Shown: positions 1-64,000 of the stretch, piece by piece | Layout: each line of letters starts with the position of its first letter | Position numbering within the stretch: the first letter of the stretch is position 1 | From: Basidiobolus meristosporus CBS 931.73 | Lineage: Eukaryota > Fungi > Basidiobolomycota | Assembly (NCBI GenBank): GCA_002104905.1 | Contig: MCFE01000230.1 | Location: 57,428-121,427 of the forward strand | DNA: 64,000 nucleotides | Reading direction: 5' to 3' | Notes under the pieces: generated by a model | What the model was told of the DNA's origin: nothing | Databases searched by the model: none | Seen by the model: the letters and a program-made list of their open reading frames with translations, nothing else | Program-made: the position numbers and the translations under genes

Positions 1-2
1 GA

Positions 3-158
3 CATCTTTTCATACATGGAGCTGTAGAGAATAACTTAGTTAGCTTAGTTTACTGTCCTATAGATGAAATGATTGCAGACATATTTACCATACCATTAGC
101 TAGAGACAAGTTTGAATATTTTAGGTCGAAATTAGGACTAGTCAGTATGAACATTTAG
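3..158 (+). mobile_element. Ty1/copia pol C-terminus (RNase H end), runs off window start
   Basis: Frame reads HLFIHGAVENNLVSLVYCPIDEMIADIFTIPLARDKFEYFRSKLG..*, matching the copia ADIFTKPL..F...R..LG end. Followed by polypurine tract GAGTGGGAG (161-169) and an LTR starting TGTTG. Confidence 0.85.
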
Positions 159-169
159 CTGAGTGGGAG

Positions 170-514
170 TGTTGTAAAAATTTGTGGTTCCACCTAAATA
201 TTTACTTGACTTAGTCACTTAAATCATTGCCCTCAAATTCTAGAGAATACTGACCAAATTTTTTGTTGGGATTTACTTGGAATATTTTCACCAAAATACC
301 TGGTATCCAGAACATGAAAATTCTCAAAGTTGTCCAAACAGCCCCAAACTTAGCACACATGTTCATGGGACCTTCCTTAACCATTTTATGTGCTTGTAAT
401 GCCAAGACCAGGTAAAAGTATAAATACTACTTTTACATTCAATAAATCATTTAGTGAAAGCCACATAATCAACTTGCCCATCCAAATACTTCCAATATCT
501 CCAAGACTCTTACA
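170..514 (+). mobile_element. copia 3' LTR (family A, ~345 bp)
   Basis: Begins TGTTG directly after the PPT and ends CTTACA. Contains TATAAA and AATAAA. Homologous copies at 519, 814, 1819 and 4207. Confidence 0.85.
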
Positions 515-518
515 TCAG

Positions 519-809
519 TTTTCACATAATGGTTTATTGAATGTAAAAGTAGTATTTATACTTTTACCTGGTATTGGCACTACAAACACATATGATAGGC
601 TAAGAAAGGTCCCAAGAACATGTGAGCAAAGTTTGGGCTGTTTGGACAAATTTTAGAATTTTCATGTTCTGGATACCTGGTATTTTGGTGAAAATATTCC
701 AAGTAAATCCTGACAAGGAATTTGGTCAGTCTTCTCTAGGATTTGAGGGTGATGATCTGAGTGACTAAGTTGGGTGAATATTTAGGGGGAATTACAAGTT
801 TTTACAACA
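519..809 (-). mobile_element. family A LTR, inverted, 3'-truncated
   Basis: Reverse complement of LTR 170-514, ending ACAACA at 809. Abuts the first LTR tail-to-tail. Confidence 0.8.
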
Positions 810-813
810 CTAG

Positions 814-1162
814 TGTTGTAAGAGTTTTGGAGATATTGGAAGTTATTGGGAGAACAAGTAGATTATGTGGTTTTCACATAATGATTTATTGAATGTAAAA
901 GTAGTATTTATACTTTTATATAGTCTTGGCATAACAAGCATGTAGAATAGGTTAAGGAAGGTCCCAAGAGCATGTGTGCAAAGTTTGGGGCTCTTTGGAC
1001 AACTTTGAGAATCTTGATGTTCTGGGTACCTGGTATTTTGGTGAAAATATTTTAAGTAAATCCCAACAAGGAATTTGGTCACTATTCTCTTGGATATGAA
1101 GGTAATGATCTAAGTGACTAAGTTAGGTGAATATTTAGGTGGAAATACAAATTTTTACAACA
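814..1162 (-). mobile_element. family A solo LTR with perfect 5-bp TSD
   Basis: TGTTG...ACAACA, flanked by ACTAG at 809-813 and 1163-1167. Confidence 0.9.
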
Positions 1163-1177
1163 ACTAGAAGCAGTTGG

Positions 1178-1704
1178 TGTCATGGTCACATGACATCCCT
1201 GGTCTCTGATTATCTAGCCAAATCAAGTCAGTCAAGAAATCCCAGTTCCTTCTAGAAAGTTCTATTACATTCTAGCAACTTCTTGAAAGCTCCAAGTCAA
1301 TGTTACACAATGGAACATTCTATGAAAGCTTCCCATCAGAGTCTATGTAGTCCCATGCCATATATGGTAAATACATGTCACATGACCTAGTCACATGATC
1401 AGCTGACCCCTGATATATCTCCATGTGACATTCCAGTCTGTTCTTTAGTATTTTCTATCTCAGCACACTTACTGTGCCTTACCCCAGAACCCATCAGTAT
1501 TAGCCAATATCTCTTGGCATCCATATTGCCAAGAAGTATATATAGTCCTATCCCCCCTTATGTATTCCTCAGTCTGATAAACACAGGTCTTGAATAAACA
1601 GCCTTGCCTTGGAAATCTGCCTTGCCTTGTTGATCCACACCTAAGTCCTTTCCTGGTCCTGCCTTGCCTAGCTCTACTCTCCTGCCTTGTGTCTATTCAT
1701 AATA
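1178..1704. mobile_element. solo LTR of a second family (B) inserted in copia pol
   Basis: Starts TGTCATG and ends CATAATA (degenerate inverted termini). Flanked by GTTGG at 1173-1177 and 1705-1709. Internal TATATA and AATAAA. Removing it restores copia protease-region frame LEAVGKETIQV. Confidence 0.65.
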
Positions 1705-1818
1705 GTTGGCAAGGAAACTATTCAAGTTTACCTCAGATGTGGTGAAGGAAGCAATACACATACCTTCAAGAAAGTCCTCTAAGTATCAAAAATAGCCAAA
1801 AATATACTACCTGTAAGC

Positions 1819-2150
1819 TGTTGTAAGAGTCTTGGAGATATTGGAAGTGATTGGGAGGACAAGTAGATTATGTGGTTTTCACTTAAGGATTTATTGAATG
1901 TAAAAGTAGTATTTATACTTCTACATAGTCTTGGCATAACAAACTTGTAGAATAGGCTAAGGAAGGTCCCAAGAACATGTGTGCAGTGTTTGGGGCTGTT
2001 TGAACTACTTTGAGAATTTTCATGTTCTGAGTAAATATTCTAAGTAAATCCTGACAAGGAATTTGGTCAGTATTCTGTAGAATTTGAAGGTAATGATCTA
2101 AGTGACTAAGTTAGGTGAATATTTAGGTGGAGTTCCAAATTTTTACAACA
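1819..2150 (-). mobile_element. family A solo LTR with near-perfect TSD
   Basis: TGTTG...ACAACA, flanked by TAAGC (1814-1818) and CAAGC (2151-2155). Confidence 0.85.
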
Positions 2151-3684
2151 CAAGCAAGGCAACAAGTGAGGACCCAGTTTGACAACATTGGATACAAGAT
2201 TACTGATTTAAATGGTACTCATGTTGCCTTGGGTCACATATATCAGAATATTTGCAAGTTGACTTCTATTCCACCATCTCTGGTGGCCAATATTTGTAGC
2301 TTAATTTAAGAAAGACCAATGCCTTGGTACTAGGAATTTGAACATATCATTTTTGAATATTTACACAAAATGATCAGAGTTGAGCTGATTTGCAAGTGAT
2401 TCTTCCTGCCAATTTGCAGCAATGTAAAGCCTGCATATATGGGAAACAAGCCATACAGCTGTTCAAGAGCTCTGGTCTAATCAAAACTAAGAAAAAGGTA
2501 AATCCATTTCACTCATGTTTATGTTTACCTATGCAAATTGTATCATTATGTGGAGTGAGTATATAATTAAATTAATTGACAATTGTACAAGATGCACATG
2601 GATCTACTTCATGGAAAGAAAGGAAGAAGCTCTGTCTATTTCAGGCAGCTTAAAGCCATGGTGGAGAGAGAAACTGGAGAAAAAATCAAGAAAATATGCT
2701 CTGACAATGGTGGTGCAAATATCTCAAGACTCCAAATCCAGCTATGAGAAATTCATGTGATAATACAAGAGACTACTGTACCATATTGCTCAAGGTAAAT
2801 GAAGTTTCATAATGTGCAAATAGATCAACAAATGAAATGGCAAATTCTATGATCCACGATCAAAAATTATCCTATGATTTTTGGGTGGAATCAGTGGCTA
2901 CAGCTGTAAATCTTAAAGATAGAAGCTATAGCAGAATACATTGGAATTCTACCCCATTTGGGGAATGGCATAGATATGGACCAAGCTGAGAGCACCTAAG
3001 AGTACCCAATTGGACAGCATATGCCAAGAATCTTCCTGGAAAACAGTTAAAAATTAAGCCATAAAGTGTAAAATGCAAGTTTTTGGGCTACCGCAGTGAG
3101 AATAAGGCATAGAGACTCTACAGTACAAAAGCAAAGAGGCAGATCAAGTCTGAGGATGTTTTTCTTAATGAGAAATTAGGATCCTCACAGTGAATGACAC
3201 TAGATGATGACAAACACATTATCTCACATCCACTGAGAGTAGAACTGAATCAGAGCAAAACAATGAATCTTTTTTACTCCTGAGGACTCTACAACCATGG
3301 TTCAGCCTGAATCAGTGCCCAAGAACATCCCAGAAGTGATTATTCCTGTACTTTAAGCCAGGAGATCCTACTGGATCAGAAATAGCTCAAATTTCTATAC
3401 TAATAAGGGTGCAAGCTTTGTCTATGCCTTTTCAGTCCATATTGATGAGCCTCAGACTGTAAAAGAGGCCCTGATTAGCCCTCAGACAAAGTTTTGGAGA
3501 TCAGCAATGACTGAGAAGTCACACTTGAGATTTGGCTAGATTACCAGTCAGCCAAAAATCAATTAGATGCAGATGGGTTTTCAAGACAAAATACATGGCT
3601 GATGGTACAAATGAAAGATATAAGGGAAGACTTATGGCCAAAGGATACTCTCAAACAAAAGGACTGACTATACTGAGACCTTTG

Positions 3685-3856
3685 CATTGTAGAAAATTGC
3701 AGTTTCACCTAAATGTTCACCTAATTTAGTCACTTAGATCATTACCTACAAGTCTTAGCAAATACTGACCAAATTCCTTGTTGGGATTTACTTAGGTAAT
3801 GCACCAAGTGACTAAGTTAGGTGAATATTTAGGTGGAGTTACAAATCTTTGCAACA
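3685..3856. repeat. palindrome of two family A LTR 5' fragments
   Basis: CACCTAAATGTTCACCTAATTTAGTCACTT on the left is matched by AAGTGACTAAGTTAGGTGAATATTTAGGTG on the right. Right end is GCAACA. Confidence 0.75.
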
Positions 3857-4206
3857 CAACCAACCATAGTACTTTCTACTACAGAGGCACAGTATATGGC
3901 ACCCTTTGAAGCTACAAAAGAAGCAATGTGGCTAAGAAAACTTTTTAAATATTTAGGCTGATATCAAAAAGCCCCTACTGCATTATCTTTAGATAATTGA
4001 GGATGTGTATGATTATGTAGAAATCCAACTTTGCATGCAAGAACTAAGCATATAGATATTGGACAACATTTTATACATTGAATTAGTGGACAGTGCTACA
4101 AATGAAATGATGTAGACATATTTGCCAAACCACTAGCTAGAGACAAAATCAAATATCTTTAATCACAATTATGATTAGTTGATATGAATACTTGGTGAAG
4201 TGGAAG

Positions 4207-4549
4207 TGTTGCAAAGGTGTGTATTTCCACCTAAAATACTCACCTAACTTAGTCACTTAGACCATTACCTACAAGTCATAGAGAATTCTGACTAAACCTC
4301 TTGTTGGAATTTACTTGGAATATTTGTACCAAACATCAGGTATTCAGAACATCAAAAATCCCAAAATTGTCCAAGCAGCCCCAAACTTTGCACACATGTT
4401 CTTGGGACCCTCCTGAGCAAATTTTACATGTTTATTTTGCCGAGACCATGTAAAAGTATAAATGCTACTTTTACATTCAATAAATCATTAAGCAATAACC
4501 ACATATTCTACTTGTTCTCCTAATCACTTCCACGTCTTTTCTACAAATC
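4207..4549 (+). mobile_element. copia 3' LTR (family A)
   Basis: Follows RNase H remnant and purine tract GAAGTGGAAG. Starts TGTTG and aligns with 170-514; 3' end eroded. Confidence 0.8.
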
Positions 4550-4946
4550 GGTGTTTCCAACGAGATCTTCCGAGGTTGGCAGTTTCACTCGATTATGTCA
4601 CGGCCATCGCTGGTATACCAATGATGTTGCGCTCAAGCGGGGTTCGCTTTCTAAGCAAATGCCGGGTCAACCTCCGGATATCCACCGATGATCCAGGCAC
4701 CTTCATAGATAGCAGACATGATGTTGGAGCATCCTGAAGTTGGCATTTGAAGACATCACATCACTTGCATGCGATCCAGCTCCCCCGCGTAGCCAATCGA
4801 TGCCGTCCAATCCAACGGGATCCCGCGATTCCTGCGGGAGTCGGATCTCCAGGGCATTTCTGTCGAATGAAGGATGGATCCCAAATGATTTCAAGAGGTT
4901 CACGAAGTGATCCTCCAGCCTCACCACACCATCGCATCCGACCAGT

Positions 4947-6135
4947 ATGGCTTCTGCGGACTCCCCAAGTTCCATCAACCTCACGTCGGCCTCCACCACA
5001 CCTTCCTCGACACCGAACTCCTTCTCCCACCTCAGCCTCGAAGGAAGTACGCTCACCTCCACGCATCCGTATCTGCCGACCTCCAATGCTGCGACCCATC
5101 CGACCCCACCCACCTATCCAACCCAAACCTCCCTCCCGATGGCCGCTCTGCAAAACCGCAGCCACTTCGCCTCCCCTTCGGCCTTCGTTTTGGCGTCCTC
5201 CCCGCCCCAAACAACAAACTTACCCAACATGTCGACCACTTCGTTGGCGATGAGCTCCTCCCTCGCCATCAGCAAATCTCTGATGAGTCTAGATGCCAGG
5301 ACCATGAGCAGGGAGATGTCCCTATCAGGAGATGCCTACGTACAGGATGACAAATGGCAGACGCTTTGTGTGAAGGTCCTGCCGCTGTTTAACGGAGAAG
5401 GGCTCAAGGGCTACGTAGAGGATCTGAACGAACTGGTCAGGTAAGTGCGACCTGAATTCCCCCCCCCTTCCACCTCTGCGAAGCAAGCCATTTACCCAAT
5501 TTTTTCGCCCCCTACAGAGGCTGTCTGAACGACAAGGCCCTGGCCACTCTGGCTGAAGACATCGAGCACCTACTTGGCGACGGCATGCTGACGCTGAACG
5601 TGAAACTGATCGGGGTCAACGACGAAAAGTTGGTCAGTCGTCTGGTGGAGCTTTGGTCGTTCTTCTTCGGCACCGTGCTTCCTTACTTCGAGAGCGTATT
5701 TCTACCACTGCAGACGGAGGTGAAGAAGTACCAACTACCCACGGTCACCGTGAACGTTCGTAACATGGCGCTGAGCAGCTTCCGGGATCATGTGATCATC
5801 CCGATGGTCGACCGGCTGGAAGGTAAAGGCCACCACAGTATGATCGCGGGGGGAAGCCCGAGTTAACCCGATTGATACGTTCAGGTGTGTTCTCGAAGCT
5901 CTTCATCGACAACGAGGAGACGGGGATCCCGCGCACCGACACCGCGGCGCGTATGCTTCAGATGATCTCGGTGCTGAGCAACCTGCGACCGGACGACGAC
6001 TTCGAGGAGGACATCAAGCGGGTGCTGGACATGCTGAAAACCAACTACAGAGCGTACATGAGCAAGAGAGACCACCGCTGGGGCACCTCGAAAAACATCA
6101 TTCCCGACAGGAGCGAGGAGAAGGGGGTCCTGTGA
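4947..6135 (+). CDS. HbrB-domain protein (Bit61/PRR5-like TORC2 subunit), 3 exons
   Basis: Exons 4947-5440, 5518-5822 and 5885-6135 join in frame via GT-AG introns. Motifs WQTLCVKVLPLFNGEGL..VEDLNELVR and LVELWSFFFGTVLPYFESVFLPL. Confidence 0.8.
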
Positions 6136-6486
6136 GGAACGGGCACCATGTACAGTAAACGAATCTTAACCACCCACTTCAGCGAATCCCCCTAATCAAC
6201 CCGCCCCTTCCCTATCGTCACGCAAATAAACTCCATGTGTATGCTTGAACCATCGGAACGATCCATGTGCATTCATCCCCGACTGAGGCTCTGATGATTG
6301 ATTTCTGATACACTGGTCCGTTTCAGCTGCGATGTTGTTAGGACACCTCGGAATGATTGGAAGCTATATAATGGATTCATCCGGAGAAACGGAAAGCGTT
6401 CCAACCTAAACTCAACTAACCCCTCCCCACACCGGTCTATCTACTTAACCTTAACTCTAACCCCCCCCCCCTTGGCTTGCAACACG

Positions 6487-7293
6487 ATGAACTGTCTGCC
6501 CCCCAGCTTTGCCCGCACGCTGCACTGGCTCCTGTTGCTATGCGCACTGGGGCTCGGGATTCAAGCGGACGGAACGCCGTCCCTTCCCTCGGCATTCGAC
6601 CTAGCCTACGAATCGGAGGTGACGCCCAGCTGCAACGCGTTCTTCCAGAGATTCCTGTCGTCTGCGGATTTCCGGGCCTGCAAGCCGCTGAGCTTCTTCA
6701 TCACCAACTCGTACGAGTTCGCGGCGAGAAGCCGGGCGGCCCCCTACAACGCCCTCATGCTGGAGGAGATCTGCACCACGCCGAAGGTGGACTGCCAGAA
6801 GGTGATGCGGGAGTTCCGCCAGGAGATGGTCAAGATGGAGCGCTGCGGCCAGGACCTACGGGCCCAAAACCCCCTCGCTAATTCGGTCTATGTGTCGTTC
6901 ATCAACTTCCACCTGATGCAGCGGGTGGGCTGCGTGAAGGACGAGCAGGAGCAGAGCTGCTTTGTGGAGGCGTTGGAAGGCCGGGCCAACCTGAACCTCT
7001 ACTTCATGCCCTATGGACATCTGCTGTCCCCTGTCGACAACTCCACCGCGGCCAGCTCGGTGTGCACGCTCTGCACCAGCAAGGTGATGGACCTCTACGG
7101 CCGCTTCGGGTCACAGTACCGTAGCCCCTTGGGCCGGACGTACAAGCCATCCAAGGACATCATCATCGAACAGTGCGGCCGCAGTTTCTTGAAAGCCCAC
7201 AAGCAGCCCGCCAACGAGGGGGCAGCAAGGAGGCGGCTAACCAGCCTTGTGGGGATGCTGGTTGGCGTGGTCACGGCCGCGATGCTCCAGTAA
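6487..7293 (+). CDS. secreted Cys-rich, probably GPI-anchored fungal protein
   Basis: Single exon. Signal peptide MNCLPPSFARTLHWLLLLCALGLGIQA, about 10 Cys (CNAFFQRFLSSADFRACKPLS pattern) and hydrophobic C-terminus LTSLVGMLVGVVTAAMLQ. Confidence 0.75.
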   Translation: MNCLPPSFARTLHWLLLLCALGLGIQADGTPSLPSAFDLAYESEVTPSCNAFFQRFLSSADFRACKPLSFFITNSYEFAARSRAAPYNALMLEEICTTPKVDCQKVMREFRQEMVKMERCGQDLRAQNPLANSVYVSFINFHLMQRVGCVKDEQEQSCFVEALEGRANLNLYFMPYGHLLSPVDNSTAASSVCTLCTSKVMDLYGRFGSQYRSPLGRTYKPSKDIIIEQCGRSFLKAHKQPANEGAARRRLTSLVGMLVGVVTAAMLQ

Positions 7294-8165
7294 GATACCG
7301 GATTTCTCTGTAGAATAGTAGATGTAGAGCCCGGCATCGTCGGCTCAGTTATACATACCAAGGTGCACCAATATCAAACCTAAATGTAAATCGCTTCAAT
7401 AAACACACCCCTGAGGAGGGAGACGAACCTGGTTTCTACCGATTTGGGGAGGCTACACGGTCTATCTGATCCTGCACGAATGGCGGTGATCTAGTTACCC
7501 GTAACCGTATTGGCAGGCTAGCACCAGGCGATAAGCCTTTCGAGGCGGAATGGTGGTCCAGCGCCAGGTCCAATGCGCAACACTCTATCTTCCCGGCGTC
7601 AACATCGGAGATCTAAAACCCGCTGGTCAATGGTTCTGATATCGTCCAGATCGGAGCAGGAGATTCTGGAGTACGGCAACGAATCGGTTGCGGAAACTTC
7701 GATCCAGAAATCCCGCATGTTTATACATGGCTCATCCAGGGCCAATCCCGTGCCCACATGGTGGATCCAATCTATATTGGTCTCCAACACATAATTAATC
7801 TAAAGCCAACCAAGCCAACCAAGCCAACACCGGCCCATTCTAAATAGATTTCCTAGAGGTGTGTGAACACAGTCCAGCCTCTTCCACCAATCCCCGTTAT
7901 GGAGATCTCGGAACCCAGAGGCTGACGGCCCAGGAGTCCAACCCAATTTGGCTGAATGAGGATGTCCTAGCGCTTGCGTAGTGACTCCAATGATTAGGTT
8001 TATTTCGGAATAAATGCAATTAATAGTCACTAATCCGGTGAGGCGGCAGAGAGAGATTATATACATCAGTAGTGTCCTCATCCAAACCCCGAGTCGGTGG
8101 GAATTTCATGGATGATATTAAATGCGGAGGTCGTCAAATACACATATGTCGTCTACGGTTCAGGA

Positions 8166-8832
<667 letters not shown>

Positions 8833-10052
8833 CTACTCGAGCTATACCCTATTCAAACACATAAGGCCATACGTATTTGGACCATAAGGGTTTCTACGTC
8901 ATAAGTGGGAAGCTCGGAAATTACTGCGATAAGATGATAACCTCAATTTATACCGAGTCGAGGTTGATGCGGTCGGATTCAAATACATTTATGGAATGGA
9001 AAGTTCTTAGTGATCGTTCGATGTCGGGGTGACTTTTTCACGCAGGAGTGATCAATGCGACTGAGGGTTGGGGAACGCTGTCCGTTTAGAGTCCGATCGA
9101 GATGCATGTGAAGGCCATGTTGCTGGAACAAACCAAACATCGCAAAATTAAATCTTTCAAGCCACTAAGCTTGGCCGAGTGAAAATTCATTTAGATTTGA
9201 AACCGCCGGATCAAATTGGCTGTGACGCAGAAGAGTCCGTGCGAGTGGGTTGTAGCCGGATTGGGGGTCTGCTGGCTAGGATATGGTTTGATGAGAGGGC
9301 TATGTCCTAAGCTCTTGGCGAGAGTGTGGCTGCACCCAGTTCCAGTGCGACCTCGCCCCCCAACCAGATGCTCTAGCGATAGCCACGATGACCCTCTGCG
9401 CCAAGTTGAGATCGATTTGAGGTCTCTTTAGGGTGGAACAAACGAGTTTAAAGTTTACCAATTCTGATGAGTATCTTCCCATACCCGATATGGCTGGGAG
9501 GGATCAAATCATCAAGTGATCGTCATCCCTGATTTTCCTACCAGTTTATTGATCAGCTACTCTAATTCACACTGCCACTACCACTGCCACTACCTCTACC
9601 ACTGCCTCGTTGAATCACACTGTCACCACCACTGCCGGGCTGCTTCCCTATTCCACTGAGCACGGGTGACCAGCAACCGGTGACCAGCAATATGCCTTGA
9701 AATAGAAGTCCCCGTCACTCCAGGAACAGCCCAGCAGGATGATGTGTAGGCCATCTAACCAAAACATCGCGCTCCACTCGCATTAGGAAAGCTGTGTCGC
9801 GCCGGTGGAGGTTGGGCGGCAGAAAAGAGAAGGTCAGAATGATGTAACAGGTTTTATATAGTTTGCTTCTTTAAAGGAATAAGCGTGGGGTTAACATGGC
9901 GGGAACTAGAAGCCCACCGCTTTGTCACAGCACTGGGGACGATAAATTGGTGCACTCCATGCGTTGGTGAGGCTGCCGAACATACTTGCGCGGTGCCATC
10001 CTGATTCAAGTCGCTGATCAGGCTTTCCTTATTCATACGAATCCCATCACCG

Positions 10053-13148
<3,096 letters not shown>

Positions 13149-14538
13149 TTTTTCGGTCCGTCAGAGAGATTGGAGAAATCGGTTCTACGCTTATTAAAGG
13201 AGAGGGATCAAATTAATGCGGTGAAATACAAGAGTGAGGCTAGCGCATTCTTCTCAATCAGACCCGTTGTGTGCTTCAGACTCACTTCGGTGTGATGGAA
13301 TTAGTAAGTGAGGGAAGCGGATAATTTGTAGAAAACTTATGCTAGTATAGCTTGAGTTTGCATAAGAATATAGCTGCATCTGGTGCCGCACTTCCCGTGA
13401 CTGGTAAAGGACATTTGTGACTGCCACGGATTACTCATATCATTTGTTTAACAAATGAACTATATAAGAACTATAACCCAATAGACAGAAGTGTGTGGAT
13501 ACTGCGGTTATTAAGCCCATAGTTATGTAAGATAGGAAGCTGGTTTAATCCTTGCCACCATTCAGAAAGCCACGCACCAAAAAAGAGAACGATTACAAAT
13601 CGTGGCCCAAAATGGCTACAAATCGAGCACCATTTATCCAGCACCACTCTAACGTTGAAAGTATAAATACATTGGCAGGGCATAGATTCATTCAATCAAA
13701 GCCCCAAAATACCTATTCTTGTTTGATGCCATATGATAATACCTATTCCTGTTTGATGCCATATGATTTTTCTTGCTTAAGCATGCGCACCCGAACCCAG
13801 ATTTGATTCAGTAATATACCATTCTTAAACGTCATGCCATTTGACAACAAGCAGAAGTCCACATCGAATTGGTAATCGACATGAGTTAGGCCTCAGTCCA
13901 AATACTACTGAAACATCGACTCCAGACCACCCGATGGACTGCGATCTAGGACTGGCCATTTGAGTCATCACGATTGTTCCCGTAACCGATGCTATGATAT
14001 AAGAGCTCGGGGCAAATACAAAGATCAACATCCATGAGCACTTCAGCAACACTTCGTCTTTACAGTATCGTGACTCCATCCAGACATAGAGGCCGGTCGT
14101 TCTTTACTTTTGCGGAGATCCACTCCCCGTTGGAGAGAGCCCATTTTCCGCTCAAGACCAAACTGCCGAGATTCGCCCCCGCGGTCCCCTCATTAACTCC
14201 TCCGAAGTTGGACGCTATGGAGGAATGCATCCTGCACGGACAGTTCCTAGATTAATTAACCACCACCATCCACTAGTTTATTCCCATTAATAAGATGTAC
14301 ACAAGCCCATTGTATGGCTCGGTAAATACCCAATGTGAGCCGTTGTATTACTCAGTAAATATCCTACATAAACCCGAAGCAAGGGCCGAACGAATCAATT
14401 TAATTGTATGCTCTAACTTGGTATAGAGAAAGCGCGATGCCTCGAGGAGGGAAAGGTGGGTTCGAATGGAGCGGTGTTGTGGGTTGTTATAGTACATGTT
14501 CTTATGGTACATTTGGGTGCGAATGTACACGCCGACAC

Positions 14539-16279
14539 TCAGGGAAAGTAGCATATATACTTCTTGCCAACCTCTCTCCAGAGAAGAAGCGAAATCCCTC
14601 CTCCAGGCCAACTGTTGATGAAAAGCTTTCTCATTCGACAGCAGGAGCTGGTTAGCCGTCTGACCGAGTAGTCGGTTAGGTCCGATTGGTCGTTAAATGC
14701 TAGCATTTCCAAACTGCTTCCCCAAATGGCAAATGTGTTCAGGATGTTGTCGTTGATGGCCCAGCCACGGATGTCGAGAAATCGGATCCGCTTCCCAAGC
14801 TTTTTGAACATCATCTCGAAGAGCTGCTCATCTTCTCTGGGCTGTCCAAAGTCATGAATACGGCACGAAATATCGATCTCTTGGAGACGGCTGCAGTGTG
14901 TGCTCATGGAGCACAAGACCTCTTTTGAAATGTGAAAGGTGCTGCTGCTCAGGTTAAGATATTGCAAAGTGTCTCCACAGCCCTTGAATACAGAATCGAG
15001 TGACTTGTGGCACGCCATGGTCCCCGACATCGAAAGCCTCCGAAGTCGCTTACAGTGTGCTCCGATCATATGGCCAATCGTGTCCGGGACCATGCTATCC
15101 TCCACGGACAAAGAGACCAGCTTGGGTCCACGCTTGGAAAACAGTTCGTTCCATGCGCCTTTCCCCAAACTGCCTTGATCGCTAACTCTGTTCAGAATCA
15201 AGGTGTGCAGTGTGTCGGTGGTGAATGTCGCTAGGTTTGCCAGAAACAAATCACTGAATTGGATTCCCGCCAGCTTCAGTATCCTAACGTTCCTTAATGA
15301 TCGACAGAATCGGCTCATCAATGCGTCGGGAAGGCGAAGTAGCTCTACGTAATCGAAGTGAAGTGAACACTCTTGCAAAACGCCGCCAAACTTGCTAATC
15401 AGGTCATTAAAGAACCGCCAATAGGAGACATCGATGCTGTTTCCGCTGAAGCTGAAACGTAGCGCTCTGAGGTTGGGACAGCCTTCGCTCAAAACACTTA
15501 TTATGTCATCCACCAGATCTTGAATGTAATGCCCAAAGTCGATATCAAGCTCGAATTGCGTTAGATTGGGCATCAGTCGGATGAGGGCCTTGATGAGACT
15601 GCCCTCGAATGCATCTCCTCGCACCTCAAACGACACAAGTGATTGAAGGCTCGGAAAACCGGCCGTAATCAACGACTGCGCCGTCTTGAACCCTTCGGAG
15701 CTCTCGTTGATAACCAAGCCCAACTCTGAGAGGTGAGGGCATCTACTCAAGACACGTGCAAGTGATTCGACGTCCGAATCCCTGCAGAGCTCAATATATC
15801 GCAAGCTCGAAAGCTGGCCGTGAAAAACTGCGGACTCGCCAAAAGCCATGTTGTTCAAATGCAGAGGACAATACGACGAAGTGTGTAGTTTCCTTAAGTT
15901 TGGCAGGTGCTGCAGTAGCTCTAAGGCTATAAACCCATTCTCGTGGGTGTAATCTTCAAAGTTAAACTGATGTACAAGACTGGCGACTGTTGAGGGGGAA
16001 AGTGTCGGTTAGAGTGTGGCTTTTGGCGGGACTGTGGTAGGAAACATACTTACGCTGACACTTGGACATGACAGACTCTCGAAAAGATAGAAAGTTCGTG
16101 TGGGAAAGGAACTGTGGAGAGCTCCATAGAATGGGAATCGTGCAGCAGTACCACGTACGATTGAGTAGACAGCAAGAATGTAGATCCGAGTAAAAGCCGG
16201 TTAGATATTGTAGTATGTGTTCAACGACTTCCACTGGGAGTTCGAGTGGAGGTACTTCTGTCAAAGAACAGAGTTTCAT
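14539..16279 (-). CDS. F-box/leucine-rich-repeat protein
   Basis: N-terminal F-box LPVEVVEHILQYL..DLHSCCLLNRTWY, intron 15987-16053, then repeated LxxLxL..C LRR units. Confidence 0.85.
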
Positions 16280-17185
16280 TATAAGAAGTACGAATTTTGA
16301 TAGGTGAAATGTACACAAGCAGGAAAGAGGGTAGTTATATAACAAAGAGAGAGCGCTAAATGCCAGACCCAAAGTTAAACTCCGGTTTTAATCACCAATT
16401 TGGGGGTATGCAAACCCTCAAGCTGGAATTCCACTGTCCATACAAGTCACATCATAATCCTGGTAAGCTAATGGTGCTTATTGGTGGCCAAAAAAGCCGA
16501 GATTATTCCTCCAATGAAAAGAATTATCGAATAGTATCTCAGCTCCATCACCTGCAGTTGGCCATGTCTACGGACGCAGGTGCAGCCTCAGACCAAGGGA
16601 GGTGCTTCTAGGAGGCTCAGCGATTTCGGTTGGTGAAAAGCAAGTGGCTTGTCATTAAATGTGACTGAATTACTATTCTACATTGAGCCTTATTTGATCT
16701 AATTAATTTCAAACGTTCGCTGAGGTGATGTGGAATAGTGACCTGCTCAGGTCTAGATCATATGCACGCTTTACCCAACGTGCGGCCATTGTCAATTAAA
16801 CCACGGCAGAAGCACGGCAATTGTCGAATAATCCGTGAATTTTTCCGTATGTATGGTCCGTTGCTGCTCAACCACCAAACAATACAATAATAGAGCCTCA
16901 TTTGGAACCATCACGTGACTTGCAAAGAATCGCCTCAGCAAGGCTTATTTAGGCATTATGGATAGGCCAGTGTTCATTTACAGAATTATTCAAATCGCAA
17001 CAAGAAACATCAGGATGCTATGGAACAGGTATTATTGCTTTCGAGACTACATTCTCCGTGAAATGAATAAAACTCATTAAATTAAATTAAATTATCAAAA
17101 GGACTAGCCTTTGCGGTAGGTTCTCCGCAGAGTGAGCCTATGCCTTCAGTAATAATGCTCAGCAAAAAGATGCTCCTCAACACGA

Positions 17186-17974
17186 TTAAAAGTGATGGTT
17201 GCGATGATACTGATCTAAAGTATTCTTGAATGGATCTGGGCCCTGGTGCGAAGTTGGACTTGCCTGGGTGTGAGACATGTTGTTGAAATTCTCCTGTGAA
17301 GTGGTGGGAATGTATTCCTCTTCATTGTATTCTCTCCACGAACGACGAGCGACCTTGCGATAGACAAATGCGCCAATTGCACTCAAAACAACAAAAGCTC
17401 CAACTACGCCACCAGCGATGGCACCAGCATTTGGTCCACTACTTGACTTGTTCGTACTGGAAGAGCTGCTTGCCGATGAGTTAGCGTCTGGACTGGTAGT
17501 AGGGTTGTTAGCATTTGTGGTTGGCTTTGCCACAGTTGGAACCGGGTTGACAACCGCTGGTTGAGAAGGAACTGTGGTAGCTGTTTGAGTCGCAGTGGTC
17601 TTGACTACCTCAGGTGCTTTGGTTGTAGGGGCGGGTGGCTCCGGAGCCTTAGTTGTAGTGGGGATAGTTGGTTCGGGTGCTTTAGTGGTAGCAGGAGGCG
17701 TCTCAGGAGCTTTAGTAGTGGGAGCTGGTGGTTCAGGCTTAGGATTCTCAGTGGTTGCAGGCTCTTTTGAAGTCGGGTCCGGCTTAACAACAGGCGGAGT
17801 TGGAACAACAGTTGGGGTAGGAGTAACTTTCGCCTCCGTTTTAGGGGTCTCTCCAGCTTCTGACTTCGCTTCACTTTTGGGAGTATCTTTGGGAGCATGG
17901 GTTTCTTGCGCTTGTGCGGATATCACAAATGATACTAATAGCGTTGCTAATACAGCTCCTTTGAATAATTTCAT
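17186..17974 (-). CDS. Pro/Thr-rich single-pass membrane protein (Mid2/Wsc-like architecture)
   Basis: Signal peptide, PTTKAPE repeats, TM AGAIAGGVVGAFVVLSAIGAFVY followed by RK, short cytoplasmic tail. Confidence 0.8.
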   Translation of the reverse strand: MKLFKGAVLATLLVSFVISAQAQETHAPKDTPKSEAKSEAGETPKTEAKVTPTPTVVPTPPVVKPDPTSKEPATTENPKPEPPAPTTKAPETPPATTKAPEPTIPTTTKAPEPPAPTTKAPEVVKTTATQTATTVPSQPAVVNPVPTVAKPTTNANNPTTSPDANSSASSSSSTNKSSSGPNAGAIAGGVVGAFVVLSAIGAFVYRKVARRSWREYNEEEYIPTTSQENFNNMSHTQASPTSHQGPDPFKNTLDQYHRNHHF

Positions 17975-18682
17975 TGTGTGCTTGCACTAAATGATGAAGG
18001 GGGAGGTATGATGATACACAATCACTTGCAAAGTGATAGAAGAACTAAGGAAATCGAGCATAGTTGGTTTGAGGTGCTTTTGTAGAGTTCAAGAAATGAA
18101 AACTTTAGACTAGTACGATCCTGCTGGTGCACAAATAAATTGCTCATTTCAAATTTGGTTTCTTGTAACCGGGATTTCTTGTTTAAACGAGTGCATCCAA
18201 CCAGTGAAAAGCCATTCCTAATATACTCGCCTGAATCAGGAAAACTCAACATTGATTTAGTTTCACTAATGTTAGTTGTGCAGATGGCGGATTTCTCTAG
18301 AGAACTCGTTCCAAGTAACCTAACTATCATGGGAAGATATGGATCTGGGACAGGTGTACATACGCTAATTGGCAAAAGTAGTCATTTACGACTCACTTTA
18401 TTTCTGCATGAATGGATGATGCAATTCGCTATGATCTCAGGATTCTTACTCTAAATTAAGCTCTGCAACTGTAAATCATTTAAAAGAAATACCCGTGCAT
18501 GTGCATATTGAGTGTTGTTAATCATCAAACCACATACAATATAGCCTAGTTTTGCTTTCTTTTGTGGTTGACTAAGATGTACAGCTGAATCTGCGGAACC
18601 TTTCTCCTACAAAGATGGTGATCAAGTTGTAGATTCAAGCTGCTAGTGAAGTTCCAGAAAACTGGTCACGGATAGAGCTTGA

Positions 18683-20882
18683 TTATAACCAGAGTGCTGG
18701 TTCCCGCATCTTCTCTTCCAAATATTCACATAGCCCGTTGGTACGACTCGAGCTAATCGCCTGGAGTTCTGCCTTTTTGTGGGAATGGAGCATGTGGGAT
18801 ATCTCGCGGCTAAAGAGAGTTAGATATTGCCAAGGTCGAAAACAGTGAGCAAAGCACCTATTACACCAATCTTTTATCGTCAAGAATCTCACTTCTGGTC
18901 AGAAGATCGTATCCCTTTCTCATATCAAACTTGGACATTCCCAGTAGGCTATTCTGGGAGATTGGAGATCTTGAAACACCGCGCTTCAGTAAGAAGAGAT
19001 GAAGTGATATCCGCTTGTTATATACCTCTCTCTATCTTGATAATGGAGACCGATCCAGTGTGCTTCTGGTATTGATAGATTGGTCCTGTCGAAAGCCATT
19101 GACTTTGAAAAGAGGTTAAAACGGACAAGCAAGATATAAATAGATACCCCATACCATGGAGCCATACTTGTAGACTGTAAATATCTCCACTCCTAAGATT
19201 TACACAGACTATCAACTGGAAGCCAGTTACAAACCCTTAATGCGACATACCGTAAGGATCATTATCCATTAGACACAAAACAGTAATAGCTCTTAAGGAT
19301 TTCTGATTGTTCTGGTCAATTACCATTCTGATAAATTGACGTGTTACTAGGTCCTTCATAAACGGTTACCCAGCAGCTAATATTTTAGACACAATTGTTT
19401 TTGATACAGTACTGGATACCCCTTCCCCTGAGAAGATTATGTTAGGTGGGGCTGGAAAAGCTGGACAATATACCAACCGTTATTATAACATATGGGCTAC
19501 TTGGACCGCAGAAGCCAGATGATATCAAGTGACGAAACGTAGCCTGCATTGTATGACGATGTGAGTGGTACTTTCATGAACCCGCCGACAATTGCTTACC
19601 TCTTCCTCAACTATCAAGATTAGATTTGCATCCAGCTCTAGATTTGTGAACTCGATGAGCTTCTATTATGGTGAAATGATGCTATACTAGGGAAAGACTT
19701 ATCTAGAATCTGATCGATGGGAGGTATAAGATATCCCTACAACAAATTAGCAGGAGGTTTCACAAGGCTACATTCATGGAGTACCTGATTTTCGCCAGAG
19801 TCCCAGTTGGTACAGTCTATTACGCCACCATTGAACTTCTTAATACGAATATTACCAGATACAAGCCCCTTAGAGGAAGCGATCTAGCATCCATCAGCAA
19901 CACTAATTCTATCTCATGACTCGGCACTTTTTCATTACCACATTGAGATACGACCGGGGGACCAGTAAGGTACAGGCAATATCCTCAATAAGCTAAAGAG
20001 CAAATGTAATTAGTTACTAGAAAACAATCCCCATTTGCTGACTTTGATGTTGTGCATACTTCATCAACAAGATTTTGCGTTTCAAATAACCCTACATCCC
20101 GATAGAAAATATCTCTAATCCAAGAGTGAGAATTAGAGAACGGCACATCCGAGCCCAGTTATTCCTACCTTTTGGTAAAAACAATATTATCGTTTAGTGC
20201 GCTATGGCATATCTCCAGAATTTTCAGTATTGCCGCTTGAAAATCGTCAATTTAGTGCGAAGTTGAGAATATGTTTGTTAGAATGGTGTGATAAAACCGA
20301 ATATTCTTGCTGATTTTGGTGACAGCAAGGAGATGTGCCGCCTAGGGCTTCTATTGATTAGTTTTGCCTTGACCCCTACACTGCTAGGAGGTTGAAATCT
20401 GAGCTTTCCACTGCGACAAACAATCCGCATACCGATTTTTTGTTTTAGCTGCTCGTCGTAGTGCCAAATACAGTGTTGGCTTGATATTCTGCTGAATATC
20501 CATTAGAAGGTGGTTTACTAGTCCTTCAATCTTCTTCATTACGACATTCCTGACATTGGGAAATTCTATTTCTGGGAGTATTTAATGAATCTTGGATGCA
20601 GTTTACCTGGCGTCAAACCTGCTTGCTCTTCTAAAACGGCCTATCAAATTAGGAGCTTCAGTAACAAGTATTGGCAAAGACAATGGACAACTTGCTTTTT
20701 CCTGTCTCTTCAACAAGATTTAGATCCTCAAATTCACTTTCCTGGCCTGATATCTCTTCAAAATATTGGTCGGACTCTTCGGTGGGCATACCGGAGCTTC
20801 TTTTCATCGAATCTGAGCTACTCTCTATCTCAGAAAAGTCGGTACTTGAAGAATCGTGAATACTCAAAGCAGGAGAGCTCAT
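18683..20882 (-). CDS. SPO11: meiotic topoisomerase VI-like subunit A, about a dozen short introns
   Basis: Spliced reading ILKILE..TKRDIFYRDVGLFETQNLVDELIEDIACTL..R..LNVIASSKGLVSG, LIVEEEATF, IITGKGYPDLVTR, MDNDPYG..I..VYKYGS and KKAELQA. 5' exon structure approximate. Confidence 0.9.
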
Positions 20883-21262
20883 TTCTCTGCACCAATAGCT
20901 CCTTCATTTTTGGCATGATTAATCTTGGCCAATGTTGCCACACGTATATGCTTACCTTTTGCCGAATGAACCAGTTTTGTAGGTAAATGAATTTGATTTA
21001 TAGTTAATACTTCGCCTTGCATATAATCAAGCCTGACTGAATGCATATAGTGATAACGTTCCTTGTCAATCATGTTCCTGGGTTTTGCGAATAGAATGGG
21101 CTTTTTCGAGTATAAACAGAGCAAAACCTGTTGAGTGAAGTGCAATATGTAGCCAATGGGTAAAAAAGAAGCTCATCGATATTGAGAAGTGTTTATTTAA
21201 TGACGACGGTATCCCATAAAAAATGTGTATATCTAGGTATATGCTAGCGACTATTTATATTT

Positions 21263-22902
<1,640 letters not shown>

Positions 22903-23513
22903 CTAATGGGTAATAGTATACCTTGCAAATGCCTATCATAGAATGCTGGTTATTACTAATTGATTATGCCTGTTATCTCACATAAATTAGTAATCCTACT
23001 AAAATATTTACAATATTTTACAATATTTTAGGCAAAAGAGGAAATGTTGATTGACAATCCAACATATGCCACCATTATTAGTTTAAACAGAAATCTCAGT
23101 TGCTTCGCAAGATTAGATTTACTCACAAGCTCCATAGTTTCTAGGCCAGTCTTTTACAGAAGAGGAAACGCTGATTGACAATCCTATTTAATCGGAGATT
23201 TATGCAACGATGCAGTTTTATCACAAATCTAAGCCAAAACTCCATAAATTGTTTCAAGCATAAATTTAAATACAAATCTATGTCCAAAACTTCGGAAACA
23301 GAGATTCATGTGCATGAATATTCGTTGGGGTCGTTCTGGGGAAAGCTGTGGTTAGCTTGCGTTGAATTGTTACGCTTCCCCAAATCTAGAAGTGCTCTTT
23401 TGGATCGAAATTAATCAACCCCAAAAACGCACCCCGGACATACTGATTTGACTTCAAAACTAAAGTGATTACTAGCAAGTTCGTTGTCTACACACCTCAA
23501 CGAGAAACTCAAC

Positions 23514-23819
23514 ATGGGCGGATACTACGTAATTGCTGGTAAGAAGATCTTGAACGAATACGTAAGTAGTATTTTTCTTGCTACCTGTTGTATAGGAATG
23601 TGCTGCGTAAGCCCTTTCTAACTCCTGTTTTAGCTTGCCATTGGTACACTTGTTGGTCTGGGAGCCAGTGTGTATGCTGCCACCAAGTATACCGGTTCTA
23701 AGAAGCCCGAGACCCCCATTGCCGACAAGCCTTTGCCTACTGTTGATACCACTGTCGATGAGGAAGATTTCATCAACGAGTTTATCAAGGCTGCTGAAAG
23801 CGAGCAAACCAAGAATTAA
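23514..23819 (+). CDS. ATP19: mitochondrial ATP synthase subunit k
   Basis: Exons 23514-23561 and 23634-23819 give MGGYYVIAGKKILNEYLAIGTL...DEEDFINEFIKAAE (77 aa). Not shown by the ORF track. Confidence 0.8.
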
Positions 23820-24181
23820 GCCTCCCTTTCCATCGTTTTGCTTAACCTCATTAATCATTGCATCGTATCTCACCATTGTCATAAGTAAACCCTCTTAGTG
23901 TCAAGAGAATTGAATGAGATGAAACTCTTTTGTCTGCACTTGACGGAAATAGTTTACCATTAAATGAACACATAAATCCATCGTACTTCTTTCTTTTTCA
24001 CTCTATTTTCGAAACGCCAACCATATAAGCAACTGAAGTGTAGGCTTGGTTTATTTCGTAACATTAAGATCGGAGGCTACAAGTCTCGAGTAGTAGATTT
24101 CCTTGATGCAGAAGACTGCAAATTCAGAACCCAAGGAGCATGATATCCGCAAATGATACGTTTAATGTTATCTACATGGAC

Positions 24182-24847
24182 TTAGTCATCGTTGATGAGT
24201 CCAAGAATCATTCTACAGAACAAAGACCATGTTAGATACAATTCAAAAAAGTTGCACAGCATTCAAGAACTTACCTATAGAGGTAATAGAAAAAGCATAG
24301 AAGGTAGAAAGCTAATTTGAAGAAAGACTCTTTCTTGTGTTGAGGAAGAGTACGGAAGATCTCAGTAGCGTCGTACATATGCTTTCTGTTAAGCAATCTG
24401 AATATGGAGAAAGGTTATGTTTCTACAATCAGGGTTAGACATTCTGAGAGGAAACTCACTGTCTAGTGTTGTAGGCAACAATGGGTACGTTTAGGAGCAT
24501 AGCAATCCAGCTTCCGGTCAAGAAAAAGGCGGCGATTATTAGGTATTGGACAAGATATTCAGGGAGAACAAACTATAAGGCAACAATATAAGTAAGAAGA
24601 ACCAAGATGAGTAAATGTTCGAACGTAGAGTACTTGGTTGAGTTTGTTGCACAAGTCGATAGGGTTAATGTAGTCGCTCTCCAGATCCGTTAGCATGATG
24701 ACCTATTGTTAGTTAAGAATATCAAACGCATTGGTTGTAAATCTACTACGAAACAAACGGGTTTAAGGATACGTAAAAGACCATTCCGAAGAGCATAACG
24801 CCCGACAGTACAAGGGCGAGCATAAACAGGAGTGCTTCTCCGCTCAT
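24182..24847 (-). CDS. ERV14: cornichon-family ER cargo receptor
   Basis: Spliced MSGEALLFML..DLESDYINPIDLCNKLNQFVLPEY..LLNVPIVAYN..YDATEIFRTL..HKKESFFKLAFYLLCFFYYLYRMI. Missed by the ORF track. Confidence 0.9.
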
Positions 24848-26007
24848 TATTGAAGTGATTAGTTTATTATGGTGTCAGCGTTTTTGCGGAAGACCAGTAT
24901 GAAGGAATCCTCGATACCATTACTTTCGAGATACCATGTTAACACGTGATGGTAAATATTTTATCAAAAAAAATCAATAGCCACTAAGAGGGCGACATGG
25001 CAGAATATCTCAATTGAAATTTAATGCCGTTATGATGATGATTTCCTCGAGTAAAAGCCATGTGAAAACTAACTAGTATCAATCGAGTAAATAACATCAC
25101 GTGGGTAAGTTTCGTTGATTCCCGAATGATGGACCATCCACAGTTGTGGGATACTATATACCCATAGGGCATAAATAGTCACACGCATTATACGGACTGC
25201 TCCTGAACTTAGTTTATTCTTGGCAAGCATATATTTCCTTTTACAGATGTTTGCGAGCAATTACTATACCAGCTGACTGTTTCCCTGATCAAAATAAGGC
25301 GAGAGCCCTCAGATAAGAGATAAGGTTGGGAAAAATTACAAAAAAACAAAACCCATTCAAAAAAACCGTTACTGGCCTTCAAAAGCAGTCCATAGATTGC
25401 GCCTTCTGCGGTGCGCCCTCCCCTACTTTGGTTGACTTGAAAGCTCATGTGAGGAGGACATCTAGATAAGAACAAAACAACAATTACTAATTAGATCATA
25501 GTTACCTATCGCTTAGATTACTAATTAACTAGGTTGCGTTATCCTGGAAAAGTACCCACATTCATGAAAATTGCTTTGATCAGATGACCTCTCCAATCAA
25601 GCATTCGTAACACAATGTTTTGCAAAATCTTCTACAGTATGCAGCCTCAGACTCGACTTTCCAGAGCATTATTAGTGTGCAATCAGCTGACCATTCGATC
25701 AGTTCCCTGATCTTGCGGATCTACAAGGCGGAGCAGAAAATGATGGCGTTCTTTGTTACGTAAATCAGATGAATACAACACATCTCTATTCCCCCTATTT
25801 GCAGACCAACTGAGACAGAGTCAAGGCTCAGAGCCACTGTGGCTCAATCAAATTGAGGAAACATGACTTGGCCTCTTAAATCTGGTGGAACTGGCCTATG
25901 AGGGTGCGCATTGTAATTGTGGACAATAGAGGGTTCTCGGGAGATTATGGAAAAATGACGGAAGGATTAGGAGGAGAATAAGCCCACGGTCAAGTATAAA
26001 TACGAGG

Positions 26008-26355
26008 ATGAATTCCATGAACGTTCGCAACCAAACTACTCTACAATCCAAAATGAACTCTCTTCGCACTGTCGCTTTAAACAACGCAAGAAACTTCTCT
26101 CTTGCTCCTCGAGTTGGATCTTCCATCGGAATTCGCTCATACACCAACAACCCACGTTACCCTTCTGATGATAAGGAGCATGTTCGCTTTGAATCAGCAC
26201 ACCACGATTACTTGTCGAGTGTCTTGAAGACTTCCTCGGAGGAGGATTGGTCTACTCCAGCCATTCAAAATCACCCAGAGAGTGCAACCGATTATGCGTT
26301 TGCTTCCGCTAGTAACAATGAAGAGCTTTGGGAGGACCTCGTAAAGGATGTCTAA
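26008..26355 (+). CDS. small hypothetical protein, possible mitochondrial presequence
   Basis: Single ATG-started ORF. Basic amphipathic N-terminus (MNSLRTVALNNARNFSLAPRVGSSIGIRSY) and acidic C-terminus. Start may be the third Met. Confidence 0.55.
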   Translation: MNSMNVRNQTTLQSKMNSLRTVALNNARNFSLAPRVGSSIGIRSYTNNPRYPSDDKEHVRFESAHHDYLSSVLKTSSEEDWSTPAIQNHPESATDYAFASASNNEELWEDLVKDV

Positions 26356-27221
26356 TGGTCCATAGTCAAGCTTGGAATTCTCCGTCAGCACTATACATAT
26401 GAAGCATCATTAACGAGAGCGTTCATTCCCCCGACCCTCCGATTTATATATATATATTCAAGTGTAATTCTAACCGATTAGCTTTCACAATGTACAAACA
26501 GCGAAGCAAAAATAAAGGCTCCAAGTATCTGTCCTACGTACTTTAGATCTAGTTACACTGTTACACGTTGGCAACATGTACAATATGTTATCAGATTGAT
26601 CAGCTTGTACTGCGTGCTGTTATCGAATTGATCAGTTGTAATTGATGAAACTGTATGCTAATCAACCGCTCCACGCAGTTTCAATACATCTTCCAGCATT
26701 TGCAGATGCTGGATAAGAATCAGTATGATTAGATTGATGCATAGGACAGGATCACCATTCCCTTGGGTCATCAACGTCAATTAGGAGTTGGATTCCGGAT
26801 GGTCAAATGGATTGGGCCTGTGTTTAAAAAGGAAGAGTCAAATTCGCCGCTACGAGGAGGAGCACTCGTCTGAGGAAATATTATTGAACTTAAACTTGCA
26901 TAATAAGGTTTTCCTCTGCCTTGGAGTCACAACAGTAGAGTGGCTCTTTATGCACATCAAGTCACTCTTGTCATGCCAGGAATTCCTTCTGACCAATGGG
27001 CAAAGAGGAACGGAGACGGTTTGGTTCATAAATTGGAGCTTAGTTTAGCCCAGCCCTAAGCAGATATCTCCCGAGGGATATTGGGATTTGGTTTAAGCAG
27101 ATGTCTCCCGAGTGATCAAATGTTTACGATTGGCCTAAGCTAATCATCCGGGAAATGGCTTTAAGCAAGCATTCAAATTTCTTCGCTTCTTTCTCTTTTG
27201 TAATCCCTTGGATTTCTAAAC

Positions 27222-27752
27222 ATGGTGAGTATTGCGTTCCAATCATGGCCAGCTGGATGGATGGCTAAATCCCCTTCATTAGATTTGAACTAACGGCTCC
27301 TCTCCGTATAGCCTACCAGACTTCACCACAACAGGAAGAAGCGTGGACACGTTTCTGCTGGTCACGGTCGTGTTGGAAAACACAGAAAACACCCAGGAGG
27401 TCGTGGTCTTGCCGGTGGTCAACATCACCACCGTATCAACATGGACAAATACCATCCTGGTTACTTCGGTAAAGTAGGTATGCGTCATTTCCACTTGACC
27501 AGAAACAAGTACTACCGCCCCACCGTCAACCTCGACAAACTTTGGACCCTTGTTTCCGACCAAACCCGTACCAAGTATGCTGACAACAAGGAGATCGTCC
27601 CCGTCATCGACACCCTCCGTGCCGGTTTCGGCAAGGTTTTGGGCAAGGGACGTCTCCCTGAACAACCCGTTATTGTCAAGGCTCGCTACGTCTCCCGCCG
27701 TGCTGAAGAGAAGATCAAGCAAACCGGTGGATGTGTTGTTCTTACTGCTTAA
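27222..27752 (+). CDS. RPL28: 60S ribosomal protein uL15 (L27A/L28)
   Basis: ATG exon, intron 27225-27311, then [32 protein letters not shown]...[15 protein letters not shown]. Confidence 0.97.
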
Positions 27753-28354
27753 GCGGTGTATCCACAATGAAGTGAATAAAGTTGCTATCTAGCGATGCAT
27801 TGCACCAACAAGTTCCCTTCTGATCACCCCGATATCGCATTGTGCTTTCTAAGCATTGTGCTTCCCGACTACAGGTTGCGAGGCGTCTGAATTCAGTTGA
27901 TTCTACTGCATGCTGAATGCATCCTTGCCCTATGTTGGTGATTGGTGTTTTGGCTCCTATACATGTATAGCTTCACCATCGACTGCCGCCGCCCTCCCGC
28001 CAATGAAAAGCCCTTGGCCAAGGAGTTTCATCTGCACATTCCATCAATTAAAAATAGTACCCGTGATCCTATTTGAGTGAGGGTGAGGGTTAGGTGGTGC
28101 GGGCGGGTAGTATCGTTCTTAAATTAATCCCAAATAGATTCTGAAGTCACAACCTAATCCCTTGTTTTTGAAAGCCACGTCCACATAGCCAGTTTTCGCT
28201 GCGGTTGTCCATTTTCACTCGCCAGAAAACCGCTTCTCCCTAACCTTAGCAGCCTTTGCGCTCCCCTTGACTGCTGAAATCGGCTTACTTCCACCACACA
28301 AGTTAATGAAAAGTTTCTAACCAGAAAGAGCTACGGAGTATTGCCTATCATCCC

Positions 28355-31330
28355 ATGCAGAGTTCTTCACAAGATTCAGCTCTCTTAGGGAGCAACGTAC
28401 CTTACATAGCTTATAATGACAACGATCCTTTGGAGGACAATGAGAGCAGCTTCCCCCTGTATTCAAACAGCTCAGACAGAGATCGTCTCTTAAACCAGGG
28501 GTTTACCTCCACTTACGATCCAGAGCCCGAGGATGATTACGAGGAGGATGAGGCGCCTCCCTCACTTATGATAGAACTAAACCACCTTAACCAACCAAGA
28601 CCAAACCAAGTTCCCAGGAGGAAGGGGCTATCGCGGGTGTACAAATCCATTCCAACCTCGGAGCTGCGAGAGAGAGCTCTCTATCGTTGGCACAACATTG
28701 ACAATCTAGACGTATTCTTTGAACGAGTAAATAGAGCCCACTTCGTGCCAGCAAACAGCGGCCGTTACTAAACCCATCTATAGGTGTACTCGTACTACAC
28801 TGGAAAAGGGATATATTGTATTTTACTTTCCCGGGTGCTAAATCTTTTGTAAGTTGGTTCATCCCGAGTTCCATCCAAGTGACACGTTGCTAATGGTGCG
28901 TAGATCATTTGCATTCATCATTGGGTTCACCCTCTTTATCGTGGACTGTGTTGATTACTCGAAGATCCAGCCGGACGGGCACCTCTCGGATATTGTGATC
29001 CCTCAATGCATTACCAGGTAGCACCCCACACCGACCATTGGATTTGTCACGAACCCGTCCTAACTGGTCGACTTTCCAGGCTGTCTGGTGTATCTGCGTT
29101 GTTCACCATCATATTCTTTGTCTTTTGGATTTGGCAGTTCCTTCGATTGATCTTTGACATTCGGGGTTTATTCGACATGTACCATTTCTACACGTACCTC
29201 TTGGAGATCCCCGACGTGAGTAGTTCCTGTCGCCGCCCGAGGAGGGTTGTTTACTAACACGCTGGTGATACGTAGGTCGATATGCAAACCATCGAGTGGA
29301 GAGAAGTGGTGAACAGAATCATTGATTTGAACGAGCATAACCCCTCAGTGCTAGCAAACCAGCAGAGCAGAATGAACGTTCACAGCATTGCCAACCGAAT
29401 CATGCGGAAGGAAAACTACATGATCGCCTTGTTCAACAAAGAGATCTTGGACTTAACAATCCCGTTTCCATTTCTGCGACATCGTAAGATACTTACGAAG
29501 ACACTGGAGTGGAACCTTTCATTCTGCATTGTCAGCTACGTGTTTGACGAGCAGGGGCAAGTGCGCAAGCGTTTTCTACGTGACGTGCAAAGAGGCCATC
29601 TTGTTCAAGGGTATGTGGAGTTGATGGCGGCCGTGGCCTGATACCGTATTTAACAGCCAGCTCCTTTAGACTGAAGCGCCGTTTTTACTTTATGGGAATA
29701 ATCAATATTATCTTTGCCCCTTTTATCATTATCTATCTGATTCTGTTCTTCTTCTTCCGGTATTTTGAGGTATGTGGCCGCTCTACCGCAGGCACGCTGA
29801 CCATGCGTAACCATTTTCGTGTCAATGTCATCTCAGGAATACTACAAAAACCCTAGCTCCCTTGGGTCCAGACAGTACACTCCTTTTGCGCGCTGGAAGT
29901 TCAGAGAGTTCAACGAGCTCCCACACCTCTTCCAAAAGCGCTTGACCAACAGCTACGACAACGCCATGAAATACATCAACCAATTTCCAAAGGAGAAAAC
30001 TGCACTGATTTCACGGTAGCTAGAACTATCCGTACCACCACTTTTCCCACAGGCTTCTAATTCGGAATGTAGGTTTGTTGCGTTCATCGCTGGCTCATTT
30101 GCCGCGGTGTTGGCCGTCATCACTATTGTTGATCAAGAGGTTCTGCTTGGCTTCCAGATTTCCCCCGACAAAACCGTGTTCTTCTACATTGGTGTGTTTG
30201 GTACGATCCTGGCCATTAGCCGTGGAATGATCCCGAGCGAGAACCACGTATTCGAACCTCAAAATATGCTGCAGGAGGTTGTGGAGGACACCCATTATCT
30301 GCCGTTGGAGTGGCAGGGAAAACTCCACACTGACGAGGTTAGGCCCGATTCGAAAGGGCTGCCATCAGCATTCGCTAACGGTTAGGTTGGAATATAGGTC
30401 CGAAAACAATTTTGCGAGCTTTTCGATTACAAGGTGTCGATCTTCTTGCAAGAAACCCTCAGCGTGATCTTCACTCCTTTCATCCTTTGGATCTCTCTTC
30501 CTTCCTGCAGTGATATCCTTTTTTACCATCCCTTCCGGAACCAGCCTCCGTAAGCTTCTCATTATCACTTAACTTGGTCCCCACAGAAGATTGTGGATTT
30601 CTTTAGAGAATTCACTGTCCATGTAGATGGCGTTGGATATGTTTGCAGCTTTGCGGTATTCAATTTCAAACGGAACGGAAACATCAAGGTACCAGTGCTC
30701 AACCCCATTGCTAACCACTCCTTCTAAACCGGATTGATATTTAGTACGGTGCACCGGCGGAGACGGAGAACGAGTACTTCGCCTCCAAAGAAGGAAAGAT
30801 GGAGAAGTCTTTTCTCAACTTCAAGGTAAGCGTGGGTCGGGCGGCGGTGGTTGAGGTTCTGTTTCTAACAACCCATTCGCAGGCGAACAACCCGGAGTGG
30901 CAGCCCAACGATCCATCCGCCTCAATATTCCTCAGCCGATTTAATGAATTCTCGAACAACGCGCGCCATGTGAGCATTTCGGAGTCACCGGAGTTCGCCA
31001 TGGGGTCAAGTAACATACTTCGGAACCGACATGGCTATGACAACCTTCGAAGAGGGTCGACCTTCAAATCCCCCAACGTTAGACGACCGGTGGCCATCCC
31101 GAAGGTATATGTGGCTGATGAGGATAGTGGCCAGATCTCTGGATCCGAAGGAACCGCCGAATCCGCCCTTTTGTCCTCAGGAAGCTCATTACATGGCCAT
31201 CACCATGGGCGTTCCGGGGCAGGAATCATCGCGTTGCTGAATCAGGTAAGTCCGGGTGGGGAGGCACCGGAGAAACGGAGGCTAACGCTTCTCTTGGCAG
31301 ATTTACGAGAACAATGGACTACTTGGCTAG
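28355..31330 (+). CDS. ATG9: autophagy lipid scramblase
   Basis: [87 protein letters not shown] and [11 protein letters not shown]. Many introns. Confidence 0.95.
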
Positions 31331-31487
31331 TAATGAATGGGATTGTATATATAACATGAGGAGGAAGCAAGTTTGTATTAGGAAACAAGAGAAATTCAAT
31401 GTATCGAGTCAGTTTATCGAATCAGTAAAAATCGAGGGGTTATTTTATTATTCCTGCGTTTGCCTAAATACGATCCATAAACACGCC

Positions 31488-32583
31488 TCAGGCGGAGATT
31501 CTTCGCTTAGCAAGATCTCTCAAGGTTTTGCGTCCAGTGACCGCACCAATGACGCTGAGGATTAGTAAATACGAGAGAGTATCAAAGATATTCAAGTCGG
31601 TCCAGTAACGGTAGTAGAGGTATGCAATGGATCCCAACGTCCCTATGAAGCCCAGGGCGGGGACCATTTCTGAAGGGGCGTTGACGGGGAAGTGGGAGAG
31701 GTTCACCCCAAGGGAGCTCCACTGATGGTCGATGAGAATTGGTTAATATTTGATAGGGAGAACATGGTCCTAATGTGAATACGTACTGAGATGACTAGCC
31801 ACACCCATGGACTCAACACGATCAAAGCAAAGAGGGATGAAAGCCAGGTTGGTGGAAGATCCTCTGGCTTTCGGAAGATATGGTGGATCTCAGGTCGGGG
31901 GCCAAAGCCTAGCTGTGGTTGAGTGGTCTGGGGTTCCTGGGCTGCCTCGGTCTCGAATTGAATCGTGCCAACTCGGTAGTTGATGGCATCAGGGATAGAG
32001 AAGGCACCAAGTACGATGTCCAAATGGTATTCCCCGGCAAACTTCTGGGCAGTGGTTTTTTTCTCCTTGGTATCCTAATGTAAAGAAGGCTCAGTGAGAG
32101 AACCCTCAGACAACTCATGAAGCCATGCCCTTACCAAAAGCAACTTGTACTTTCCGGACTTGGTGGAATCCAGCTTACGAATCAACTGCTCTTGGGTTCC
32201 AACCTGAGTGAACACCGCGAAAGCCTGGTGGGCACGGAACGGCTTCTCCCCTTCGGAGGTTTTCTGTTTGAGGTTGAAGGAGACTCTTAGTCTTTCGTTC
32301 GGTTGTAAAGTGAGGGGGGCTGACAACGCGTCCGGGTAGTTTATGCTAGATGCGACCAGAGATCTTTAGAGCTGCGAAAAGGGAAGGTAGGCGGTCTTTC
32401 TTCTCAGACCAGGTCGAAGAATACTCACCTCTGAGAGAGACGTCGAACGTCAGCAGCCGAAATCGAAACGTCCACTTTGGAGAGAACAAAGCTGGGCTCA
32501 GGTTGTTGGCATTGGATGCCTCCGAAGAAGGAGAGGCACGCCAAACACAGTACGGAGATCTGTGTCAAAGTGAAGGCTCGCAT
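31488..32583 (-). CDS. SWP1: oligosaccharyltransferase subunit (ribophorin II)
   Basis: Signal peptide MRAFTLTQISVLCLACLSFFGGIQC, AHQAF, FGPRPEIHHIFRKPED, three C-terminal TMs and GRKTLRDLAKRR*. Confidence 0.88.
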
Positions 32584-32876
32584 GTTCTCTGAAATAAATA
32601 CCACACAGCCGTCTGTTGAGTGGATTCTTCCTCAGTTGCTGGCATTGAGGTTCAACCATAAGGTGGAGCCCGCACGTCACGTGATAGCAATCGTCCATAC
32701 ACAAGCACCCACGGAATCTCTAGATTTCAAGAATTCCAACGAATTACAAGCGATTGCGTAAAGAAATCAAAGTTTTATTCAGATTCAAATGGAGTCGGGT
32801 ATATGCAGCGGAGGAGAGATTATATGAAGCATAACCACTGATACAGTACGGGACAAAATGGCCTATTAGGCGGGGT

Positions 32877-34984
32877 TCAATCCAAGAAGATGCTGCCGTA
32901 GAAGATCGGGGACAGCTTCCGGATTTCCTCTGGAAGAGCGCATTGGGGTCAGTCGGCCATTGCAAGAGGAGTCAGTTGGTGGAGACACATACCTTCAACA
33001 TCATGCAAGGACATGGTTTTCTTGTGGATGATGACGTAGAATTCCCTCTCCTCGGAGTTTTTCCCAGCAACCCAGAAGCCTGACTCATGACGTACGATCA
33101 TCTCCGTTAAGGTTTTATTGCTATCCACGAGGATGGGTAAGTGAGTGTGAGGGCTTGACGTAGTAGCAGCGGAGGTGGCGTACGTACCTTAGCAAGTCTT
33201 CCCGAAGGTTGTTTAGACAATTCTTCATTTCGGCTGTGATCACGATGGGGTTGGTCGAGTCGGAGTTCGCCACGCTGGACCCATGGCTATCACTATCTTG
33301 TGTGCGAATGGCCAGGTTCAGTTTGTTGTAGTGGATGAAGTAGTACTGTTGCTTCTCCTCTTCTCTGTATGAACGTTAGCGTTGGTTCGCAGCAAAGATG
33401 GGGAACCCACTCACCTAATTTTGCAGTAGTTTGCCCAGTCTTCCTGGATTTTGTTGGATAGCTCCTGTGCGCCAGGTCGGAGCCATTCATCTAGTGAGTT
33501 CAAATACTGCAGATCCAGCTCCGTCCCTTCGTCGCAAGGGAAGAATAAACAGATTGTGCAGGATTTGTTGTACTGAAAAGCATCAGCCTCATTCGAAATA
33601 GACCAGTTGGAAAGTGGAGATTGCTTACATTGTAGATAGCAATCTGGTGCTCAGTTCCATCTTCGCCTAGTCTCAGCGTGGTCCAGTTCGACCGGCTCGT
33701 TCGGATTGTCAAGATCGACTGAGGGAGTGAGGAATTTCGAGTCTGCCGGTAAATGCTCTGATTCACTGGGAACAGGTGAGTTGGCTGCCGACGAATTTGC
33801 GCTCCATAATGACCCCAGCAATGCTGCACCCCGTTGGCGTAGGCTCGAAGTTGGTTTCTATCAACAGCTCGATGAGTACGGCAGCGTCGTGGTAGCAATG
33901 GGACATGCGTACAGTACCTTCTCCTTTCTGTTGGTTGACCGGATTACCTTCTTCAAATCCGATGTGTTGAAGAGGAACTCCCGCAGGTAATGGTAGACGG
34001 CCCTTATGTCGTCATCTCCAGGAAGACCAGTCCAAACGACTTGGCCATCCCACATGATGAATGCGTTGGAGATACTTCGGAAATTTGCCTGCAAGTCATC
34101 CACGAATGATCTTGCATGAAGAAATGTAGACTTGGACAAAGGGTGAAATACAATTCCTAGGGAGAGCGGGTGAGTGGAGTGAGTGTAAGGAATGCTGAAT
34201 GGCCGCTGTCGTATCTACCGTCGATGATGTTGAACAGGTCGAATTGGTTGAAATCCCACTGCCAAACCCGAGCGGAATAAAATTCCTCCAATTTCAAACG
34301 TAACGCTTTCACCGACTGTTTCGCAACGGTGGAAGCAAAGGTTCCATACAGCAGCTGCAGGAAATGACTTAGTTCCCATGTGTTCTGGATGCCGCTATTT
34401 GCCGCTATACCTTGTAAAGTTTGTATGACTGTTTGAGCACCTCGGAAATCATACGGTTATCTAGTGTGGTATCCTGATAATTAACAATGGTGGCTTCCTT
34501 GTTCTTCTTAGAGGGTCGGACCTTCTTTGCGAGTTCGATATTCTAGGGTCGTAGTTAGTTGGTTAGTCTACTGAGCTGTACAAATCCATCGGTCTGATAG
34601 CTACCAAAGTCATCCAATACCCAGGCTCTGGCTCGAAGAAGACCAACCGATTCTTCTGCGAGTGTACATTTTCGCAGGGCTGATCCGGAGAGAAAACCCT
34701 GGGGCAATCGAGAGAAACCGAACCGATTAGTTGAATTAGCCAACGGGCCCCATGGTTCGTAGAGAAGAAACCTTTTAAGATTCCGAGTCTTACTTTGTGA
34801 AATTCACTAAAGCCTGAGCCAACCCAACCTGTCGCATCTTCACGTCGATGGGGGTTGTCTGTCGAGCGGTGTAGTATAGCAACTGCTCGTGCTGGGTTTC
34901 CTCAGTGGGACCGAACTCGGCATTGAAAATGCAAAAATGAGACACTACATGGGGACTGCTACTAACGGGTAGCGGTGGCTCCAT
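32877..34984 (-). CDS. CCZ1: Mon1-Ccz1 GEF subunit
   Basis: FCIFNAEFGPTEETQHEQLLYY..MRQVGLAQALVNFT, IMWDGQVVWTGL..DDIRAVYHYL, FWVAGKNSEEREFYVII and EEIRKLSPIFYGSIFLD*. Confidence 0.9.
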
Positions 34985-35467
34985 CGCTTTGGTATTTAAT
35001 TTTCCTGCAAAGATAGCGCCAAATAACTTGGGAAGCTTTCCCTCTCTCTAGGCGCTAGTGAAATAGGGACCACTCACTCGATACTCCTAAGAGGGTGATT
35101 TCATATCCATCCCACTCACTCTACGATTTTTAGCCAATGATCGACCATTGCTTAGCAACGACCTGAAGCGTATGATATTTCGCTTTTATGCAAATAAAAT
35201 AAGGCTTTTATATAGAAATTCATTGGTGGGTTAGGGCGTTAGGGCTTGTAAATGTCTATGAAATGTTGGTTGGAGATTAATGGTGGGGGGCAGAGAATGA
35301 ATACGGTAAATAGGCCAAATATTGATTAGGGAGGGTGAGTGTGTGGGTAGGTGGATGGAATCACCTGAACGAGACGAAACGAAACGTAAAGAACAAATGA
35401 ATGCAAAATTCCGGATACTTTTAAGGTCGTGCTCATGAGGTACGTGGAAAGGGATGCTGGGTGGATT

Positions 35468-37566
35468 TTAGTCGGCAGTGGTTAGTGTCTCGTAGCAGGA
35501 ATCGCAAACCCTCACGGGGCTTTTGGATGACGGTAGGAGGATTCTGTGTGTGGAACATCGGGCGCAATAGAGTTTCCTAACATGTAACAAAACATCAGAT
35601 GTCTATGGAAGGGCTACAATCTCAATTTCCATGGGTGTTAACAAGCAATCAAGTGAGCATCAACACGAGCCTTACCCGTCACGCCGGCAGTGGTGTTTCC
35701 GAAGAAGAAGGCTAAATTGTTGGCCACATTGGTTGCATTTCGAGGCCAGATTGTTACTCTGCCAGGGTCGTTGTTGCTGGATGTCTTTGGCCATATGCTC
35801 CAATGAATTCAGCCGGACTTGCAACCGGCTCATCTCCTGGGCCATGAGGATCAATGTTTCGTCCTTCTCTGCATTGCCTTCTTCTAGTTGCTTCAGTTTG
35901 GAGAAAACACATAGATCTGGCTGGTTGATTTGCGTATGGAGTTTCTCTAGGTTACTAGAAGTGCTGGAGGCGGTATCCCGGAGCTGCTCGGCGATTTTCC
36001 TGAGATTCCAGTAGGACTGTTCGAAGTGGCGAATCTTCTCCGTTTTCTCTTGGATCTCTGCTTCTGCTTGGTTTAGTCTTTCAACCGAGGTCTCTCCATT
36101 GTCCGAATCCAATCCCCAGATAGACCGTACTGATCCCTGGAGGGTTTCAAGTAAGATGAGTGGCGTACCAGATCACGATAACCCATCGTTCACTTACGTG
36201 CTTCCGTGGTGGCGAAGGCTTTGGGAAAGTCAGGCCGGTCTTATTGAACTCTTTCTAAGATGAACAGGTGAGTGCCGATCACACACAACCCAATAGTGCG
36301 AATACAGGCATAGATTTACCATAGTTCGCTGTAGCTCGGCATTTTTGGCTTCGAGCTGTTGGCATTGGCGCTTGAGGGAGTTGACCTTCTTCATTAGCTC
36401 CTCGTTATCCCCGGCCAACTCGTTAGCAGCTTGCTCTTGGGCCGCACATTTGTCCTTGAGTAGTGTTAATGACGGGGTCTGCATTGACCGGTTGTTTAAG
36501 CTACCTCAAGATCTCGGCATGCGTCTTCCAAGCACTGGTTTCTTTCGATCACCTTCAAATACTCCCGGATGTCGACCGTTTCGCATACATCATTCTGCTG
36601 CACCGGTGGGATCGGGGAAGGAACAACTTGCTCCGAAGAGACAGATATCGGAGGAGAGCTAAGCAGATCTGGTGCAGCAGGCTCTTGGTACTCCATGCTA
36701 AGAAGAGCAAATGGGGTTACATTGAATCCCTTCGGGGGAAATCAGCGAAGCGCTTGCCTTTCTTTCTCTGAGATCTCCTCGATTTCATTGTTCAGCCAGC
36801 CTACAAAGTTGGCCACGGTATCCCCGTCCTCCGTCTCGTTCAGCTTGACTAAATTCTTGTCCTGCAATGAAAACGCGAAGCTGACATAATCTAAGGGAGC
36901 CAGGGTATCTGAAAATACATCGAATTCCGTGCTAGCAACCAGTGCATGGGGCTCATACCATTCTCTATATGCCATCAGACTCCGGTTAGCTTGTCTCTCC
37001 TCAACGATCTCCCGTCTCTCTTACCTAATCAATACTTGGTTGTCTAACAGCACAGCCAGGGCCGTGGATAAAGTCCTTTCTCGTAAGCTTAAGCGGATCC
37101 AGGCTCTGGCAGAGCCAAGGCCTTTTAATGACGTGATGGACTTTACTTTGTCCACCGTGCTCTTTAACGGACCCAGTCGACCGTGCTCGGCTTGCTCCAC
37201 GATAAAGTCCCAATAGCATCTAAAGGTTCCCCACACATTTCCTTTTAGTCTCAGGCCGTGGCGTAGCACCCGATCTATCAAAGAGCACAGACTTGACAGA
37301 AAGGGATCCTCTTGTGGTATAGCAGTACCAGTCTCCTCATATATCGAGCAGATAATTGTTACCAACACGTTGGCAAAAGAGACGACGTGCTTGCGTAAAG
37401 AGTTTTGCTCTTTCAGGAAATTCAGGAGGGTGGAAAACGTCACCGAGCTGACTCCGGGAAATAGGTTTTGTCTTTTGTAATTGTTACTTATCAGCTCACG
37501 GACCTCGGGCTCCGTAGTGCGGATGAGCCGCAATACTTCTTTGAATTGCTCCTCTGTGATTGCCAT
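35468..37566 (-). CDS. RUN and FYVE domain protein (RUFY-like)
   Basis: RUN motif LCSLIDRVLRHGL..ARAWIRLSLRE, coiled coils, FYVE WQSNNLASKCNQCGQQFSLLLRKHHCR and RVCDSCY. Confidence 0.9.
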
Positions 37567-38383
37567 ATCGTCAGGTTCTGTGGCGCGTCGATGTTATTAG
37601 GGGAAGGAAGGCCTCCAAAGATATAGAATTGAACACGCTGGATGGGGGCTGTCTCAGTACGGGTTAATGATGAAGGAATTGACTAGAAGCTATTCGGTAG
37701 GGTTTCTAGTGAGGAATATACTGCAGTCTATGAGTAAAATAAAACAGGAATCCAGGAGACGTGGCTTACTCTTTCTTACTTATTAAGATATTAGAAGAGT
37801 AGCATCCAAAAAGAGAAAGGCCAAGCCCTTTGTTGAGCAAAGGGAAAATAAGAAAGAGTAAAAGCAAAACCTCGTATCAACAACGAAACAACAGCTTTTA
37901 GCAAGAAGGGGTCAGAGTGGGGAGAGTGAAGGAGTAAATAAATATCGCGAGGATTCCGAATCAACTATGTTAGAGATGATCATAGGATAACTGACAAGGC
38001 CATACCCATCTTGATTTGATGTATATTTCAGGCAGGAAGTTTGACTGAACCGGAAAAAATAACCTTTCATTAGCAATTCCTAAACAAAGCAACCCTCCAC
38101 ATTATAATTAATATAGCATCGTATTGAATTGAAGCGGCGGGAGAGCCTTTGATTGCATTTTTCCCTGCTTCCAGTACAAAGACATGTATCATCATCCTTC
38201 ACATACAATATTGCGACAGTACTGCGATTTACCTGATCAATACTAACTACTTGATTAAATTTAACCGCCAAACCATCTGACGCTGATTACTGGATTGATG
38301 ACATAAGTACATAGTACGTTGTGTTGAAATCCTTCCATTGAGCATTGCCACATTATTTACTTCCTTAACGTTGGCTTTACAAG

Positions 38384-40113
38384 ATGTCTAATGTGGAGGA
38401 GGAAAGTCTAGCTAAAAGAAAGAGGACGAACAACACAATCGTGCAACAGGTCAACAACCTGGACTTGGACACCTATCTGGCCAATTACAAAGGTACAGCA
38501 CTATCACATTGCTGGTGATAGTGGTGAATTCCTCTAAGATTTGAGTAAAACACACTCCTGCTAAACAACGATATTTCTGCTTCCCTTTATTGAGGCCATG
38601 CTCGTTTCGAGAGGTTGCTATTCATAGCGGAGAGGTGTCCGCCATTACAAATCGAGGCCTACAAACAAACGTTGAAAGAAATCCAGGCCAATTCAAGTGA
38701 TACCAACAAGTACATGGAGACTTTGGCCAAGCTCAACGAGGCCTTAATTAGTAAAGGCGAGGAACCTGTCAGCCCGGATAATACTTGGACAGAGTCTACT
38801 AATAAGCGGAACAAGCTACATGCGGAGAAATTAGAAGCGGAGTTGAAAAATTACAAAAACAACCTCATAAAAGAGAGTATTCGGGTGAGCATTTCAAACT
38901 CTAAATATGGGCCAAGTTCAGGTGGAGGCTGATGCTTTGGTTATGCAGATGGGTCATAAGGATTTGGGAGATCATTACTATAACTGTGGAGATCTTGCCA
39001 CCGCACTCAAGTGCTACTCCCGTACGCGTGACTACTGCACCACCGCCAAGCATATTACCAATATGTGTATGAGTGTGATACAGGTAAAGTGCAACTCGAT
39101 TCATATGTCACTTTGGATTGTCTTGACCTAATGGCGTGAGCTTCAGGTGAGTATTGAGATGAAGAACTTCAACCATGTGCAGAGTTTTGTAAGTAAAGCC
39201 GAGGCAGCACCAGAGACGCAAGACAAAAGCTTGATTCAGGCCAAGCTTCACTGCAGCTCAGGGCTGGCCCACTTGGACTCAGGCCGGTACAAATTAGCAG
39301 CGAAGTCTTTTCTTGACACCTCATTTGAATTGGGTTCCAGCTATAACGAGGTAAGAGATGCGCCTATTTCAATAGCAGGGGAGTTGGACCCGCTAAACGT
39401 TCCATACAACCAGATCATTGCACCTAATGATGTGGCCGTCTATGGTGGCCTATGTGCATTGGCAACGTTTGATCGCACTGAGCTCAAAAGCAAAGTCATC
39501 AATAACACGGAGTTCAAGAAGTTCCTTGAGCTAGAACCACACATCCGGGAGCTCATCAACGGCTTCTACAGCTCGAAATACACGCTTTGCTTGGAGATAA
39601 TGGAGAAATGGAAGGTAAGCCTATTGTGAGGAGCGTATGAGGTTGGCCCGAGGCATAACGGAGTTTACGCTGCAGAACGACTTCTTGCTGGACATCTATC
39701 TTCACAATCATGTAGAGATACTGTATCAAATGATCAGAATGAAAGCGTTGGTCCAGTATTTCACGCCCTTCCAGTCCGTGGATCTGAACAAAATGGCCCA
39801 ATCATTCTCAACGACGGTGAATAGATTAGAGCAGGAAATCGCAACATTGATCATGAACAACAACATTCAAGCTCGGATAGACAGTCACAACAAGGTATTG
39901 CCGATGCGCGCGGGACTCAACCGATCTCTAATCGCATTGTATCCGTAGATTCTCTATGCCAAGCAAATAGATCAACGAAGCCATGTGTTCCAAAACTCCA
40001 TCACCATGGGTCAGAAGTACGAGAAGAACGCGCGCGCATTGCTCCTCCGAGTCAAGCTGTTGCAAGGCGAACTTGTCGTGAATGGCAAGGCGGAGCAACG
40101 CAAAGAGTATTGA
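38384..40113 (+). CDS. CSN1: COP9 signalosome subunit 1
   Basis: [56 protein letters not shown] and PCI end [14 protein letters not shown]. Confidence 0.93.
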
Positions 40114-40388
40114 AGTAGCTTGTTCCAACTCACGTGTCCAATTCGAGTGAAAACCACGATTTCATTAAAGAGTGGGGCGTTTAGCTTTATTCAATGCAGT
40201 ATCTTGCCCAAGTCTATATTAGGATAGATTGATCATCATATGCTCGATTGTTGGAAACATTCCAACCATTATATCGGCCAGCGCTCGGTCGAATGTGTAC
40301 CCGCGAAAGTGCACCCGCAGCCAGTACATCCTGGCATGAGTATACAGTTGAGATGGGGTAGCCACCAACAACTCCAAGATTGAGCATC

Positions 40389-42236
40389 CTATGTAGCGTC
40401 GGGCGATTGGGCCGGATCCGACAGGTATCTGTCCTCGGCATTGTTGCTGCGTTCACATGGAATACGTGCTTGTGGTTCGATCCCGGCGGACTGAAGTTGC
40501 TTCCGCAGAGCATGGATGTGGTCATCGCGCTCCTTGATCAGCATTTCTAGCCGAAGGATATGGTCGTAGGCTGAAGACCCACCATCAATAAACTGCCCGA
40601 AACGAGACGAGAGAGATCACTTACATTTCTTCAGCAAGTAGGCTTTGCTGGGGGCCTTTTCCTCGATCTCCGGGATGACGCTCTTGAGATTCTCAAAGCA
40701 TTGCTTCAACGAATCCCGGCGTTTTTGCTCGGCCGCTTTGTGGCTGGTTCGGCGTAACTCAATACCGGAGTGAACCTCGCTTTTGTACTTCAGCCCTAGC
40801 GAGCTGTTCAGTGGTCACGGTTACTCAGAGTCGGTGGAATACAATCATGAAGCTCCCCAGGTACTTACGCAGTGTTCCCTTCGAGGATATTCTGGTAATT
40901 CGATTTGGTGGCAAGTTTCATGGCGACATCGTTGGTTCCACCTAGAAGGGCAAGATGAATGCAGGTTCCATGGATTGGCCCTAAAGGTAACTTACCGCCA
41001 GGAAGTAGTGGTTTGAGGCCGGGGCTAACCAGAGGCTTAAGACCTGGGGATTTAAACGTATTGGATAGTGCAGGTGACGTGGGAATGGCTGTGATCGTTG
41101 GAGACATCATCAGGGAGGGCCCCAAAGACGGAGAGGTGAGGGGGAGGTGCAATGGTGACGGCAAGGGCGCCAGCATCGAAGATTTCTTGGGGGCTTTCTC
41201 ATCGCCAAGCTTCATTAGGGTTGCTGGGGTTATAGGCGAAACCACAGAGCCTGTTCAAGATCGTTTAGTATATGGCTTTCATAGACCTTCTATTATAATC
41301 GAGTGTTAGTTTACTTGTAGAATCAGATGGGACGGTGGTCGACGTGCTCAGTGATGATGGAGTACTGGAGAAGCGGCGCTCCGGATAAGGCCGTTTGCGT
41401 TGAGGGATTGCGCGTGAGATGGGTGCCTTTCCTTTGGCACTGGATTTTGAAGGGTTATGGGTGTCTTCTCTTACTATCAACAGAGATTTGGAACGCGGTT
41501 GGGATGGCTTGGCCATAGATTGCATAAGCGACCCGCCCAGGGTCAAATTTGGGATACTACCATGGGTGCGCGATTCCCTGGTCGAGCTTGGTCCCAGAGC
41601 AGGTGATGTGAGCGGAGTAAAGTCTTCTGCCCCTAGGGAGGCAGAGAAAGCATTTGAAAAAGGATGAGAAGGGGTCATAGCAGGAGACACTAACGGAGTG
41701 AATAATGCCTATAAAGGTGGGAAGGGTCAATACGTTATTCGAGAGGGGATGGCAAAGAACACACCTACATCCTCTCCGTCCAAACTTTGCTCAACGACGG
41801 ACCCAGAATGATCGAAAAACGCAAATGGCGACATAAAAGAACAGTCGACGTTCCCAGTCAACTGACCGGAATTACTGGGCGTCGGCAATTGCTGTGGTGT
41901 ATGGACATCCGGTTGAGTGGAGGATAAATGAGGGCTTGGTATATAATTTGTACCGAGGCAAGTGGAAAAAGCCATAGGTGTCTGCTGGAAATGTTGGTCC
42001 TGGTGGAATTCCTCATGGTCCAAATAATCATTACCCGAATGAGCGTCCGCACGCGTATACTGACACTGTTCAGCTAGACCTGGGGCATTCTGCTCATGCT
42101 GATTCAAATACTCGGTAGGCTTGTCAAATGGGATTTGAGACAGCAGATGCGCTTCAGTGTGGTCCAAGTCAAGCTCATTTATCAGATTGATATCAAATTC
42201 GGGGATATCGTACGGCACCTGAAGGGAGGGATCCAT
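40389..42236 (-). CDS. Pho4/NUC-1-like bHLH transcription factor
   Basis: LATKSNYQNILEG upstream of the basic region RRTSHKAAEQKRRDSLKQCFENL..PSKAYLLKK. S/P-rich middle exons. Start approximate. Confidence 0.8.
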
Positions 42237-42562
42237 GAAATTCAACTTCTCTAGCTGGTAAACGATGCGAGTAAAGTGGGCTAGTGTGGAGAGGAAAACC
42301 CAAATTGGTTAGATGTCACAAACTTTTCTTTCGCCATTGGTGTTTGGAGCGCAAGACCCGTTCAAATTCTTTATTGGCTCTTCGGTGGAAAATACTACTT
42401 TGTGATTGCACAGGATATCTGATTCAACTGATTCTGGAAAATAACCTTAATTCTGTGATTGGTAAAGGGGATTTATACTGGACTCAATTGTATAAAGTGG
42501 TACGAGTAGCTAGTCACTTGGGAATTCTATCATGGGGAACATGGATTGCTGGGTTCATACAT

Positions 42563-45485
42563 TCAATTTAACTGCTTTTCGCCGGGGTTGGTGGTATTGG
42601 TAGAGAAATTTAATAAGGAGGGCGCTGTCCATGCAGAGATGCTGATCTTTCCATTGGCATCGTTGATGGCGGAGCCTTCAGTCGTGGCTGGTTGACCGGT
42701 CTTCGCTAAGGAATAAGCCTCCTTGTCAGCAATTCCGAGGGTATCTTTGGGCAGCCAGACCACGGGCACGGGCTCCCGCAGAGCTGGATGTAGAAAGGCA
42801 GCATCCGGCCCATTATTGTATATCGGGGGGAGTCTCACTTTGTGCCTAGACATTTGGGTACCAAAGCTCATGGTAGAACGAGCTGAGCGCAAGAAAGTAT
42901 TATCCATTGGAACGCTGGCCTGGTGTTTCTCTTCGGGTTGCTTTTTGTCCAACTCCTGCATATTTATGAGGGAAGAGTCGGAGTTTACGGTGGCGGTGTT
43001 AACGTGGTTTTCCAGAAGTCCAACTAGTGCGGGGTTCTTTGCGATATTAACGGGCAAGTACTTGATCAGGGGGCCATAGCCGTGGGATCCGTACAGATTT
43101 GCGACAATGGTGATCCCAAGAAGAACGAGCTGCATGATAAATTGGGCGTAGGCATTCTTTGCTAGCACAACCCCCGCCATGGTCAGGTGGTAGATGTACA
43201 GCCCCACAAACATGTGGTAGATGGCTTTGGGGAGTAGCAAGCCTCCGGATTGGAAGTGGCTGCTGTCATAGACATATTGAAACTGATGGTGGTACACAAA
43301 GTAAGTGATCAAGAAGTACGCCGAGACAAAGATCAAAAAGATTGGCGAGATCGTGGCATAGACGATCCCTTTGGGCAGAGAGTTAGCGTGTATCTACAAC
43401 TACGAACACGTGATGCATGAACGTACCTAGAACAAACACGAAGGTATGCTGTGGGAAAAAGGTGCCCCACTCTATTTGAGGCATTGACTTGAGGTTAATG
43501 AGCTTTCGTGGAGTTTTAGGAAGCAAGGAGGTCAAGACAAAGCGCAGGACAAACGGGACAGCTTGTAGAAGCTCCTTGACTCCTCCTGAGATTCCGTTTA
43601 GCATCACATAGTTCATGTAAAAGGTGGAGGACACCGGGATGTTACTTCCCAAGAGCGGAAAGAGTTTACTGATATCTTTGATGATTCCCTCAATTTCGGT
43701 CAATGCACTGATCGCGAGCGTAGTAAACAGAAAAACATTGATAACCTTGAAGCAAGTAAATGAGTGCATGCCCTCAGGCCACAATGCTAACCGCAATCGC
43801 TTACCAAGAAAAAGAAGTACTTGTCCATCACCGCCACCTGGATATCGCTGTTACGGACTAGACCCTCAAAGCGAGAGAGAACTATTGCTGACATTAGTAT
43901 CGATGCATGGCTGCCAATGCCAGAAAACTTACGTGCTAATATGATGGGGAGCAGGGCCATTAATATGGCCATCCCGAGTGGAGGTAGGATTCCCTTGACG
44001 ACACCCAGTACTACCGGATTCCATTGTATGTTTTTGAGTGCAGGAATTGCTTGAGCAATCCTATCAAAACTAAACACTGCCGCCACAAAACTAACTACAA
44101 GGCAACACCGTCAGTATGATCCGTTTGACCGCGTACTACGAGTGCTCACCACGAGTGCTTACCAGGGAAAAACCATAAAACGACTAAGCTGGCACCGCAG
44201 GCCACTGCAATGGCTTTGCGGATGTATCTTTCAAGCGAGAACATGTTTAGGTTCTCCCAGATAACCTCATTCGGGTCTACCTCAAGATACCGGCCCTCCA
44301 TGACTAATGGTTTGTTGTGCGCCAAAGCCTGCACTGCCAGATGGGCGGCTATCTGGGAGTGGAAGGTAATAAACGCCGACGCTCTGCGCGGAAACACCGA
44401 TGGATCCTTCTGCTGCTCGAGGATCTTTTCGTTCATCTGAGCTAATTCTTGTTTGTAGTAGTCAATCGAATCCACTTTGGGTCCCCGGAATGGGACCCAA
44501 CCTAGGCGATGAGTAGGGCGCATCGGTGGCTTGGTTGGATCTTTCAGCGATGCCATGATGAAATTCGCCTCTGCCTGCTCGAGTTTCTCCACGATTTGCT
44601 GTCGCTTCACAACATCCGCTTGCAGTGTATTTGCATTTCTACGTTGTAGGGTGAGTATTAGCCATCTCTGGATTCTTGCCAAGACAAATAACCAACCTAT
44701 TGATGTAAGCATGTTTAACCCCATCCGGATATACGGAGAAGATTTCGGTTAGCTTCTCAACATTATTCAGTTCGTCGGGAACTCCCGTAAGTAAAATAGT
44801 GGTCGACATTGGATTATCCTGATGCTCGGAACTCATCAAATACCGCTGGCGTAGTTTCAGATACACTTTCATCTCTCTGTTCATGAAATATAGAACCAGC
44901 CCTACCATTTTTTTTACCAAAATAGGTGTTCAGCAGCAGGACTTTAGAAGCAGCACGTAAACAAAACTCACCAGTGAATAGATAATCAAGAATGACATGA
45001 GCCCAAAGTTTGGATGTAGTTTTGACATTTCCAATGTTTAGGCGATTGAGACCCGTCAACCCCTGTTGGCCAGTAATGTTGATGGGCAGCAGAATTACTA
45101 GCGAGATCACTGTTATACTGAAGAACAGGTAAAAGCACATGCGCAAAAAGCGTAAGAAGACATATGCGTCCATGCCAACCCGGGACAAAAGCACTTTGTC
45201 GGGGGTATGATATACCTCGAGCAACCACGAGAAGGGATTGGGAGATAATTTCGGTGGTCGCTTCCTTCGGTAACATTAGCACTGGAAGGTGTTGACTATG
45301 AGATTTAAGGTAGCTTACTCGTCGTCCACCATATATGTTCGTGGTTGATAGATACTCTTGTCCAAAAGTCGAACACCGGCATATGCTACGTATATTGCGC
45401 CAGCTATCACCATATTAAACAGAAATGAAGAGATGAACGACTCGGTAGAGCCATTCTTTTCCTCGTCTGCATTACCACTATCCAT
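42563..45485 (-). CDS. CSC1/OSCA/TMEM63 calcium-permeable channel (Rsn1/Phm7-like)
   Basis: IYQPRT, GMDAYVFLRFLRM, LILLPINITG, LWAHVI, SAFITF, P.EVIWENL, DKYF.F..INVFL, FYMNYVML and YVY..GGLLLPKAIYHMFVGLY. Confidence 0.92.
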
Positions 45486-45784
45486 TGTGCAATGTAGCCA
45501 GATGGCAGTTGCTCTGGTTTTATGTGATTTCACCCTCCTTAACCTTTACACCTTTACACCATTAAACATTACTTTACCCTCTACAAATCCGATATGGTTA
45601 GTCCATGGGGCAGCGTGATATTAACGATTGGCTGAAGAGACTAATTTAGTATCACTCCCAAGGTTTCCATTGAGACCAGAGATTTGCGTAGAATTCTCTT
45701 GTGCTAGATTACATGCATATGGTCACCAAATAGATAAGACTTCCCGGTTTAGATGGGGTGAGCGAAATATATTTGTTTATTCAA

Positions 45785-47326
45785 TCAGTGTGCTAATCTC
45801 TCTTCCCACCATTGTGCAAAGTCGACACTGGAAGTGTCGACGCCAATAGATTCCAGGCGTTTGTTGGACAGATGCGAGTCGACGGGACGATCGGCTGCAA
45901 GCAAATCCTGGTTACCATCAGCTGATATGATGAGTCGTGACGACGTTGTACTTACCAATGGCAGCTACTGGTGCACTCTCTTGGGGAGTAAGATGGTCAT
46001 AGCTCTGCCCAAGAGCCTTGGCCATGATGACTAGATGAGGGGAATGGCTTAGCAGCGGTCTTCACTTGATTCGGCTTCGGCTTCGGCCGTACTTACCACA
46101 CATGTCATATTTAGTAAGCTTTTGGGTGGCACTGAAGTGATATATGCCCTGGATCGGTTCGTTCTGAATTACTCGTTTCTCTGGAGAGAAGTTGGTGTGG
46201 TTCGATCACTTGAGTTAGAGCTAGGGTTAGGGCTAGGGCTAGTTATCCAGTCTTACCACACAAATCCTTCAGGACGCGAGCAATATCTTCCACTGCATTT
46301 CGGACAATCAGCTTGGTTCTCTATTCATTTCGACACTTGGCTCTTACCGTTGGTTGGATAACGGATCGAGAAATGGTCCATGTTGGTCTTTTTCTCGGTA
46401 TTCTATCGATCATATATTGGTGAGGCATATCCCTGTATGCTCAACAGCCATCAGCGCTTACCAGGACTGCATCTAACAGTATATTGACGGCTGACTCTCC
46501 GTTGAATTCGGTATTTCCGTATCTGTTGAACGCAGTCAGAAATGCGAAGATTTGATCGCATCGATTGAGATGCTTACAAAATGGGAACACGAAGGATAGC
46601 AGCATGTGGGTTTGTTCTTTGGATCGCTAGCTCGCCCTCGTACTTGCTTTGCCCTTAAAGAATGGGTTGAGCTAGATGCTCTGATGGTGGGTTGCCACGT
46701 GCGAAAGGAAAATACCGTAGAACTGAAGGGGGTTGGGAGTATCATTGACATCATATGGTGGATTACTTCCATCGAAGACGTAATCTGTGGAGATGTAAAT
46801 TAAAAAGGCCCCGAGTTTACTGCATACTTCTCCCAATAGCGCAGGAATTTGTTGATTCAACTGGGTTGAAAAGTAAGCTTCGTGTCACTCAAGTATGTCT
46901 TAACCTAAGTACCTTGACAGTGTCCTCTCGGTTCTTTTCTGCTACATCAGGACGCCTTTCGGCTGCACAATGAATCACAGCTATGATGATGTTAGTATAT
47001 TAACTCGAGAGTTCGACTGAACCATGGCCACCTTGGGGTTTAAGTTCTTCTAAAAAGCGCACAGTCTCCACGGTATCCAATAAGTCGAGCTGTCATAGCA
47101 CATGTAGGTAAGTGGCTAATATCCAGGTTACAAAGACTTCCTTGCTTACCTTGACCAAACCATTTCCCACTCTACTTCTTCCAGTACCAATGACTAAGAG
47201 CTCTTGTTAATAAGGGGACTTGGAAAGCACCACTACGCCATTCAAACCTTCATGACCAGAATTCTTCAAATTTTGAACAACGGCTCTACCAAGGAGGCCG
47301 GAAGCGCCAGTAACCAAAACTTTCAT
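45785..47326 (-). CDS. RmlD/MAT2B-like NAD(P)-binding protein (dTDP-4-dehydrorhamnose reductase family)
   Basis: MKVLVTGASGLLGRAV, VIHCAAERRPDV, LIYISTDYVFDG..PY..ND.PNPLQFYG, LRVPILYG, GIYHFSA..LTKYDM and RPVDSHLSNKRL. Last conserved gene before the subtelomere. Confidence 0.9.
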
Positions 47327-47539
47327 GCTGTTGATGCTATTAATGAACTGGTTGTGCACAGAGTAAATTTATAGCGCTGGCTGCTACACTGGCGTCTACA
47401 GCTGACCGGAATACCCCGGAAATCCGATAATGACGTAGTATATTAATATCGATTATACTCGATTTATATGATTAGGTACGAATATTGAATCTAGACAAAA
47501 AGGTAAATGGGATGATTTTTGGTATCTATACAAAGTCTC

Positions 47540-48070
47540 ATAATGAATTAATATCATAAAGTTTTAGTGTAAGCACCAAATCCCAGTCAATACGCAATAT
47601 GCGTTGCAGGTGCTTAGTTTGATTCGGAGAAACGTAAGGGAATGCATCAATAAATGTCAAGCAATATCGAGCATTGACTAGAATTTGCTTACTATTTCTG
47701 ATATTGACCATTAGCCATGTTGCCATAGAGTACGCAAATACAGTATTTAGTTCCACAATCCGGGACTTCTATTCCCAATGATATGGTGCAAGATTTAGAG
47801 TTGTCACATGTGTTAAACCAGTAGTTGTGAGGAAGTAGGATTTGCATTTGGTTGGATATCAGTGACACAACACTACGGATACAAGATACATATTGGAAGC
47901 CAGCTAGTCAGATAGGTCAAATTTCCGACAGCTAGCCAGTATTTGCTATGTCTTGTAGATCACAGGTACTATTTCTATCATAGACAGCCCAGCCAGATGT
48001 AATCGTTGTAAAGACAAGTGAGAGGTGGTTTTCATTACTTGGCATGGCCTACACGCCCTGATATCATGAT
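47540..48070 (-). pseudogene. conserved upstream module A1; possible decayed divergent gene
   Basis: Homologous to 50345-50910, 52405-52807 and 53440-53967. Antisense frame SVVSLISNQMQILLPHNYWFNTCDNSK..LGIEVPDCGTKYCICVLYGNMANG and later KHLQRILRIDWDLVL. Confidence 0.4.
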
Positions 48071-48215
48071 GTGTGTGGGAGAAATATTGCAATAGTAACC
48101 ACACCAAGAAGCTAGATGTGATTGTGGTAGCCTTAAATGAAAATACTGTTACAGCTAATGTGAGAGATACTGGTGTCATTGAAAGTAAATAACCAGTACA
48201 AAGTTTTTTGCTATC

Positions 48216-48386
48216 ATGAAAGTTTCACTAGTTACCTTCCCTGCTGTTCTAGCTGTTACCACAGCATCTCCCGTAGATAACACTTAGGATGATGGTGGTG
48301 CCGTAGAGACTCTTGGGTACTACTTAGTGAGGGGCTGTAGACTGAAGGGGGATAGGCACTATATTATGGGAACTTGTTTACCTTAA
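48216..48386 (+). pseudogene. Cys-rich secreted peptide copy 1 (decayed)
   Basis: MKVSLVTFPAVLAVTTASPVDNT*DDGGAVETLGYYLVRGCRLKGDRHYIMGTCLP*. Same 171-nt length as the intact copies, stop at 48285, four of six Cys lost. Confidence 0.88.
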
Positions 48387-50164
48387 ACCAGGTCATTCGC
48401 GGTCAATCAGTACTCTATTGGTTGAATATAATGCTGTGGTTACATAATATCTTAAGATATATACATGAATAACAAATTCCAACTCTTAAGCTATGGGCTG
48501 AAGGATGCGAATTATGGCTTGAAGTGCAATACAAGAATACAGTAGCAAACATAAAGGAATATCGGCCATTATGCAAAATATACTTTGATCCATATTGGAT
48601 GAAATAAATGTTTACAAATATATCCATGCTTCATGTTGCTCTTGTACTTGAGCTCATATATGCAACAGCATCACCCTTGAGCTTTTCATCCTTTCAATCT
48701 CATTGGCGGACATTGATGATTTTGTATTTTCATCATAGTGAGAGGGAATACACGAGGAAATGTATAAGAGTACATATTCCACTGTATGGGAGTTGGAGAA
48801 CCATTCGGACTCTTTTCAGCCAGAAACAGGGCCACTAAAAGTTATGAAACAGTGCGACAATATTCTTCGCTGACTTCTGGGTTGTAAATTTCCGCTCTAT
48901 GCACTGCGAGCTCGAGGCTTCGAAAACCACCCATACTTCAAGTCTATGGAGGGAATAGCTGCTATGTGCACCGCAGCTATTCGCAAGCCCAGCATCAATG
49001 GCCTCATGGTGTCACTGGCTACTTATACGGTGAGGCGGTAGCTTTTGAGGTTACTAATGACTTGAGGCTCCGGGACAGAGAGTAGCTTTTGTTGGTATAG
49101 TCGACACCCCCCCATACACCAAGCCAAGGATGCTTGATCTGGACTGAACTAAAGGATTCTTGAACCTATCCTACCTCTTGGATATGAGTGCCATAGGTTT
49201 TTGCTCCACATATCTATCCTGTGATTCTACAGTAAGAACGTACTGGTAACTTGAAATGAATCCGAGCTAACATTCAGCAGGGATTCAAAATGTACAAAAC
49301 AAATCTCTGGCACTAAAGGCCAGGTGTACGGATCCTACGAAGGCATTTTGTCTTACCCTGCCAGTAAATGTACCGAGTGGATAAATTAGTTATTGATGAA
49401 GACGTGATGATTGAAGTAGGGGCCACGAGCAGGCTGTGATTCCGCTTCAGCAAGTGAAATAATATCCCATCCATCAATGATTTTGGTTAATTCCTCCATA
49501 TCTATCCTGTATGTTGCAGTATTGATATTTGCGTTGATGTGCCAGTTTTGCATGCATTAATTTCTTGATCTTACAAGCAAACGAGTGTGGTGAATACCCA
49601 ACTGGAATCGTATACTATGACGAAGAATGGCCCAGTATATGAAGCGGATTCACTGAAATAGAATATGCTCTTTCGTTTTATGCACTTCACCAAATTTATA
49701 TCTTCAGCATTGTGATTATTCAGAGGTAACCGACACTGGACTCATAATGTATGTTCTAATGAAGATAACTATTCACAAAACTCATGCTATTGTAGAGCCC
49801 ATATCATGTTGACAGCCTTTAGTTTTAAACAAAAGAAGTCAATCTAAAATCAAATGGTAATAAAAATAACAGTAATGTGAAACAGAAGCTGCGAACTAGT
49901 AAAGTGAAAGTGTGTACACAATAGCTACCTGGACGTCAGTGTTTCATACCAGCATATTTGCAGTTCATCTCCTACCAGGGAATGGTAGGTTTAGGTGATT
50001 GGCTAGCCAGTGTACGAGTAGGGTGATGTCGTAAGCATGGCCCAAACTAAATGTGACTTGGATGTTCCAGAATAGGGATTTCTGTGAGAGATATCCTGCG
50101 ATAGTAGCTGAATCAAGAGACTAAATGCCCACGTATTATGACTGTACGGAAAATTGACTGTATC

Positions 50165-50329
50165 ACTCTGGGATTCACATATTAGTTTGCTTGCTGTTCT
50201 GGCTGTTGTTTAAGCATCTCACGTGGACAACAATCCGGGCAATAATGGTATTGTGGAGGCTCTTGGATGCTGTCTGACATGAGGCCATAGACCGAGAGTG
50301 ACGGTTACTGTGTCATGAATCGACACTAA
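50165..50329 (+). pseudogene. Cys-rich secreted peptide copy 2 (decayed)
   Basis: SLLAVLAVV*ASHVDNNPGNNGIVEALGCCLT*GHRP. ATG lost, two stops and a frameshift. Confidence 0.8.
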
Positions 50330-50344
50330 TGGGCCCAAATGTCA

Positions 50345-50910
50345 TTGCCAGTGTGCTAGACTACAATGCAGTAATATCATAAAGATATCATTGTAAGCAC
50401 CAAGTCCCAGACAATACGTAGTATGTGTCACAAGTGCTTGGTTCGCTTCGAAGAGAAATGAGGAATCCCAGTGATGAATAAAAAGTATTATTGAACATTG
50501 TAAAGAACGCACTTGCCATTGATCATGCTGCCACAGAGCACGCAAACACAATATTTTGATCCACAATCCTGGATTTTTATTCCCAAGAATATGCTCGTGA
50601 TCTAGAGGTGCCATGAGCGTTAAGCCACTAATGGTCGTGAAATAGGTTTTGTCTTCGGTTAAACAACTGTGATACAATACTATACAAATCCTCAGACAGG
50701 TACATTTTACTAGCTAGCTAACCAGCTAAAATCCTTCCCAAATATCAAGCTTACATCTGATAACCGGTATTTGCTATAGCCTGCGGATCACAGGTACCAT
50801 TGCTGCTATCTAGCGACCTATCCAGATGTATTCTTGGGAAAGGTTTGCTTTAGGTGACACTTGAAGCTTGGTATAAGCCACATGTGGGGAAAACATTCCC
50901 AGTATCATGA
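50345..50910 (-). pseudogene. conserved upstream module A3
   Basis: Aligns with A1. Antisense LGIKIQDCGSKYCVCVLCGSMINGK and KHL*HILRIVWDLVLT. Confidence 0.4.
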
Positions 50911-51020
50911 TGTACGAGAGAGAGATAGTATAACAACAATTACACAAAGAAGTCAGATGTGATTGAGACAGCATCATATATGAAAGTCAGTGCAGTTAAT
51001 GTGTAATATTATTGTAAGAG

Positions 51021-51032
51021 AGGTATATAAGC
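51021..51032 (+). promoter_or_regulatory. TATA box of peptide copy 3
   Basis: AGGTATATAAGC about 45 bp upstream of the ATG. The equivalent AGTATATAAACG at 52921-52932 precedes copy 5. Confidence 0.6.
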
Positions 51033-51072
51033 ATGTATTTCATCTACAAAACACATCAAATTCTCCGCTATC

Positions 51073-51243
51073 ATGAAAACCTCATTCGTTACTCTGCTCG
51101 CTATTCTAGCTGTTGCTACAGCATCTCCAGTGGACAACACTCCAGGCGACGATGGGACCGTGGAGGCACTAGGATGCTGCCAAATGTGGGGCTGCGGGCC
51201 AAAGGGGGATAGATGCTGTATTATGGGAGCTTGCTTACCTTAA
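51073..51243 (+). CDS. intact 56-aa secreted Cys-rich prepro-peptide (copy 3)
   Basis: MKTSFVTLLAILAVATA-SPVDNTPGDDGTVEAL-GCCQMWGCGPKGDRCCIMGACLP*. TATA upstream, AATAAA at 51322. Below the ORF-track length cutoff. Confidence 0.9.
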   Translation: MKTSFVTLLAILAVATASPVDNTPGDDGTVEALGCCQMWGCGPKGDRCCIMGACLP

Positions 51244-52232
51244 GCCAAGTCATCCGCAGTCAATTGATGCTTTTTTGGTAGAATGCTATGCCGCTTACCT
51301 TGAGCTTATTCACTACCAACGAATAAATACTTTATTGACAGATTACTGCTGTAGCCAAATGGGTTGAATATAACATGTGCGAAAATTAAATCACACTGCT
51401 GCACTATGAGATTGGATAATACAACAGCTTTATCCTACTATTATTGTGGTTATGTTGTGAGCTATGGGAACTCTCATGTTTGGTACTTTGCTAATTGGGC
51501 TTTACGGGATTATACGCATGGAGCGTAAGATACTCAAATTGGAGCTCTACGCCCAGAGCTACACTTGATGTCGAGAATTTTCATACTTACCTCAGTGATA
51601 CACAATTCCAGTGCTAAACTCGGCAAAAGGTATATCGCAGATCAAATATTTCTCACATATCAGGTTTATCCAGTGTTTGCTATATTGAAAGCGGAAGAAC
51701 ACTACATTCAAAACACTTGATGCCGAGAATTTTCATTAAGGTAAGCTGGTGTTAGGTATGTGGTATGGGCTACGTATGAATCACCCATTTCTGAGATTGG
51801 TATGTGTAACTTTATCTGCCTGCTTCAAGAGTGATTCAGAGTTGAGTAAGGAAATATACCAACCAATATTGATCGTTCTTCGGACAGTGGTCACTGCCCA
51901 TTGTGTCAGTTGGAATTCCATAATATTGGTTCTCTTTGCCCTAAAATACCTTTCAAATGTAGTGCAACTGTAAATGCATGCGTGACAATATAAAGCTTGC
52001 TTTTCATTGGAGCTTTACTTGCCTCATCAATCAAGCCACTCAGTATAAGGCTCAGTGCTAGATATATTGCAAAACCAGTACTGTCAAGCTAACCTTTCCC
52101 ACATCTAGTATTTTGCTGGCCCAATTCTATTAGTTAGTTTGTATCGGGTGATGTTATAAGTGTGCTATAAACTATAGGTGATTTGTGTGTTCCAGAATAG
52201 TGGTTTGTGTGAAAGACATGATAAGGCTAAGC

Positions 52233-52406
52233 ATGCTCTAGTTGTATTTTGATTGGTGTCGTAACTATTGTCACAACAACTCTAGTGGATAGTACTTCAA
52301 GTGATGGCAATGCCGTGCAGGATCCCTTTGTTTGATTCCAAGTTCAATAAGGGAACCCAGCAAGGAAGACCAAACAACACTGAGTATCCTATGGAGCTTG
52401 CCTACT
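52233..52406 (+). pseudogene. highly degenerate peptide copy 4
   Basis: IGVVTIVTTTLVDSTSSDGNAVQ aligns to the signal/pro region. 3' end TATCCTATGGAGCTTGCCTAC resembles TATTATGGGAGCTTGCTTAC. Upstream 52140-52215 matches the upstream of copy 2. Confidence 0.5.
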
Positions 52407-52807
52407 ATTTCTCAAATTGGTGCTTGGTCTTGTTGTGAGATATTGCACAGATACAACGTTTAGTTCCACAATCCTCAACTTCTATTCCCCATAATACGTT
52501 CCGAAATTTAGAGTTGTCACAAGTATGAAACCAGTAACTGTGGAGAAATAGGATTTGACTTTGGTTAGACCGCAGTGACACCCCACTATGAAAATCCCTA
52601 GCAATATACATATTACTAGCCAGCTAAAGTTGTTTAACAAGCCAACTTTACGATTGCTAACCAGTATTGATTATATTTTGCAGCTCACAAGTGCAATTAA
52701 CGATACAGAGCGTTTCGTTCAGATACATTCCTTATCAATATAAGTGTGAGGTAGTGCTTGTGGTTTGGCATGAGCCATATTGGGCTTAAACATTCCTGAT
52801 ATCATAA
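52405..52807 (-). pseudogene. conserved upstream module A5
   Basis: Contains ORF MYIARDFHSGVSLRSNQSQILFLHSYWFHTCDNSKFRNVLWGIEVEDCGTKRCICAI. Confidence 0.4.
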
Positions 52808-52971
52808 TACGTGGGAGAAACATCGCGATTGCGATCACTTAAAGGAGCTAAATGTGATGGAGGTAGTGCTGAGAAAATCGTTACGGCCAATGCGATCTAA
52901 GCTGGTACCACTGCTAGAGAAGTATATAAACGTGCATCTCACATAGTACATGTATGAAGTACTTTGCTATC

Positions 52972-53142
52972 ATGAAGATCTCACTCATTACTTTGCTTGT
53001 TGTACTAGCTGTTGCTGCCGCATCTCCCGTGGACAACACTCCAGGCGATGATGGTGTTGTGGAGGCTCTAGGATGCTGCCAAATGTGGGGCTGTGGACCA
53101 AAGGGAGATAAATGCTGTATTACGGGAGCTTGCTTACCTTAA
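52972..53142 (+). CDS. intact 56-aa secreted Cys-rich prepro-peptide (copy 5)
   Basis: MKISLITLLVVLAVAAA-SPVDNTPGDDGVVEAL-GCCQMWGCGPKGDKCCITGACLP*. GCTATCATG start context shared with the other copies. Confidence 0.9.
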   Translation: MKISLITLLVVLAVAAASPVDNTPGDDGVVEALGCCQMWGCGPKGDKCCITGACLP

Positions 53143-53222
53143 GCCAGGTCTTTGGCAGGCAATCAATGCTTTATTGGCTGTATGTTTTGCAGGAATAAAG
53201 CAGTACTAAGGTCTTGGCTATC

Positions 53223-53405
53223 ATGTGATCATTATTCGTTGCTTTGCTTGCTGTTCTAGCTATTGCAATAGCTATTGCAATAGCATCTCCGGTAGACAAT
53301 ACTGCTGGAGATGACGGCCCCGTGGAGGTATTAAGGTGCTGCCAGATGTGGGGTTGCGGACTGAAGGGTGATAAGTGCTATATCATGGGAGTCTACCTAC
53401 CTTGA
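53223..53405 (+). pseudogene. peptide copy 6 (decayed)
   Basis: M*SLFVALLAVLAIAIAIAIASPVDNTAGDDGPVEVLRCCQMWGCGLKGDKCYIMGVYLP*. Stop at codon 2, 12-nt duplication, two Cys>Tyr. Confidence 0.88.
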
Positions 53406-53439
53406 GCTGGGACAATCTGGATAAATAAATACTGTGCTT

Positions 53440-54160
53440 GCAGAGCACACTACTTCAATCAAGACATAATATGAGTACTAAATCCCTGACAATACGTAGT
53501 GTGTGTTGCAAGCTATATAGGGGAGCTCAGTGATGAACCACAAGGCATATTGGGTGTTGTGGAGAATGTACTTACCATGCATGACATTGAGTCATTGGCC
53601 TTATTGCCATAGATTACACAAAGACAGCGTGTAGTTCGACAATTTTGGTTTTCGATTTACAAGAATACGCTCCAAAATTTATAGTTGGCACCAGACCGAA
53701 ACCACTCATGGTTTTGTGTATGGTTAGACAACAGTGATACGACAATATAGTATTCTTCGGTGATTCAGCGGCTACAACCCAGCTAGTCAGATAAAGTTGC
53801 TCACACATATCAAGCTTACAACTGCTAACTGGTATTTGCTATATCCTGGAAACCACAGGTGCCATTACTACTATAGAACAGTCCACTCAGATGTATAATT
53901 GGGAAATGTCTGCTTTGGGTGGTGTTAAACATAGGTTGCACATGTCTTAAGTGTCCCTAATAGCATGATATGTGCAAGAGAAATATTGTAATAGCAACTA
54001 CACAGAGTGATCAGGTGCGATCAAGCTGACATCATATGAGAAAATTGCTGCAACCAATGTGAAATATACTGGCGCAGTTTTAAGGGAAGTAAATCAACTT
54101 GCATTACATTTAGAAACAGCACTAACATCTTTGCTATCATGAGAAGCATACTTGTTATTG
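53440..54160. pseudogene. upstream module A7 plus truncated peptide start (copy 7)
   Basis: Aligns with A1/A3/A5 and ends TTTGCTATCATGAGAAGCATACTTGTT, after which homology stops. Confidence 0.6.
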
Positions 54161-54427
54161 GGAGGTCATTTAGGAATATGGCAAGCTGTGCAAGATTAAG
54201 CTTAGTGTCTTGTGCAATACTATTAGGAGCTGAGTACACTGCTGATTGCTCACTTGGGTGCAGAATCCTTGCCTGTGAATCCAGAAACAGAGGCATGACA
54301 AGGAGGGTAAGAGATGTACTGGAAAAGCATTGCAGATCCAACCATAAGTGGTGTCTGCCAACTGAATAAAAGGCACTAATAATATCAGACAGTACAGAGA
54401 GACCCTTGCACTTGAGGGAGTGATCCT

Positions 54428-55200
54428 ATTAGGGGGGGGGGAGACAGTTACCTGTGGGCAAGATCTATATTTCAGCCAAAACAAAAAAGCTAGCACTATT
54501 GCTGCAGCTTTGATTCCAAAGACCCTTATAGAAAAATTAAGAAAAGGCCAGTAAAATACCATCATAATATCAGCTGAATTCCAAGTTTTTCAAGATAGAC
54601 AATTCTCAATACCTCTGTAGTTAGCTGATGAGCAGGCAAGCAATCAAGCACTTCAGGAGGAGACTAGGCCAACTAGCATCCATGCTAAATCTGGTAATCA
54701 GCTACCCATAGCCTCTATCACATATTGCATTTGAAACATGGAACCAAAAACACCTGCTGAATACCAGCAAATTACCATTAGAATAGCAGTAGAGTACCAG
54801 CTCAAAATCAGATGAATTCCAAGTTTGAGATTTTTCATAGGGAGAGTGTAGTTGAGAGCAACTGGTAGATAGGTTTATAGGATGAAATGATGAATCTTCA
54901 GTAGTTATCACACTGTTCAGTGGGAAGGGGGGTAGCAAGAGTAGTAAGAATGATTTGCTAGTAATATTAACAAGCCAAATATGATATGGGTTGATATATG
55001 TTATAAAGGGTGTGTTTTGAATTAAATACTCTTGCCAAAGGCCTGTAAAGTACAACATGTTGGCCAACTTAGGCTTTTTGGACTACAGAATACTGATAGC
55101 ATACTTCTTCACATCAGGATCTGCAAGTTTGCCCTCCAGCAGAAAGCAGGCACAGTGAGGTTGGAGCTTCTCCAAGCCCTGATCATTGGGTTAGTGGGGG
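54428..55200 (-). mobile_element. internal relic 1 of the telomere-attached retroelement, split by a ~320-bp insert
   Basis: G-run+AGACAG 3' terminus at 54431. 54840-55200 encodes LWQEYLIQNTPFITYINPYHI..LLPPFPLNSV, homologous to ORF 63337-63777. Confidence 0.8.
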
Positions 55201-55237
55201 GAGGAAAGTCACCATCAAGATGAGAGTGTCAGGCTAA

Positions 55238-55496
55238 GGGGGGGGGAGACAGTCCCCAGTGGTAAGTCTTGATTTTAGTGGAAACAAAGAGGCCATTGCT
55301 ACTGTTGTAACTTTGATACAAAAGTGTGCAGGAGAGGGGAGTTGGTAGGTAGACCAACAAATAGAAATGATAGCTCTTCAGTACTCAAAACACTGCTCTG
55401 TGGGAAGGGGGGTAGCAAGAGGGGTAAGAATCACTTGTCAGCAACATTAATGAGGAGAATATGGTATGAAGTGATGCTTATCATTCAGGGTTAGGG
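55238..55496 (-). mobile_element. internal relic 2 of the telomere-attached retroelement, capped by AGGGTTAGGG
   Basis: G-run+AGACAGTC terminus. Aligns with 63277-63520, then switches to telomere-like AGGGTTAGGGTGTAGG. Confidence 0.8.
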
Positions 55497-56084
55497 TGTA
55501 GGTGTTATAGTAAGGGCTAGGAAAAGCTTAGAAGAGCAGGGGATCTGGGGGATGCAATCCCCCATACTGCTCCCATACTCTTTGAATTCCCTTTGGATTA
55601 CTTTTCTCTCATTCTTGGTTCTGGTCCCTTAGGGTTAGAATTCCTCCTCCTAACCCTTATCACCCTAACCATAAATATTTTTACCCTACAATTGGCACAT
55701 TGTCTGCTCATATAGTGGGCATATCTGGGCCAATATTTGTCTCCCTATACTGTACATATGCTCTGTATAAGTCTTGATGACTATTTAATTAATAAATTGT
55801 TATTTTTAATGTATATCTAATAATTAATGGGAATCATCCCAAACTGGCCACAATCCCATATTTTGATAAGCTTTGGGCACCATAAATTGCGCGGCCCTAA
55901 TATGATAAAAAAATTCATGGCCAATACAAATTTTCTGTAACCCAATTGCTTTTACCAAATATAAAGTGTATCCCAAAGTTCAATATATATTATGGCTACA
56001 ATAGAAACTTTATTTGACACCATTGCAACTACTACTTGTGTTCTATGCGCACATGTATACCGCGGGAATTGTAAAACTTAGCCA

Positions 56085-56715
56085 CGTGGTACAAAAGTGC
56101 TTTTATTTTTCATCATGATAGTTTTACATGAGTTCCTAACGCACTTTGAAAGTACACAGTAGCCATACCCCAACAGGTTTTAAGGATATCCACTAGCTAC
56201 ATCTACTTGTGTCTAACAAGAGCCATCAATCATCAGCCGCGCAATACTGAAATGCTTTTATTTTTCATCATACTAGTTTTGTATGAATCCCTAACACACT
56301 TTCATAGTGCATGGTAACCATACCCCAACAGGTTTTAAGGATACCCACTTGCTGCGTTTACTTGTGTCTAGTGGGAGTCATCAATCATCAGCCACGCGGT
56401 AATAAAGTGCTTTTATTTTTCATCACAATAGTTTTACATGAGTCCCTAACACACTTTCATAGTGCACAGTAACCATACCCCAACAGGTTTTAAAGATACC
56501 CACTTGCTACATTTACTTGTGTCTAGCAGGAGTCATCAATCATCAGCCACACGGTAATAAAGTGCTTTTATTTTTCATCACAATAGTTTTACATGAGTCC
56601 CTAACACACTTTCATAGTGCATGGTAACCATACCCCCAGAAAGTAGTGTAGATGCTTACTTTAAACGCTCACTTGTGTATTGTAGGGACTATCAACAAAC
56701 AGCCGCGTGGGAATG
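56085..56715. repeat. 155-bp tandem repeat, about 4 diverged units
   Basis: GCTTTTATTTTTCATCA recurs at 56099, 56254, 56409 and 56564. Confidence 0.9.
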
Positions 56716-57077
56716 GAACATCATAGAAAAGCATTGCTTTGTTGTTAGCAAGTATTGATGTGCAAATATTGGTACAATGTGAATTATTGAGTAACTATTT
56801 ACTTTAGTTGGCTCCAAGATATTCCTAGACAATATGCTCAAAATCAATATTAGCATCAATAGCTTGCTCTTTGATCACTAAATCACTGCACCCAATATGT
56901 GGTAGCCTTGGTTTTGTCTAGCCATTGAGGAATGAAACCAGAGTACAGTCACAAGAGAGGCAAAGTTGAAATGTGATGAAGTAAGTGTATTTGAAAGTAA
57001 TATAAATCTACAGGACAGAAGAGAACAACTAGTAGTTAAACAGCACTCACTGACACTCCACCAAGTAGAGCACCAAC

Positions 57078-57557
57078 ATGGACAATAAACAAGCCATGAG
57101 GGGAAAGCTTAAGGACCGCTACTTGGGGATCAAGACCAAAAGAGGAAGCTGCCTCTACCATAGCAGTCCTTGCGCTCCAAAGGAAGACCAAGAGTCTACT
57201 ATAAACAAAGATTGCGGCAAGAAGAGCAGTACAATTACCAGTTCTGGTAGTGGTACCTTTGGAAGTCCCAAATACCTGGAGAAAACTTGGAAAAAACTGG
57301 CAGATGACTCAGTTGTTCTGAGGAGAAAACAAACCAATGCAATTGAGCAGTTCCAAAACAAACTTCAGCTTAGTTCTTCTTTGCCTCACTATAAAGTACT
57401 CCAAGTGGCTAATTTGGATTATAAGCGTATGAAGGAGAATCAGGCAGAGACTGATAAATTAAGTGATAGTCAATTGCATCACTTCTTAGATCAGGTAGAG
57501 AAACAGTTACACAGCCAAGAGACGGAACAAGAATTGACAATTACAGAAACCAAATAA
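57078..57557 (+). CDS. hypothetical 159-aa ORF, probably repeat-associated
   Basis: ATG-started ORF with helical C-terminus followed by several AATAAA. CpG-poor context, no recognisable domain. Confidence 0.4.
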   Translation: MDNKQAMRGKLKDRYLGIKTKRGSCLYHSSPCAPKEDQESTINKDCGKKSSTITSSGSGTFGSPKYLEKTWKKLADDSVVLRRKQTNAIEQFQNKLQLSSSLPHYKVLQVANLDYKRMKENQAETDKLSDSQLHHFLDQVEKQLHSQETEQELTITETK

Positions 57558-57957
57558 TTTTGCCAATGTAGTTTTGCATTTTAATAAAATAAAAGGGTGT
57601 TAATAAGAACAGAATAAAGTTAACTTATGTGTACATCAAATGATTCAAATAATGGCTAGATGGATGTTATGTAAGAGCAAGAAGCTCAGTAACCTCAAAG
57701 GAAAGATATGATGAATGGGCCACTGACACCATCCAAATGAGTATAAAAGTGGAGAAAGTAGAGATAATCCTTCATAAAAAACAAGAAGCATTGAAGCAGG
57801 CAGTAGCCGGGTAGATGCCAGGAGTGAAGGTAGAGTACAAAGAGAGCAAGGAAGGGGACAAGGATGCTGAAGAGGACGTGGAACCAGGCGTGGAAGAGGA
57901 AGAGGGCAAGGAAGTGGCCAAATCCAAGAGGAGCGTGAAGGAGGTGTTGCAGCAAAC

Positions 57958-58575
57958 ATGAATGATGCTGAGCAAGTTGCTGTAGTCACTACCAGGTGGC
58001 CAGTCAACCAAGTTTCCCAAGCATTGTCAGAGGTTCAACAAGAGCTTCCAGAATATAGGACAACATTGCACCATGAGATATTGCAACATATGTGCCAGGA
58101 GATTAAGCAGAGGAGGGGTGATATTGTAAAGCTAAATTGGGATATTGCTGGACTTCAAGCCCAGATTGATTTCAGTTTCCACCATTCTACTGAGGCATTA
58201 GTGGCACAAATGGTGGAAAAGTTTGCCTGCATCAGGGCAAGTGATGAGCAGGGTGCATCTTCCAACCCAGGTGTACTTGCGAGCAACAGTATTGGAGGGG
58301 ATACTACTTCCTCCCTTGAACCTACCACAAGCCAAGAGACAAGAGCAGAATCCTCCACAACAATGAGAATGGCCACCATGCAGGCTGATATGGAAGTGTG
58401 CAAAGAAGACGTGGAGAAGCAGAGTGGGGATACTATAGGCCAACCAGAAACTGTAATGGAGGTGGAGAGACCAAGTCATATTGTCATCTTAAAAATACCA
58501 CAGGTTGATTCATTGCTATCACTTCCCCCATCATCACTATCTGTGCCCCCATCACCACCACCATCCTCTGGCTAA
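57958..58575 (+). CDS. hypothetical ORF (coiled-coil, S/P-rich tail), probably decayed
   Basis: 205-aa ORF preceded by a broken RGRG-rich frame. No recognisable domain. Confidence 0.35.
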   Translation: MNDAEQVAVVTTRWPVNQVSQALSEVQQELPEYRTTLHHEILQHMCQEIKQRRGDIVKLNWDIAGLQAQIDFSFHHSTEALVAQMVEKFACIRASDEQGASSNPGVLASNSIGGDTTSSLEPTTSQETRAESSTTMRMATMQADMEVCKEDVEKQSGDTIGQPETVMEVERPSHIVILKIPQVDSLLSLPPSSLSVPPSPPPSSG

Positions 58576-59443
58576 CTTGAGTAAATAAAGAATTTCCACC
58601 ATCCCAAATCAATGAATTGACAAGTAATAAGTTGAACTGATAAGATTGACAATTTACAGACTAATATATGTAAAGTATGTAGTACTTAAGAGCTTTCAAG
58701 TTGTGGTGTATTATCAAGTATTCACCATCACATAAATCACACAGCAGTTGTTGTATCCCTATCCCAATGGCATCAGAAGCCAGCAGTTAAAAGGAGCATT
58801 GGAAAAATCTTGGCGTTTACCTGGCAACGGTGGCAGGTGTAACAAAACACAGCTATTGCTTGATGACCATTACCCCGTCTATGAGATACTTGCTATTATA
58901 TGGAGCACTTTCAAGACAGCAAAATATCCCCACCTTATGATGAGCAAAGAGCTGAAGAAACATCCGGCCATGGAATACTCTATGAGCCCAGCTCAAAGGT
59001 TCAAATGATTCACCTTGCAGATCTACACGATGATGAAGACATCACAGTGACAGTTCTCCCAACTCTAGACAACATATCATCTACAGAGGCAGCCAAAGGG
59101 GTGATTTTAATTGGCAACAGCTGTGCTAGTGACCACAAGAATCTCAACATATATGGTGGTTTTGAGCTGAGCCGTAGAGAATACTCAGGGCAACATGAAA
59201 GTGCCAAAAAACGGGGGAAAAAAGTGATACAAAGCAAGAGTGGGGAGACAATCAATAGAAGACTGAGCAAGCTGGAGGTAATCACATACAAAGATGGCAA
59301 TGGATGCTCCGGGGTATTGGAGACAAGGCCATTTTTGAATAATCCGGCAAATATGCCTTCAGCAAGAGGTTGGGCAGTTCTTACATACGCATTTGATTGC
59401 TTATTCTTGCTGGGAGGTGTAGTGGGGTGACAGTGACACCCAA

Positions 59444-60244
59444 TGACAGATGTGCTCATTCCCTTATTTTCTACTTTCCTATATCTCTACTACACTTATT
59501 TTAGTTTTATCCTATTTGTCTTACCCAATCAGTACTATCCCATAAGCCAGTTGACTATCACACCTGCTTACCTTATTGCATAAGTTACCCCTCACTTTAT
59601 GTAAGATTACTAGCTATAAGTACTTCTATATTAGGCAAGTACCCACGCCAGTACCTGTGACACATGATCAACCCGTGTCACCATCCCTACCATTTCCATA
59701 CCATATATGGTATTCCCATGTTACACAGGTTTCAAAATACTGATTCCTGATTGGTTGGATGTGCTGTGCCTCTTAGAACCTTCTGGCACCTACTTAGAGC
59801 ATTCTTGAGTCATTCTGATGTCATTAAGAATTCTATTGATATCCAGAACCTTCTGGAACACCATAATTAGTAATCACTTAGCCAGTAAGAAAAGTATATA
59901 AGGGAGGCTATCCCTCAACAATAAATCATCATCCCTTTTATCAATATACCAACTTGTTGATTAGTGTGATCACTGCTACCTGCTGCTACCTGAACTTCCA
60001 ACCCTAGACCACAGGACACTCCCAGGAAACCATGCTGACAGCCAACTGACCTTGGAGGCACTACTTGTGAGGAATACTCAGAGTAGGTATCTTTTATTAT
60101 ATTTGGTTCTTTCCCAAGTTTGTTCTTATACAGGCAAAGATACTTTTCTGTCTTTGTAACTATTGACCACCACTGCATTCTTATCAAGTCCCTGCTGGTG
60201 GAGTTTACAGTTGTTTTGACTTTGGAAGCTTTGGTACATTGTCA
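59444..60244. mobile_element. LTR-like solo element
   Basis: TGACAGATGT...ACATTGTCA termini, internal TATATAA and AATAAA, and CATATATGG/CACATGATC motifs as in the family B LTR. Flanks CCCAA/(T)CTCAA are an imperfect TSD. Confidence 0.4.
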
Positions 60245-60394
60245 TCTCAAAGGACGCTGAACCCAGCACATACTTTTGTTAAGACGCCAACTAAGTTGGG
60301 GATTGTAGCTCAATAGTTTTCCCTTGACAAGCTTGTGGCTTTATTCCCCTTCACATTAGATTAGAGACAGAACCCAAGTATTCCTAGCAAGCTT

Positions 60395-61290
60395 TTGCCA
60401 GAGGTTATTGCACCCAGTGAACACCCCACACACAAAACACTTGAGAAGTGTTGGACATATCTCTCCCTTGGACCTATACACCACCACAGCGGCTATCCTA
60501 CACCATCAGAACTACCTTATACCCAACCAAATGGGAGTTTTTTAAACAAGTTCTACTGTTTAAAATTGCAAACTGGTGATTGGGAAAGACAATATGTACA
60601 CTCAGCAATACAGGAGCTTGGAGAAAACTTTGTTGCTGTGGTAAACAAGTATGGCAACCAAATCCAGTACATCAACAATGCGAATGTTACATTCACCTAT
60701 GATGTTGATAATCAGATCTGGATTTACCCTCCCAATCCAAGTCAGGAAGAAATGAGTACAAAGCAGCTACTAGGGCACATTCTTAATGAATTGGCAGCAA
60801 TCTCTCAGCAGCACAAGAGGGAAGGCAGAGGAAGTGCTGAGACTGATAATATCTTGCAGCATAGTGCCCATGGTCTTACTGTCCCACTTAAGAACCATCA
60901 AGCATTTGGTGTACAATGGCTGATGTATACAGAGGCCATCCATAAGGGAGCATTGCTTGCCAATTCCATGGGACTTGGAAAGACATTGCAGATATTAAGT
61001 CTCATATTGGAGACACCTGAGCAAAGGCAAATCTTATTGTGGTCATGCTTGGAATACTTCTCAATTGGGTGATGGAGATAAATACAAAAACAAGGATATC
61101 CAATGAAGAGCTTCATGTATTTCATGGAAAATTCCAAGCTATCAAGAAGTCAGATATGGAGACTAAGAGGATCGTGCTCACCACCTACCACACACTATGT
61201 GTTGAAGCAAGGAACCCTGATTTACCTATATGGAATGTGAAATTTGGCCAAATAGTGGCCAATGAGGCAGATACACTTAAGAACTACAAA
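60395..61290 (+). pseudogene. truncated SNF2-family (Rad5/Rad16-like) helicase
   Basis: HQAFGVQWLM, motif I LLANSMGLGKTLQILSLIL, IVLTTYHTL and motif II IVANEADTLKN. Frameshift near 61050, catalytic D>N changes, ends at the retroelement junction. Confidence 0.85.
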
Positions 61291-62237
61291 GGTGGTAGGG
61301 GGATGATCATCACCAAAGGGTGAAATCTTTATTTAAATAATAAATAAAGAAGCCAAGTTTGAATATGAATAGCTGAGATGCAGGAAGCCTACAAGATAAA
61401 CTTGGACTTTGCTGTATCCCAAATATCCTCAATATCAAAGTCTAGAGGAGAGTGTAGCAAGACTGCTTGCTCACTGTAGTATTTCTTGAGGAAGTTTATG
61501 ACTTGAAGGGAAGGAGAGTTTTTCAACAAGCTGGTAAATCTTTTGAGGAGTTCTTTTTCCAGAGAGAATGGCACAAAGTGTGGAATGTCCAAATGATGTC
61601 TGAATATATGCTCTGAGAGCTCCCAATCCAGCATATTTTTGACTTCTTCTGTAAAATCTTCAACAATATCTTTGTCAAGAATAACTTCCAAGAGATCTCT
61701 GGCAATGTACTGAATGTTAATAATCTTAGGCATATGAATACCTAGGTCCTTGAGGTAGTTTCTTTGTTCTGATACTGGGAGATATCCTGCATTTCTGAAA
61801 TAGCAAACAGCCCAGTTGGCAGTAGGAGGGGTATCAGGGCTGACAGGGAATCTTCTTCTGGCTTTAGAGTGCACTGGCTTAGGAGACTGTCTTGATGGAA
61901 GGGCAGCTGGTTTTGGATGAGCTTGAAGTGCTTGGGAGTAGGTCTGAGCACAAGTAGTAGAAGTTCCTGGTTGCTGAGAATTTTCAGATTGACTGGATGA
62001 AGAGCTAATTGAGGGGTTGCAAGGTAAGGAAGAAGCTGAAAGAGAAGTGGAGAGGGCTGGGTGAAGTTCAGAAAGAGTTTTGAAAAGAATTTGGATCTGA
62101 GATTTCAACATTGAGTTTTCAGCTTCAAGAAGAGAAACTCTTTGTTCAAGGTAAGAAGTCTGTAAAGAGTGAAAGTTGGGTAAAGACATGGAAGTAGTAA
62201 ATTAGAAGAAAGGAGTAGTTGGGGTGGGAGGGTGGGA
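61291..62237 (-). mobile_element. ORF1-only telomere-proximal element; intact 266-aa gag-like ORF at 61389-62189
   Basis: Coiled-coil N-terminus, TYSQAL motif and YFRNAGYLPVSEQRNYLKDLGIHMPKIINIQYIARDLLEVIL, resembling fungal non-LTR ORF1. 3' end 61291-61356 is homologous to 63271-63333. Confidence 0.7.
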
Positions 62238-63265
62238 AAATAGGTAAGAAGAAAAGAGAGGAAAGATCTGAAATTGAAAATCTCAGAATTTATAGATGGA
62301 TGGACAAGGGTAGAGGATTGATTAATCCAGGGTTAGGGAAAAATAGGTAAGAAGAAAAGAGAGGAAAGATCTGAAATTGAAAATCTCAGAATTTATAGAT
62401 GGATGGACAAGGGTAGAGGATTGATTAATCCAGGGTTAGGGAAAAATAGGTAAGAAGAAAAGAGAGGAAAGATCTGAAATTGAAAATCTCAGAATTTATA
62501 GATGGATGGACAAGGGTAGAGGATTGATTAATCCAGGGTTAGGGAAAAATAGGTAAGAAGAAAAGAGAGGAAAGATCTGAAATTGAAAATCTCAGAATTT
62601 ATAGATGGATGGACAAGGGTAGAGGATTGATTAATCCAGGGTTAGGGAAAAATAGGTAAGAAGAAAAGAGAGGAAAGATCTGAAATTGAAAATCTCAGAA
62701 TTTATAGATGGATGGACAAGGGTAGAGGATTGATTAATCCAGGGTTAGGGAAAAATAGGTAAGAAGAAAAGAGAGGAAAGATCTGAAATTGAAAATCTCA
62801 GAATTTATAGATGGATGGACAAGGGTAGAGGATTGATTAATCCAGGGTTAGGGAAAAATAGGTAAGAAGAAAAGAGAGGAAAGATCTGAAATTGAAAATC
62901 TCAGAATTTATAGATGGATGGACAAGGGTAGAGGATTGATTAATCCAGGGTTAGGGAAAAATAGGTAAGAAGAAAAGAGAGGAAAGATCTGAAATTGAAA
63001 ATCTCAGAATTTATAGATGGATGGACAAGGGTAGAGGATTGATTAATCCAGGGTTAGGGAAAAATAGGTAAGAAGAAAAGAGAGGAAAGATCTGAAATTG
63101 AAAATCTCAGAATTTATAGATGGATGGACAAGGGTAGAGGATTGATTAATCCAGGGTTAGGGAAAAATAGGTAAGAAGAAAAGAGAGGAAAGATCTGAAA
63201 TTGAAAATCTCAGAATTTATAGATGGATGGACAAGGGTAGAGGATTGATTAATCCAGGGTTAGGG
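62238..63265. repeat. ten apparently identical 103-bp tandem repeats, each containing GGGTTAGGG
   Basis: Unit starts at 62238, 62341, 62444 ... 63165. No spacer variation seen. Confidence 0.97.
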
Positions 63266-63270
63266 TAGGA

Positions 63271-63794
63271 GGGTTAGGGGGGAGACAGTCACCAACAGGT
63301 GAAATCTTTATTTCAGTTGAAACAAAGAAGCCAGCGCTACTGTTGTAGCTTTGATACAAGAGTGTGTAGCTGAGGGGAATTTGTAGGTAAGTTAATAAGA
63401 AGTGATGATAGTTCTTCAGTGCTCAAGACACTGTTCAGTGGGAATGGGGGTAGCAAGAGAGGTAAGAATGACTTGTGAACAACATTAATGAGGGGAATGT
63501 GATAAGGATTGATATTCATCATAAAGGGAGTGTGCTGCTGCAGATATTGCTGCCAAAGGTCTGTCAAGTACTTCAGGTAGGCCAGCTTGGGTTTTTCTGA
63601 CTGCAGAATAAATTCTGCAAACTTCTTGACTTCAGGATCTCCAAGTATAGTTCTCCAGCAGGAGCCAGGTGTTGTGTGGTGTGTTCTCTTCCAGGCCTTA
63701 ATCAGTGGGTTGTTGCAGTGGTGAAGTCTGAGATATAATCTGGTTCTAAGGTAGAGAAGTCTGATCTTATAGGGCATAAACCCAAAAGCACCAC
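63271..63794 (-). mobile_element. 5'-truncated terminal retroelement fragment (likely RT C-terminus, ORF 63337-63777)
   Basis: MPYKIRLLYLRTRLYLRL...NPL. 3' end GACTGTCTCCCCCCTAACCC and 5' end joined directly to telomere repeats. Two internal homologues. Confidence 0.75.
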
Positions 63795-64000
63795 TTAGGG
63801 TTAGGGTTAGGGTTAGGGTTAGGGTTAGGGTTAGGGTTAGGGTTAGGGTTAGGGTTAGGGTTAGGGTTAGGGTTAGGGTTAGGGTTAGGTAGGTTAGGGT
63901 TAGGGTTAGGGTTAGGGTTAGGGTTAGGGTTAGGGTTAGGGTTAGGGTTAGGGTTAGGGTTAGGGTTAGGGTTAGGGTTAGGGTTAGGGTTAGGGTTTAG
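63795..64000 (+). repeat. telomere (TTAGGG)n
   Basis: About 34 units to the window end, with one variant stretch TTAGGTAGG near 63885-63893. Confidence 0.99.

Follow-up and report, generated by a model that had tools for sequence, protein, structure and literature searches.

The 64,000-nt stretch of Basidiobolus meristosporus CBS 931.73 DNA analysed here (the window) carries a subtelomeric tandem array of seven related copies of a very small gene in which birth-and-death turnover is evident, two genes being held by selection whilst five copies have decayed. The two belong to a family of 14 intact members, arranged in tandem arrays at six loci in two species, B. meristosporus and B. ranarum, which on present sequence evidence is restricted to Basidiobolus. 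It is very likely that the family consists of real, selected genes for an exported Cys-rich peptide.

Layout of the array

The array spans positions 47542-54160, with all seven copies on the + strand. With c3 as the tblastn query, the E-values obtained for c4 (3e-33), c5 (5e-23), c1 (2e-17) and c2 (1e-11) are so low that the relatedness of the copies is far above chance. The earlier note had reported seven copies, intact at 51073 and 52972, and these were all recovered; its end of the array also holds, but its start at 48216 does not, since the repeat unit of ~900 bp (~670 bp of upstream sequence, the CDS and ~45 bp) includes an upstream block, which places the start at 47542. The features are as follows.

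47542-48215, + strand: upstream (promoter-region) block of c1 and start of the array; 64-67% identity over ~900 bp to the c3, c4 and c6 units
48216-48386, + strand: c1, full-length pseudogene; 73% nucleotide identity to c4
50175-50300, + strand: c2, fragment; 78-83% identity (blastn) to codons 4-36 of c3/c4
50365-51072, + strand: upstream block of c3, with TATATAA at 51024-51030
51073-51243, + strand: c3, intact gene with a 56-aa ORF (profile matches to Basidiobolus paralogues, E 2e-18 to 5e-30); signal 51073-51123, acidic spacer 51124-51171, six-Cys core plus LP 51172-51240, stop 51241-51243
51322-51327, + strand: AATAAA, candidate poly(A) signal of c3, 79 nt past the stop
52240-52420, + strand: c7, heavily degraded relic with approximate limits, alignable with the other copies in the signal/spacer part and nowhere else
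52326-52971, + strand: upstream block of c4, with TATATAA at 52923-52929
52972-53142, + strand: c4, intact gene with a 56-aa ORF (tblastn and dN/dS against c3); signal 52972-53022, spacer 53023-53070, core plus LP 53071-53139, stop 53140-53142
53194-53199, + strand: AATAAA of c4
53223-53405, + strand: c5, pseudogene directly behind c4, its own upstream block absent
53563-54160, + strand: c6, upstream block and first ~7 codons (from 54139); 64-66% identity to the c1 and c3 upstream blocks
63795-63997, + strand: telomere repeat, (TTAGGG)34, which marks the array as subtelomeric

The five broken copies have suffered in-frame stops, loss of Cys residues or truncation. In c1 there is a stop at codon 24 and four of the six core Cys are replaced (three by Tyr, one by His), whilst c2 lacks an ATG, contains two in-frame stops and loses homology past the first CC; its upstream sequence (50021-50094) matches that of c7 (52146-52219) at 76% identity. 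In c5, codon 2 is a stop, 12 nt encoding (Ile-Ala)2 have been inserted and two core Cys have become Tyr. The last copy, c6, retains a 44-nt start-region repeat (54114-54157) and breaks off at 54160, at a junction with unrelated subtelomeric DNA. From this last element to the telomere repeat is a distance of 9.6 kb, in agreement with the subtelomeric position previously proposed.

The products of c3 and c4 read exactly as first described: a 17-aa signal-like N-terminus with an A-x-A end, a 16-aa acidic stretch, SPVDNTPGDDG(T/V)VEAL, and a 23-aa tail, GCCQMWGCGPKGD(R/K)CCI(M/T)GACLP, with the framework CC-x4-C-x6-CC-x4-C. The net charge of the tail (~+1) and the absence of a dibasic site, and hence of a KR Kex2 site, were likewise reproduced. 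An alternative in-frame ATG at 52954 would lengthen the c4 product by six residues. Neither c3 nor c4, the latter in both start forms, is present in a 15-billion-protein collection which holds the annotated CBS 931.73 paralogues, and the two genes are thus apparently unannotated. The expectation that such genes would escape annotation appears correct for this pair, but paralogues are in GenBank as hypothetical proteins (ORY02310.1, ORY02343.1 and ORY02344.1 from B. meristosporus and four K7432_* entries from B. ranarum).

Both intact window genes have the TATATAA at -49 from the ATG. Of the 14 intact genes of the family, 13 have a TATA box between -47 and -77 and all have AATAAA 25-145 nt past the stop, whilst in the broken copies c1, c5 and c6 the TATA box is gone.

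The family and the selection acting on it

The coding sequences of c3 and c4 are 86.5% identical whereas their flanks are only 54-64% identical. Synonymous sites have diverged to about the same extent as the flanks (pS 0.32) and non-synonymous sites have not (pN 0.08; dN/dS 0.20, binomial P = 0.001), a pattern that is the signature of selection and not of gene conversion. Over four independent pairs the probability value for purifying selection is P = 7e-10. Within the precursor, pN is lower in the core than in the signal and spacer (Fisher P = 0.002) with pS alike, giving pN/pS of 0.09-0.3 for the core and 0.3-0.8 for the signal/spacer. Judged by these substitution patterns the family is under purifying selection which is strongest on the core, and the earlier proposal of a gene family is borne out in two species.

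Members were recovered by profile searches with E-values of 5e-30 to 3e-11. They are encoded by intronless genes of ~170 nt, the precursors being 56-63 aa in length with 6 Cys (~10%), and share the core G-C-C-[QH]-x-[YW]-G-C-G-[PS]-x-G-[DNS]-[KR]-C-C-x-x-[GS]-x-C; 16 columns, including all six Cys, are invariant across five precursors. In every member Cys makes up 6 of the 20 residues of the cystine core (30.0%), with masses of 2134-2382 Da, and the core, with a net charge of about -0.3 to +1.8, has no strongly cationic character. Recognition of the signal peptide relied on simple rules, as opposed to a trained predictor such as SignalP: a hydrophobic core, with Ala at -1 and Val or Ala at -3 in 14/14 members, and these are followed by Pro-Val at +2/+3, again in all 14. 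The residue preceding the core is Arg in ten members and Leu in four, the latter including both window genes. With a signal-like N-terminus (by rule), a length of <300 aa, a Cys-rich composition and no Pfam domain, the precursors have the characters of small secreted Cys-rich proteins.

In the tree the window genes cluster with B. ranarum L002/L004 and are separated, with 89/88 support, from the QWY genes that both species carry, and it appears that two subfamilies predate the split between B. meristosporus and B. ranarum. In subfamily A of B. meristosporus, four of the five paralogues have an identical 21-aa core, from which the fifth departs at two positions, despite a pS of ~0.27 among these five. 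Between species, 15-16 of the 21 core residues are identical.

When 1.84 billion proteins were searched exhaustively with HMMER, nothing but Basidiobolus proteins and two spurious matches came back; no relative was found in metagenomes, and bacterial genomes yielded a single chance match and no real relative. Five family members compared with Pfam at E<=10 had no match, whether to conotoxin and other toxin families, to Enterotoxin_ST or to metallothionein and copper-protein families, and PDB sequences gave none at the same threshold. The AlphaFold models, with mean pLDDT values of 57.9 and 52.7, have low confidence and give neither a fold nor a disulfide map, and with such models Foldseek found no structural neighbour in the PDB. 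A search of the literature brought up no other relative, nor any Basidiobolus expression study that covers the family genes. Thus far the family appears to match no described or named family. The earlier note had recognised none, and had held that a clear hit to a described one would remove the novelty; only relatives from Basidiobolus came to light.

Proposed role and alternative readings

Secretion, disulfides, removal of the spacer and an antagonistic role outside the cell are what we infer from these features. A signal peptide of 17-22 aa would direct entry to the ER and be cut after the invariant Ala, to be followed by an acidic spacer of 16-19 aa, predicted to be disordered in both AlphaFold runs. 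The C-terminal 21-23 residues, in which the six invariant Cys flank a G-(P/S)-x-G turn, would be expected to form a compact three-disulfide mini-peptide in the oxidising secretory pathway prior to release from the cell. Trimming of the spacer probably takes place at a conserved junction, between (I/V)-(E/G)-(A/G/T)-(R/L) and G, and would leave a product of ~2.1-2.4 kDa, the acidic stretch presumably acting as a cleaved pro-region. For the oxidised cores of c3 and c4 the predicted monoisotopic masses are 2381.88 and 2323.88 Da respectively. However, given that Arg occupies the proposed cleavage site in some members and Leu does so in others, no one known processing protease suggests itself, and the final product may be an uncut form of 36-40 aa, which for c3 and c4 would be 39 aa long.

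Such a peptide would most likely be extracellular, a stable molecule that binds or inhibits some conserved target of other organisms, and its role would be antagonistic or defensive for a fungus that lives among gut and soil microbes and animals; cationic membrane lysis is not what we propose. The reading we favour, and consider probable, is that of a Basidiobolus-specific exported, disulfide-locked mini-peptide which serves as an extracellular ligand or inhibitor with an antagonistic or defensive role. Even granted a real, selected gene for an exported peptide, an antagonistic bioactivity is a serious candidate that falls slightly short of being the expected outcome. More tentative still, and on balance doubtful, is the proposal that this is the first fungal hyper-disulfide-constrained mini-peptide scaffold, with a previously unreported CC-x4-C-x6-CC-x4-C framework, which would bind with high affinity to, or block, a conserved receptor, channel or enzyme in animal hosts, in prey or in competing microbes. 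If true, it would be an independently evolved fungal counterpart of the venom and enterotoxin mini-peptides, from a gut-dwelling, early-diverging fungus.

Arms-race effectors and venom peptides usually diversify, and a core as strongly conserved as this one is to be expected of an endogenous signal no less than of a toxin. Basidiobolus could instead secrete the peptide as an autocrine or paracrine cue (pheromone-like, density-related or developmental), to be perceived by a receptor of its own, with the copies serving dosage. That the core is the most conserved part of the precursor, that it is shared by four B. meristosporus paralogues and largely kept across species, and that its charge is near neutral are all consistent with this, the conservation being as expected from co-evolution with the organism's own conserved receptor; pheromone precursors are, moreover, typically multi-copy genes for one identical peptide. 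However, both species retain two old subfamilies, each with its own core, and turnover by birth and death in subtelomeric arrays is more usual for interaction genes. None of the neighbour genes at the loci looked at is a receptor candidate, and disulfide-rich secreted signalling peptides are not known from fungi. An endogenous signal is thus, in our view, unlikely.

Alternatively, the CC-x4-C half-sites could act as thiols outside the cell, chelating Cu/Zn or buffering oxidants, with no structural disulfides. Six invariant Cys per 20 residues do form two similar half-sites, many members have a Met or an aromatic residue in both loops, and the acidic spacer could raise metal affinity. Nevertheless, ER-routed peptides normally exit with oxidised Cys, and unlike metallothioneins the precursors have a signal-like N-terminus and contain only CC and CC-x4-C motifs, with neither C-x-C nor C-x-x-C and no match to the Pfam families of such proteins at E<=10. 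The loop Met is not conserved either, being Thr in c4 and Ser or Tyr in subfamily A, and a metal-binding or redox peptide seems very improbable.

We also regard as very improbable a RiPP-like precursor in which the conserved spacer would be the leader by which tailoring enzymes, with genes at other sites, recognise it. The last four residues of the spacer and the first residues past the signal cut are indeed conserved, and Basidiobolus secondary metabolism is reported to be expanded and partly horizontally acquired (PMC7466969). Against this, no neighbour gene is common to the loci compared, and there is thus no sign of a modifying-enzyme cluster; the neighbours at the three B. meristosporus loci, which share no tailoring-enzyme gene, encode an OSCA/CSC1-like channel, an ABC transporter, an alcohol dehydrogenase, an aminotransferase and PSME4. 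Each precursor has one core, without the KR/KK-separated repeats of Kex2-repeat or dikaritin-type RiPPs, it carries a eukaryotic signal peptide, and its sole bacterial counterpart is the chance match. Least probable of all, and already disfavoured, is the reading of the intact ORFs as silent relics, recently decayed or never expressed and alike through gene conversion, for although five of the seven array copies are broken and c3 and c4 are unannotated, synonymous sites have diverged like the flanks whilst non-synonymous sites have not, the same pattern is retained in two species, and the TATA box and AATAAA are kept by intact copies, the former being lost from broken ones.

Comparison with known peptides

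The framework CC-C-CC-C differs from the usual knottin arrangements C-C-C-C-C-C and C-C-CC-C-C, in which the six Cys are paired as a knot (I-IV, II-V, III-VI). A full-text search found it inside longer frameworks, such as XVII (C-C-CC-C-CC-C) and those of the D-superfamily, but not standing alone in the papers covered by that search.

Avr9 of Cladosporium fulvum is made as a 63-aa precursor which gives a 28-aa six-Cys product. Like such fungal secreted Cys-rich effectors, the family has a short precursor, a signal peptide, an N-terminal stretch that is putatively removed and a C-terminal six-Cys peptide, and its lineage-restricted, multigene and subtelomeric organisation is that of fungal interaction genes. 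No sequence similarity to fungal Cys-rich peptides or effectors such as Avr9 was found in profile and Pfam searches, however, and the framework, the 21-aa core and its conservation in place of diversification set the family apart. Basidiobolus is, furthermore, a zoopagomycete gut and soil fungus, whereas Avr9-type effectors are those of plant pathogens.

The conotoxin-like character that had been suggested holds for the layout of the precursor: as in the alpha 4/x and M-superfamily conotoxins, a signal and a pro-region (here a candidate) precede a C-terminal Cys-rich peptide of ~2 kDa with three putative disulfides. Loop 1 of the alpha-4/x conotoxins is C-C-x4-C, which the G-C-C-x4-C start of the family core resembles, and in 10/14 members a single Arg precedes GCC. 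The likeness does not extend further, as the peptides are fungal, match no conotoxin model in Pfam or PDB sequence and have a framework not catalogued in the literature searched. The pattern of conservation is also reversed, conotoxins having a conserved signal and a hypervariable mature toxin and the Basidiobolus family a conserved core and a variable signal.

The heat-stable enterotoxin STa of E. coli has a pre (signal), a pro and a C-terminal peptide of ~18-19 aa with three disulfides and the framework CC-CC-C-C. A gut-associated microbe, the pre-pro layout, CC pairs and three disulfides (putative in the family) are common to both, but the framework differs, there is no Enterotoxin_ST match in Pfam (E<=10) and the family is fungal and not bacterial.

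The beta-ginkgotides, found only in gymnosperms, have the framework C-CC-C-CC with disulfides I-IV, II-VI and III-V (PMC5522442), of which the CC-C-CC-C of the family is the mirror image. Similarities lie in the size (~2 kDa, 18-23 residues), in six Cys with two CC pairs, in a precursor that has both a signal and a pro-domain (the latter a candidate in the family), in restriction to one lineage and in a cystine core with ~30% Cys or more. Hyperdisulfide-constrained peptides are defined by a mass of ~2 kDa and a cystine core with >30% Cys (PMC5522442), and the Basidiobolus family, at exactly 30.0%, lies on the border of this definition.

Seven copies of a small peptide gene

The array comprises seven related copies of a unit of about 170 nt, all on the + strand, and the earlier note's count of seven tandem copies, two of them intact, was borne out by ORF reading and comparison of the copies.

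Copies of the peptide gene in the window array
48216-48386, +: c1, broken; in-frame stop at codon 24, four core Cys replaced
50175-50300, +: c2, fragment; without ATG, two stops
51073-51243, +: c3, intact 56-codon ORF by ORF reading
~52240-52420, +: c7, relic; recognisable over the signal/spacer part only
52972-53142, +: c4, intact 56-codon ORF by ORF reading
53223-53405, +: c5, broken; stop at codon 2, 12-nt insertion, two Cys replaced
54139-54160, +: c6, remnant; complete upstream block, then about 7 codons, then unrelated DNA

Self-comparison gave a true repeat unit of about 900 bp, made up of some 670 bp of upstream sequence, the CDS and roughly 45 bp beyond it; this unit occurs at 47542-48427, 50365-51291, 52326-53190 and 53563-54145 with 64-68% identity, and interspersed among these units are c2, c7 and c5, which are short and degenerate. 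The array (47542-54160) looks like a higher-order repeat in which behind each of the long units c1, c3 and c4 comes a degenerate short one (c2, c7 and c5 in turn), and c2 and c7 have an upstream segment in common (50021-50094 and 52146-52219, 76%). Comparison of c1 with c4 gives 38 transitions and 8 transversions; of the Cys losses in c1, three are of the TGY-to-TAY type. RIP-like decay of the broken copies was considered; the 38:8 ratio of c1 comes without clear strand bias or C>T/G>A directionality, and the ratio for c7 is 28:26.

The intact copies encode a signal-like N-terminus of 17 aa ending in A-x-A, an acidic spacer, SPVDNTPGDDG(T/V)VEAL, and a six-Cys core, GCCQMWGCGPKGD(R/K)CCI(M/T)GACLP, the same layout as had been described from the sequence beforehand. 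The coding sequences of c3 and c4 are 86.5% identical, against 54-64% for flanking segments of 100-300 nt. Their synonymous divergence (pS 0.32, dS 0.41) is close to that of the flanks but pN is low (0.08; omega 0.20; binomial P = 0.001), thus indicating purifying selection and not gene conversion. Over four phylogenetically independent pairs the same signal of purifying selection has P = 7e-10. The non-synonymous rate is lower in the core than in signal plus spacer (Fisher P = 0.002), the synonymous rates being indistinguishable, and four of the five B. meristosporus paralogues of subfamily A, found in other loci, have an identical 21-aa core, with synonymous sites differing by about 0.27 across all five.

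Gene signals are also present. A TATA box lies 47-77 nt ahead of the ATG in 13 of the 14 intact genes (TATATAA at -49 in both c3 and c4) and is lost in the broken copies c1, c5 and c6, and AATAAA is found 25-145 nt past the stop in all 14. As the family has in addition been retained in two species, B. meristosporus and B. ranarum, the combination of purifying selection, gene signals and retention argues that c3, c4 and their relatives are functional genes. A look-up of sequencing runs for 50600-53500 listed none of RNA, and a literature search found no suitable Basidiobolus RNA-seq, expression or secretome study.

A family within Basidiobolus

A single-sequence word search gave zero relatives, a blank which was uninformative since a profile search later gave six. 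An exhaustive search of 1.84 billion representative proteins with a profile of c3 and c4 returned two real matches, of 57 and 61 aa; the other two of its four matches were spurious, one (P0002, 2837 aa) being similar only in the signal/spacer part and the other (P0004) a translated repeat. With a profile of five precursors, a collection of 5.8 billion clusters yielded six matches (E 5e-30 to 3e-11), each named "hypothetical protein" and all from either B. meristosporus CBS 931.73 or B. ranarum. When the contigs of these matches were scanned, 14 intact full-length members, window genes included, and further fragments were identified, the paralogues again lying in tandem arrays with a spacing of about 0.7-1.9 kb.

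Paralogous loci outside the window
L001, B. meristosporus, contig MCFE01000058.1: two intact genes, one broken
L003, B. meristosporus, contig MCFE01000058.1: three intact genes
L005, B. ranarum: three intact genes
L006, B. ranarum: four intact genes

Decayed or altered paralogues were listed at L001 8152-8313, L005 5111-5425 and L005 7163-7396; the L001 copy is without the first GCC, one L005 copy is without the MK start and the second (7163-7396) carries a 14-residue C-terminal extension past the ...SACN at which its close relatives stop.

Exact look-up in the protein collection found ORY02310.1, ORY02343.1 and ORY02344.1, and neither c3 nor c4 (nor c4 with an alternative upstream ATG); GenBank annotation therefore covers three of the seven B. 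meristosporus genes found intact. The expectation that such genes would be unannotated thus holds for the two window genes but not for the family as a whole. With genes this small annotated so patchily, secretome surveys of early-diverging fungi probably undercount them. Further afield, 262 pattern matches were obtained in metagenome contigs, none of which was confirmed as a relative, and the sole match in a scan of bacterial and archaeal genomes, 15 residues in Antrihabitans cavernicola, was rejected as chance (an out-of-frame-looking, stop-interrupted, GC-rich translation), leaving no sign of a bacterial origin. These searches describe a real and conserved family that is patchily annotated and, within the collections covered, restricted to the genus.

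Outside the core, the Met-Lys-x-Ser start, the Ala at -1 of the predicted signal cut and Pro-Val at +2/+3 are invariant. Within it, G1, C2, C3, G7, C8, G12, C15, C16 and C21 are invariant and Q/H4, Y/W6, G9, P/S10, D/N/S13, K/R14 and G/S19 nearly so, with Cys making up 30% of the cystine span. The last Cys ends the core in most members, Leu-Pro being added in the window genes and Asn in some B. ranarum genes. Computed masses of the oxidised core are 2134-2382 Da; the monoisotopic values predicted for an oxidised core are 2381.88 and 2323.88 Da for the two window genes and 2156.66 Da for subfamily A. With 89/88 support, a maximum-likelihood tree sets c3, c4 and B. ranarum L002/L004 apart from the "QWY" genes of the two species, which, for a short alignment and moderate support, suggests that the two subfamilies predate the split of B. 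meristosporus and B. ranarum.

The earlier note recognised no named family, and the database searches agree. The sole Pfam match was a sub-threshold one of a single member to DIM (E 0.09) in the signal-peptide region, with otherwise no Pfam family at E<=10; PDB sequences gave nothing at E<=10 against the family profile; Foldseek of the AlphaFold model against the PDB returned one row (E = 9.5), not counted as a match; and the best score of an ESM Atlas feature search, 0.79, was below the meaningful level. Text searches found, in the papers covered, zero occurrences of six core motifs, no paper on a Basidiobolus disulfide peptide, and the CC-C-CC-C string only as part of longer frameworks. The gymnosperm beta-ginkgotides are similar in size and have the mirror framework C-CC-C-CC (PMC5522442). 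The CC-x4-C-x6-CC-x4-C framework is thus apparently unreported so far. The layout, with a predicted signal, a putative pro-region and a Cys-rich mini-peptide, is like that of conotoxins, STa, Avr9 and ginkgotides, but the Basidiobolus family is a member of none of these, and its core is the most conserved part, the reverse of the conotoxin pattern. What stands of the earlier interpretation is a real, conserved family of putatively secreted six-Cys peptides, to be placed among the fungal small secreted Cys-rich peptides; the likeness to conotoxins holds for the layout only, and the family is not wholly unannotated.

Predicted processing and fold, and proposed role

Since the N-terminus follows the rules for signal peptides, the product is expected to be taken into the secretory pathway. 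The six invariant Cys, within 20 residues, would then be oxidised to three putative disulfides around a G-(P/S)-x-G turn. Two AlphaFold runs on 13-sequence alignments (mean pLDDT 57.9 and 52.7) both placed two short strands either side of this turn and left the acidic spacer disordered; at such low confidence the models give neither a fold nor a disulfide map. The last four spacer residues, (I/V)-(E/G)-(A/G/T)-(R/L), are conserved together with the Gly that starts the core, which suggests processing at this junction. The residue before the core, P1 of this putative site, alternates between Arg, in 10 of 14 genes, and Leu, in both window genes and two B. ranarum genes.

The peptides are near-neutral (core net charge about -0.3 to +1.8), aromatic and Met residues are abundant in them, and they so fit poorly with a cationic lytic peptide, as had been judged beforehand, and better with a compact ligand or inhibitor that has a defined target. 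Tandem, partly subtelomeric birth-and-death arrays are typical of genes for interaction with other organisms. On these two grounds, an extracellular antagonistic or defensive peptide appears the most likely reading. An endogenous self-signal is placed second, and on the strong conservation of the core it would fit equally well. A metal or redox peptide comes third, followed by a RiPP-like precursor, against which stands the comparison of neighbouring genes, where no tailoring-enzyme gene common to the loci was found. That the genes are silent relics is the last reading in order.

Three-disulfide peptides of about 2 kDa, such as conotoxins, enterotoxin/guanylin analogues and ginkgotides, are prized as stable, selective ligands, most of the known ones coming from animals and plants. 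Basidiobolus inhabits the guts of amphibians and reptiles and is an occasional cause of human infection. A conserved, selected family from this almost unexplored fungal lineage would add a new cysteine framework and offer a concrete handle on the dealings of the fungus with hosts or competitors.

Subtelomeric setting

The subtelomeric position proposed for the array is confirmed by (TTAGGG)34 at 63795-63997, at the end of the window, which places the array 9.6-16 kb from the chromosome end; the motif was absent from the fetched stretches of the paralogous loci. Genes next to the arrays of the three B. meristosporus loci encode an OSCA/CSC1-like channel, an ABC transporter, an alcohol dehydrogenase, an aminotransferase and PSME4.

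Other features of the window
6298-7293: ORF strongly matching DUF7729 (E 1e-42)
41265-45224, -: ORFs matching RSN1_7TM and PHM7_ext, an OSCA/CSC1-type channel gene with introns
56080-56636: tandem repeat of a 155-nt unit (3.6 copies, 87% matches)
57958-58575: 205-aa ORF
60395-61072: ORF carrying the beginning of an SNF2-related domain (E 1.4e-8)
61389-62189, -: ORF weakly matching bZIP/coiled-coil models
62237-63265: 103-nt unit containing GGGTTAGGG, repeated perfectly in tandem (ten copies, 100% identical)

The OSCA/CSC1-type gene is the last ordinary gene seen ahead of the array. The SNF2-related and bZIP/coiled-coil ORFs lie less than 3.5 kb from the telomere, and the 103-nt repeats have the subtelomeric ORFs on one side and the terminal element/telomere on the other. 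The 205-aa ORF is identical to one protein in a cluster of about 20 paralogues of 161-268 aa, called "hypothetical proteins", whose genes are scattered over many B. meristosporus CBS 931.73 contigs; this is probably a repeated gene family associated with subtelomeres.
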